Source: Octopus vulgaris
Lineage: Eukaryota
Length of the DNA: 64,000 nt
Reading direction: 5' to 3'
NCBI GenBank assembly: GCA_951406725.2
Contig: OX597822.1
Span: 20,398,001-20,462,000, forward strand
Part shown: one piece after another, positions 1-64,000 of the stretch
Layout of the letters: each line of letters starts with the position of its first letter
Position numbering within the stretch: position 1 is the first letter of the stretch
Notes under the pieces: generated by a model
Told to the model about the DNA's origin: nothing
Database searches by the model: none
What the model saw: the letters and a program-made list of their open reading frames with translations, nothing else
Made by a program: the position numbers and the translations under genes

Positions 1-171
1 AGTAAAATAAATTACTTTGCCACATACTGAACTCATTAGAAATAGCAGCCAAAAAAATTTTTTTAGCCATTTCTAATACTTAAAGAAAATTTCTCTCAGA
101 TAGTGTTTACTCAAAATAACCTACGAAGGTATGGGGGTAAAAACATTAAAAAATCACAAGTGCAAAGATTA

Positions 172-233
172 TTTGAGAACGTACGTTTCTAGATCAGCCA
201 AATACAATTCGACATTTCTTTCGTCAGCTCAAA
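172..233 (-). ncRNA. Type I hammerhead ribozyme (inverted copy)
   Basis: Reverse complement of 459-520, with the same core and stems. Confidence 0.8.
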
Positions 234-458
234 ATTTCTTAATTCGGATTTGTAAACACTGAAAGTAGGAGCATACCCTTTTGGCGACTTTTCACCTCCG
301 AAGATCCGTTCCACGTGGGTGGAAAGGGAGGGCAGAAATTTTTCGCTTGCATATTTTGAATTTGTTGGCACTGTTAGTTTGAACGGATCTTCGGAGGTGA
401 AAAGTCGCCAAAAGGGTATGCTCCTACTTTCAGTGTTTACAAATCCGAATTAAGAAAT

Positions 459-520
459 TTTGAGCTGACGAAAGAAATGTCGAATTGTATTTGGCTGATC
501 TAGAAACGTACGTTCTCAAA
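459..520 (+). ncRNA. Type I hammerhead ribozyme, canonical core
   Basis: Stem I tttgag/ctcaaa; CTGACGA at 465-471; stem II aga/tct plus gtcgaat/atttggc; GAAA at 503-506; palindromic stem III ACGTACGT; GUU cleavage triplet at 512-514. Confidence 0.85.
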
Positions 521-708
521 TAATCTTTGCACTTGTGATTTTTTAATGTTTTTACCCCCATACCTTCGTGGGTTATTTTGAGTAAACACTATCTGAGAGA
601 AATTTTCTTTAAGTATTAGAAATGGCTAAAAAAATTTTTTTCGCTGCTATTTCTAATGAGTTCAGTATGTGGCAAAGTAATTTATTTTACTAAGCCCTTT
701 ATAAAATG

Positions 709-741
<33 letters not shown>

Positions 742-843
742 GGAGTAAACACATAAATGTGAAACAAGGTGGAAAAAAGAGTACTCAAATACCAGTGGTA
801 GAGTAATATGCTTTATTTAAAGCAGCAGAAAATTCAACAAAAT

Positions 844-881
844 CTGTTACTCTGAGTTTCTCGTTGCCGTTCATCAGACAG
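844..881 (-). ncRNA. Minimal type I hammerhead ribozyme in a ~150-bp insert between (TA)n tracts
   Basis: Minus strand reads ctgt-CTGATGA-acg-gcaa-cga-GAAA-ctc-a-gag-TA-acag: stem I ctgt/acag, stem III ACTC/GAGT, GUA triplet. Confidence 0.75.
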
Positions 882-966
882 TTTTTGCTATATATATATA
901 TATATATTTCTGCATGGACGCAGAATATATATGTAGAAATTTATTTGTGTGTGTTTACACATATAT

Positions 967-1043
<77 letters not shown>

Positions 1044-1100
1044 CTGCATGGACGCAGAATATATATGTAGAAATTTATTTGTGTGTGTTTACACATATAT

Positions 1101-1988
<888 letters not shown>

Positions 1989-2054
1989 TATATATATGTA
2001 TATATTCAATATATATGTGTAAACACACACAAATAAATTTCTACATATATATTC

Positions 2055-2222
2055 TGCGGCCATGCTGGAGCACCGCCTTTGTCGAACAAATCGCCCCCAG
2101 GACTTATTCCTTGTTAGTCAAGTTCTTATTCTATCGGTCTCTTTTTCCGAACCTCTAAGTTACGGAGACATAAACACACCAGCATCGGTTGTCACGCGAT
2201 GGTGGGCGGATGAACACAGTCA
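2055..2222 (-). mobile_element. tRNA-derived SINE (family A), 3' portion
   Basis: Shares gcggccatgctggagcaccgcc and ctaagttacggagacataaacacaccagcatcggttgtca with the copies at 9400, 15305 and 24185. Confidence 0.8.
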
Positions 2223-2281
2223 CACAAATAAATGCATACATACATATACACACACACGCACACACACACGCACACACTCAC

Positions 2282-2312
<31 letters not shown>

Positions 2313-2736
2313 TGTATGTATGTATGTATGTATGTATACACAAATGCATGTGTGTTTGTGCGTGGTTTTCATACATTACATTAGAGTAATCGTCGGCGAG
2401 ACGAGGTAAATTTTAAGAAGAATTATTGAGCTTGTCAGAAAATAGCGCAGACAACGTCAAATGTATTTTGATTATTTTTGCATATATAAAAGTCGACCAT
2501 AAATCATTCGACAAATCAAACGCTTAAATTGAAGTTTTGAGCGTTTAAAAACCTTTTGAGAATTTGATTTAGCATTAGCAGTAGATAAACTGAGCATCTT
2601 TGTGGAAACACATTTTCTTTACGAATATTTAATAGACATAATGCACAAATTAGCAGACTTATTATAATGTAATCTTACAGATGCTGATAAATCCCGATAA
2701 TTCAAATATAATTTTCTATAGTTATATGTGTGTGTG

Positions 2737-2775
<39 letters not shown>

Positions 2776-3319
2776 GCATACATATATGCATACATGAACA
2801 CACACACACACATATATATGTATATATATTTGCCCATGCGTATATATTCAGAGATCTTTACATACGCATACCAATTTTGCGAATCATAATTTTCCATACA
2901 TGTACATTTGACAGATTTGGGAGACTTTCGTTGGAATTGGCAGCTTTTTCTTCACGGTGTTTACTTTCTTCATTTCTTCGGCAATGTTTTTCAAAATATT
3001 TTACGCTAATCTTGGTGGTGTGATGTCTCGTGGGTGAGAAAAAGGGAGATTTTAAGATGCATAAGTGAACGTGTATTGTTCTAACGGTTGGAAGATATAA
3101 CAATAAATAAATATGATACTAAATATTTGACGCTTTGAATCATAGTTTGTTGTCATGAAAGTTCAGTTACTCGTCATGAGTGAGCAAGTATGTATGGTAA
3201 CAATTATCATGGGTTTGCTAATTACTTCTGTAGTTTCGAACAGACTAATAACTATGTCGACACCTAATCCATATTCCAGTGGTACATCTAGGATGTGATA
3301 GCAGTGGGGAGAGATTCAA

Positions 3320-3474
3320 CAGCACCGGGGTATATTCATTTACAACTGTGTAGACTGTAGCCACGTGAAATGATGTCTCTTGCTAAGAAACACTATACCT
3401 CGCCCGATCTCGGAATTGAATCCACGATCTTGTGGTCATGAGCCATACAGCCTAACCACTAAACTCATGCACCT
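3320..3474 (-). mobile_element. Degenerate tRNA-derived SINE head
   Basis: Minus strand has box A-like tagtggttagg and box B-like ggattcaattcc, similar to the head at 16827. Confidence 0.55.
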
Positions 3475-3862
3475 TCATCTACTATTGTAGCGTTTAAACT
3501 TAAATAATATTTCGAGGAACTGCAACAGAGAACAATTTAGCTAAAGGAGAAGAAAATTATTATTTTACAATTAATAAATACGATGTTTTAGTGATAGAAA
3601 AGATAAATGATTTATTAAGAGTGTTTAAAGGAGATAAACTGATAAAACTATTTTACAAAGCTACCTAATTTTAATATTAATTTTACGATTTTGGATTATG
3701 AAGAGGCTGATTAAATCTAGAGTAAGATTAAGACGACTTAGTATTAGTCATAAAGTAGTTTGTATTAACATTGCGAGAAAAAGACTAATTTAAAATTCTG
3801 AATAGTAATATAATGATGGGAGACAATATTTGCATTTTTTTTGTTGTAAAGTCTGTAAAGTG

Positions 3863-4105
3863 AAGGTGCATGGCCTAATGGTCAAAGTGTTGCTCTTACG
3901 ATTACAGTTTCGATTCCCGGGACGAACAGTGTACTGAGCTCTTGAGCAAAATACATTATTTCACGTTTCTCCAGTTCACACAGAACCAAATGACTTTCAG
4001 CGATAGTTAGGAAGTTAATCCTGCGACGGACCGGTGTTCTGTTCTGGGTGAGGACTCATAAAGCCAATTAAACTCCGGTTTTGAGTCCTAGGGTTCGTAA
4101 CGGAC
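3863..4105 (+). mobile_element. tRNA-derived SINE (family C), degenerate
   Basis: ggtgcatggcctaatggtcaa...gtttcgattcc...cttgagcaaaa...tcctgcgacggaccgg, homologous to 16827-17068. Confidence 0.7.
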
Positions 4106-5414
4106 CCAAGTACGTATGATCTGTAAATAAACCCATATGATCCTCACCAATTAGGAAGTTACAGTTCGACAAATATAAATCAATATTAGAAATGCTACAA
4201 TCTACCAACTAGCCCAAGAAAGTATTAAAAAATAATTAGTTTTAAAATAACGGTTGATGAAATCAAGTTATATAGTTTACAAATCAACACAACAACTTGG
4301 TTAAGTACTGAATTTAATTTAAGGCTTATCATATAGCCAAAGATCGCAACTGCTTCTATTATCATCATCTACTATTATTACAGTAAGCTGGAAGTTGCAT
4401 CTATGCTATGAAGAACCTCACAAATAGAAACTATGTTTACTGATATATAACAGCTTAAATGTTAAATAATCATAAAAACATCGGATGTGGAAAGACGTAG
4501 ACAGATCAGTAGCTTATATAGTAACATCTTATAAGTACTGAGTAACGTAGGCGAAGCATTGTGGGTAAGCTTTAATATAATGATTAACACTATTGTCTGA
4601 TTTAATATAAATGCGTAATTCAATTCTCGTGGCTGATGATTTCCTCGTATCTTCTGTCTTGCATTCGAGATTGTAAGTTATCTAAATTAGCTTAAATGTT
4701 ATTTCATAACAGAATGGATTCACTGTCTACTTTATCACCTTCTACTCCAACACCTGCTCTTTCAAGTAGTGTGAAGGCTCAGTGGGCAGGTTGTTGAGGC
4801 GATGATTTCAAGGTGGGGATTTTCATTCCTTAAGTAAGGAATCACTTTACATTATTCCCGTCTACTCAGCTGTCGCGTCTCTATGTTTCTCTGGGTCACG
4901 TTTGAGCGGCTCTGCGGAGTCTCTGTGTCTTTTCGCAACTACTTAGACACGAAAAACTATCAGCGAAACTCTAGCACCGGAACTTTAACCGATTCTGTCA
5001 TAGTCATTGAATCAAAATACAATAGGGATGTGTGTTTCACGTGGTGTGTAAAGTCTGTTTATCATGCTGAAATCAGAAACGATAAATTTGAAAATACACC
5101 TGGAAGTCAAAATTAGCTCTGCAATAATTGTGTAATTTCAATCAAACCAAAGAATTGTGTCATGTTTAACTAGTATTGAGTGGAATGGCGAGGTTCAACA
5201 TAGATCATGTCATGTTGTTATTTCTGGCCTATCTACTTCGAGATGTAATGTTCCAAAGATAGTTATTTAATATACGCTCGAAGTCTTTAAAATGTTATGA
5301 TGTCAACAACGTATGTGTCTATGTGCGCGCGCGTGTGTGTGTATGGTGTATGCATATATCATTATAAATGTTTTTATGCATGTATGTATGTATATGTATA
5401 TATATATATATAAG

Positions 5415-5646
5415 AATTTTTTGCGTAATGAGATAAAAAACCAAGTGTGTGTAGATATTAGAACATTTATACATAGAAGGTCTTACAGCTGTTTCCAGGA
5501 TATTTATTAATTATATCCCTTCATCAGAGATGGTGTGAGAGGATGGTTAAGTCGTAGTTAGTTTAGATGTGATACAAAATAGAGAGTGAGATGAAGGAAA
5601 GAAAATAGATGCAAGATGTATAGGAATATTGAAGTTGTAGATCCAT
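5415..5646 (-). mobile_element. Short non-coding hammerhead-bearing element (PLE pLTR or retrozyme-like)
   Basis: Homologous over ~230 bp to 55436-55655 in the opposite orientation. Flanked by TA runs. Confidence 0.7.
5481..5530 (-). ncRNA. Type I hammerhead ribozyme, canonical core
   Basis: tct-CTGATGA-agggatat...atatcctg-GAAA-cagctg-TA-aga; palindromic stem III ACAGCTGT; GUA triplet; short stem I. Confidence 0.78.
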
Positions 5647-5844
5647 ATATATATATATATAATATAATATAAAATTAATGTGGGCTGCTGGGCACATTAT
5701 AAACCGTATAGGAAAAATTTAGTCATCACTAATTGCAAAGATACGTGCTAGAAGCACATATACTGCATGCTAGAAATAACAGTTAAACCACTTATAGCTG
5801 CGTAAAAACATATACAGATACAGACACACACAAATTCTCTCTCT

Positions 5845-5879
<35 letters not shown>

Positions 5880-6314
5880 TACACACACAATCATGAAACC
5901 AGTTACTATTTGGATGAAACTATACAAAGAAAACATGGCATTATCAAAGAGTATCTGCAATAGAATTGAAGCTACCTCAATTCATAGTCTTCTTTCCGTT
6001 GTTAATTGGCATTATATTTCCAAAAGTTCAAAATTAAAGTACTATATCTGGCTCTTTATGTATGGAGCTATAAATACACTGGAGAATACATTTTAATAAA
6101 ATTGGGTTTCAATGATGGATATTATTGAAGAAAATTTCAAAAAACATATAATTATTTTTGACAGGAATATGTTTATTAAGTATATAAGGACATGTATTAT
6201 CATGCAATGTGAAGGTTAGGTTCTTATTCTCAATTTATGTTATTTGTGTTGATGATGTAAATTATAATGATGATAGCTATGATGATGATGATGATGATGA
6301 TAATAATAATAATG

Positions 6315-6405
<91 letters not shown>

Positions 6406-6814
6406 TAACTGCAACAACAAGAACTAGACAAAATAATATTTTATTAGTCTTGTAGATGTTATTATTAGTATAATTATCACTGTAGTCATCACCATCATCA
6501 TCAGCAGCAGCATTGCCTTCATCATCACCGTCATTACAACAGACATAGCTGTCACTATCCACAATCATTCACATCTTGAAGCACTTTCTATTTGCCTTCT
6601 TCTTCATCCAAATTCTGTTACGGCTGGCTTCTTCGCTTACACACACACACGCACGCACATACACACGCACGCACATACACACACACATATGAACATATAT
6701 ATATATATTTATATGTATGCATATACATACATATTTATATACATATATATGTATGCATATATACATACACACACACACATATATATATATATATATGTAT
6801 ATATATACACATAC

Positions 6815-6869
<55 letters not shown>

Positions 6870-7128
6870 TGTTTATATATGCATATATGGGTACAGGACG
6901 TCACCAACTGTGTAAACAACATGAAATACGTAGACAAACAAGTTAAATACGTAAACAACGAGAGAAAAAATGAAAATCAGGACAAGTAAACACAGAAAAA
7001 CAACACTTCATCAGTTGTCGGCTGTCTATCTACTCCTCATTTAGAGCATTCAACAATATGATTCTTCAAAGACAGTTGCTCCCATAAATTCTGAAATAAA
7101 ATTTTAGAATGCAGAGTAGAGAGAGTCG

Positions 7129-7235
<107 letters not shown>

Positions 7236-7528
7236 TATATATATATATATATATAAATAACAAAGTTATTTTCTTCCACACAAGTAGAACTATAGGAAAA
7301 ATGGAAGTTGAAAATGCACTGAGAATAGAATATTTAAAAAAATATATTTAAAGCTTTAACATGTTTCACAGCTTACATTGGTTTTCAAAAAGTTCAAATA
7401 GAAAGCCGTGGTTTATGTTGCGGCTGTCTTTCTCCTGTCTAGTGTTTGAAGCCTGCACTATGTTTATAGTGAGAACCCTGGCTCAAATTAGTATATGTTT
7501 TGAATAGTGTTTGCTTCGCAGAAAACTC

Positions 7529-7732
7529 TACTTAGATGACTGCCTTATTCTATTGACATACATATTTGAACAACTTATAGATTTCAAAAATCTAATCAAC
7601 AAGCATAAACAATAATATTAACTTTGCCGTGGAATACAGTAAAACTCAACTACCATTCCCGGATATACTAATTATCAAAACAAATAAAACATTGAAGCAG
7701 GTATTCACTACAAACAAACAGATTCTAAACAG
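7529..7732 (+). pseudogene. Penelope-like element reverse transcriptase fragment
   Basis: tac tta gat gac tgc ctt att = YLDDCLI, then frameshifted ...NNINFAVEYSKTQLPFPDILIIK...HYKQTDSKQ, matching PLE RT motifs. Confidence 0.75.
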
Positions 7733-8787
7733 TGATGTAATCGTGAATTGAAATAACCAACTTTTATCTTTCTACATATTTCAATTCATGATTACATCAC
7801 TGGACATAAATCCCCTCACTAAGCAAGTTTTTCGAAACCTGTTTTTGTCTGTACATATATACTCCTCTTCCATTACCGAAAGCTGAACAGTTATGTCCTT
7901 TACTCACAACAATAACAGTAATAACGATAACCAATTACCTCCCCTTATTTTTTATTTGTGAAGTCACACACAGACAAAATTTCTTCTTAAGAAAATACAT
8001 ATTCAAATAAGTAAAACATAATATCATGAATAGCGATAGCGAAACCGGTCGATATATTAAAAATTATATTAAAACTATGTAAAGAGTGGGTATTTTCCTT
8101 TTTTTAATTTCTTATATACATTACAATTCACCCCGTGGGGATAATCGAAATTCCTCCTTTCTGTTACTAGATAAAAATAAAAATAAAAAAAATATATAAG
8201 CGTGGCTTGTTCGTAATTTTACAACAGAAAGGCAGAAATATATACGTCACTAAAGTGACCAAGTACCAATATTTGCTAAGAAATAAGTGTCAAAGAAATT
8301 CATAGCCAAAAGAAGCACCTTATCTTAATGACTGACAAGGGAGGCAAGTTCTCTCAGCGGCTAGGCATAACTTGATCACAATGATTTCGCATTTATATTA
8401 ATGCTCGTTCAGTGACTCTCACCTAGCGCCTGGGGCTAAACTCAACTAACCTTGTCAGTTTATAAGATTATCGTAGAAATTATACGCTGATTTCCTAACC
8501 AGTAAAAGTGTCTGCTGTAGTCTAACAAGTCCATATAGGAGTAGCAGTCCTGCATGCAGTGACTGCATTTGAAGATGCTCTCTACCGGCGCCACTGCGTT
8601 TTCATCGACTGCAAATTCGGTTGTTTAGTATTTGTCTTCAGCGTCGGCGACCATCTGTGACCTCTTCTCATCTCAAGACGGCCTGATCTATTAAGTTCAC
8701 GTTCCTCTAGCAGACGTCCATGAAACAAGTATATAGGTGTATATATATGTATGTATACATTTATATACGCATAAATGTATGTATATG

Positions 8788-9169
8788 AAAGCACTCCGTC
8801 TGTTACGACGACGAGGGTTCCGGTTGATCCAAATCAACGGAACAGCCTGCTCGTGAAATTAACGTGTAAGTGGCTGAGCACTCCACAGACACGTGTACCC
8901 TTAACGTAGTTCTCGGGGATATTCAGCGTGACACAGAGAGTGACAAGGCCGGCCCTTTGAAATACAAGGTACAACAGAAACAGGAAGTAAGAGTGAGAGA
9001 AAGTTGTGGTGAAAGAGTACAGCAGGGATCACCACCATCCCCTGCCGGAGCCTCGTGGAGCTTTAGGTGTTTTCGCTCAATAAACACTCACAACGCCCGG
9101 TCTGGGAATCGAAACCGCGATCCTATGACCGCGAGTCCGCTGCCCTAACCACTCGGCCATTGCGCCTCC
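8788..9169 (-). mobile_element. Apparently full-length tRNA-derived SINE (family B)
   Basis: Minus-strand head ggaggcgcaatggccgagtggttaggg...ggtttcgattccc has clear Pol III A and B boxes. Embedded in TA/TG repeats. Confidence 0.85.
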
Positions 9170-9278
9170 ACTGTATGTATATAATATATATATATATATA
9201 TACACATACATATACACACACATATACATATACGTATATGTATATATAAATATATACATATAAATATAAATATATATA

Positions 9279-9322
<44 letters not shown>

Positions 9323-9399
9323 CAAATATATGTATATACAGACAAATATATACACACACATATGGACATAAACACACACACATATAATATATACATACA

Positions 9400-9563
9400 G
9401 GCGCAGGCGAGGCTGTGTAGCAGCAAGCTTGCTTCCCAACCACATAGTTGTGGCTTTAGTACCACTGCGTGGTACCTCGGACAAGTTTCTTTTTCTATAG
9501 CCTCTGGGCGACCAAATCTTGTGAGTGGATTTTGTAGGCGAAAACTGAAAGAAGCCCATCGTG

Positions 9564-9642
<79 letters not shown>

Positions 9643-9860
9643 CTATGTGTATGTGTTTGTGTTTGTTTCTCCATCACCGCTTGGCAACCGGTGTTGCTGT
9701 GTTTAGGTCCCCGCAACTAAGCGTTTCGGCAAAAGAGACCGAGAAAATAAGTATTAGTCTTGAAAAATTTGCTCTGGAGTCGATTTGTTCGACTAAAAAC
9801 CTTTCAAGGTGACACTCCAGCATGGCCGCACTCAAATGACTGAAACAAGTAAAAGAATAA
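9400..9860 (+). mobile_element. tRNA-derived SINE (family A) with internal (TG)n
   Basis: Head ggcgcaggcgaggctgtgtag..., core gtgagtggatttt...aaactgaaagaagccc, tail ccagcatggccgcactcaaatgactgaaacaagtaaaaga. Confidence 0.85.
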
Positions 9861-11049
9861 ATATATATATATACATAAATGCATGTATATATATATGTGT
9901 GTGTGTAAGTCTATATATATATGAATGGATTGTTTTGTATGTTTTGTAAAGATGTCGTTGTCAGAAGATGCAATATTATTCACAATATATGTGGTAGCCT
10001 TGCTAAATTGTGTGTACAACTTTACGAAGTTGTCTGTGCAGTTGGGAGCGTGGAAGTTAGGACAGCTATTTCAGCTATTTTGAAATTCGTGGGTCGTGGC
10101 AATCAATGCACTCAAGGGATTGAATGAACGTACAAGTGAGGTTAGTGAAGGTTGCTGTGGGATGTGTGAAATGTGAAGGAAATATAAAGACAAATACCAA
10201 GAGTGATATGCAAATTACACGAAGAAACTCAAGTGGCTTCGAATGACCTTTGTCGCTATTTGCTCTATATTAGCGAGATGCTAATTCATAAAAATAATGT
10301 TATAAATAGCAATTACATTTTCATTGATAAGACTTGACAGAAAGACATTTTAGAAATGTTAAATGTGCGATTAAAATAACAATTTAGATATAACCATTAT
10401 AATTTCAAACGTCATACCTATTTAATAAATCACTTACAAATAATAAACACTCAGACGACACTCGTTTTAGTTATTCGATTCTGCTAGGTCAGTTGATTTT
10501 GCTATGTCGACGTTGCTTTGTTGCTCGATTTGGCTCACTTGAAATAGAAGGAGTCTCTTTTACTTTATAATGTGCAAAGACTTCCTTTATAAATTAATTT
10601 TCTCTACAATTTTTAATGAAGCTACACGTGAGATTAATTACAGTTCCAGTGACTTTTCTATTTCACTTATATTCGAAGCTTGGGGCACGAAACATATAAA
10701 TCCCTATTTGAATGCATGTAAAAGCTTTGTGTAGATCTTTATGACTTGAAGAATATATAGTGATATCCCTTATTAGATATGCTTAATTTTCATTATGTTC
10801 TTCCATTGAAATGAGGTTTTGTTTTGTGAGCAGTTGGTTGTTTGACTAAATCAGACCGTTTATGTAATTCGTAGAAACATCAATGCGCAACTAAATAGCA
10901 GCATCAACAATAGATTCCGTTTCCTTTTGAACAATCCGGACTGGTTCTTCAGATTTCTTAAAATTGTCAATAAATTGACGCCAGAGCATGTTCCAAATGA
11001 CTGTCATAGATTTCTCTGTAATTTCTTCCAGGCCACTTTTATTATTTTT

Positions 11050-11150
11050 CCAGTCGATTAGATCGACCCAGTACGCAACTGGTACTTAATTTATCGAGCC
11101 TGAAAGGATGAAAGGCAAAGTCGAACTCGGAGGAATTTGATCTCAGAACT
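11050..11150 (-). mobile_element. tRNA-derived SINE (family D) fragment
   Basis: ggtacttaatttatcgagcctgaaaggatgaaaggcaaagtcga matches the family D core (compare 46434 and 60428). Confidence 0.7.
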
Positions 11151-12507
11151 GCACCAATAATATGGAATGATCTTCAAATCTGTTTAGTGCTGCACCTTCT
11201 TATTTTTCGATAACATTCATTAACTGCTGGCAAAAACACTAAAACACGTACATTTGCAATGTCGTACATTTAAAAAGATATCTTTCAGAGAGCGATGGTA
11301 CTTGTGATACACTTGTGTGTCAACTTGTGGTACTCCAACTGTCGGACGGCGTCGCTCGGGTCTCAGGCCGATTTCATCTGGAGGAAGTAACGATGCAGGT
11401 CGCGCCTCAAGGTAAAGATTCACCTCGAAACCCTCAGATTCTGATACCGTATGATATTTCTCAAGATTCTAAGTTTAAGCCCCCACCCCGGCTCCCTTTG
11501 TAAAAGAAAACCAGCTGCGTCCAAATTATGTTTGATGATATAGAAGGAACTTTAATATTATACCAGCCAGATCGTATTTTGACATCTATGAAAACCAACC
11601 ATTATTTGCAGTAAATGTTGTACACTCGTCTGTGTTCTTACCGTTAAGATAATGAAATATCAGCGAAAGTAATAGTTCATATAATGATCATATTAAAACA
11701 TTATGTTAAAATATTCATTCCTGCTGATAAATGCAAGCAATAAAGTTAAACACTTGCATCTTACAAATCATCAAACACTCTAAGGATTACGCTCTTTACA
11801 TTTCACCCTAATATTTTTTTCGTTAACTAGAAAATTCGCAGATGCTATCGACTGACCGTAAGAAAACTTCAAAAGTAAATATTTAACGGTTTTCCACCAT
11901 TTTTTGTTCATTTGCAATCTTGTATTTTGTTTCGGAAGTTGTTGGTTTTCTTTTTTATGCTATTTTGTCTGTAAAGTTAATTCTTATATTTTCAATACTA
12001 TTTTCTAACCACGAAGTCGACTTTTCTTTTCATCTTTTCGTGGTCGATAAATTAAGTGTCAGTTGCGTACTGGGATCGATCTAATCGACTGGACCCCTCC
12101 AATATTAGCATATTTCGAGAGTGAATTAATTCGAAATATTAAAGAGAAAGCAGTAGTAAAGAGATTGCGACGTCAGTATGCTCAAACAACGTCAACGTAC
12201 AAACTAACTGAATAGTTGATTGAACAGTAAGACATTTACAGGCATATTGTTAATTACCCATTGCAGTAATTGAACTTCGAAAGCAATCTCTATGAATGTT
12301 TAGCATTTATTTTCTACAAATAACCTTTAATTTATACTATTCTTATAATTAAAAATAATATCAATAAAGGTCTTTAAGTGTGATTTCGGTACTATTTACA
12401 TTTATGTGTACGTACGTCCGTATGTATGTACGTATATATATATATATATATATATATATGATTGAGATTCAGTTTAATTAGGTACTTAAGATGAAGCACC
12501 AAGGGGC

Positions 12508-12705
12508 AGACGCTAATAAAACCTATGATGTTAATACAGAGAAAATTATCATGGGGTACTATGGATGATTGTATATAAACAATATTGTTATGTTGTATAA
12601 AGATAAAATTTAAGATTACTAAAAATGATATTATAACCAGAATATCATCCATAGTACCCCATGATAATTTTCTCTGTATTAACATCATAGATTTTATTAG
12701 CGTCT
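12508..12705. repeat. Inverted repeat, 62-bp arms with 74-bp spacer
   Basis: 12508-12569 is the reverse complement of 12644-12705 with one mismatch. Confidence 0.92.
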
Positions 12706-13158
12706 TGTCCCTTTAACTGGTCATTAACACCTTGATTTGGGGTCTTCCCCTACCCAGCCTCCTTTATAGACAGTTATTTATACAAATCCTAAAATCCTGA
12801 CAATATTTATGACCATACACAACTATAAACAGTCACGTCACTCCTGCCCTCCATTCTAAACAGACATCGTCCTCTCGCCTTAGATTTGGTAGTTGATATA
12901 AAAAACAAATGAATTAAAAATGAACCACAATCCTTTACAAGCTATGACCTTAACAAGCTTAGCAACATGAACTCTTCCTCTCTTCTTGCTCTATCAGAGA
13001 ATTTGAGTAAAATTATATTAATGTGTCCAACTGATTAAAAATTCTATTTAATTCTGTAGTTGAGGATAGCCCTGCATTCAAATTGATGTAATGATTGCAT
13101 TGTCAATTAAATGGAGTCGTACTGCTTCACCTCTTGATATCCTGTTGCTTATTTTGAT

Positions 13159-13204
<46 letters not shown>

Positions 13205-13208
<4 letters not shown>

Positions 13209-13848
13209 TGACGTATATTTGCCATTTGAATATGGCTAACCCCTAAGGGTGGATGCTACTGTAGTTTGTAGCCCCAGGAAGACACCTCCTCCAGCTGGCT
13301 ATAGACACACTTTCTGTGACCTATCAGTATTTGTGAAGGGAAGCCATCCTTCTCGTCTTCAACTTATGATACACACGGACTCGAGTTTCAAGGTATTGAC
13401 CTATCATCGGCGTGTGACAATCATAGTTGTCGACGAGAAGTCAGTTCCCCTCACAAATACATATACTTTTTCCAGTATCGATTGACACTGATATTGAAAA
13501 AGTGAAATCAAACAATGAAAATCTCAGAGCGAGTTATAAACAGTAGCGGCAACACATCGGGACGTATATTTGCCATTTGAATATGGCTAACCCCTAAGGG
13601 TGGATGCTACTGTAGTTTGTAGCCCCAGGAAGACACCTCCTCCAGCTGGCTATAGACACACTTTCTGTGCCCTATCAGTATTTGTGAAGGGCACAGAAAG
13701 TATTTGATAGGGCACAGAAAGTGTGTCTATAGCCAGGCTACAAACTACAGTAGCATCCACCCTTAGGGGTTAGCCATATTCAAATGGCAAATATACGTCA
13801 CGATGTGTTGCCGCTACTGTTTATAACTCGCTCTGAGATTTATCATTG

Positions 13849-13850
<2 letters not shown>
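13205..13850 (-). mobile_element. Hammerhead-bearing element: 351-bp unit, ~135-bp partial tandem copy and ~150-bp inverted tail, within (TA)n
   Basis: 13205-13340 repeats at 13556-13691 (offset 351). ~13705-13850 is the reverse complement of ~13512-13676 with an internal deletion. (TA)n on both sides. Confidence 0.88.
13372..13416 (-). ncRNA. Type I hammerhead ribozyme, U4C core variant
   Basis: cacacg-CCGATGA-tagg-tcaata-cctt-GAAA-ctcgag-TC-cgtgtg; 6-bp stem I; palindromic ACTCGAGT; GUC triplet. Confidence 0.8.
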
Positions 13851-13889
<39 letters not shown>

Positions 13890-14019
13890 TGCATGAATGT
13901 ATGTATACATGCATGCATACATACGTACATACCTATCACCTATATGATAAGCAGTTGTCCGAAAGTGTCATCACGATACCATTTACCAATGAGACGACGT
14001 TGTAGCTAGGACATTTTAT

Positions 14020-14520
14020 AATGAAATCCGTCGGAAGGATAATCCTAAGGACAAAGAAATAAGAACCCACAATATGGTAGAAGCCATAGCCACTCATAAT
14101 AAGAAGGAATACTGTTGGAATGTACAAGTGAAGACCTCAATAAAATTTAAACACAACAGACCTGATATAAAGTTTTGGGGGATAGAGAAGAGAAACTGTG
14201 CAGAGTTGTGGAAATCAGCTGTCCAGCGGATATTAACATAAAACTGAAGATCAGTGAAAAGGAGAATACCAATGCTGAATAATTAAGAAATCTGCAGTTA
14301 TTCTGTCCAGAGGACCATTTCAAGCTTATACCTGTAATTATTGGGGCCCTCGAATATGTAACACACTGCCTATATACCAATTTTGAAAATTTAGGCTTCT
14401 CAAAACCAGAAAAGAGAAAGCTAATTCTAAGACTACAGATCCAATTCATCACTGGAACTGTAAAAATCTGTAAAACTTTCCAGAAGTTTATCATTTAAAT
14501 ATATACGAGCATGTCTAGAT
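14020..14520 (+). mobile_element. R4/Dong-like non-LTR retrotransposon 3' fragment (restriction-like endonuclease), decayed
   Basis: HNRPDI...DREEKLCRVVEISCPADINI...EKEN...FKLIPVIIGAL, with stops and frameshifts. Followed by (CATA)n. Confidence 0.75.
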
Positions 14521-14889
14521 ATGCAACTATATGCATGAGAATACATACATAAAACATACAAATCTGCACATACATACATGCATACATACACACACACACA
14601 CACACATACATACATACATACATACATACATACATACATACATACATACATACATACATACATACATACATACATACATGCATGAATACATACCCATGTA
14701 CGTGTATGTGTGTATACATATAAACTGTTGAAGAATATCAGTAAAAAAAAACGTTTTCTACCCAGACCCACGCCCAGAAAAACTTCATCGAATAGCGCCC
14801 TACGAACGCCTTCTCCTATTTCCCAAAAGAAGAAGAAATAAAAAAAAAACCCAGCAGATTATTCGAAATTAAGAATATGAAATTGGCTT

Positions 14890-15235
14890 AAAATTTTGGC
14901 ACATGGTCAGCATGACGAGGGTCACCAATGTTCATTTGGTGCTTAGTTTATGGACGCCGAAAGGCAAAGTCGACCTAGGCTATATTTGAACTCAAATGTG
15001 AAGACGGAAGAAACATTAAGCAATTTGCCCGGCGTGCTAACGAATCTACCAGCTCGTCTCCCTTAAACAGAATATAATATTGATTTCAAATTATGGCTCA
15101 AGGCCTGCAATTTCGGGGGTGGGTAAATCGATTACATCAACCCCAGTGTTCAACTGGTATCAATTTTATTAACCCCACAAAAAATGAAAAGTACAGTAGA
15201 TCTCATCAGAATTTGAACTCAAAACTTAACGACAG
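14890..15235 (-). mobile_element. Two adjacent degenerate family D SINEs
   Basis: aaggcaaagtcgacc...tttgaactc...tttgcccggcgtgctaacgaatctaccagctcg, followed by a second partial copy. Confidence 0.7.
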
Positions 15236-15304
15236 ACGTAAGCTGAATATAATGTTGCACAATAGTTTATTGTCGATATTTCTTATACTATTCCGTCCAC
15301 TATA

Positions 15305-15725
15305 CTCTTACTCTTTTAATCTTTTACTTGTTTCAGTCATTTGACTGTGGCCGCCTTTAGTCGAGCAAATCGACCCCAGGACTTATTCTTTGTAAGCCTA
15401 GTACTTATTCTATCGGTCTCTTTTGCCGAACCGCTAAGTTACGGGGACGTAAACACACCAGCATCGGTTGTCAAGCGATGTTTGGGGGGTGGGGTGGCAA
15501 ACACAGACACACAAACACAGACATACAAACACACGCATATATACACATATAAATATATACGACGGGCTTCTTTTCAGTTTCCGTCTGCCAAATCCACTCA
15601 CAAAGCTTTGGTCGGCCTGAAGCTATAGTAAAAGACACTTGCCCAAGGTGCCACGCAGTGGGACTGAACCCGGAACCATGTGATTGGTAAGCAAGCTACT
15701 TACCACACAGATACTCATGCGCCTA
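15305..15725 (-). mobile_element. tRNA-derived SINE (family A), near full-length
   Basis: Reverse complement of the 9400-9860 family. B-box-like ggttcagtccc on the minus strand. Confidence 0.88.
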
Positions 15726-16601
15726 TATGACATTTTTTTAATATATTTGCCTCGGCTAGCGTTCCCGATGCTTAGATTCTTATAGTTATTACTAGAGAAG
15801 GTCAGGTTTTTATAGTGAACGTGGTGCATAATCAGCCATGTCACTGTTCATTGTTAAGGCATTTCGAATTGATCTTTGTAAATGGCGACTCAGGAGCTTA
15901 CCGTTAGCTCGTTGCCATCGTTGTGGTCATCATCGTTGTGGTCATCATCATCATCATCATCATCATCATTATCATCATAATCATCATCATCATCATCATT
16001 TCTTTCCCTCTGTCTCTCTTTTTCTCTTCTCAAACTGAACGTAAAACGATAAAAATTATGGTACGTGCACATATATTCGTATAGAGTCATGTTTAACACG
16101 TCCGATTTTAATCGGCCGTGATAAGGCCTATCAATGCAAGACTAATCCAGGAAGGAAATTTCTACTTAGACCTCTACAAATATACATTTTGTTTTGGGCT
16201 TTGACTGAAGTCATTAGATCGTACGACACGTGCGTTTATGTGTTGCTCCCATAGGTTATAGGTTATATGTTCTATTACAACTGAACGTGCTAATCATGGC
16301 TTTATACAAATATATTTTATTCAAAGCTAAGACACACACGCACACACACATACACACACACACACACACATACACACGTACACATACACACACATGCACA
16401 TTCACACACATACACACATATATACATATATATATGTATGAAAAATTATATGTGTGTATATATGTCTACATACACAAATATATATCGTTTTTACATTTGG
16501 CTTCAAGATTCTTGACGTGAATTCGTGTTTTAAAATACATTTTGCTCTGTCTTGGAAGGGTCAACATGCAAATAATATCGAATTAGTGCGCTTTTTTTAT
16601 T

Positions 16602-16795
16602 GGCCATCTGTCAGAATCGTTAGCGGCATTTCATCCGTCTTTACGTTCTCTTTTCAAATTCAGCCGAGGTTCACTTTACCTTTCATCCTTTCGGGGGTGG
16701 GTGGGTGATAAAATAAGTACCAGTGAGCACTGGGGTCGATGTCACCAACTTACTCCACCCACGAAATTCCTGCCCTTCTGCCAAAATTTGAAATC
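16602..16795 (+). mobile_element. tRNA-derived SINE (family D)
   Basis: cagaatcgttagcggcatttcatccgtctttacgttct...ttcaaatt...ctttcatcctttcgggg...aagtaccag...ctggggtcgatg. Confidence 0.78.
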
Positions 16796-16826
16796 ATCAT
16801 TTACATACATTCATATATATATTCGT

Positions 16827-17068
16827 GGAGGCGCGTGGCTTAGTGGTTAGGGTGTTGAACTCATGATCGTATGGTTGTGGTTTCGATTCCTGGACAGGGC
16901 GTTGTGTTCTTGAGCAAAACACTTCACTTCACGTTGCTCCAGTCCACTTAGCTGGCAAAATTGAGTAGTCCTGCGACGGACCGGCGTCCCGTCCAGGTGG
17001 GGAATTTCTATGCCACTGAAACCGGGAAACCGGTTCTTATGAGCCTAGCATGGCTCGAGAAGGAACAT
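16827..17068 (+). mobile_element. tRNA-derived SINE (family C)
   Basis: ggaggcgcgtggcttagtggttaggg (A box) ... ggtttcgattcc (B box). Confidence 0.85.
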
Positions 17069-18044
17069 TTATTATTTTTTTATGCATATATAAATACACA
17101 CACACACACACACATACAGAGAAAGAAAGAGGACTGTTCAGAAAATTTGTTCTCAAAACTGGTCGTAGGGTTGGCGGTCGATTATACTGACTCACAGTTC
17201 TTGTGTTGAACACAAAATTTTTGCATTTCCCATGCGGAATAGCTAGAATTTCTAGAATTTTCAGAAATAACTCTTGGCATATTTTCTAAATACGTATATG
17301 AAATAAAATGATATATAACATAATTATTTAGCTTTCAGCTCTTGAAAATCAATGCTTTATAACATTCGTATTCTCGCCTCTTAATTCATAGGATACATTG
17401 GTTTGAGGAGATAATCTGTCGTCACGGAGACACTTTTTGCAACATCTCGTAAAATAACGAAATTTCTATAAATTTCAGAGCAAAATTTTGACATATATTC
17501 GAAATAGATTGATAAAAAAAAATTATAAATTATAGTCATTTTGCTCAGGTTTCCTTCTTGTAGAATTCGAGTACTTGGTAATATGGTGACTCGTTTGTCA
17601 ACTCTTATTTATGTTACACGAGATGAAAACAAATTCTATTTATTGTCACAGAGGCATCGTGTGTGTGCTATTTACACACACACACACACGACGTACATAT
17701 TCACGACGTACATATACCCACACACACGCACATACGCAGGCGCGGACACACATACATATACATTCACACAAACCCCATAATTGAATAATACTCGCCTTTT
17801 CTATCTAATTTTGTTTATATTTTAAATCTGTCGTTTTTACAGCAGCTAAGTCAGCTTCAAATTTGATAGACGAACCATCATGCCCGTACACACGCAAGTA
17901 CACACACACATTCACAACAGACACATTCACACACATATTCACAACCTATACATACATTCACTACAACACGCATATACACACACACAACATTCTTACTGCT
18001 TACTTTTCAAACTGTGCGGAGCATATTCGCAACAAATGGCACTA

Positions 18045-18236
18045 TACCTATTTCTTTACTACCCACAAGGAGCTAAACACAGAGAGGACAAACAAGGACA
18101 GACAAACGGATTAAGTCGATTATATTCACCCCGGTGCGTAACTGGTACTTATTTAATCGACCCCGAAAGGATGAAAGGCAGACGAAATACCGCTAAGCAT
18201 TTTGCCCGACGTGCTAACGTTTCTGCCAGCTCGCCG
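18045..18236 (-). mobile_element. tRNA-derived SINE (family D), internally deleted
   Basis: actggtacttatttaatcgaccccgaaaggatgaaaggca...gctaacgtttctgccagctcgcc. Confidence 0.75.
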
Positions 18237-18388
18237 AATAACAAAAGAGTTATCCCTCGAATCAGCTGCTACCATTCACTGCATATGTTACACTAACATT
18301 TAAAAAAGTTGCAATTCATTGTTTGAATACAGACTATATATAGATATATACACACATTCACATGTTCGTGTGTGTGTGTGTGTATACA

Positions 18389-18435
<47 letters not shown>

Positions 18436-18619
18436 GATCACTGAACTCAGCATATTTTTTTTCACTCTCTTTCTGTTTGTTTCCAGTTATTCTTTTTTTG
18501 TTGAAGAGCGTAGGCTCGAAACGTAAAAGACCTTTCCATTTTTCCCGAGCTTCAAATTAATACACTTGCCTATTGTTCCTACACCTGTTTTCATCTTTGT
18601 TTTTCTATAAATTTGAAAC

Positions 18620-18659
<40 letters not shown>

Positions 18660-18692
18660 ATATATATAAAGATATTTATATATATATATATA

Positions 18693-19937
18693 TAGTGGTT
18701 GGACAAAATAATGGAAACACCTTAAAATTTCAAACAAATTTATTTTAATATGGGGTGGCACCGCCTTTGGCAGTGCCACCCCATCTTGAATTCTACGAGG
18801 TATGGACTCGTACAAAGTTTGAATTGTTTCCAAATAAATTTTTGTCCATTCTTCAGCTAAAACAGTCTCCAGTTCTTGTAGTGACGATGGTGGAGGATAT
18901 TGACCCCTTGTTTTTCTAAAATGCACCATAAATGTTCAATAATATTGAGATCTGGGGACTGTGGTGGCCAGATAAGATGTTCAACTTCACTAGACTGTTC
19001 CCCGTGCCCTTCAGTAACAAATTTAGCTGTGTGAATTGGTGCATTATCACCCTGAAAGATTGCGCTTCCCTCCGGAAAAAGTTCCGCATCTATACGATGA
19101 ATTTGGTCAGATAAAGCGCTTAACTAGTTTTGACTATCAATTCTGCCATGAAGGGAAACCATTGGACTGGCGGATATCCAAGATATAGCCCACCACCACC
19201 AAATCATCACAGACCCTCCATCATGTTTTCAGTTGGAAGAAGGCAATCTGCGTCAAATGCTTCTTATGACTGTTTCCACACGTATACTCGGCCGGTGGCT
19301 GGAAATAAGGTAAAGGGTGATTCGTCCGAGAAAATAGCATTCGTCTACTAATCTAGAGACCAATTCTGTAGGTTTTCACTCCACTCTAAACGCTTTGCAA
19401 CGTTTGTCTTCGAAAGTAGAGATTTTCTGATTGCAGCCGTCCCGTGAAATCTGGCTTTGTGCAGCTCCCGGCAAACAGTTTTTGTGGAAACTAAGTTCTC
19501 GGGGTGGTCATTAAGCTCTGCAGTAATTTGGGGAACTGTAAGAGTCCGACGGTCCCTATCTGAAAGTTTTGGTTTTCTCCTAAAGTTTTGTTTCGACGAG
19601 GAGGTTTTTCCCTCTTTCTCAAAGACTGTCATTACTTTCGAGACAGTACTTCTTGATACACCAAACATTTCGGCTGTTTTCGTTTCGCTAGCGTCTCTCA
19701 TACGAGCACCAACAATTTGACCTCTTTGAAAGTTCAATAGATCTTGTAATTAATAAATTTAAATTATCATATTTTGATGATATCTGAAAAGAAACAGCAA
19801 TTTTAGCAAAACATATTAAGCAACACTAATAATATATCAAAAAGCATAAAAATAAAGAAGATTTTTACGGTTTTATAGATATTTCAAAATAATGATGCTA
19901 TGATGCTAAGTGTTTCCATTAGTTTGTCCAACCCCTG
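18693..19937 (-). mobile_element. Tc1-like DNA transposon with both TIRs and a decayed transposase
   Basis: TIRs tagtggttggacaaaataatggaaacac / gtgtttccattagtttgtccaacccctg, each flanked by TA. Minus ORFs FQRGQIVGAR...AEMFGVSRSTVSKV (HTH) and PPSSLQELETVLAEEW...SIPRRIQ. WPPQSPDLNIIE motif near 18940. Confidence 0.92.
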
Positions 19938-20005
<68 letters not shown>

Positions 20006-20006
<1 letters not shown>

Positions 20007-21265
20007 GCAATCCGATTCCGGTTAGAGAGTTACTCTAATGAACTCTCACACCGCATCAAAAAAGAATTCGGAATAGAAGAGCTAAAATTCATCTCGGAGA
20101 ATAACTTCTTCGTATTCAACGTCAAATATTGACAGTACTCGAGGACTGGATGGGTACGAGAATGACCCCCTCCTTTGCTAACCTAGTCATCAGGGACCTA
20201 GAAATCACTATATCGTAAGGTACTAGAAAAATATGGAAACCCATTCTTTCTTCACATAGGAAATAACTGGAAGAGATATTTAAATCATTCTTTGCTATGA
20301 AAGAATAAAGAGACCTAAAGAATTTCAAGCACTTCTAAATGGACTTGACACAAACATTCAATTAATGATATCCTCATCAAGAAATCCAAGACATAATAGA
20401 GACAGATATATACTATAAGCCCACAGCTTCTAAGCAATATCTACCGTTCAACTCATGTCACCCCAGACACACTAGAATGAATATCCCTTTCAACCCCGCC
20501 AAAAGGATTTGCATTATAGTATCTGATACAAGCACCGTGAGCACACTACATTCGCTAAAGGATACTCATCAGCAGGAATTATCCACCATCCCTAATTGAT
20601 ATAGATTTTCAACGTGCCCTACAACTCAATATCCACAAGGTCAGACATCTCAAACTAAACAATGAATTACAATTATAAGCCCTATCATACATATCCACAC
20701 GCAGCTCCCTGAACAATGCGGCCTTCGACATCTTCGAGAACATTCCTTTACCAAAAACGGATCATAGAATGAATCATATCTGCCAAGCGCACATCATCAT
20801 AAAGAGCAAGAGACAGCCCAAGTCAATGAAAAGTATTCAAACACAAGCCCAAGTACAAACGACAGTAACATCGAAACCGGCAGAAAAAATGCAGAAGACC
20901 TAACTGTGGTATATGCGTCAACCTAACTGAGGGATCGGAGTTCTTCTTCTAACAGGGTCAATGTGTTACTATGAAAAAGAATTTCACATCTGCTTCGGAA
21001 AACCTGATATAATGTTAGTTTGCCCTGGGTGTCGAGAGCAATACATTGGTCAAACTAAAAACAGTCTACGGTAGAGGATGACCGTACATAGATCCCAGAT
21101 TAAAATATAGGAATGCAGAAAAATGGCATTAAGTAAACACCTCGACATTTGCGCCACCAATGAACAACCCAACATTTTCCCTCTATAAATTTAGGGACAA
21201 TGCAACCTATAATTAGTGCATTAACAAAGAATCATTTTATTACAAAATATAAACCTGTTTTGAAT
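20006..21265 (+). pseudogene. Penelope-like element RT plus GIY-YIG endonuclease remnant
   Basis: MGTRMTPSFANLVIRDLE; YYKPTASKQYLPFNSCHPRH; CPGCREQYIGQTKNSLR*RMTVHR; ends ...FITKYKPVLN. Many stops and frameshifts. Confidence 0.85.
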
Positions 21266-21329
21266 GCTTTCTCCACAGATGACACTACTAAAGGGATCTT
21301 AGAATAATACCAATAGAAATATTTAAAAT

Positions 21330-22052
21330 GATAGATATATACATCAAGTACAGAATAGACAACATATCAGTAAGTGATAAATGCAGACATTGTGGACAAA
21401 ATAATAATGTGACACAGACAGACTGTATGTAGCAAGAAAAAGAGGGGGAAAAGGACTGGCATATTACCAGTCAATGTACGCTACTAGCCCAGAAAGAATA
21501 CAAGAAATGTCATGACAATATAGCAGGGATTGTCCATTGGACACTTTGCAACAAGTATGGACTTAACAGAGCAAAAAACTGGTACGAACATAAACCCGAC
21601 GGCATCATCGAAAATGATAATGCAAAGAATCTATGGGATTTCATGATTCAGGGCGACCATAAAATAGAGAATAGGAAACCAGACATTGTGCTAATTGATA
21701 AAGAAAGCAAACGGTGCTGGATCATAGATATAGCATGCCCAGCTGACAACAAGAAAAAATGTCGATAGATATAACAGGTTAGCTTGGGAAGTTAAGCAGC
21801 TGTGGTCGCTGAAAAAGGTGGTAGTAGTACCAATAATTGTCGGGGCCCTGAGAACAGCGAGTAAAACTCTTGCGAAGTACATGGAATAAATATGGACTGT
21901 AATAAGGGTTGATCATTTGCAGAAAACAGCACTGCTTGGAACCACTCGAATACTCCGGATGGTGCTCGAAAAATAAGGGGTGTTACATTAGTTCACTGGT
22001 AGAGAGCAACTGCCACCATAGTCCATCCCCAGCGTTAGAAACTGTGCAAAGA
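21330..22052 (+). mobile_element. R4/Dong-like non-LTR 3' fragment
   Basis: YRIDN...DKCRHCG zinc-knuckle region, EYKKCHDNIAGIVHW, WYEHKPD, RKPDIVLIDK, VVPIIVGAL, TALLGTTRILR. Followed by (TAA)n. Confidence 0.85.
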
Positions 22053-22326
<274 letters not shown>

Positions 22327-22850
22327 CATATTGAAAGACTTCAGACAAAGAACATGCCTCCTCATTGATATGACTGTCCCAATCGATATAAACGTATCTG
22401 TCAAGACCTACCAAAAACTGAGCAAATATAAAGATCTTGAAATAAAAATCAGCAAAATGTGGAAGCTGAAGACTAAAACAATACCTGTTGTCATAGGTGC
22501 CCTGGGAATGATAGCGAAAGGGACTGATTGCTACCTAACTCAGATACCAGGAAACCCCAAAATGGCAGAAATTCAAAAGATAGTGCTCATGGGAACTGCT
22601 CATATCCTACGCAAAATACTCTCTATGTAATCCCAAGGTTTAAAACAAACTTTTTTTTATTTAATTTTTTTTTTTTAAATTTTATTTTTTTAAAATTTTA
22701 TTTTTATGTATTAGACATTCACTAGTACAACAAAAAAACCCCAAAAGAAACCCAAATATATGGCACAGAACTTCCAACCTGTTGTCTCTTGAGGTCTCTG
22801 GGTGAGACTTGGAGCCAACTTGTACAGACATAAAGCAAAAGTCAAACATA

Positions 22851-22851
<1 letters not shown>
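22327..22851 (+). mobile_element. R4/Dong-like non-LTR 3' fragment with 3' UTR, inside (TAA)n
   Basis: ORF 22331-22630 TCLLIDMTVP...KLSKYKDLE...IPVVIGALG...IQKIVLMGTAHILRK. (TAA)n on both sides. Confidence 0.88.
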
Positions 22852-22927
<76 letters not shown>

Positions 22928-22969
22928 GATGATGATGATAATGATAATAATAATGTTAAACACTATTGT

Positions 22970-23470
22970 ACTTCGCCTTCGAAGAACACCTTTCAAACGT
23001 TGTGTGTTGACAATACATCAATTCATTGATGTGAACTTCGAGACACCAGTGTTTCGACCTAGTTGCGTTTTTTCAGTCTACCTCTTGTATGGAAGAACCT
23101 AAACAAGACTGGTATAAAAGGAAAAGGTGATCTACGAAGGTGATATGCAACTACAATTAACATACACATGTTAAAATCGTATTAAGTATGAATATGTATA
23201 TCATCGTTTTGATTCTCACTGTTCTACGTGTCAGTGGTAATTAGTTGTTGATTTGGTATACATCAGCATGTTTCAGCAAATAATTGATCTGCTGAATTCT
23301 ATAAACAAGAGCCATCTTTCTTGCTTAGATTCATTAATTCGAGGACAACTTTGACTGATGAGATACAAGCAGTCGAAACACTGATGTCACAAAGTTCCCC
23401 TCACGTAAATAAATCAAGTGAGTTGTGAACACACATCGTTTGAAAGGAGTGTTTTTCCAAATGTAATTGA
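22970..23470 (+). mobile_element. Old hammerhead-bearing element with diverged 5' inverted copy
   Basis: ~22980-23058 is a diverged reverse complement of ~23372-23458. Confidence 0.65.
23347..23396 (+). ncRNA. Type I hammerhead ribozyme, slightly decayed
   Basis: aactttga-CTGATGA-gat-acaagca-gtc-GAAA-ca-ctga-tg-TC-acaaagtt. One stem I mismatch, which the inverted copy (tcgaagtt) restores. Confidence 0.7.
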
Positions 23471-24184
23471 AATATTAATGTTCAGATTCACTGAAACTTA
23501 TTAAGAATATGTTACATTATCAATTGACTCTCTTAGATAGAACGTGGAAAAAAGTATAAAAATACTGCTATTTAAAAATGGTAGAGTATGAAGTGAAGTA
23601 GACATGAGTGCTATTTTCATCAAGCTAAATAACTGTGCAGAGGCTCTCTATCTGTCTGCCTCTGTCTCTCTCTCACACACACACTCTCTCTCTCTAACAC
23701 ACTCTTTCTCTCTCTCTCTCTCACTCTTTCTCTCTCTCTCGCTCCCTCATCATTTCTGCGGTTGTGTTGCTGCCGCTGCTATTTCTGTTGTTGCTTTAGA
23801 GCCAAGTGAGTTTTGATGAAGTTATACCTATGATCCAAGACATACAACTCCGATTATATTGGTGTCCATTTTTAGGTTATGTGCATTTACTACCATATAC
23901 CCAATATGCCTCTCCCTTTTCAAGATTATAAGCTGTAACGAAATATCTTGTTTCTTACAGGTGTTAAGTATACGAAGTTGTTTTGTCTAATTAGATTTAC
24001 ATAGACCTGGTTATTGGGAGTTAAGTATTTTGGCCATGATATATACTGCCATGTCTACTACTAGATAAATTATTTATCTTTTAGCTGATTGTATGTGTTT
24101 TAATATAGAGTCTCATATATTTAATGTAGAGTCTTGGGAAATTCCTACGATTAACTGTGATTACTCACAAAAGTAATAACACTT

Positions 24185-24330
24185 TCCCCCCACAAGGTTC
24201 AGGGTTTAGTTCCACTACATGGCACATTGGGCAAGTATCTTATGCTACATCCACAGCGGACCAAAGCCTTGTGAGTAGATTTGGTAGGCGGAAACAGAAA
24301 GATGCCCGGCGTGTGTGTATATATTCATGT

Positions 24331-24361
<31 letters not shown>

Positions 24362-24595
24362 GGCGTGTGTGTGTGTCTTTGTGTCTATGCTTGTCCCATA
24401 CCACCGCTCGACGCCCGGTGTTTGTGTGTTTACGTCCTCGTGACCTAGCGGTTCCGCAAAAGAGACCGATAGTATAAGTACCAGGTTTGAAAATAGACAT
24501 AAGTACTAGGGACGATTCATTCTACTAGAATTCTTCAACATGTCCCAACGTGGCTGCAGGCTAATGAGTGAAACAAGTAAAAGATAAAAGATTAA
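24185..24595 (+). mobile_element. tRNA-derived SINE (family A), degenerate
   Basis: gggtttagttccact...ccaaagccttgtgagtagatttggtaggcggaaac...gaaacaagtaaaaga. Confidence 0.8.
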
Positions 24596-24696
24596 AGATA
24601 CATCGAGAGTACAATACAATTAATCAATTGATATTTTGAAAAATATAGGAAACACAACACATTCGTTCTTAGTATTGCCAGATGAATAGAATATAC

Positions 24697-24736
24697 TTCA
24701 CTGATGCGGTATCTCTATTACCGAAACATGTCCGTT
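24697..24736 (+). ncRNA. Decayed hammerhead motif (A9C, stem I lost)
   Basis: CTGATGC-ggta-tctctat-tacc-GAAA-catg-TC, palindromic ACATGT. Lies between diverged inverted arms ~24615-24660 and ~24746-24813. Confidence 0.5.
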
Positions 24737-25117
24737 ACTTTCCTCGTGTTGTTTAACCATCTGATCAACAGCCACGCGCTATTTTCTATATTTTCAAAAA
24801 TTTCAGTTAATTGAGCTTATTGTTGTTATCTCCCTTCTCTGATTTTTCATTGCATTCAAGAGGGAACCTTTCCTCCATTAAAAAAAGGAAAAGATAATTT
24901 CAGTAAATCAAAGGTGTTCATATTAGAGCATATCTGGATTTAGTTTGTACAACGTTCTCTTGAAGTATATTTCATCAGTCATGCTGTCGATATTTTCTAC
25001 TGGTTGGCACACCTAAATCCGTTACAGTAATAGTAATAGCAGCAGTAATACTTGCAGTAATAGTTGAAGTCATTGTGATAGATGTAGCAGGTGGAAGAAG
25101 TAACAGTAGTCACCGTA

Positions 25118-25148
<31 letters not shown>

Positions 25149-25747
25149 CACCGTAGTAGCAGTAGTCACCGTAGTAGTAGTAGTAGTTGTTGTTGTTGTT
25201 GTTGCTGTTGATTTTATCGTCACGCTAGCGTCCCCTGACTGAGTTGACCTACCGATCAAAGGCACTCCAGTCGTGACAATCCTATATTTTTACATATCTA
25301 TATCAGTGTACAAGGAAGAGTTTAGGGAATTATGGCTGCTATTTCTTCTCGACGGAGCGACTACATTAAGGAACTCCAAATTAGTGTTACAACCGTTTGT
25401 TGATAGTGGTTGTATGGACCTTAAGCATAATAGCATAAACTTGATGGTTATTGGTAACGATGCTCTGGCAATGGTGTCTGACATTATGTAGTGTGTCAGT
25501 GCGTTGTTGGAATACTGTCGACGCTGCCATTTTCTTTTCTTTATATGTAAATCTATAAAACAACCATGTATTATAGAAACAAAGGGCATGCTGTCATAAT
25601 GTTTAAGTCTTCAACTATTTGGTCCAACTTCAATGGCGGCTGGCAATTTGCTCGACGATATTTGGCACTGGTTTTAGCAGCAGGTCAAATGACAATGTTT
25701 CAAGCCACCTCATTGACTATCTCTCATTGTTTTAGTTTGTTATAGCT

Positions 25748-26190
<443 letters not shown>

Positions 26191-26649
26191 TCTTTGCCGT
26201 TTATATTCAAAATTATAATGAAAACTTCTCTCGTATTGACAGCTATCAATTTTACCTTTCCCTCTTCTCTACCCATATCACCATTCTCATTATCATCAAT
26301 TATTTCAAACTTCTCCTTATCATCACAAGCCTCAACATTACCACTATCGTTGTCATCACCGTCATTATGATTATCATCATCATGTTCTGTATTATTACTG
26401 TCTTTATTGAAACCAAACCCGTTATCATGCTATATCCCTACATTTTCCACACTTCCTCCTCCTGCTCTTGCTCCTGTTCCTTCTCCCTGCCTCTCCTCCT
26501 CTTCCTCCTCGTCATTAAAGTTATATGATTCTATATGTGTTCGTTGTACAAAGTCATTAATCTTCTGCCCTTAATACCGTATAACTTTGTTGTAACCTTT
26601 TAAACCTTTTTGATGAATAAATAACTATATAAATAATACTAATCTTATT

Positions 26650-26826
26650 TACAAAAGGCACAGGACCTGAAATATTGGGAGAAAGGAATAATCGATTATA
26701 TCGACCCCGAAGGGTGAAAGGCAAAGCTGACTGCGGCGGAATTTGAATTCAGAGCATAAAGAACTGGAAGATAAGCTGCTAAGCATTTTAGGCCGGTGCT
26801 CAAACAACTCTACCTGCTTGCCGCCA
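26650..26826 (-). mobile_element. tRNA-derived SINE (family D)
   Basis: tcgaccccgaagggtgaaaggcaaagctgactgcggcggaatttgaattcagagc...cctgcttgccgcc. Confidence 0.7.
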
Positions 26827-26845
26827 TACTACTACTACTACAACA

Positions 26846-26908
<63 letters not shown>

Positions 26909-26933
26909 GCTGCGTCTGCTGCTGCTGCTGCTG

Positions 26934-26993
<60 letters not shown>

Positions 26994-27399
26994 TTTTGTT
27001 ATTTAAAGATTCGAAAAAATATTGGACTAATACAAACTACAGTGGATGTTTATATATACACCTACAATGAATATAGAATTAATATGAAAATTGTTAACAA
27101 TATAGTACGGATAAGCATCACCCAGAGGAAACAAAGGAACTCTGCCGAATTGGATCACTCGACCACCAAGAGTACAATAAGCACGCGCTTGTCTGTACAC
27201 ACTAGCCCTCTGACGCAACCTCAGGGCCCACTCACTTGACACACCCTCTCCAAATTCACCTACCTTTGAACAACGGTACTGAGTAGTAACACTCTTGCAA
27301 CCCTCACCCCCATTTAGGAAATGTGTCTGTATTCAGTCTTTGTAGTTACCTCTGCCATACAACTTCTTTCACTATAGCCACCAGGCATAGGAAACTGTT

Positions 27400-27945
27400 T
27401 GTTTTTTCTCAACCGAAGGAGGGTTGCGGGGAGATCTTCACACTGGAATAGACCAATAGCCGGATACTTTCTGGGGTAATGTAAGAGTGCGTTCAGGGCG
27501 GTTTCGTCGCTCTGTCCGTATCTAGAGCTTGTCCGGTTGACAGTCCTACCATGCTTACAGAGTTTATCCCGAACAGCATTGCTACACGTTAAGCACTGTC
27601 TGGCGAGGATTTCTGAATCGAAAGTCCACCCGAAAAAATCAGACAGCTGAAGTTTCTCGATGTCCAGGTTTTCGCCGAGGAGGTCTTCACTCTTGCATCT
27701 TACAAATACTTTATAGAACGTTCTGATAGATCTTTAATCGAATATATTGCAGCGAAGAGACCGAAATCAGTCACTGGTCAATCCTGTCAAAAGCATTTGA
27801 TTGTTCTAAATCGATGATAGCGTCAACCTCTTAGATAACACTTTGGTCAAAACTTAAACTTTACGTCTAGCAGCTACAGGCCTGAAGCTTTTAAATATCA
27901 TCCCTCTTGTTCGAATCCTTTCTCAGCAGTACCCTCATAACCTCG
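27400..27945 (-). pseudogene. Decayed L1/Tx1-like RT fragment
   Basis: Minus strand near 27800-27900 gives FRP.ALLDVKFK.LTKVLSKRL, resembling LINE RT domain 1. Confidence 0.4.
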
Positions 27946-28258
27946 CAGAAAGTAAACAGCCGAAGTACTCTGGATCCTGCCTGCTTTGTGTGTTTGTGTG
28001 TGCGTGTATATGTGTTTCTAAATGGCTAACATGTGTCTTCCACGCTGCAATTGTTCCAGTTTCAACATTAACAAAGACACACACACACACAAGGAAATTG
28101 AGTCGCTGATCAAAACATATAGTATGCAGGTACATTACCGAATATATATATATAATAGAAAAGAGTGAAAAAAATACAGAAGGCTTGTTTTATAAGGTTA
28201 AAGAATATATTTAAGTCGTTACGTTAGAAAATTTTGTGTATAGTAACATAGTTTTTGG

Positions 28259-28295
28259 AGAAATAACCGGTTTCGTGTAAACTTTTCAAATTTCT
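28259..28295 (-). ncRNA. Minimal type I hammerhead with compensatory U3-A8 core, in a PLE 3' UTR/pLTR
   Basis: agaaat-TTGAAAA-gt-ttac-ac-GAAA-ccgg-TT-atttct; 6-bp stem I; palindromic ACCGGT; ~235 bp downstream of a GIY-YIG ORF on the same strand. Confidence 0.7.
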
Positions 28296-28528
28296 TTACC
28301 TACATGTCTTCGTTATGTAGTGCAAAGAAGAGTTCCAGGCAGGGGAAGGTAATCAGGGATTTCTTCCGGTATAAGGGAGATAATCGCTTTATATTTTTTT
28401 CTTTTTTTCAATGGGATGAGTTTCTTTGTATAGGAATGTTAGGATGGTTAAGTTTAGGTTTTTTTTCTTTTTTTCCAATGAGATGAGTTTTTTTGTATAA
28501 TAATGTTAGGATGGTTAAGTTTAGGTTT

Positions 28529-29090
28529 TTATTTTTCAATGAAGAATGTTTCCTTGTTTAATCTAATTTGTGTTGGTGTTCCGATAGCACATTGATAGAA
28601 TGGAGAGATTAAAAATTGTGGTAGTAGTTGCTTTGCGCATTTCTTAATATGCTCACTAAAGGGTATCATTCTGTATTCTGGGAATGCAATCTGTCGTCGA
28701 TGCAGAGTGCATCTGCGTCTGAGTGATAATCCCGTGGACCCTACGTAGTTTTGGTGGCAGCCCGAGCATCTTATGACATAAATTATGTTTTCTAAAGCAC
28801 AAGTAAAATTAGATTTGATCTTGAATTTTTGTTCCTCTTTGAAGAGGAATTCTGATCCTTCTAGAAGGTTTGGGCATGTTGCGCAGTTTGGTCTATCACA
28901 TTTTTTTACTTTTGCATGCGTAATTTCAGAAAACAATTTTGCCTTTGTGAGGATCTTTTTTAGTGATTTAGGTTGTTTGTAGCTTTTAATGATTTTATGT
29001 ATGTTTAGAATTTCCTTTAATTTGGGGTCCTTATGAAGCATTGGTAAATTCTGGGTGAAGGCTTCTTTGTTTCTGGGGTTAATCCCTGAA
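28529..29090 (-). pseudogene. Penelope-like element GIY-YIG endonuclease fragment, 5'-truncated
   Basis: ORF 28529-29041 KKCDRPNCATC...NFTCALENIIYVIRCSGCHQNYVGSTGLSLRRRCTLH...LNKETFFIEK. Confidence 0.88.
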
Positions 29091-29496
29091 ACACTAGAAT
29101 GTAAAGCGAGGAAGACAAATGAAAAGATACAAAATTTGGTGATAAGCTACATACCACGATTTCACTGTTATAATTTATAAAACGTGATGTCAGCAGCCCA
29201 TCAGTGCAGTCGTCATATAAGTTCTTTCCGGATTCAGCGCGCCAGAATGAAGACATTTGAAATATACTCACAAATATAATAGAACTTTATACATGTTCTC
29301 TTTTGCGAGGACGTCTCGTGTCTGGTTCTGTGAATTATGTTTTCTATATGACGGCTGCACTGATGAGCTGCGGATATTTACGTTTTGTAAATGGTATGTA
29401 GCTTATCACCATGGTATGCAGCAAAACTATGGTATGTAGCTTATCACCAAATTTAGTATCTTTGCATTTGTCTGGCTCGCTTTACATTCTGGCGTT
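29091..29496. repeat. Diverged inverted repeat (~130-bp arms) abutting the PLE fragment
   Basis: 29091-29219 is approximately the reverse complement of 29346-29496, with a small internal duplication (atggtatgtagcttatcacc twice). Confidence 0.85.
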
Positions 29497-29712
29497 TGCG
29501 GTAATTTCTTGAGAACACATTCCTCGTGGTTAGACGATTTAGCGTCTTCTTCTAGCCTATTAGGAATCCACCTTGGTGGTTATTCCTCTTATATATGTAT
29601 GTAATATAATTTTCTTAATCTTCGGATTTTTTAAGTATCCTAGGCTACTGATTTACATTGATATTAATTAATAGTAATTTCTACCCTCATTATTTAACTT
29701 TCATATATATAC

Positions 29713-29940
29713 ATTAGAAGAAATGAGGGACTCAGAAATTCGGATGGTTTTATATTTACAGATATTTATTTGAATATTACATGTTTTTATACATCATATA
29801 ACTTAGATCATATATCATATATTAGCGCTAATATATGATATATGATATAAGTTATATGATGTATAAAAACATGTAATATACAAATATATATCTGTAAATA
29901 TAAAACCATCCGAATTTCTGAGTACCTCATTTCTTCTAAT
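29713..29940. repeat. 228-bp near-perfect palindrome with no spacer
   Basis: Centre ATTAGC|GCTAAT at 29821-29832; arms pair out to 29713/29940 with a few mismatches. Confidence 0.95.
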
Positions 29941-29972
29941 ATAAAATACCTGTACATTATTTCCAAACCTTC

Positions 29973-30009
<37 letters not shown>

Positions 30010-30012
<3 letters not shown>

Positions 30013-30600
30013 TGCAGCAACATGACCGACAAAGCTGTCAACACCAAGCAGTTTCTCAGAGATCTAACCATGACTGGCTACCCACCATCTTTGGCTAAAC
30101 AGCAGCGCCTAAAGAACATCAAGGTCAATAAACTCCGGAAGAATCATCATACTTCCAAGTCCAACACGTGCTTCCTGAAGCTACCACACTTTGACGACAA
30201 CTACAGCATGCAGTCCGCAGCGAAGGACTCGACATACAGATAGTGTACACCGGCCCTTCTCTGAGAAAAGCTCTGTCCAAGAAAAACACTTCTCACTATC
30301 CGAGGAGTGCACATTATTGAACTGCCCCAGCAATGACCCTGAATTGTGCCAGAGGTACTATGTTTATATGAAATCATCTGTGGCAACTGTGGCGCACCCT
30401 ACATAGGAAGCACAACAAGAAAACTGCATATAAGCATTAAGGAACACATGCAAGCAGACACTTCCGCGAAGAAACATCTACGGAAATGCCAGACCCGGGA
30501 ATTCACAGTGCACATCAAGGCACCACAGTGTAACAGGCCATCGTCATACACCAAAAGAAACCCAAGATCAACATCAGAAGAGAGTTACAGGAAGTTAGCT
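30010..30600 (+). pseudogene. Penelope-like element linker plus GIY-YIG fragment
   Basis: FLKLPHFDD...; YEIICGNCGAPYIGSTTRKLHISIKEH...AKKHLRKC; frameshifted. Confidence 0.8.
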
Positions 30601-31169
30601 TGTTACTACAGCGACACCTTTCCGCGCATGTCCACTCCACACATGCTCACACACACACACATTGGCAACATTCGTTAATTTCTTGAAAATGGTGTCATAA
30701 CCCCGAAATACTGAATACAAAGTAGGTCTACAGTAATTCATATATTTGTTTTCTTGAGATTTGCCTTGCATTTACTTGGCATTGTTCTGGCCTTAGCTAC
30801 GATCCTTTATACAATATATTCTGCGCAATGCTTCATAGTTATTAACCATTATATATATATATAGTTCATAGATGAGAATCATATATTCTCCGTATAGAAT
30901 ACGCTTAGTAGTGTCTGAAGAGGTTTAAACTTGAGCAGGAAGAGGAGTAAACGTAGAGATAAGGAAGTCAGGCAGGTTGATATACAAAGAATATTAAATA
31001 TGTTAAATACAAAAAGTATATACGTTTACATACGAAAATGTTTCGACTTCCACAGAAGAGAAATGATATCAAAAATGAAAAGGGTTGAAAAAGTGTATTA
31101 CAAATCCAACAGCTGTTTCTGGGGGTTCAGTGGTCCAAAAATAATGATTGTAAATTGATTCCATCGTCG

Positions 31170-31435
31170 GACGATACGAGACGCTGTCTTCAGGGAAAAA
31201 ATCTTAGATTTGAGTTGCTGAAAGAAAAGAGATTCTTTTCGACCACCGACCACCGAGGCGTTAAAAGGCATCACTTCGCAAGAGTTCCACCACTGATTCC
31301 AACAGTGGAAAACGTGTCTGGATCGATGCATTGCTTCAAATGGAAACTAATTTGAAGGCGATGAAAGTATAAACATATAAAACTAAGTGGATGAAATAAT
31401 ATTGCAAAATTCCGGTTTTCTTTTGGGTACACCCC

Positions 31436-31436
<1 letters not shown>
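31170..31436 (+). mobile_element. Mariner-type transposon 3' end with right TIR
   Basis: TTEALKGITSQEFHH*FQQWKTCLDRCIASNGN*FEGD, then aattccggttttcttttgggtacaccccg followed by TA. Confidence 0.8.
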
Positions 31437-31503
<67 letters not shown>

Positions 31504-32662
31504 ATTTACACAAACACACATGTACTTGTATGTATATATGTATACAGACTTCTTGTCTGTTCTTGGGTAAATTTCAATTATTGATACTCTTATTAGCAGG
31601 GAAAGAATAACAGAAATATATTATGTGTGTACGTTGATCGACCGATCCTTTAGACTATCAGATGTCCTTATACAATGTTGATCATCATGCGCTTCCATTC
31701 TTTCCGACTGGGTCCTTCTCTTTCATTCAGGCTTGCAATCTTTGACAATGTCGTCTTCCCGTCGTCGTGCATACATATATCCAACTACTCATACATCCAT
31801 TCATTCATAATACATATATGCATGCAATCATACATACAGCCACACATACAGCCATTCATATATTGAACATAATTTGTTCTCAAATTTTCTTTGGGATAAT
31901 TTACAGAGTGTATATCGGAGAGCAGAATACAAGAGAGTTAGTTTAACTGTTATATCATCTTAAATTGTATAATCTTTGCACTTGTTTTCCTAGCGAATGC
32001 CTTTATGTTGTCAGTAACCGTTATGTAGATAATTACATAATCAGATTGAAACGCCAGATGTTCAGAATAAAACAGAAATTTAATCCATTATTATTTAACA
32101 ACATTAGTTGGCTGACAGTGCAAAATTACAACTGTGTATCCCTTGGGATCTGCAACAAAGGATGAAGCGAGTTCTTCAGCAATTTTCCTGAAAATATCTG
32201 CTGTGGACTCGAGCAGAGACTGTAGCAGGATATCCCAACAAATATCAGGAAACAACGCTGCTATCTCTCGTCCAGATATTGTAGGCAAGACGTGACGAAA
32301 TTTGTTTCTTACTTTAACAAATTGGAGAATTTGGAACACAAGTGCAATTAATAATGCCTTTTCTGTTGTATTGAAAATTGCCATAATGATTTTAAACGTG
32401 ATGTGTGTGTGTGTGTATGTGTGTGTGTGTGTGTGTATGAGATTTTGTTACAAGATATGCACTCTATCTACGCGATTAAGTAGTTAATAGCAAACGTTAG
32501 GTTACTGTACATTGCAGACTCTTAAATACGCTGGTAATATGAGTGTGGCGAGGTACATTTTCTTAATTTGCCTTCTAAAACGAGATTTAGATGATTTTAA
32601 GTTTTGCTGTAGGTAAGATAAAAGTGTCTGTGTATGTGTCCATGTGAAATATTATATGTGTG

Positions 32663-32710
<48 letters not shown>

Positions 32711-32716
32711 AATATA

Positions 32717-32755
<39 letters not shown>

Positions 32756-32789
32756 ACACGCCAGCTGAATCCAATTCGTCTGAGTCGAA

Positions 32790-33100
32790 AGACGCCTGTT
32801 GTTGTGTCCTATTATTATTATTATCATTGTTTTTTGTATTTATATTCGTATTATTTTTTGTTTTTTGTATTTATATTCGTGTAACATCGTCCGTTTTCTT
32901 GTCCTTGTTTCGTATGCATTCGATCCTTTTCGTAGCTTAGTTTTTTCTTGGGGCTGGCCAGATTGGAGCAATCTCAAGATTAATCAGCCGAAATTGCGAG
33001 GATGATCCGGTTCTTGACTGAAGATTAGAGGCTTCGAATGACCCGTCCGTTTTTTTTTGTATCGTCTATTTGGATGTTTTGCGTTCTTGTCCCATTTTGT
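32790..33100. repeat. Dispersed non-coding repeat, copy 1
   Basis: Homologous to 39010-39310 (tattcgtgtaacatcgtccgtttt...ggatgatccggttcttgactgaagatt). Confidence 0.8.
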
Positions 33101-33599
33101 ATTTATATATATATATATATATACAGGTATGTTGATACAAACTGGAAAAATAGAGCTCAAAATATGAGTATATGTGTATTTTTATTAATATTTAGCAGAA
33201 GTAACAGAGTGACACAAGATCCGAGAGTTTCATGCATTGGCACTCATCAAGCTAGTTGTTGATGGTTGTATTTCCTTCTGGATTGATCTAGAACGACTCA
33301 TATTAATGTCACGTGAATAATTCAAATAGTTAGCTCGTTATGTCGTTCTAAAAGTAAACACATAGGTAAATGAGTAAAGAAATACAGAGAAAAAAAAAGA
33401 AACTTGTGTGTCACCACACGCGCATACACACTCACATATACATGCACGCATACACACATACACATACCAAAAACGCCCCACAAAATACGCACATACATAT
33501 ATACATACACATACATACACGCACTCGCACACGTGCACACACATTTATATATGTGTATATATATAGTACACACACACGCACTCACATGCGTACATCATG

Positions 33600-33661
<62 letters not shown>

Positions 33662-33719
33662 CACACATATATATATACTTACATATAACATACCCATACA
33701 CATATACATAAAGATACGT

Positions 33720-33752
<33 letters not shown>

Positions 33753-34684
33753 AAAAATATATATATATATATATGCACACACATACTATACTCACATATA
33801 ACATATACATACACATATACTTAAAGGAGCTTACATATACACACAAAGGCATACATATATACACAAACAGATACGCACACATTCATGTGCACATGCATAT
33901 ATACATGAAAATACAATCTCCTACGCATATATTTATATACACGTATACACGATAAATAGAATAAAGTATAAGTTTAGAATAAAATAAATAAGCAATTATA
34001 AATATAAATATAAGATAAAGGATGAATATGAACTATAACCAGTCCTTGTTTTCTTTCTTCTTCTTGTCATATGTATATACGTACATGTACATATACACAC
34101 ACATATACACATATGTATATACACACACATATACACATACGTAGTCACAAACACAGGCACACGCGTAAACGCTTATGTGTATATATATATATATACGTAT
34201 ATACATTCATAAACATATGTACGCACACACGTGCGCGCGACATCACACAACAATAATAGTTTTATATATGTATATATATGTATGTATGCATGTATGTATG
34301 TATGCATGTATGTATGTATATGTATGCACGTATGTGTTTGTGTATGTGTGTGTAGATAAGCTAATTTTATACCACCGTTATTTGAAACGTCTCTTTGTAT
34401 TCATATAGTAGAGTACTCGACTATTATACTATTTTATCTGTGTAGAATTGTTTTCATAGAATTTGAATGGCTTTAAAATGTGTTTGCAAGAGAGAAAGCG
34501 TTCTTATTTTAGATTAAGTAAATTATTCCTTCCTAATAGAATAAGCAGTGCTTCACTGGAGCAAAATTTCTATTCCTTCTTGTTTCCAACGTAATAAGGG
34601 GCTCTTGCTTTTTATACCTCAGTGTAGTTTGTATACCGTATTCGATGAATTACAAATAAATATATGCTTAGCTAGTCTACTTTA

Positions 34685-35079
34685 ATTACCTCCGCCTTCG
34701 CTAAGCCTGATGTATTGTTTCAGTCGCGTTTGTTTGTTTGCCTTTTTGTTTGTCCATGGACAAGATATCTCAAGAACCGCTGGATGGATTCGGATGAAAC
34801 TTTCAAGGATGTTTAGCCTCGTGACTGGCACGAACTGATTAGATTTTGAGATCGATCCGATATCGGACAACGAGTCTGGATTAGTTTTCCTGTTTTTTAC
34901 TTAATTAGTTTTTTTTACTTAATTTTTGAGAGCGGTCGAGTTCATTTTTAGTATTCTCGTTTGTGAGAGGAGGCGTATTTATTTCAGATATTCTCATTTT
35001 AAAACTCATTTCTGGCTAATCGTTGAGAGGACGTTGGTGTTGACTTGGCGGAGATTTGCGCTCTCTGATTGATCTGGTT
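34685..35079 (+). mobile_element. Helentron-associated non-autonomous element (HINE/DINE-like)
   Basis: 5' ttacctccgcc and subterminal inverted ggcggagat near the 3' end; internal (GTTT)n; 3' gcgctctctgattgatctggtt hairpin-like end. Confidence 0.65.
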
Positions 35080-35891
35080 ACATAAATTTGTCATCCTGAA
35101 GCGGTGTGTATGCAAATTGTAATAACATTTAAAGTGATTACTTTTATATCCAACGTAATAACGAGAATACTTTGCAGTAATGGCACTATATTTGCAGATA
35201 ACATTATGTATTAAGCAGCTGCAGCCTTCCTTCGTATCGCTATTTCAGTGATGAAATAAAACCTTTCTATCTTGCTATATAAACACTATTCTCTTAATAC
35301 AGAGTTTTTTTGCCACTTAACACAGTCAAACAACTGGTTATAGTAAATAATAATGTTTTAAATTACTATTTCTTATGACGATATGGCATTTCAAAGGGAT
35401 TGAGCCATCGACCAAATAACGATTACCGTAGAACATTCTACTACTTGGTACCGAAACACCTGTAAAAATCATGTAATTTATGATATTATGATAAAAAAAA
35501 AAACTCACGCTTCTGTTGTATTCCTCTTTTATATGTACACATGCCTCGCATAGAGATATGTATGTAAATATCTAAGTTGAGTGACGAAGAGAGTGAGTGT
35601 AAAAGAGAGACTGATATAGATAACAAGGTTGATAATACAGCTAAGAATTTATAGATTTTAGTAAAACTTGCTGTGACAAAGAATTCTTCGGCCAAAACAA
35701 ACCAAGACAGGAGAAACTAAAACAATAATAAACCAGTTGATGTTGAAAATGATAAGGAAGAATCTTAAACAACTAAAAATGTATATTTTAGAACAATAGT
35801 TTTGTGAAATACGTAACAAATCTTCACCACTTAATGTTAATAGTTTTACACATACACATACGAATGCACACCCATACACACGCACACAGAT

Positions 35892-35933
<42 letters not shown>

Positions 35934-36147
35934 ACGTGCGCGCATACACATAGACACACTGCATTTGATCTGCAAGCTTCGACGATAAGCACTCAGTTAT
36001 TCGCTCAATCAGCCGCTCATTAAATTACACTGTAATGCTTAAGTATTCTATGGATATGTATACCCTTAACGTGAATTCGTGTAACAAAGAATCCCACAAG
36101 TCTCACACTTTTAAATTGCAGGTACATTCCAACCATCAATCCAATCT

Positions 36148-36649
<502 letters not shown>

Positions 36650-36669
36650 TATATATATATATGTATATG

Positions 36670-36723
<54 letters not shown>

Positions 36724-36774
36724 GTTTCAACACACGACTTCACATAAAAAATCTTGCACAACAAATATTTAAAC

Positions 36775-36828
<54 letters not shown>

Positions 36829-36876
36829 AAAGGCAGAAATATATATATATAGAAATATATATATATATATATAAAA

Positions 36877-37103
36877 AGGCAACAGGTTGCTTAGCCACAT
36901 ACCGAAGGACATGGAATTGATATTTTATTATATTCCTAATCCAGAAACGCGTTCGTAAATAACCGTTAGACTTTGTTTTCGTTATTTCTTCCTTCTGTTT
37001 TATATATGTGAATTACAGGGATATGTCGTATGTGGTGTCTTATTTGTAGAATTTGACTGCTATTTCTAATTTTTTCGGTATGTGGCTAAGCAACCTGTTG
37101 CCT
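36877..37103 (+). mobile_element. 5'-truncated hammerhead-bearing element with 30-bp terminal inverted copy
   Basis: 36877-36906 is the reverse complement of 37074-37103. The 3' half of an HHR follows (GA-agga...ggaat/attcc...tcca-GAAA-cgcg-TT, 36904-36953). Confidence 0.72.
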
Positions 37104-37264
37104 GCCTTTTTCATTTATATACAAAATATATATTGAACTTTTATAGAAGTTCCTACCATTAATGGTTATATTTACATGCCGAAATCTACCAGTAAATAAT
37201 TGTTGGTTTTTAAAAGCCATTAAAACTATTATTTACTCTTATTATATTACTCTTATTATATTAC

Positions 37265-37331
<67 letters not shown>

Positions 37332-37438
37332 TAGTTACGATGCACCAATAGAACATACACGAGCTTTTCTCACGGTAATTATTGCAGTATTGTGTTCTAA
37401 CACATCCACTTTTAAACGGGGATAAACGTTATCTTTTG

Positions 37439-37501
<63 letters not shown>

Positions 37502-37639
37502 CATCATCTATCTATCTATCCATCTATCTATCTGCACACACACACACACACACACACACAAAGAAATATATAATATTATCCAACATACATAAATGAATAT
37601 ATATTATCGAACATACATATAAAATATATACGCTTCGCG

Positions 37640-37910
37640 TGTTCGCTGATAGGCTGCGATTTGACGCAGTGGAGATGACTCTGTCGAAGCGCCGGGTTTT
37701 CAAATACCCAAAAGTTATAGACAGGTGAGACAACTCACTCCGAGTCGTATTCAGGAGTGATGGACATCGATTTTTCGCCATCTTTGTGGTTTATCATCAT
37801 TACGTACCTAAACCGAACCGGAGGTGTCTCGCTTGTCTATGACATTCGGGTGTTTTAACTTTGAGAGAGTTATCTCCACCGCATCAAATCGCAGCCGGCC
37901 GGTAAACAAG
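37640..37910. mobile_element. GC-rich fold-back (MITE-like) element
   Basis: ggctgcgatttgacgcagtggagatgactct pairs with agagttatctccaccgcatcaaatcgcagcc; inner arms atagacaggtgagaca / tgtctcgcttgtctat. Confidence 0.7.
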
Positions 37911-38296
37911 CACAGTACATGTAATGTTTATGTGTGTTCGATAATGTTTGCAACACTACCGCTTCTGATTCATATTTGAATATATGTATATATATAATTA
38001 TAACAATAAGGGTTTTTTGCAACAAGTTGCTTAACCACATACCGAAAATTTTAGAAATAGCAGCCAAAAAACTACTATTTTGTGATTCACGTGGTAAAAC
38101 TTCTGGAGGGAAATACGAATTCACTTGGCTATATAAATGTGGATATGCTGATTAGCTTTTATATTTTTCGATGTCGCTTGATCGAAAATATAGGAGGTAA
38201 GTTTTCCTAGCATTTCTAGATTTATAGGGTCTTGGTCTTATGATTCTAATTACTTATTGAACGTCCCTCGTATATATATATGTATATATATGTATA

Positions 38297-38337
<41 letters not shown>

Positions 38338-38362
38338 ATACATACATACATACATATATATA

Positions 38363-38433
<71 letters not shown>

Positions 38434-38492
38434 GTTATATATATATATATATGTATATATATGTATATATATATATATATGTATGTATATAC

Positions 38493-38581
<89 letters not shown>

Positions 38582-38589
38582 GATAATTA

Positions 38590-38945
38590 ATAAATATAAG
38601 GGTAGCAAAAAATTCGAGAAAAAATGCTCCGCTACCAGCGGTCTAGTGAGAAAGAAAATATAGTCAAAGACTATATAATATACATTCAACAATATAAGAA
38701 ATGGCCATATAGGACATTCGACTCACTAGAAAGAGCAGCCAACCTCAAACCGCTAAATAGTTGTAATTCTGAAATAGAAAGAGAAATAAAAACGTTTACC
38801 CCTTTCATCTCTGGACTATGCATAATTTCGGCAAACTTAGGCAAATGAATTAATTAAATTAACTTCATTTATATCTGGCGTGCCTCGTCAGCAGAGAGCC
38901 TAGGATGAGTATATGTCCACGAGGCTATGGTGAAATTTAGCTGTT
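38590..38945 (-). mobile_element. Hammerhead-bearing non-coding element, related to 39350-39665 and 63192-63790
   Basis: Shared colinear blocks: ggtaaacgtttt, gcggtttgag, ggctgctctttctag, tatatagtctttgactat, tagaccgctgg. Confidence 0.78.
38808..38897 (-). ncRNA. Type I hammerhead ribozyme, canonical core, extended stem II
   Basis: tctctg-CTGACGA-ggca...(aaatgaa/ttcattt)...tgcc-GAAA-ttatgcatag-TC-cagaga; near-palindromic stem III; GUC triplet. Confidence 0.88.
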
Positions 38946-39009
38946 GTCTTCGTCTGCCGATAAAGGCATTTTTTCAAAATACGCCAGCCAAACTTGTACT
39001 GTTTGTTAG

Positions 39010-39310
39010 TCGTAATACACCCGCTGTTTTTGTCCTGTTTTTACCATTATTGTTTTTTGTATTTTATATTCGTGTGGCATCGTCCGTTTTTCTGTCCCGG
39101 TTTCGTATACATTCGATCCTTCTTCCAAGAAATCTAATGCTCGTAGATTAGTTTTTCCTTGGGGATGGCCGGATCGGACCGATCTCAAGATTAATCATCC
39201 GAAATTGGTAGGATGATCCGGTTCTTGACTGAAGATTGAAGGCTTCGAATGTCCCGTCCGTGTTTTTTGTATCGTCTTCTAAATGTTTTACGTTCTTGTC
39301 CCAGTTAGTA
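39010..39310. repeat. Dispersed non-coding repeat, copy 2
   Basis: Homologous to 32790-33100. Confidence 0.8.
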
Positions 39311-39443
39311 TTTTCTACATATAAATAATGTATATATATATATATATAAGTTTGGCGCGAATGCGTTGGTCTTGAAAATTTTAAGACAGATATTCCTGAG
39401 GCATTGATACAGTCGCCTCGTGTATATTCGTCTCTCCCAGGTT

Positions 39444-39544
39444 TCTTTTACTGATGAAGTGTGACCTATGGTAGACTAGCTTAATTTAATTTAATTAAGC
39501 TGGTCTATCATTAAAAACACAGAAACGATGCATCGTATAAAAGA
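39444..39544 (+). ncRNA. Type I hammerhead ribozyme, canonical core, extended stem II
   Basis: tctttta-CTGATGA-agtgt-gacct-[~19-bp hairpin]-taaaa-acaca-GAAA-cgatgcatcg-TA-taaaaga; 7-bp stem I; 12-nt palindrome ACGATGCATCGT; GUA at 39535-39537. Confidence 0.9.
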
Positions 39545-39663
39545 TGAATTAGGGTAAACGTTTTTAAATTTTCACCTTATTTCCGAATTGCACTACTTGG
39601 CGGTTTGAGTTCTGGCTGCTCTTTCTGGTGGACGAATGGCCTGTTAAGGCCATTCCTAAATTG

Positions 39664-39722
<59 letters not shown>

Positions 39723-39744
39723 CACATATATATATAAACATACA

Positions 39745-39826
<82 letters not shown>

Positions 39827-39839
39827 CACATATATATAT

Positions 39840-39939
<100 letters not shown>

Positions 39940-41714
39940 CAAACAGTAAGATTTGAAATAAGATGTCACTAGTGTTAATATCATCTGTGGATAAAATTTA
40001 AAATTGATGGTATCAACAATAGTATGATAGGTAGGTGGTTCGCCGGCAAAAAGCATTATTTGGCTACAAATTGCGAATTAGCCTGAAGCGTAAGGATGCA
40101 AAAAAAACATCAGGCTCAAGGATTGAATTTCCAAAAGCCGAAACCCGAAATATAATAATGATTAATTGTATGCACTAATTTAGATGGATTTTTAAAAACT
40201 GCCCTAATCAAAATAACATTAGTAATAGTTAAGAAGATATACATTCAAATACCTACAGTTATTTCTTCTTTTGCATTCTTCTCCTTTTCTTATTTTTACT
40301 TACAAGGTGTATAAAGCGAATGTTTTGAATAAAATCAAGCACGCGGAGAATGGCATATCGTGAATGGATCAATAACAAGCGTATCTTCTCATTATGTATA
40401 CATGCTATAATTCAAGACTGCTACCTAACTATGATTTATGAGTAGAACTTGTCGACACTTTAATTGTATTTAGTGAATTTACCTCCATTAAAACCCGAAC
40501 TGTGTCTCTAAATTTCGTTATGCTCCATGTGCGTATTACGTTTATGTTGGCCATGTTAAACTATTACCTATCGTTACTATGATTTCCCTTTGTATCACTT
40601 TTCTTGTCATTAATATTTTTACTTATCATTATTTAAAACTCATCATGTATTAACTAACCAAATATATTCCGTATCTTCATGATATCAGTATACCGTTGCA
40701 GTATTTCCTTTCCTTTGTAAGTAAATTACATGAAATAATCAATATAGTTTTATTATATGTGTGCATGTGTGTGTATGTATATATGCATCCATATATTTAT
40801 ATGTATATATATATATGTATGAACTGTTTCCGTACTGAGAATACTTTCCTTTGAGTGGTTTATTTGTTCGCAGTTTTATTTGTTCTATTCGTTTTATAAT
40901 CTATACTGTATTTATTTTGTATTCGGGGCTACATAAGAATGCCTTAGTTTGCTTGTTTAATTGTAAGTCTTTCAGCTGTGGTATTGTGTGATGTGTCTTT
41001 TGGTTAGCCTGCCCATGCATGTAATTATGCATGTATGTGTAACTGTTGGTGTACAGCAGTCTATATGTATGCATCTAAGAATGTGTGTTACATTTGGCAT
41101 GTATAAATGTACGTGCTGCTTAGTATAATATGTAATCGTGTCGGCCACTTCCTGTGTGTGATAGTTTGAGAATAACTTCTGATATATCCCCTTCTAGGCT
41201 TCTATACAGTTATACCTTAGATCATCTAGGACATTTCATTAACATATTTCGAATGCATTCGTAAAGTGACACCTCAAAAGTGGATGTATCGTGTGATGTC
41301 AATTTAATATATTTATCTAATTTCTTAGAACTCCACTTGTCTGTATTCTTATTTATATTTTTACTTATATCATTTTGTCTTAGATTTATATTGCTATATA
41401 TTTGTAAATGTATTTTATTCTGACCTTGTTTTTCATTCTTTGCCTTATTATTATTTTTGTTTGGACATTATTACCAGTTATATATTAACGGCATGATACA
41501 GTTCATATATTTCGATTAGCATTTGTTGAAGAAATGATTTTATAAGTAAAAATATTAAATCGAGCATACAAATGAAGGCTTCGAAGTATGAATGTTGTTT
41601 TCAACAGAGAGGGAGAGAGAGAGAATCAAGTAAATACACACGAACACAATATACAGGTATGCATATATATATATAATCGTCAAAAATACTCACACACACA
41701 CATGCGCACGCACA

Positions 41715-41750
<36 letters not shown>

Positions 41751-42349
41751 CACACACTTATATATATATACATATATGATACATTAAAACGAGCCACAGG
41801 TATATTCGAGCATATAGTGTTATAAGAAAAGAAGTGTTAATCCATTCTATTAACTATGCAAGTATTTTCTATTACTATTTTCCCACCTGTTTTCATTTTA
41901 TGGCATGTGGTGTAGCGCATCGCTTTTAATACAATTCCCAGCAAAAATAGAAAAATGATTCTGCAAGGAATATTAGTTATCATAACAGAAGGCTACAATT
42001 AAGTTGCAACATAAACGCATCACAAATTTTCGTGTCATGACGTAGAAGCATAACGGACAAATGTCCACATTATGGCTGTAAAATATAAATAAACATAGGA
42101 CAACTTCTCGAAAAAGAACAGTGGAGAAGACAAAAAACTCCATATCCTGAATATGTGTCAAAGAGAGACTAAAAATGTTGATAAAGATGAATTTGAGAAC
42201 ATTGTTATGAGAGTATGTTACGCAAATGCAAGAAAGTTTTAATAAAAAGGATTAATTGAGAACACAGTCGTGTTTTCAATGTAATATGTTCAAAGAAAAT
42301 CTATACACTGTATTTATAAGTATGCATGAACGTATGTAATATAAATTTC

Positions 42350-42660
42350 GTTCTGTCAGTGTGTGTGTAAAAGATTATAACGGCCGTATTTTTCAACTGA
42401 TTTTCTCTAAACTGAGAATGTACATTACTCATGTTCCAAAGATAGTTTTAGACTCTTAAACTTTTTCACATATCCCCTAGGGGCAGAAAACACCGATTCC
42501 TGGTTTACGTGGAGAAGCTAACTCTTTGCGAAATAACTTTCAGATACCGATTGTCTCCTTTTTATAAAAAAAAAATTAAAATATTGCTTTTTATATGAGA
42601 TTCCTGTCTTTGAATGTTTTAAAATATTTACTTCCGGTTTTCAAGCGTCAGTGACGTCCA
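42350..42660. mobile_element. Possible Helentron/HINE-like non-autonomous fragment
   Basis: (GT)n followed by ataacggccgtatttttcaactgattttctctaaact..., resembling DINE-like cores; (ATCT)n follows. Confidence 0.35.
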
Positions 42661-42729
42661 TGGCTCTCTATCCATCTTCATCTATCTCCATCTCTCTATA
42701 TAATCTCTATCTATATCTCTCTATCCATC

Positions 42730-42816
<87 letters not shown>

Positions 42817-43149
42817 GTATCGATCTGTCTATATCTTATCTATCTCTCTTTATTTATCTTATTTGTCTAACTAGCTAACTCTCTTCCTCTCCCTCTCTCT
42901 GTATCTCATTCACTCTCTATTATTTTCACTTACATTTTTCAGACGCTATTGTTTTCAGTAAGTTCAATCGCTATTGTTTTCATTGTAAGTTTTCAATCAC
43001 TATTTACAAACAACAGCAACAAATTACTGACAGAAGGATGTTCACAATTACTCATGAAAGTTATTTTATGCATAATTTACTGACAGAAGTAACTTCATAA
43101 ATATCATTTCAATCCGTACACTTCGTTAAATTTGCCTCCAAATTTCTTA

Positions 43150-43830
43150 TTTACTTTTGAAACGTTTAGGGTTTTTTTTGTTGTTGACAGAATTATTAAT
43201 AAAAGTAATTCCATACTTTACTGACATAGTACATATTTTTTTTCGTTTCATAGGGTTTGCATATTGGGGATGTGTTGTTCATTATCCTAAGTCTGCTATC
43301 AGTGAGATAATTTTCATGTTGTGTGACAAAGCTGAAGTCTTGTTAATAGCATATTTCGAAGCTATGGGTTTCATGTAATAGGAGTGGAGAGCTGCACTCT
43401 GTTGTTCAGTCTCCAACCAAAGTTCAGTATCAAGTACAGGGAGTCTATTGTTGGCGTGCTTAGTGGGGGTAATCTATAGTTACCTTGATACTTTGGTGGA
43501 TGGAGTTAGCTACATGCTGGATGCTCTCCATTATGTTCCTCTAAGTTTTTACATTACCGTTACTAGAGTTGGTCTTAACTAGGATATTAATGTCGTCTAA
43601 TTACATACTGTAAAGTAAAAGAGTTGTGCACTTTTCTGCTAAGGATTGCTTAAGTTTTCTGTCCCACAGGGTCATGAAGAGATCGACCACATCTTCAGCT
43701 ACACCGACACTAATGGCTGCACCTTGAATCTGCATGTATAGTTTCTCATTAAACTTTACTATGTGGTTCTTGAAGGTGGTTCTTACGCTAGCCCATATTG
43801 CATGTGCGATCATTCCTTTCAACTGATTCC
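43150..43830 (-). pseudogene. Penelope-like RT fragment of a different lineage
   Basis: FKNHIVKFNEKLYMQIQGAAISVGVAEDVVDLFMTLWD...LYSM*LDDINI...NRLPVLDTELW...KPIASKYAINKTSALS. Confidence 0.7.
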
Positions 43831-44197
43831 TCTATTGCTCTGTCTTTCTCCCTTTCTAATTAGTTACTGGAATTCATCTAAGTACAGGACATTCAACAAT
43901 AATAGATCTGTTTGAACTGTTAATATATGGATATAATCGGCATAAATAATGGGCGTTATACATATATTTATGCATAAAAACTCACCAGAGTTTCAGATAT
44001 GCATTTTGGGTACCTTCATGTTTACATTTAAGCAATCGATCTATCGATTGAAATTATAGTGAATGGTCGTTGCAATGCTATCATCAGCAGAGTCTAACAA
44101 TTCAACTGTCAAAGAAACGGAAGAGAAGAAAGGCATGGAAGAAAAGAGGAGGGAATTTGGTTTTTGTGGTATTTATCCGGAAATAGGTCGCCTTATG

Positions 44198-44560
44198 CTA
44201 TTTTTCTCTCTTACTATGGTTGAATGGTTTTAATATCCCGTAGCATTTGTTTATGATGTAATACTCAGACATAAGTATTAACAATGACTCTTCTAGGCAA
44301 AGTTCGCATCTCGCTCTCTCTACGTCGTAATTGGGGTTCTGCTCAATATCTTGCATTATTTTGTTATATGTAACCTGCCATATGAGCTTGCTTAATAAAC
44401 TCAAGATTTCTTTATTCTTATGTCTAAATGATGAGGTGTGGTTATGATATCGAAGTTTGAAAGCTGTTATGCAGCATCCTGTGTATTGGCAAAATGTGTT
44501 ATCTGTGACAACCAAACGTTTATACACAGTTCTTCTTAAATCATTGTTTATGTAACGGAC
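44198..44560 (-). pseudogene. Penelope-like GIY-YIG endonuclease fragment
   Basis: VYKRLV...QYTGCCITAFKLRYHNHTSSFRH...LSKLIWQ...RCELCLEESLLIL...IINK. Confidence 0.75.
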
Positions 44561-44601
44561 ATTTATTCGGGTTTCTAAAATTACAACTATTATTATTATT
44601 A

Positions 44602-45205
44602 TTGCCAAGAAGGCAAACCTTTTGTAACAGTTCTACTCTTCACTCTGTTCCAACTTCCTTTATATTCCTCTTGATGCCTGCTGATACTTTTCCCAAGGAC
44701 CCGACAATAATTGGCACTATCTTCACCTTCTTCATTTTCCATAGCCGGGCTATTTCGTACTTAAGAGGATTGTATTTATCTATCTTTTGACCTTCTTTCT
44801 TGACTATTCATGGGTCAAAGGGGCATGCAACGTCAACTCTATAGAAAAAGGCGTGCACCTTTTGCACCACCAGTAGGCTCAGCCAGTTATGCTCTAGCAC
44901 CTGATCTGTTTGGATTGGGAAATTCCAGAGGCTTTTGCTAGTCTCCGACTCGGCCACACGCTGCGGTTTATGCCTCTCTCTAGCCCCCACTTTTCACATA
45001 GTTTCCACTCTAACACTTTCGCTACTTCGTCGTGTCGCCATAACTTGCAATGATTTTGGGCAAGTCGTGGTATGGGCAATGGTTTCATCCACTGTATTGC
45101 AGATGCGGCACAGCGGAGAAACTTGCTTATTCATCAGGCTGACCCTCTAGTTAGTTGCCAGAGCTTGGTCCTGCGCTGCCAGAATACTGCTCTTGGTCTC
45201 TGTTT
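44602..45205 (-). mobile_element. R4/Dong-like 3' fragment, decayed
   Basis: PLCRICN...WRHDEVAKVLEWKLC; LWNFPIQTDQVLEHN; VDVACPFD; VPIIVGSLG. 3' end abuts a TAA repeat. Confidence 0.8.
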
Positions 45206-45480
45206 TTAGGGTTCTTTATGTTGGAGCATCATCGAAAAGAATATGGAAAAATTTAAAGGCGCTAAAGCATAGCTCTGTTTGGTTTCAGTGGCAATAGAAA
45301 ATTCCTCTGAACATTGACTGCTAGATACAACTGTTGCCATTATTCCTTCGTGCGAAAATACTATTATCCTTATTTTATCAGGGTGGCCAACTTTTGATAA
45401 AATTTTCCTGGGAACCTCGTGATTCACTGAATCAGAAGCCTTGATCAAGTTGACAAAGACCATATACAAGTCAGTCTTTG
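45206..45480 (-). pseudogene. RTE-like LINE RT fragment
   Basis: LYMVFVNLIKASDSVNHE...GHPDK...HEGIMATV...ETKQSYALAPLNFSIFFSMML. Confidence 0.8.
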
Positions 45481-45559
45481 GTTCACGTGCATTTTCTTGA
45501 ACTCACCGATGGGCAAAAGTCATGTCAGCTCTGCCTCTCCCAGCCCAAAATCCATATTG

Positions 45560-45900
45560 GGACTCAGGATATATGCTGTTTACTACATGCTTATTGATGC
45601 GTTTACGTGTCACCCTGCCAATAATTTTTTTTCTAGCTTTGCACAACAAACTTATTCTCTACAGCTTAACTTGAGATCTTGGGAAAGTTATTGCGTACAT
45701 CGATCTGCATGGCGAAAAATATGCCATGATGCATCAAAACAATTTCAGTTGAAGGAACAGATCAATAAAAGAATTATATCCTGCAATCAACAGACACTTT
45801 TTCCCAATTCCAGGCTAAATCAAAATCGTCAGTGTCCTCATCGGGATTTTATAGCAAAATTCAGTGCTGGACTCACATTACACTCACACAAATAGATGCA
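45560..45900 (+). pseudogene. Probable RTE-like LINE 3' end
   Basis: LNLRSWESYCVHRSAWRKICH...CPHRDF.AKFSAGLTLH, resembling the RTE C-terminus and a decayed zinc finger. Confidence 0.5.
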
Positions 45901-46079
45901 GCTTCTTATATTTTAAAAGTTGCTTTTTTCTCTTTTTGTTTTATATATCCTTTCCTTCAAACACTCATACATCGAAATCAACAGAAGTGACCACCTTTAC
46001 TAATATTACTATCATTATTTTTCGCATTACTGCTCTGATTATTACAATTCTTATTCTTTCTGTTGCTGTCCCTCTTATT

Positions 46080-46170
<91 letters not shown>

Positions 46171-46285
46171 TATTATTATCATCAGCATCATCATCAGCAT
46201 CATCATCATCATCATCATTATTATTATTATCATTATTATTATTATCATTATTATTATTATTATTATTATTACCATTATTATTATT

Positions 46286-46419
<134 letters not shown>

Positions 46420-46433
46420 CATTATTATTATTA

Positions 46434-46640
46434 CGTCGGCGAGCTGGCAGAATCGTTAGCGCGCCGGGTGAAATGTTGAGCAGTATTTCGCCCGTCATGT
46501 TCTGAATTCAAATTACGCCGTAGTCGACTTTGTCTTGCATCCTCTCGGGTTCGATTAAATAAGTACCAGTTACGCACTAGTGTTGATGTAATCAAATTAA
46601 TCCCCTCCCCAAGCTGCCCTTGTGGCAAAAATTTGAAATC
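46434..46640 (+). mobile_element. tRNA-derived SINE (family D), inserted in a TTA repeat
   Basis: ggcgagctggcagaatcgttagc...ctgaattcaaatt...gtcgactttg...aagtaccagtt. Confidence 0.82.
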
Positions 46641-46825
46641 ATTATTATTATTATTTTTAGCCTTATTATTATCATTATTGATCTTCGTAGTAGTGTTATT
46701 GTAATTAGTATCATTTTTATTATTAGAACAATTATCATTATAATTTCCTTTAACTCGGGTAGAATTTATGTGGGTAGAGGTTACTACCTGTAACCAAAAA
46801 TATTCAATAAGCGCTCGGTAAAATT

Positions 46826-47430
46826 TCAAGTACTCAAAACCCTGCTGATAATCTTTCTTATTCCTAAGAGGAAAACTTTCTGGAGAAGCTGTACAGGAAA
46901 TTTCATTCCAATCTCCTTCAACCATTTGTCAATATCTTTACTCGCAGTTCCTAATGTACCGATTATTACAGGTGCAACTTTTACAGTTTTTATATTCCAA
47001 ATTCTCGCATTAAAAAAATTTAAGGGATTGTAGTTTGCTTTTAATTTTTCGTCTTCTTTTTTCACAATCCTGGAATCAAACGAACATGATGCATAAATGT
47101 ATAAGCAAATTCACTTGTTCTTCTCTGTTTTTGTTGTTTGAATAGGGAAATCCCATAAAATCTTGCTTTTTTCCGACTCAGGCACCTTGTCAACCGGATG
47201 ATTATACCAAGTACTTCAAAACCCCAAATTCTGACACCTTCCACTTCAAGTACAAATGGTTAAAGTCAGCTTTCGGATGGTGAGTGCCTTACGTGGTCAA
47301 CAATCTTCTAGTTTATCATGTAAAATTTTTGCATGTCCCTTTTTGTCCAATCTATAATTCCAGCTCCATGTCTGATAACCGGCACAGCTCTGGAATTTAT
47401 TGCGTCTTTAACATTTATTAAAATTCAACA
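46826..47430 (-). mobile_element. R4/Dong-like fragment(s), decayed
   Basis: IWNIKTVKVAPVIIGTLG...LLQKVFLLGIRKIISRVL; upstream AINSRAVPVIRHGAGII.W. Confidence 0.7.
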
Positions 47431-47434
47431 TTGA

Positions 47435-48341
<907 letters not shown>

Positions 48342-48453
48342 TTATTATTATCATCATCATTATTCATCATCATCATCATCATTATTATTATTATTATTAT
48401 TGTTGTTGTTGTTGTTGTTGTTGCTGTTGTTGTTATTATTATTATTATTATTG

Positions 48454-48493
<40 letters not shown>

Positions 48494-48500
48494 TATTATC

Positions 48501-48564
<64 letters not shown>

Positions 48565-49014
48565 CATGCCCCGTCAATAAAGAAAAATAATGCTATGCTT
48601 AGAATAACATTTCAATTTAATTCAACTATTGCTAGAGAAATACACAAAAGATACAATTTGACAATATATTTACATATTCATATTTATGCAAATACTTTAC
48701 AAAATCAGTAATAAAATAACAAAGAAAATATTAAGCAGATCTGTACTTTTTACTAAGGCAGTATATCAATATCTACACTATTTCCGTGTAGACAACATTA
48801 CGCGTAAGTCTTCTTATATTTTCATTATGACGGCTACTTGTTCCTGATCTGGTAAATTCTTTTTGATCAGCAAATATTTTAAGATTCACTGGATCTTAAA
48901 ATGGACCAGAGTTTCTCCTTTGTTTCTTTCACTTTCTCTCTGTATTTAATTTACCTTCTATTTTCCTTGACATCAGCAGCTTAACAATCTACAATACCTT
49001 GTCTTTCTGTTTGT

Positions 49015-49170
49015 CTATCTCCCCCCTCTCTCTCTCCTCTCTTCTTCAATATTTCTTTCTTCCTTTCTTTCACTCTCTATTTAATTCACCTCTTTTCCTC
49101 TATCTAATTACTGAAGGCTTCGGACGAACGGAACAAAACGGACGTACGTAGCTGTCATTATTATAAGGAT
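49015..49170 (-). mobile_element. Helitron-like non-autonomous end, copy 1
   Basis: Minus strand starts atccttataataatgacagc; similar to 49800-49931. Confidence 0.45.
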
Positions 49171-49501
49171 TGTACAATTTGGTGTGTGATTTATCAATGT
49201 ACACAATGAGTTTATTTACTGAAGGTGCCGGGAAGACACTCAGCAAGAACTTAAAACAAACTTAAAGGAAGAAAAGAAATATCATCATTTTTTCTTCTTC
49301 TATGTATGATATTTTCTCCTTTTATAATTATCAAAGCAAATAGTTAATTCAAAACGATGGATTATGTTTCAGTTACAATTTATGATATGAAATAAAATTT
49401 CAAAACAGTGAAAGAAGGAAAAATAACTCAGTTTCATTTCGATGACAAACGCTGTTTCATACATACAAACATTTATAAACTTCCCTTTTACACACACACA
49501 C

Positions 49502-49559
<58 letters not shown>

Positions 49560-49799
49560 CAGCGTTCAGTATTCTCTTACACTTCCATAGTACACATACG
49601 ATCACATACATACCTTTTACATACGCATATGTTCTCTCTCTCTCTCTCTCTCTTTGTGTGTCTCTGCGTCTCTCTTTCTCTCCCTCTCTTTCTCAACTCC
49701 ACTTCTCTACCTCCTCCCTCTCTCTCTCTAACTCTACTGTTGTTTTTCTCTCTGTTCATTACCCCTTCCTTCGTTATTGATATGTTGTGACGGAATGAC

Positions 49800-49931
49800 G
49801 CTCTTCCTCAATATCTCTTTCTTTCATTCTTTCTTTCACTCTCTTTCTATTTCATTCACCCCTTTTCCTCAAATTACTGATGGCTTCGGACAGACGGACG
49901 GATGGACGCAGCTGTCGTTATAATAAAGGAT
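49800..49931 (-). mobile_element. Helitron-like non-autonomous end, copy 2
   Basis: Minus strand starts atcctttattataacgacagc, followed by (GTCC)n-like repeats. Confidence 0.45.
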
Positions 49932-50029
49932 TAATATTATTATATGGAAACTCACAGCTTTTTTTTGCTGGGTATGATCGAAAGTGTCAGCTGTTCACAG
50001 CCAGCAGACTAAGGTGACACCTGTTTATT

Positions 50030-51080
50030 AGTTTTGCTTCAAGGACCTTGCGAAGAATTCTTGCAGTTCTAAGCAATGCTCATTTTCGTAGGTATTCTGC
50101 CTTCACGCATGCAGCAATCTTTTTCAGCCGTGTTGGTAGTTGAGTCCTGATACTTCCAAGTGCACTAATTACTATTGCTATCACGTCTAATCCCTTCATT
50201 GATACAACCTTCGTATTTCCCACTTCAAATCGTCAGTTGTTTATTTTTTCTTCTTGAAATTCTTCTTCTTGCAATTCTCATTTTCGGTGACTCCTTCTGG
50301 AGTTTTCTAATACCACATCTTTGCTCTTTGTAAGCCATGATTTCCACAGAGCTCCCAATGGATCATTCTTGCCACATTGTCATGGCGTCTTTTCCATTTA
50401 CGTTATGCCAATTTCAGAAATTCGCTAACGGTGCTCATACAGTTTCACCACTCTCACCACACATACTGCATTTGTCGCTATCGGTAGTGTTGTCTATTCT
50501 ACATCTCATATAGTTGTTCCTTAACACTTGTTCTTGAGCTGCGCATATGAGCGCTTCTGTCTCTATCTTCAGGCCATTCCTCCTCACCCATAGACACCGA
50601 TCATCTGTATGTCTTGGCGTTCACATCTCTTGCATACTGACCGTACATTTTTTCCTTCCATGCTTTTTTATGTGCCTTTTTAAAATTTTTCTTTAGTTAC
50701 ACAATTTTTAGTCTTGATGATACCGACCTTCTTCAAATGTTTCAACAGTTGCTCCATGGCATCTTTTATACACCATCCGAGGCTGTTTTCTTCTGATTCG
50801 ATACAGTCCTGGCAACTGATCACACCTCTCCCACCATTTCTTCTGGTCAAGTACAGCCTATCGGTGTCACTCCGTAGACTGTCAACATTTTTTCTGGTCT
50901 TGGCATCCATTTTCTTAATTTCTCTCTTTTGCCATTTTATAATTCCCGTTGCACACCGAAGTGATGCTATCGCCTACATATTAACTGCTTGGATTTTATT
51001 CCATCCAATCAATATTGAGCGCAACACTACCTTAGTCTTTGGAAATACACCATCCTTATTTGCTCTTTCATTTCCTTTTC
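50030..51080 (-). mobile_element. R4/Dong-like non-LTR fragment, decayed
   Basis: MDAKTRK...SDTDRLYLTRRNGGRG; LKIETEALICAAQEQVLRNNYMRCRID...KCSMCGESGETV; KRRHDNVARM. Confidence 0.85.
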
Positions 51081-51142
<62 letters not shown>

Positions 51143-51304
51143 ATGATGATTTTGTTGTTGTTATTATTATTATTAAACCGTAGAGCTAGAAAATAGCATT
51201 TTCGATGAAATGCTTAGCGGCATTTCTTCCTACTTTATGCTCTGAGTTCAAATTTTGGTGGAATCGACTTTGCTTTTTTCATCCTTCGGGGTCGATAAAA
51301 TAGT

Positions 51305-51485
51305 TGTGAGAAGATTTGTTCTAGATTCCAAGTTGTTGAGTACGTAAACTTGACGGGATGCTTATTAAACAGTATCCCGTATCAGCACAATAGTGGGAAA
51401 TGCTTCTCTAGGGTCGCGAAGAATTTCTTCGGGATATTTGTGGCTATTCGGGACCCGAATGAAATATTATATCAGACTACTTGTT
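51305..51485 (-). pseudogene. Penelope-like linker fragment
   Basis: QVV*YNISFGSRIATNIPKKFFATLEKHFP...LFNKHPVKFTYSTT.NLEQI, matching the PLE WFNPP...KHFP...KISYS region. Confidence 0.65.
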
Positions 51486-51914
51486 TTGATGCATTTCTCC
51501 TTTTCTTAGAGTTACTATATTCATCTTTATTCCTCTTTCTTATTTCGTCGTGGGTTGGTCTGGTCTCATTCTGATTAATACTATTTCGACGATTATGGCT
51601 GTCTATCAACACTCTTTGTCTTCTCCGATTGCTTGTTATTAATCTTAAACCTATCTTATGTGGAGGGTAGTTAGATTTATTCGTGGATTTACCCGTATTA
51701 CTCTGAGATGCCTTACATTTATATTCTCTTGGCTTATCTATCTTTCAGTTTGTTGAGGGTGTTACGGTGTCCACTGATTCAACCATGTTTTGCTTAGATT
51801 TTTTAATATCTTCTTCTCACTAGTCCTGGAGTTTCTCCATCTATTATTGTCATGGTAGACACCACAATTATAACATGTCCAATCTGCAGCGTTATTATCC
51901 TTGATCAGATCGCT

Positions 51915-52090
51915 GTTTGAGATATATCATTTCCTCCGTCTTTACGTTCTGAGTTTAAATTCCGCTGAAGTTAACTTTGACTTTCATTCTTTCAGGGTCG
52001 ATAAAGCAAGTACCAGTTGAGTACTGAGATCGATGAATTCAACTTGCCCTATCCCCGGAACTTTCTTGCCTTGTGCCAAATTTGAAACCA
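51915..52090 (+). mobile_element. tRNA-derived SINE (family D)
   Basis: ccgtctttacgttctgagtttaaattccgc...ctttcattctttcagggtcgataaagcaagtaccagttgag. Confidence 0.75.
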
Positions 52091-53289
52091 ATATTTAGTA
52101 GGATACAGTTGATGGATGTATAGTAGTTGCAGAATCTAAAACGAATTTGCTCACAACTCGTTTAATTAATTTCCTAAATGCGGATAAGTGTTTATCTATA
52201 ATTAATTTGCTTAATCTCTCTAAGTCGTTATTTTCATTGTATTTCAATCCTATTGTCTTGAGTTGCTTCGGTTTTATGTTTATTTTGTCTGGTTTCGTTT
52301 ATCCTCTTCCCTTAATACCTGAACAATTTACTACACCAACAGCTTTATGAATCATAGCTTAGCATACCACAATAACAGTACCAATGATACCTCGTCATAT
52401 ATTTTAGGGCTTATATAGTCATAGTATTTTTGTGACATTACATGTTTTAATCCCTAACTATGGCTTTAACTATTACCGTTCATTGTTCAGTACTTATATG
52501 ATTTCTCGTAGGTAATAGCATAGATTTTGATTCTTTACAGTTATAATAATTAGAAATTCCCTAACTTCAGTTTTATATCGAAACACATCCCATTGCATAG
52601 CGTCCAAAATATAGTAATCGCTAGTAGTCTGCCACTGATCCTAACGAAGTTGTGTGTCTAATTTCTGTACCGGATGTCACCCATTGCAAGAGAGAATATA
52701 TATAAACTCCTCTCTGGCATAGCGTCTAAAATATAGTAGAAATCGTCAAAAGCCGACCAGTGACCCTCATGAAATTCTTGGATATCAAATTTCTATATCG
52801 GATGTTAAAACTATTCAAGTGTGGTACAACAGAACAATAGCATAAATCTGTTGGCTAGAAATGTGTGACTTATTTTCGGATAGATATTACAAAGGCCAAA
52901 TCCCATCCTCTTTCTTTCCATTCTTTACTTCTCTTTTTTTACTTCTCTTCCGTGAATTGTTTGACTTTGATGGGAGTTCCCTATATTTTCAATTGATAAA
53001 TCTATCAATTTATTAAGTTAAACCTTCAACATGCCCCAAGTGCAGACGTGAAACAGCCGTAAGTTTATCGTTCACAAATAAATGTATAAAACCCATTATT
53101 TTATGTTTATTTCTTATATAACACTCTGCGAAAACGTACCATTTAAATGCGGTGGTACAACTATGGATTTACAAGGTCGAAAAGTGGTGGATTTCGACTT
53201 CAGCTTTCGATTTCGGAGATTACCTGGTATGCTGTTATTGTGGTTATAAAGGCTGAGCATATCGATAAAGAAATATGTTGATATTTAAA

Positions 53290-54583
53290 AGTTGCCAGAT
53301 CTCTCGTCGGCAAAGTTTGTAAGGTGTTAGAGATGTGATGATGGAAACTTATCACCAGTAACAAAGCATATTCTAAACGCTCTGAAATCATCAAAACACT
53401 TGAATTTATCCAGCAAGTTCAATAGACCCTTGATTACAATCTCAGAAAGTCCATGGAGTCAATTGCAAAAATCTCCATGTGTCAGAAGAAACAGTCAGTA
53501 TTGTTGTCCACGAAGACAGCAGATATGTCTTATATGATGAGGAAAAGTCAGTTTGTCAGAAAAAGCAAAAGAAAATCAGTACATCAGATCTAAAAGGCTT
53601 TGAAACAAACTGAAAATTCCAGCAGAAGATTTGATTTGGTTTTTCTCAAGCGAGAAAAGCTTTGACCAAGATCAAAAAGTTAACAATAAATGACAGATGT
53701 TATGTGCAGACCCTTCTGAAGTCATGGTTTTAGGGGTTGTCAGCAACGAAGGACATGTTATGCCTTCTTCTTTCCACAAGGCCTTAGAGTTAACTCTGCT
53801 GCCTACATTGAAGTCCTGGAAATAATTGTTAAGCCCTGGATAGACAGTGTATGCAATGGAAGGCCATATGTATTTCAATAAGATTCTGCACCATTATACA
53901 TGGCTCTAGTAACACAGAAATGGATGGCGGAAAATTTCCATGATCACATAAGACTGAACATTAGGCCCCCTAATTCCCCAGATCTCATTCCATGAGAGAC
54001 GTTGTTGAAAGAGAGTTCAATGAACACGCCCATAACACCAAAGATTCTTCAAAAGCTGTCATAGTCAGTGTCAGTGGCTGATTGGCCAGCTTGCCAGCTT
54101 GCCGATGGCAAGTGGGCCCCTGCGCCATTAGAATTCACAAATGGGGGCCCATGTTAGTATCTAAGGGGCCCATCCCCTTAAATTTGAGAATTTTTTATTC
54201 ACTCTTAGAAGAATACATTATTTCAGCCTGGCTGTGTTTGTAGAAATAGAAATGAATACTTTTAACAACAACAAAAAAATTGAATGATAACATTGTAGTT
54301 GCGGATGGGCTCCCTTAGTCTCCTGGCAACCAGTAGTTTTAAACCCAGTCTGTCACTGGTCTGAGTAATGTCCAACCAGGGCCACTTGATCCAAGCATGT
54401 AGATGATTTAGATCTCATATAGAAGCAGCTGTTGAAGCTGAAGGTGGCTTTATTGAATAACTTTATAGAAAAGAAGGTTATTTTTATCCGTATAGCATAT
54501 TTTGATAAATAAAGTTATTATCTGTTATAAGAGATGTATCTGTTCTTTTTATAAGCATAAATCTGTCCTCAGCTTTCTTACGC

Positions 54584-54588
<5 letters not shown>
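53290..54588 (+). mobile_element. Tc1/mariner-superfamily (maT/DD37D-like) transposon, decayed and interrupted
   Basis: WFFSSEKSFDQ; VMVLGVVSNEGHVMP; GLRVNSAAYIEVL...KPWIDSVCNGRPYVFQ*DSAP; PPNSPDL; FRSHIEAAVEAEGGFIE*. Ends at (TA)n. Confidence 0.85.
54072..54358. mobile_element. hAT-like MITE nested in the transposase
   Basis: Imperfect 14-bp TIRs cagtggctgattgg / ccagtctgtcactg; degenerate 8-bp TSD gtcagtgt / gtctgagt. Confidence 0.65.
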
Positions 54589-54665
<77 letters not shown>

Positions 54666-54944
54666 GCGTATATATAAATACACACACTGTAATAAGCAAA
54701 CTAGCTAGTGGTTGTGGCTGTGGCTGTTCTTTAAAGAACCCTGTCACTACATTTAAACCCCGGGAAAACTCTTTCCAGCTGGTTAGCGAGACACAACCTG
54801 TGTCGAATATATCGTGAGTAAGGGACCGAATCACTCCCCGCCAGCTTGGCAAGACCAGTGGACCACGGTTTCTGGGTCTTTACCCTTCATCAATACTAGA
54901 CACCTGCCAGTATATATATATGTACATGTGTATATATATGTATA

Positions 54945-55064
<120 letters not shown>

Positions 55065-55547
55065 TACACAGACACATACACACACACTAATATACACATT
55101 TATACGATGGGCTTCTTTCAGTTTCCGTCTACCAAATCTAGTCACATCAAGCATCCAATCAAGCTGCCCAAATGTTGGTATGAGTACTGGCACTGCAAAC
55201 ACATTGTGGGTCACTGTTTTATTGAATGCAGAGAGTTCTGAGATGCAAATTGTCTATATTTGGCTGCTATATTCTTTAGTGACACGTGTTTGTTGCACGT
55301 GTCACTACCAGTTACGGTATTAGACGCTGTTAACGAAATTAGTGATGAGTTAACTTGGAATGACCAATTTAAATACTATTCGATTTTACTCATAAGTTAT
55401 TGGAATCTTATATGTATACCATTCTGCCTAAATAATGGATCTACAAATACAATATCCCTGCATATCTCACATCTATTTTCATTTCTCCACCTCACTGTCT
55501 CTTTCGTATCATCTAAATTAACTATTGCTTAACCATCTTCTCACACC

Positions 55548-55595
55548 GTCTCCGATGAAGGGATATAATAAATATCCTAGAAACAGCTTTAAGAC
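55548..55595 (+). ncRNA. Decayed hammerhead, same family as 5481-5530
   Basis: gtct-CCGATGA-agggatat...atatccta-GAAA-cagctt-TA-agac. Confidence 0.62.
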
Positions 55596-57469
55596 CTATT
55601 TATAAATGTTCTAAAATCTACACAGACTTAGTTTTTTATCTCATTACGGAAATTATATATATATATATATATATGTGCGTGTGTGTGTGTATACACATAC
55701 AAACACACATATACAGTTTGTGTAAGTGTGCATTTACTATGTATGCTTGTATATAGTATTAAAAACTGAAAAATTGCTCATTTGGTAGAATTAGAAATAA
55801 TCACATCAACCCCGACAACAAACCACGACAGCACTACTACTATCACTGGTTGCTCTTATATATATCTCGAAATTTTAGTGCTAGATAATAAATTACTTTT
55901 TTTTTTAGATAACGGTTATGATACGATTTTATCCTCTTACATATGACATCTTAGTGTTAGTTTGGATGTCTGTGTATGTGTGTGTGTGTGCGTGCGCGCG
56001 CGTGTGTGCTTATCTTGTGAACAGATATATAGGAAAATGGCTTCCTCTTCTTAAATGAAGTGAGTCACTTGGTAACACTTTGCTTAGTAGCTCATAAAAA
56101 TGTAAATGAAAAGATAATAAGGAAGTGAGAAAATACGTCCGTAAGTAAAAAATATGTACAATTATTCTGGGCTCTTTGCCATCAAGACCGTTTTTTACTT
56201 CGTTTTTTTTTTCTTACTTTATTATCTTTTACTAAAATATAGTTCTTGTTTAATACTGCCAATACAGCCACTTACCATCTCAGGATTTAAATATCCAACC
56301 TTACTGTTGATTCAAAATGTGGAAGTAGCTTCCTTCCCTTCATTGAAAGCTCTTTTTAAGTGAAGTTAAGAGATGTCTTTCTGCAAATATGGCATACGTT
56401 CAAGTGTAAGTAGAAGCTTGAAAAACTTGAATAACTACTAGTTATTTTAGTTGATATTTTGTATGTGTTTGCGTAGTGGAATCAGTACTTGTGAATATGA
56501 TGTGAGTTTCTGTATATATAAGTGTGCGTATTTTTGAAGAGATTAGCTTTGTTTTATTCTATTGGTCGTGTTACTCCCGTCCCAGTTCCCTTAAGTAGTG
56601 AAATCGACGTAAAAATAGAACAGAGAAAGAGAAGGAGCGAAAGAGAAATAGAGTGGGTATGTGTGTCTATGTGAGTGTGTACGTGCGTATAAGAAGGATT
56701 TAATATCAGGCAGCGGGTGAACAACATTAAAGATTTCTGAAATAGGTAGAGGAGTATATATTTTGGGGCGAGGAGAATGAGTAGTCGATTATATCGATCC
56801 TATCATTGCGTGACTTGTGAATATTTTTTGAATTCAGGAGGACAAAAAACTCAAGTGGATACCGGCTGTATTTGAACTCGGGACTAAATACACTAAAGCA
56901 CATATTAGCACATATTTAGATGATCTTTCCATCCTGGTTTCTATTTCGTTAAATATTTCTGACATAGTTAAAAGGTCATAAATTTACTTGGTATAACACG
57001 AATGATCATATCAAATATCAGCATTTGATTGGTATATATTTTATCAATAACAGTAATTATTTCTGACATTGTGAGATTGTAATACATTTTGGCGGGAAAT
57101 TATTAGGAATTATAACTCCTTACTCCTTACCTATACTTATTAATTTTTTACTTCATCCACCTAGCTTTTCAACATTTCAGCAGACTTCTATCTTGCGACC
57201 GCCCACATCTCACATCTGTCATTCTGCTAACACCACTGCACACGAATTCTCTTCGCGTATTCCTCTTCATACTCCCTCTTTTCACCTATACTACCGACAT
57301 CACTTCAGTTTCTCATTTGTAATCATATATTCAAATTTATACCAATGACATATTAAAACCACTTCCCTTAACTTATTCCTTATTATAATTATGGAAATTA
57401 TTTTTTCAGAACCTTACTTAATTCTTTTCCTATATGTAAAAATCTTTCTTCTAGCAGACTCGAGTACAC

Positions 57470-57507
57470 TATACTGATGAGATCCAATAGGCTAGAACAT
57501 GTTTATA
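57470..57507 (+). ncRNA. Decayed hammerhead motif
   Basis: tata-CTGATGA-gatc-caata-ggct-AGAA-catg-TT-tata; palindromic ACATGT; GAAA altered. Confidence 0.45.
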
Positions 57508-58314
57508 ATTATCATTTGCTCCTTTAAAACACAGATCAGACTGTTTCCTTTAAGTATTTAAACAAATGCTTAGCGAACAGATCATAATTAAAAAAAAATT
57601 ATCTCCCTTCTTATTTAAGAGTCGTTAACAACACCCTCGGTGGTTTGCACTTCTTTTCCCAACAATGAAACAAATTTCAATAGATTAAAAATGTATTGCA
57701 TGCGGCTCTCAGCACATCGCTCTTTATCTTACTATTTGATTTGCTGAGTTTGGAAAAATGGACAGAATTCATGACAATTGTAGGTCCTACGAAACTGGTG
57801 AGATTAACGACGTTAGCATTCCGACTAAACAGCTGCAGGAAAGACATGAGCAAGTAGATTCCGGAGGGGTGAGGTCCTTTGGACATAGAGGCTAAAGATG
57901 GGAAAGAAGGGTAGTTGAACATTATCAGTGCCATTGGTTTATCTGAGTTAACTTATTTTGGCTTGATTCATTTTTAAAAGTTTACATTGAATTGCAAATG
58001 AGAACGTAAAATAGGGGTTGTTAAATATCGCCAGGCATTTTGTTTGACGTTCTATTAATTCTATTGATATATCGAGTGCAAGGCTATTTAATTTTCCATC
58101 TATTTGATACACCGAAACTAGTGTTCAGTGCCTGTCTCGGAGAAGTCTGCAAGTTGTAAAAGACATTTATCTTAATTCTTAAAGAAATAAAATGGTAAAT
58201 AAATAATGCCTAAACAATTTCGAAACTGTGACTCTTTGTATAAGTGTGCATGTTTATTTGTGAATCTCTGTGTATAATGTGTGTGTGAGTGTTTGTGTGT
58301 GTGTGTGAGTGTGT

Positions 58315-58359
<45 letters not shown>

Positions 58360-58763
58360 TATTGATTTTGTATGTACATACATTTCTGTGCGAATGTATG
58401 TGTAAATGTATGTTTTTAGTCGTTTGTAAGTTTGACTGCGAATGTATATGTTCGTGTGAGTACTTTTTCAAAGAGGAACTTTTTTGTTTAAATTTTAATA
58501 CTGCTCTTTTTTTGTTGCTGTTATTTTTTCGTTTCTTTTGTCAGCTATTTCCAGCAGTGAAGATAGACGAATGCATACACATTTACGTCCATACATATGC
58601 ACATATATTTATACATATGCATATACATGCATGCATGCATGCATGTATGTATGTATGCCTATGTGTGTACGTATATATACATACATATCTGTCTATCTAT
58701 ATGTACATATATACACACGTATATATATACATATATGTATATCTATCTATATGTATATATATA

Positions 58764-58808
<45 letters not shown>

Positions 58809-60157
58809 ATATATATATATAGATATATATATATCAATATATACATACATACATATATACATATCTGTTTATCTATACACACACACACAAATATATATAT
58901 GTGTTAGGTCGTAGAAATTGGTATCATTTAATAACTAATTTTTTCGTCACTGGAAGAAAACAATATCTGTTTTCAGTGTACTTGCTGAGCTTTTCTTACA
59001 ATGCAGTGAAGTGAGAAAAAAATGTAATTGTGTAAACCGACTTTTTCGTCTCTGAGTCTGGTTAATCTCAATAAAACTGGAATTCTAATCAGAAAAATCT
59101 AATCAGTTTAATTAAGCAAAACTTTGAAAGTGCACTTCAACCAGTGAAGAAAATAGGAATAAAATTCTCATGAATTCAAAAAAACAACAAAAACAATGGA
59201 GCTTTTCACAGTTTCATAGAGAAACAAAGCTTAAGTTGTTAATTTCGAATGTTTTCAAAGGAATATAAAAAATATTTTTGTTGGTGTTGTTGTTTTGAAT
59301 ATCCAAATCTATATTTTTATTGATTTTTAAGCTTAAAAACTGAACGGAAAGAAAAACCAATACTTCTCCCTAAAAAAGTTCCTGTAATAAAACCTCGATA
59401 AACCCCTACCATTACACAAAACCAACAAATTAGAAATTTAGCAACAATGCAAAATCACCAGAGTAACAACAACAACAACAGCAATAGCAATAGCAGCAGC
59501 AACAACAACAAAACCACCGCCCATACAGTCAATATAATAAGTTAATCAATGAATAAACCATTTCAAGTTTTCATCACAATAATCTCTCCAAAGATCAAAT
59601 TTGCAACGAATCATTTGAGAAATCTTCATTAGAAGAGAAGGATTTTATATAACTGTTATCACAGACACTGGCAACAAGATCACTGCTAGAGCTTCATTAA
59701 TCGATTCTTCACAGTTGTTATAGTTGTTGTTGTTGCTGTTATTGTTGTAGTCATCTTTGTTTCTCATTTAAATATTGCGTTTTCTTTTTTTTATTATTTT
59801 ATTTATTTCTTTTGTTAATGTACGTCTGTGTATGTTTATATGCGTTATGTTCGTGTTTATTTAAAAAATATTTTACTAGTTCTTATTTATTTATATCTAT
59901 TTCTTTATCCTTTTATTTTTTGCTTTAAGTCGTCGTCTTAACAATACAACTTCCAACAGAGCTTAATGAATTTTTTAATTAGATCTACTGCAACAACAAC
60001 AAAAACAATGTTGTTTATATTTATTCCGTATTTATTTTTTTCATTAGCCACAAGGGGTCCACGAGACACAGTAAAAGATGATGTACGTTTAACCAAGGGG
60101 TGGGGCCAACAATTTGTATGATAATGAGTTCAGGGATAAAAAAGGGTATTCACTATC

Positions 60158-60234
<77 letters not shown>

Positions 60235-60355
60235 TACCGTTTGTTTATTTGTCAAGTTGTGATAAAAACAATTTTACCTTACACTGAAGGATTACTTTTT
60301 ATAGAGTTCATTTTTATTATTTTTGAAGAAGAATAGAATTGCCGGTGCCTGTCAA

Positions 60356-60404
60356 TGCCATTCTGAAGAAAGCTAAACAGGCCGATACTTCGAAGTCATT
60401 GGCA
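60356..60404 (+). ncRNA. Hammerhead with one core substitution (GAAA to GATA)
   Basis: tgccatt-CTGAAGA-aagctaaacaggcc-GATA-cttcgaag-TC-attggca; palindromic ACTTCGAAGT; GUC triplet. Confidence 0.62.
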
Positions 60405-60427
60405 ATATTAGTGTTGCTAAGGTAAAA

Positions 60428-60600
60428 CGGCAAGCTGGCGGAATCGTTAGCGGTATTTCGCCCGTCACTACGTTCTCAGTTCAAATTCCGCCGAGGTCGA
60501 CTTTGTCTTTCGGGGTCGATAAAATAAGTACCAGTTGAATACTAGGATCGATGTAATCGACTCATCCCCAAGTTACCCTTATGGCAAAAATTTAGAAATA
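60428..60600 (+). mobile_element. tRNA-derived SINE (family D)
   Basis: cggcaagctggcggaatcgttagc...agttcaaattccgccgaggtcgactttg...aagtaccagttg. Confidence 0.8.
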
Positions 60601-61044
60601 ATTATTGTTGTTAAGGTTAATAAATACATTTCGTTGCTATTATGCAAAAGTGTCGTAAGTCCAAAACGTTACTTTTTTTCAGAAAACGAAAAAATATTTT
60701 TACCATTCCATTTATTTTTACCATAGTAGCAGTTTCAGCTTAACAATAATACTTTGTTGGGTGCATAAAATTGTAACTCCATGCATGTATAATATTTTTA
60801 GAAATATTTTTACAAAATTGTCGTTTGTGGGACTTACTTCACTTTTGAGAAATGCTAAACCGTTGTACTACACTTTGACAATTCTCATCTGAAGCAGCTG
60901 GAGATACCGTAGTTTGACCAAAAGAACCGAAAATTGCTAGCAAAATAAAATATTGAAAATTAAACGCATTTGGTCAAACTTGGACATAGCAGCGATGTAT
61001 ACATTCATATACATATACATACATACATATATATATATATACAT

Positions 61045-61108
<64 letters not shown>

Positions 61109-61131
61109 GTATGTATATGTATATTTATATG

Positions 61132-61182
<51 letters not shown>

Positions 61183-61789
61183 GCATTTATATCATCTACA
61201 TGATATAAACACATGCGTATATATATATACACATGAATGAACAAGTTTAAGTTTTATTCAAGTACACAAATATTTACATGGAATAAATATGAATTGTATT
61301 AAAAGACATAAGACATCTAGAAATTTAAGTATTTAAAGAAAAAAAAACCTAGGATCAGAGTGAAAAACGATAGTCTAGTTCGGGCAAAACCACCCCACTC
61401 GCTAATCGCCCGTCATTGCTCGTACAAGAGCCACATGATACAACATAAACATTCCAATTTTCTGAGTAGGTTAGTGTTGGTAAGAGCAGGATTCTTTGAT
61501 TTAGTTCATTGTAATATTTTTCAATTATTTTTACCAAAATGCTGTTCTTCGACGACATACCATATTCTAACTTGTTCCTTCCCAGTAATCAAAAGATCTC
61601 CGTTGTGTTCCTTGCAACATAAATGTGTGACTCTACATTCCAGATCCATATTCGATTTTCGAAGATCGACGAATTTTAATTAAACATCGTCCCCATGGCC
61701 GTTAACGTCGTTGTTCTGAGGCACTATTATTATTAGTATCATCATCATCATCATCATCATCATTCATACCATTAAAGTTGAGACCTAGA

Positions 61790-61945
61790 AAATGGTTAGC
61801 ATGACGGACAAAAAGCTTAGCGGTATTTTCTCCGTTGTGGTGTCTAATTCCGTTGAGGTGGAATTTGTCTTTCATCCTTTTAGAGTCGATACAATAAATA
61901 CCAGTTGAGCACGGGAGCGATGTAATCGACCTATTCTTTCCCGGC
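61790..61945 (+). mobile_element. tRNA-derived SINE (family D), degenerate
   Basis: gttagcatgacggacaaaaagcttagcggtattt...ctttcatcctttt...ataccagttgagcac. Confidence 0.65.
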
Positions 61946-62219
61946 GCGTGAAGCTCTCTCAGATTGCGCCAGCAAGTTAGTCCATCGGAAGTTGTCGGGT
62001 GCAATCATCAACAACCTGGGTGGGTAGCTCTGGAAAGGGCTATTACAGTAAAGGCATTAGAGTTTAGTAAAGAATAGCGTTAGAGGAATCTAGAATAGAG
62101 AGGGAAATAGATAGGAAGCTAGAAGAGGCATTAGAAAAGGCATCGTGACCAACATGCTGGCGGCAAGACTGGCTCTTGATCAATTCCTCGATTCCAAGCA
62201 CAAAAGCTACGTTGTCAAA

Positions 62220-62740
62220 GCTAGAGCGCATGCGTTAAGACACTAGGAAATAAAAGCCGTTCGATGGTCCCGGATGGCGAAGGTGCACCGAGGAAACAAA
62301 GCCACAATTCGGTGTTTGACGGGCTGGAGTAGGCGCATGCTACTCGTATCCAAGCAGATGTGTGCGGAATTTCAGCGGCACTATGCCAAACATACGGAGT
62401 GTACGGTGAATCAGAGACAGGATGGATTTCACTTCCAAATCTCGACGGCATGTCACACCTTTCGGCTAGGAACGGGTCGAGGTAGGTAGTGCGTATATCG
62501 CTTCTGTCATCTATTATCGCCTGACCGTCGGCCCTTGACCTGCTTCGTGGATCTTCAAGTTGGAGCGCCTGCTCTCCCACTTTCTGTGGAAGGACGTAAT
62601 CCTTTCGTCAGACGATCCATCTGCTGCCAGCAGATACCGAGGCTACCGAGTGGAGGACTGGACGTGCTAAGACTGCGACATATTCAGTGTTTCCTTGACA
62701 GCGAGCAAGTGTGGTCGCCGTTTGTCAGACAAAATTTTCC
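62220..62740 (+). pseudogene. L1/Tx1-like ORF2 fragment
   Basis: SVIYYRLTV...FKLERLLSHFLWKG/RNPFVRRSICCQ...SGGLDV, a post-RT L1/Tx1 region. GC-rich and frameshifted. Confidence 0.65.
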
Positions 62741-63119
62741 GTAGCTCGTTTCAATAACGGACCAACAATCTTGGATCAATCGACTTACCCGCTCTTCTGT
62801 ATTTGCTAGCCTTGTGCCAAAATTTGAAGCTATGATTACTATTATCATCGTTATAAAACATTGCAACTGAAAGAAATATTTTACATTTTAGATTTTATTT
62901 CACACAGAGACACTTATTGAATTTTTTTGAAATGCCTGCTCAACAACTTCGGTTATTAAAATATTTTCATTCTATTCCACTACGAAATGCTTATGTAAAG
63001 AAATGGCGTCTTCTTTCCTTGGATCCAGCCCTCAGAAACACTGCAGTAAATAAAGTAAATAAAAACAACTGCTAAATAAAACAAAGCAAACAGCAAAAAA
63101 CTGCTAAACGAAACAAAAC

Positions 63120-63161
<42 letters not shown>

Positions 63162-63191
63162 TATATATAAAATTATCAATATATATATATA

Positions 63192-63790
63192 TTGACTATT
63201 TTTTTTTTGCACGTTAGACCACTGGAAATGTAAATTTTGATTGAATGTTTTAATTTTAATTAAATTCCATTTCCCTTTGACATGATTAAATACTGTAAGT
63301 TTTTGGATAATTTTCGGTTAAAAGTTGGCGGCTTTTCATCGTAGCCAACGAAGGACTGCGTCTGCGCAGTAAAATTTGAAAAGTTAGTTCGTATAAACAC
63401 GAGACAAGTAACCTTGTTTGTCTTGTGTTGGATATGTTTAGCCCTAGGTTTGACCTTGCTGAAGAATATCAGACCTTGTGAGTTCTCCTTGACTCGCTAA
63501 AAGATGATCAGAAACCAATTGGTCCAAGGAACTAGATAGTAAATGTTTTTCATTTCCAAATTTATTCCTGTCGAATTTTATCCGTTATTTTTGTGGTTTA
63601 CAGAACCTAGCTGTTCTTTCTAGCGTGCTGAATTCCCTATAAGTGGATTCTTTATGTGTTTAAATATACACTATATCGTATGACTAATATATAGTCTTCT
63701 TGACTAATTTTTTTTGCACGTTAAACCACTGGAAATGTAAATTTTGATTGAATGTTTTAATTTTAATTAAATTCCATTTCCCTTTGACAT
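63192..63790 (+). mobile_element. Hammerhead-bearing element: 507-bp unit plus ~91-bp terminal direct repeat, between TA-rich tracts
   Basis: 63192-63283 repeats at 63700-63790 (offset 507). One HHR lies inside and no ORF is present. Confidence 0.88.
63454..63529 (+). ncRNA. Type I hammerhead ribozyme, canonical core, extended stem II
   Basis: ccttg-CTGAAGA-atatca-gacct-[gtgagt/actcgc]-taaaa-gatgatca-GAAA-ccaattgg-TC-caagg; palindromic ACCAATTGGT. Stem I extends past a TGA bulge (ctaggtt/aactag). Confidence 0.9.
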
Positions 63791-63800
63791 TTATATATAT

Positions 63801-63849
<49 letters not shown>

Positions 63850-64000
63850 TGAACACACAAATAAGTGAAAGAAAATGTTAAAAGTAACACTTCCTCAGAA
63901 AGATGCAACTTCATAAATACGTTTAACGCCAACTACAACAGTATGTATGCACACTGCATTAACACGAATAGTGTTAACTATTCGTGCGTTAACACGAATA

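Follow-up and report, generated by a model that had tools for sequence, protein, structure and literature searches.

Non-LTR retrozymes of metazoans are ORF-less repeats of low GC content, in which each 150-450-bp unit (350-390 bp in mussels) carries a type I hammerhead ribozyme. They range from monomers to multimers and co-occur with Penelope-like elements (PLEs), and circles of 170-400 nt have been shown in coral, mussel and axolotl (PMC7229834). Their mobilisation by PLEs from RNA circles is a proposed cycle (Cervera & de la Pena 2020, PMC7229834). Copying of circles over more than one unit was proposed for PLEs in 2014 (PMC4209133), and Li et al. (bioRxiv 10.64898/2026.07.22.740005) argued that retrozymes are PLE derivatives and called the mechanism open. 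The circle model discussed below is already a published hypothesis.

The PLE signature consists of partial tandem copies, an inverted truncated copy, a tail and a bias for microsatellites (PMC8557442, PMC3846280). Endonuclease-bearing (EN+) PLEs such as PAc (PMC11167929), Naiad and Chlamys (PMC8557442) and Adineta Penelope (PMC3846280) leave partial tandems, an inverted 5'-truncated copy and a tail of 30-40 nt that stems from two internal RT starts. Their targets are AT-rich or microsatellites and show duplications of 8-10 bp, and a hammerhead whose helix III is palindromic lies upstream of the starts (PMC4209133). In vitro, the RT starts at two internal sites, which produces the tail, and extends both target strands (PMC11167929). 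The origin of the tandem and inverted PLE structures and the mobilisation of retrozymes have been called unresolved (PMC8557442, PMC11167929, bioRxiv 2026.07.22.740005), and the circular templates proposed in 2014 and 2020 (PMC4209133, PMC7229834) came without insertion-level evidence in the parts of these papers covered here.

The insertion described here lies in a 64,000-nt stretch of Octopus vulgaris DNA (the window). It is a dispersed, ORF-less, hammerhead-bearing repeat of about 352 nt, that is, a non-LTR retrozyme of a known kind and no new class of element, and it shares with metazoan retrozymes the type I hammerhead motif, the unit size, the low GC content, the range from monomers to multimers and the co-occurrence with PLEs. 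It differs from the described ones in that its insertion anatomy could be mapped (two starts, inverted arms, duplications of about 12 bp, (AT)n target) and its multimers are homogeneous in haplotype, whereas circles and cleavage were demonstrated there and are predicted here. The EN+ PLEs resemble it in their insertion structures and hammerhead; unlike them, it has no RT/GIY-YIG ORF, the whole element is the repeat, and its tail is about 45 nt long. The element is ordinary in its class, and its copies give quantitative evidence on the open mechanism in the form of two rules that can be counted: each arm uses a single start site, and each multimer carries a single haplotype.

Anatomy of the insertion and its family

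The segment 13205-13340 recurs at 13556-13691 with 2 mismatches in 136 nt, at the spacing of 351 reported in the preliminary description. These repeats belong to arm 1 (13205-13691, minus strand, which is the RNA sense), which comprises 1.39 units: one complete 351-nt unit (13205-13555, minus strand, GC 42%) and a partial second unit of 136 nt (13556-13691, minus strand). No long ORF was found in the unit, where the overlapping frames are stop-to-stop and of at most 83 aa. The outer end of arm 1 is the start site R1 (unit position 1). The insertion had been thought to end at 13691; it continues through a 13-nt head-to-head junction (13692-13704) into an inverted arm 2 of 146 nt (13705-13850, plus strand), whose outer end is the start site R2 (unit 307). 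The junction is made of short pieces from both arms, as read from the sequence and a 14-nt direct repeat (D6), and is probably a repair scar. Arm 2 is nested within arm 1, includes the tail of about 45 nt and has a 22-nt hairpin deletion after 13736. Both ends of the insertion adjoin (AT)n target remnants, detected by TRF on the left at 13161-13206 (period 2, 23 copies) and on the right, as (TA)n, at 13850-13886.

The constant periodicity of 351 expected earlier holds for the direct arm of the window and not for the family. It is specific to this copy, the direct arm having lost one T that the inverted arm retains; the period is 352 in the family, 353 in its youngest subfamily and 363 in a sister family. 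Two neighbouring features were also recorded. A separate, MITE-like 62-bp inverted repeat (98% complementary, 74-nt spacer) occupies 12508-12705, and at 14000-14490 (plus strand) are broken frames that we take to resemble the end of an R4/Dong-type non-LTR retrotransposon that encodes its restriction-like endonuclease. Judging from other copies, these frames have no connection with the insertion.

The 2.8-Gb assembly contains many AT microsatellites. As exact-match lower bounds, at least 667 sites in it match one ribozyme pattern, 1,167 a start-proximal 33-mer and 450 a marker of the youngest subfamily, and tandem ribozyme pairs number at least 173. Subfamilies lie 3-11% from the window's copy, and the sister family stands at about 70-85%. 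The latter (L191-L202, L218-L222) is an older retrozyme family with mostly a CTGAGGA core, whose two start sites and multibranch fold match those of the window's family. A short, old retrozyme-like piece occurs with identical junction and flank at L133:2057-2108 and L140:448-502, as if captured inside another repeat. The unit is also covered by contigs of runs X1, X2 and X6 (guessed to be RNA) and X15 (of unknown kind), which show neither strand, ends, level nor circularity and were therefore set aside as evidence.

As to class, each unit has a type I hammerhead by motif and covariation, tandem units of 352-353 nt reach 9 in number, and the sequence is non-coding with a GC content below 50%. 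Target duplications, where present, exceed 4 bp: exact duplications of 8-15 nt, mostly 12-13 nt, were found in 9 of 19 non-(AT)n targets. No LTR-like architecture was seen in the copies, and plant LTR retrozymes differ in having a type III motif and 4-bp duplications instead of a type I motif and duplications of about 12 bp. An autonomous EN+ PLE is not indicated either, as the flanks listed have no shared adjoining RT + GIY-YIG ORF. The two fixed internal starts that produce the tail, the presence of both tandem and inverted copies and the AT-rich target are features of a non-autonomous element mobilised by a PLE. In the octopus hammerhead and Penelope literature searched, the parts covered contained no description of this retrozyme family; the passages of PMC6962438 merely count hammerheads in squid.

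Hammerhead motif and predicted RNA fold

As stated in the preliminary description, a single hammerhead lies inside the unit. The type I motif (13372-13416, minus strand) has the core CCGATGA at 13410-13404, a 4-bp stem II, GAAA and a palindromic stem III, CTCGAG, at 13380-13385; the predicted cut is between 13378 and 13377 (unit position 173). Rfam found no hammerhead, neither at the gathering score nor at E<=5, and the ribozyme call therefore rests on motif and covariation. The Rfam matches at E<=5 were rejected as chance matches to a hairpin and a microsatellite.

The long imperfect rod that prolongs stem I (13327-13460, minus strand) and the hairpin noticed earlier at about 13467-13501 (13466-13502, minus strand) are both present in the MFE structure. 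The unit folds far better than its shuffles (z = -6.3 linear, -7.5 circular). Across 35 copies, picked from 65 for diversity, 97.5% of cells pair at the 42 named pairs of rod and ribozyme, as against 37-55% when the pairing is slid by 1-3 columns. Both sides have changed at 6 of the 42 pairs, a type of count that relatedness inflates. This covariation backs the rod and the ribozyme. In the modelled cut-to-cut monomer, the 5' end would be paired through the rod with a segment that lies 33 nt away from the 3' end.

Stem III is self-complementary in 35/35 copies of the covariation set and, in a wider tally, is CTCGAG or CTCGGG in 94 of 102 motifs. A palindromic stem III is a feature described for hammerheads acting as dimers (PMC4209133), and it predicts dimer action here, with a modelled duplex of -10.7 kcal/mol. 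The window's motif has a C4 core variant and a U-U at 10.1/11.1; both are found in nature, and U4C reduces cleavage in vitro (PMC3088659). The question raised earlier of whether CCGATGA or CTGATGA is the family consensus received a partial answer. In a sample biased to the window's subfamily, 67 of the 102 motifs have CCGATGA, 32 CTGATGA and 3 CTGAGGA, which makes CCGATGA the state of a subfamily and not a one-off. The core of the youngest subfamily is CTGACGAG (45/47 units), and 40/47 units carry the canonical ribozyme, CTGACGAG...CGAAA. Hammerhead variants in the family include CUGACGAG, CUGAUGAU and CCGAUGAU. Other hammerhead families (L103-L106, L064) have an GAAACTCGAGT stem III in common and a different stem II.

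A multibranch structure composed of a closing stem and two hairpins surrounds R1 (13540-13613, minus strand). R1 lies inside it and R2 just 3'. It is kept in the sister family, where 4 of 17 predicted pairs show double changes among 17 sequences, and it is a candidate RT-binding element.

Start sites, multimers and template

In all 19 insertions picked by the ribozyme alone, the outer ends lay at R1 (unit 1) or R2 (unit 303-315), about 45 nt apart, a distance that corresponds to a Penelope-like tail. The 33-mer retrieved 68 further insertions; of their 111 aligned pieces, 102 started in register, 53 at R1 (as does arm 1 of the window) and 49 at R2; the other 9 were short, divergent or off-register. 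The register windows, which cover about 11% of the unit, were set after the ends of earlier copies were known. These two fixed registers rule out the variable circular permutation of starts predicted in the preliminary description. It had also held that fixed ends contiguous with a PLE ORF in all copies would speak against a copied circle: the ends are indeed fixed, but apart from three segmental duplicates the copies have unrelated flanks, and no shared adjoining ORF was seen in the copies listed.

The far ends of the arms were scattered, with a median arm length of 146 nt and 13 of 102 arms longer than one unit. No excess of arm ends was observed at the cut site, either within 2 nt on each side (2/38 versus 1.3 expected) or within 5 nt (5/40 versus 3.1 expected), and no sign of an RT stop at the cleavage site was seen. 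(AT)5 was present at an end in 48 of 67 insertions, and exact target duplications were found in 10/67 overall, compared with 0.06 in shuffled flanks. The insertion is very probably PLE-driven; the two fixed starts and the inverted arms likely arise because a Penelope-like RT/GIY-YIG enzyme cuts both strands and copies from both ends. PLE and circle, posed earlier as alternatives, are not mutually exclusive, and the data fit a PLE-mobilised retrozyme.

The window's single 1.4-mer by itself cannot decide between a circle and a tandem transcript, and the earlier reading of circle copying is supported in part: a monomeric, likely circular template is indicated by other copies and not by this one. 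The youngest subfamily forms dispersed multimers of up to six units. From 100 listed of the 173 tandem pairs, 20 loci were fetched, 14 with at least three ribozymes and 6 dimers. Multimer arms, of up to 2,125 nt, have their starts at R1 or R2 and run into (AT)n. Some insertions are multimeric in both arms, each arm having a length of about two units or more in L227, L232, L234 and L241. In the 14 insertions with at least two complete units, after removal of 2 locally rearranged units, 29 variants were common to all units of an insertion, while permutation gave a mean of 3.3 and a maximum of 15 in 1,000. The 14 insertions represent 11 haplotypes, 7 of the 29 shared variants are private to one insertion, and units differ at 1.6 sites within insertions versus 5.5 between. 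A>G and T>C were equally frequent, which is therefore no RNA-editing signature, and editing was rejected as the source of the shared variants. Since a mutation that arose in a single genomic unit must pass through a monomer stage to occupy every unit of a daughter, homogeneous multimers favour a monomeric template. All 47 units read CGTGTGTA directly after the cut site, and this seamless crossing favours a ligated circle over jumps. Taken together, these features suggest that the template was probably a monomeric, likely circular RNA. Thirty-two other variants, not common to all units of an insertion, count against the model.

An unlikely alternative is that the PLE copied an uncut tandem transcript of multimer loci, the ribozyme being dispensable for insertion. 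PLE PAc in vitro uses and indeed prefers unprocessed RNA and needs no ribozyme (PMC11167929), which also weighs against the circle. The genome has multimer loci of 3-9 units, such a template too would give seamless junctions and no stops at the cut site, and uncut RNA from a homogeneous parent could yield a homogeneous daughter. There may also be a long master array, the tandem pairs examined being 100 listed of 173. However, each of the 11 haplotypes in the 14 insertions would require an array of its own, homogeneous and no shorter than the daughter, internal starts with 5' truncation would shorten the arrays every round, and the conserved ribozyme and palindrome would have no explanation.

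Slightly less probable again, the template could be a cut monomer that stayed linear as a pseudo-circle, with the rod holding its ends and the RT jumping over and over from the 5' to the 3' end. The same homogeneous multimers would result, and the modelled rod would juxtapose the monomer ends. Template jumps by RT usually leave scars, but no base was gained or lost after the cut site in the 47 units, no indel was found there in 100 listed of the 173 tandem pairs, and arm ends were not enriched at this position.

That insertions were born with one to two units and later grew by unequal exchange at the DNA level, as in a satellite-like expansion of a PLE terminal repeat, appears very improbable. 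This route was proposed in bioRxiv 2026.07.22.740005, and one 9-mer (L101) looks locally amplified. Against it, most of the 100 listed pairs (of 173) belong to the youngest subfamily, both inverted arms are of about two units or longer in the four insertions named above, and in L227 and L234 the units have variants in common across the inversion. The L101 array (G000:C2:14084000-14092000) has nine units, with outermost segments of an older subfamily and chimeric internal units, which suggests local DNA amplification and also counts against the circle model. It was excluded as a rolling-circle product because its ends belong to another subfamily.

Pairing of the arms and proposed mechanism

Head-to-head two-armed insertions combined one R1 and one R2 start in 32/32, 38/40 and 13/14 cases in three sets. 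Pooled without two segmental duplicates, 81 of 84 were R1+R2, three R1+R1 and none R2+R2 (p = 5e-21 against 0.5), for insertions with both starts in register; 10 with one off-register arm were left out. The tail was thus on exactly one arm in 81/84, a difference from EN+ PLEs, for which it is described as optional or "often at one end", with no strand difference in start site in vitro (PMC8557442, PMC11167929). The same pairing was seen by eye in three sister-family copies. This strict pairing rule and the non-nested arms described below are new here, and the rule is not stated in the parts covered of the literature searched. The three R1+R1 insertions and the 10 left out count against the PLE/circle model.

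The arms of one insertion differ at 2.8% of 8,147 sites, compared with 7.0% for random partners, and rare variants common to both arms number 3.3/kb versus 0.13 for a random partner and 0.43 for the closest other copy. Gene conversion could contribute to this similarity and could homogenise units as well as arms, which would count against the circle model. A>G/T>C changes make up 11 of 29 variants shared by both arms and 27 of 193 single-arm variants (p 0.003), a hint that the shared variants were already in the template. We infer that two active sites engage a single RNA at fixed positions. For rotifer PLEs it was proposed that the first cDNA folds back and primes its own copying, the inverted arm being the resulting DNA after trimming by the endonuclease (PMC3846280). 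This origin accords with the variants common to both arms, the weakly correlated arm-end positions (rho 0.38, p 0.03, 32 pairs) and the nested arm 2 of the window, but it is hardly credible here, since neither arm contains the other in 21/32 pairs and a target-primed first strand could therefore not have templated the second in these.

Overall, the data favour a PLE-type enzyme that cuts both strands of AT-rich DNA and uses the two cut ends to copy a monomer RNA that is likely circular. Loci with at least two tandem ribozymes would be transcribed, paired hammerheads are predicted to excise the monomer via the palindromic stem III, and the rod may hold both ends in place so that they can be ligated, as the analogy of mussel and axolotl retrozymes suggests. 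A staggered cut would leave ends of about 12 nt, a geometry suggested by the observed duplications. One cut end would then prime at R1 and the other at R2 of the same RNA lineage, in line with the observed pairing, with two active sites presumably engaged on one RNA. Each cDNA would run round the template and drop off at a roughly constant rate, and host repair would join the two cDNA ends head to head, as the anatomy indicates. The window's copy, with its one ribozyme, would be a dead-end daughter. Against cleavage in such elements, 8/9 Xenopus retrozyme dimers did not cleave and 1/9 did (bioRxiv 2026.07.22.740005).

A more specific version is offered tentatively: a Penelope RT dimer might load its two active sites about 45 nt apart on one ribozyme-made circle, one per cut strand, and roll up to six times. 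If true, this geometry alone would account for the PLE tail and the inverted arm as well as for the tandem pseudo-LTR and the amplification of retrozymes. The 353-nt substrate with its canonical ribozyme makes both mechanism questions directly assayable.

The search for the partner enzyme covered 30 of 148 GIY-YIG loci and 10 full-length copies and revealed no PLE homologous to the unit. Two patterns from loose contig ends gave no match, and a third retrieved the older sister retrozyme family alone. Around four other hammerhead families, no PLE-like long frame was present within about 4.5 kb. The GIY-YIG search did reveal an abundant young PLE with an intact 781-residue RT + GIY-YIG frame (L091-L100, e.g. 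G000:C16:20834500-20842500), which has no homology to the retrozyme unit and no canonical hammerhead by pattern. Copies of this PLE have their ends, next to (AT)n, at two sites separated by 38 nt, and the one informative two-armed copy uses both.

Follow-up and report, generated by a model that had tools for sequence, protein, structure and literature searches.

Near the right-hand end of a 64,000-nt stretch of Octopus vulgaris contig OX597822.1 (the window, numbered from its first letter) lies one copy of a dispersed, non-coding hammerhead repeat family with a 508-nt unit. The unit occupies positions 63192-63699 of the forward strand and has a GC content of 34%; unit positions are window positions minus 63191. 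The features of the locus are as follows.

63122..63191, no strand: left (TA)n-rich target flank
63192..63699, +: 508-nt unit
63224..63274, +: long hairpin just before 3' site A
63276..63292, +: 3' site A in the first unit (unit 85-101)
63295..63447, +: candidate retained intron, by motif only; its donor is GTAAGT and its closing AG falls on the 5' strand of helix I
63324..63349, 63355..63370 and 63396..63429, +: three extra hairpins
63444..63535, +: whole type I hammerhead (motif scan; predicted activity)
63444..63447 with 63532..63535, +: hammerhead helix Ib
63454..63458 with 63525..63529, +: hammerhead helix Ia
63459..63465, +: hammerhead core CUGAAGA
63466 and 63510, +: extra A on each side of helix II
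63467..63471 with 63505..63509, +: helix II, with an inner hairpin at 63478..63483 and 63492..63497
63511..63514, +: GAAA of the hammerhead
63514..63523, +: helix III, palindromic
after C63524, +: predicted cut (unit 333/334)
63522..63536, +: zone in which 5' ends of copies pile up (unit 331-345), predicted cut to foot of helix I
63675..63696, +: 3' site B, TA-like, in which an AUAUA loop is closed by 5 bp of hairpin (63682..63686 with 63692..63696)
63700..63791, +: tail repeating unit positions 1-92, which ends at 3' site A and joins (TA)n there
63792..63846, no strand: right (TA)n/(CA)n target flank

The unit and its predicted hammerhead

The direct repeat (63201-63292 and 63708-63799) is 92 nt long, with 95% identity and a spacing of 507. 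BLAST aligned 63192-63283 with 63700-63790 over 92 columns at 96.7% identity, with two substitutions and one gap in a T run, and because of that gap the unit length is given as 508 nt. Only two ATG ORFs of at least 20 aa overlap the unit, and they encode 20 and 26 aa. These results bear out most of the initial annotation of the locus, which had reported direct repeats offset by 507 bp with about 91 bp of redundancy, no ORF, additional hairpins, all three of which could be placed, and TA-rich flanks, which are present on both sides. The predicted fold of the unit is branched, with 61% paired, and its energy of -128.1 kcal/mol (z -4.75) was equalled in none of 100 shuffles. A second intron-like stretch, 63539-63603, runs from a GT after the family's ATG to TTTACAG, the ATG itself being lost in the window copy. 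Among 274 genomic segments there were 8 deletions or gaps, and none of these matched either candidate intron as a spliced copy would.

The motif scan found a single hammerhead in the unit; it is of type I, lies on the forward strand only and has an extended helix I that contains an internal loop. It had been annotated as an intact mid-unit ribozyme, a description that is true of the core, since all core letters are present in the window copy, but doubtful for the predicted fold, in which the helix II pair 10.1-11.1 is mismatched (U.C) and an extra A flanks helix II on both sides. Among 52 distinct ribozyme copies this pair is A.C in 31, A-U in 8 and G-C in 7, and U.C occurs in the window copy alone; the whole core is kept in 42 of the 52. 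The hammerhead fold of the window copy lies 2.6 kcal/mol above the predicted minimum. In an alignment of 11 copies from three subfamilies 92.9% of cells are paired and 6 pairs have two-sided changes, which is support for the structure rather than proof, since the copies were hand-picked and the structure was drawn from the same sequences. Positions 63448-63450 and 63472-63474 could form a pseudoknot between loops I and II (93% of cells paired, two-sided changes 0 in the same alignment). Rfam returned no hammerhead among 150 listed of 198 window matches, nor among 3 local matches at E up to 10.

Dispersed copies, their 3' ends and their targets

A copy search of the octopus's own genome (2.8 Gb) gave 1597 candidates, of which 40 were scored, and the best places were 89-96% identical. 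A 24-mer of the window copy's subfamily had 129 exact matches and a 21-mer of an older subfamily had 459, with 0 matches for the controls in each case. Family copies are colinear with the unit at 63192-63699, and subfamilies down to about 80% identity retain unit, ribozyme and ends; one of them has a U4C core. Two further subfamilies were found by way of loose contig ends from runs presumed to be RNA. Contigs of four such presumed-RNA runs covered 22 to 28 of 30 bins and contained no joints, in an assembly form that is blind to strand, ends and circles. A-to-G editing fixed in the copies was considered and rejected, since rare variants were not enriched for such changes (45 A>G against 93 T>C; A>G rate lower, p 0.10). 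The consensus libraries in the supplements of the retrozyme papers might already contain the 508-nt family.

Ends were mapped in two samples. Sample 1 consists of 100 listed of the 129 24-mer matches, after 8 rows from other searches were dropped, and the older sample of 100 listed of the 459 21-mer matches, less one row that was part of a sample-1 locus (99 left). The matches are arms rather than independent insertions, and sample 1 represents 83 loci.

The initial annotation had proposed comparing permutation points among genomic copies, and the comparison shows the 3' end fixed at two sites and the 5' end alone variable. In sample 1 (100 arms) the 3' end is at site B (unit 484-508) in 58 arms, at site A of the next unit (85-110) in 37 and elsewhere in 5; in the older sample (n=99) the corresponding numbers are 52, 38 and 9. 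Sites A and B are about 107 nt apart, and both are TA-like and merge into (TA)n. At the 5' end, 59 of 100 arms in sample 1 meet an inverted arm, and typically both outer ends of such insertions are 3' ends. In 127 of 144 insertions one or both flanks have a (TA)4 or longer run within 40 nt, against a background of 19%, and target-site duplications are unreadable in (TA)n. The fixed 3' ends, inverted arms, tail and (TA)n targets form the footprint of a Penelope-like element (PLE).

Copies are dispersed and span 0.2 to 1.7 units, and dimers and arrays are absent in the samples. Chains longer than 508 nt make up 14 of 96 in sample 1, the longest being 882 nt, and 8 of 98 in the older sample. Two loci, L112 and L028, span two ribozymes; the window copy has one. 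In L084 and L087 there are internal jumps from unit positions 331 and 322 to about 207, as if a cDNA had stopped near the cut and resumed upstream.

The window holds other elements with comparable features. A second hammerhead family, at 39345-39665 on the forward strand (loci L219-L298), has a 475-nt unit and 274 matches with at most one mismatch. Its 3' ends fall at two sites that are TA-like (73 and 24 of 100), 55 of its arms are inverted, its multimers reach 2.3 units and its helix II is likewise flanked by an extra A on either side; it resembles the 508-nt unit only weakly, in the surroundings of site B and in the tail (E 0.008 and 0.03). At 1-720 there is an inverted pair of a third hammerhead element, with cores at 465 (+) and 227 (-) and helix II once more flanked by an extra A on either side, and a hammerhead-like motif lies at 877 (-). 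At 13205-13850 a 351-nt unit is followed by a 136-nt repeat and an inverted arm in (TA)n, and a scan for the type I motif did not find a hammerhead there. This element had been cited as an unrelated second example of a unit with a partial repeat, and rightly so: it has that layout and no BLAST similarity to the 508-nt unit. Fragments at 14050-14500, 22300-22630 and 47900-48250 adjoin microsatellites and, by their motifs, look like ends of restriction-like endonuclease LINEs.

5' ends near the predicted cut

The variable 5' ends of sample 1 are unevenly distributed along the unit. The stop rate drops from 0.011 per nt to 0.004, and the change point that fits best is unit 331 (range 324-339), a strength matched by 0 of 2000 constant-rate simulations. 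When a single arm was drawn from each locus, the change point stayed at 331 every time (200 of 200). Twelve 5' ends lie in unit 331-345 and none in 316-330; of the 55 cDNAs reaching the zone 12 stop in it (p 0.003 for a pile-up at the predicted cut), and step tests centred on the cut gave p 0.0006, 0.00002 and 0.0001 for 15, 30 and 60 nt. Sample 1 was not blind, because overlapping copies examined earlier had already shown the cluster. The older sample is independent, and in it the interval from -3 to +11, fixed on sample 1, is enriched (13/946 versus 58/9993, p 0.007); the step at the cut is not significant there (p 0.21, 0.10 and 0.60 for 15, 30 and 60 nt), and because this sample mixes subfamilies the mapping is blurred inside helix II. 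The unrelated 475-nt family has no pile-up (p 0.52), and its step at the cut is likewise not significant. Among the titles and abstract openings listed by literature searches none reports a comparable pile-up, which is a weak check.

We lean slightly towards ribozyme cleavage as the cause of the pile-up. Somewhat less likely, but still a serious rival, is stalling of the enzyme as it enters the folded ribozyme, or a transcription start there. Few sample-1 ends lie exactly at the cut (331, 333 and 334), and four lie at unit 345, the first base outside helix I. The older sample has a broad peak from -7 to +25, including 9 ends 2 to 14 nt beyond the cut, at positions that cut RNA cannot give, and an in vitro study of PAc describes cleavage as dispensable and reads ending at the cut as absent (PMC11167929). 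Stalling should, however, persist inside the ribozyme, where sample 1 has 0 ends over 645 nt at risk, and the other stable hairpins of the unit are without a comparable step.

Probable mobilisation and relation to known elements

The 508-nt repeat has the insertion shapes of Penelope-type elements. It was probably copied in trans by the reverse transcriptase/endonuclease of a Neptune-type Penelope element, the template being an RNA that either exceeds one unit or is circular. The enzyme would nick a (TA)n target and begin reverse transcription inside the RNA, with site B as the first start site and site A as the second; both strands would often be primed, giving two arms that meet head to head, and variable stopping places would leave variable 5' ends. 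The window copy would have started at site A and run for 600 nt, and its 92-nt redundancy would then be due to the tail and a chance stopping place. With one ribozyme, the window copy would release no unit-length RNA by itself. A part of the template pool may well be ribozyme-cut RNA, on which a minority of cDNAs would stop at or just short of the cut, the remainder reading through uncut or re-ligated RNA.

The window contains a fragment of a possible kind of donor. A 3' piece of a PLE lies on the reverse strand at 28200-29146 (loci L211-L218), and its fragment 28529-29146 belongs to an abundant family with 18762 candidates and ORFs of up to 850 aa. The label Neptune for this family is provisional and follows from its motifs and from PMC8557442. 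Pfam gave no name to the GIY-YIG-like window fragment. There is a long N-terminal extension in L211 and L213, and the family runs into (TA)n at two ends, which are separated by about 40 nt. By eye, a minimal hammerhead-like motif with a U3-A8 core lies downstream of the ORF, a core variant also described in PMC4209133. Near the start sites of the 508-nt family, the 475-nt family and the autonomous PLE there is, again by eye, a motif of TAGT, a pyrimidine loop, ACTA and a T run (at 63680-63720 in the window's 508-nt copy), possibly a common enzyme-binding site. The Neptune-like PLE represents a plausible kind of donor rather than an established one. The following count against copying by a Penelope enzyme as we describe it: the tail of about 107 nt exceeds the 30-40 nt of PLE tails, and both start sites resemble the target, which the PAc start site does not (PMC8557442 and PMC11167929); and with the one PLE family compared, the most abundant, the unit has only 15-16-nt matches (E 0.05-0.17) and so no autonomous partner with common sequence there.

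The initial annotation had offered two readings of the layout, a solo pLTR with its tail and a permuted copy of a circular or multimeric RNA of about 507 nt, and each has held in part. In the former, the copies would have been left by an autonomous PLE with an upstream ORF, through insertions truncated at the 5' end. The repeat is indeed a PLE-type tail, the ribozyme, two ends and tail parallel the pLTR of the genome's autonomous PLE, and the intron-like signals end at helix I, as in D. virilis Penelope according to PMC4209133. Yet in all 8 of the rows extending beyond unit position 1 the sequence continues with the end of the unit itself, no RT/GIY-YIG extension was encountered, and no PLE ORF is present in 31 loci scanned for frames of at least 110 aa. 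The flanks of 144 insertions (1.2-1.5 kb, samples that are part of the family; list read by eye) have nothing in common but other repeats and microsatellites, whichever way round they are compared. The wrapping and the lack of a linked ORF make the unit a self-contained non-autonomous element, and a solo pLTR is very unlikely. Wrapping, together with copies of more than one unit, also means a template longer than one unit or circular, as the second reading had it; that reading fails as to permutation, the 3' ends being fixed in 95 of 100 arms. Whether cut monomers are ligated to a 508-nt circle that serves as the main template and is copied round and round, as in a classical non-LTR retrozyme, is a tentative matter, on which we incline somewhat to the negative; this would be compatible, as a sub-case, with Penelope-type copying. 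The type I hammerhead, low GC and strong folding agree with such a circle, as do copies that cross the cut site, among them the two loci with two ribozymes. Repeated passes share 52 and differ in 110 non-consensus letters over 2308 sites; rare letters mostly differ and the others are mostly shared, as a circle would predict, but a homogeneous linear multimer fits the shared letters equally, and pass-to-pass identity was discarded as a test between the two because it does not discriminate. Some linear ends would also be needed for the pile-up, and chains of two units number 0 of 96 in sample 1 and 0 of 98 in the older sample, versus 4 of 84 in the 475-nt family, although few dimers are expected under either a circle or a multimer given the measured stop rates. 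An integrated copy of a viroid-like replicating circular RNA would suit the size, structure and ribozyme, but viroid-like RNAs would have the ribozyme on both strands and a rod-like fold, not one strand and a branched fold at 34% GC. The genome moreover has copies in the hundreds, diverged into subfamilies of about 80% identity, and this origin is extremely improbable.

The Penelope-type footprint has parallels among known elements. PLEs are described with partial tandems, an inverted copy, a tail and a bias to microsatellites (PMC8557442), and with two internal start sites and both strands extended (PMC11167929). With endonuclease-bearing PLEs (Neptune and Poseidon PAc; PMC8557442, PMC11167929 and PMC4209133) the 508-nt family has in common partial tandems, an inverted 5'-truncated arm, an optional tail between two start sites, an upstream hammerhead, microsatellite targets, a palindromic helix III and a helix II with an additional base at its 5' foot. 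It differs in having no ORF, a tail of about 107 nt, start sites that look like their (TA)n target, a further additional A at the other, 3' foot of helix II and a pair 10.1-11.1 that is mismatched in most copies. Metazoan non-LTR retrozymes, as presented by Cervera and de la Pena 2020 (PMC7229834) and Li, Clavereau and Pollet 2026 (10.64898/2026.07.22.740005), are likewise short, non-coding, low-GC units with a type I hammerhead and a proposed dependence on PLEs, but are about 300 nt rather than 508 nt and form tandem arrays of at least 2 units, which the 508-nt unit does not in our samples; no pLTR relative was found. Since it lacks that tandem arrangement, we file the unit as a retrozyme-like non-autonomous PLE. 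Non-autonomous Chlamys PLEs such as MRC1 (PMC8557442) also make pLTR-like partial tandems; they are green algal, and their 3' ends resemble autonomous families, whereas the 508-nt unit had only 15-16-nt matches to the one PLE family compared.

The element is of a previously known type, and the family carries a partly replicated footprint of possible cleavage. As to the role of the hammerhead in PLEs, one in vitro study found cleavage to be dispensable and saw RNA ending at the cut in no case (PMC11167929); that PLEs mobilise animal retrozymes is a proposal rather than a demonstrated fact (PMC7229834 and 10.64898/2026.07.22.740005). It is conceivable, though we hold it only tentatively, that the family is a fossil record of germ-line hammerhead cutting, made from cut linear RNAs together with read-through uncut or circular RNAs, with a cut share that differs between families. 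If so, cutting would limit copy length and explain the absence of arrays in the 508-nt family, and the share of cut templates would be clear in this family and absent in the multimer-rich 475-nt family. With mapped start sites, a measurable pile-up and the sister 475-nt family as a negative control, the 508-nt family makes both questions, the role of the hammerhead and mobilisation by PLEs, testable with short RNAs.
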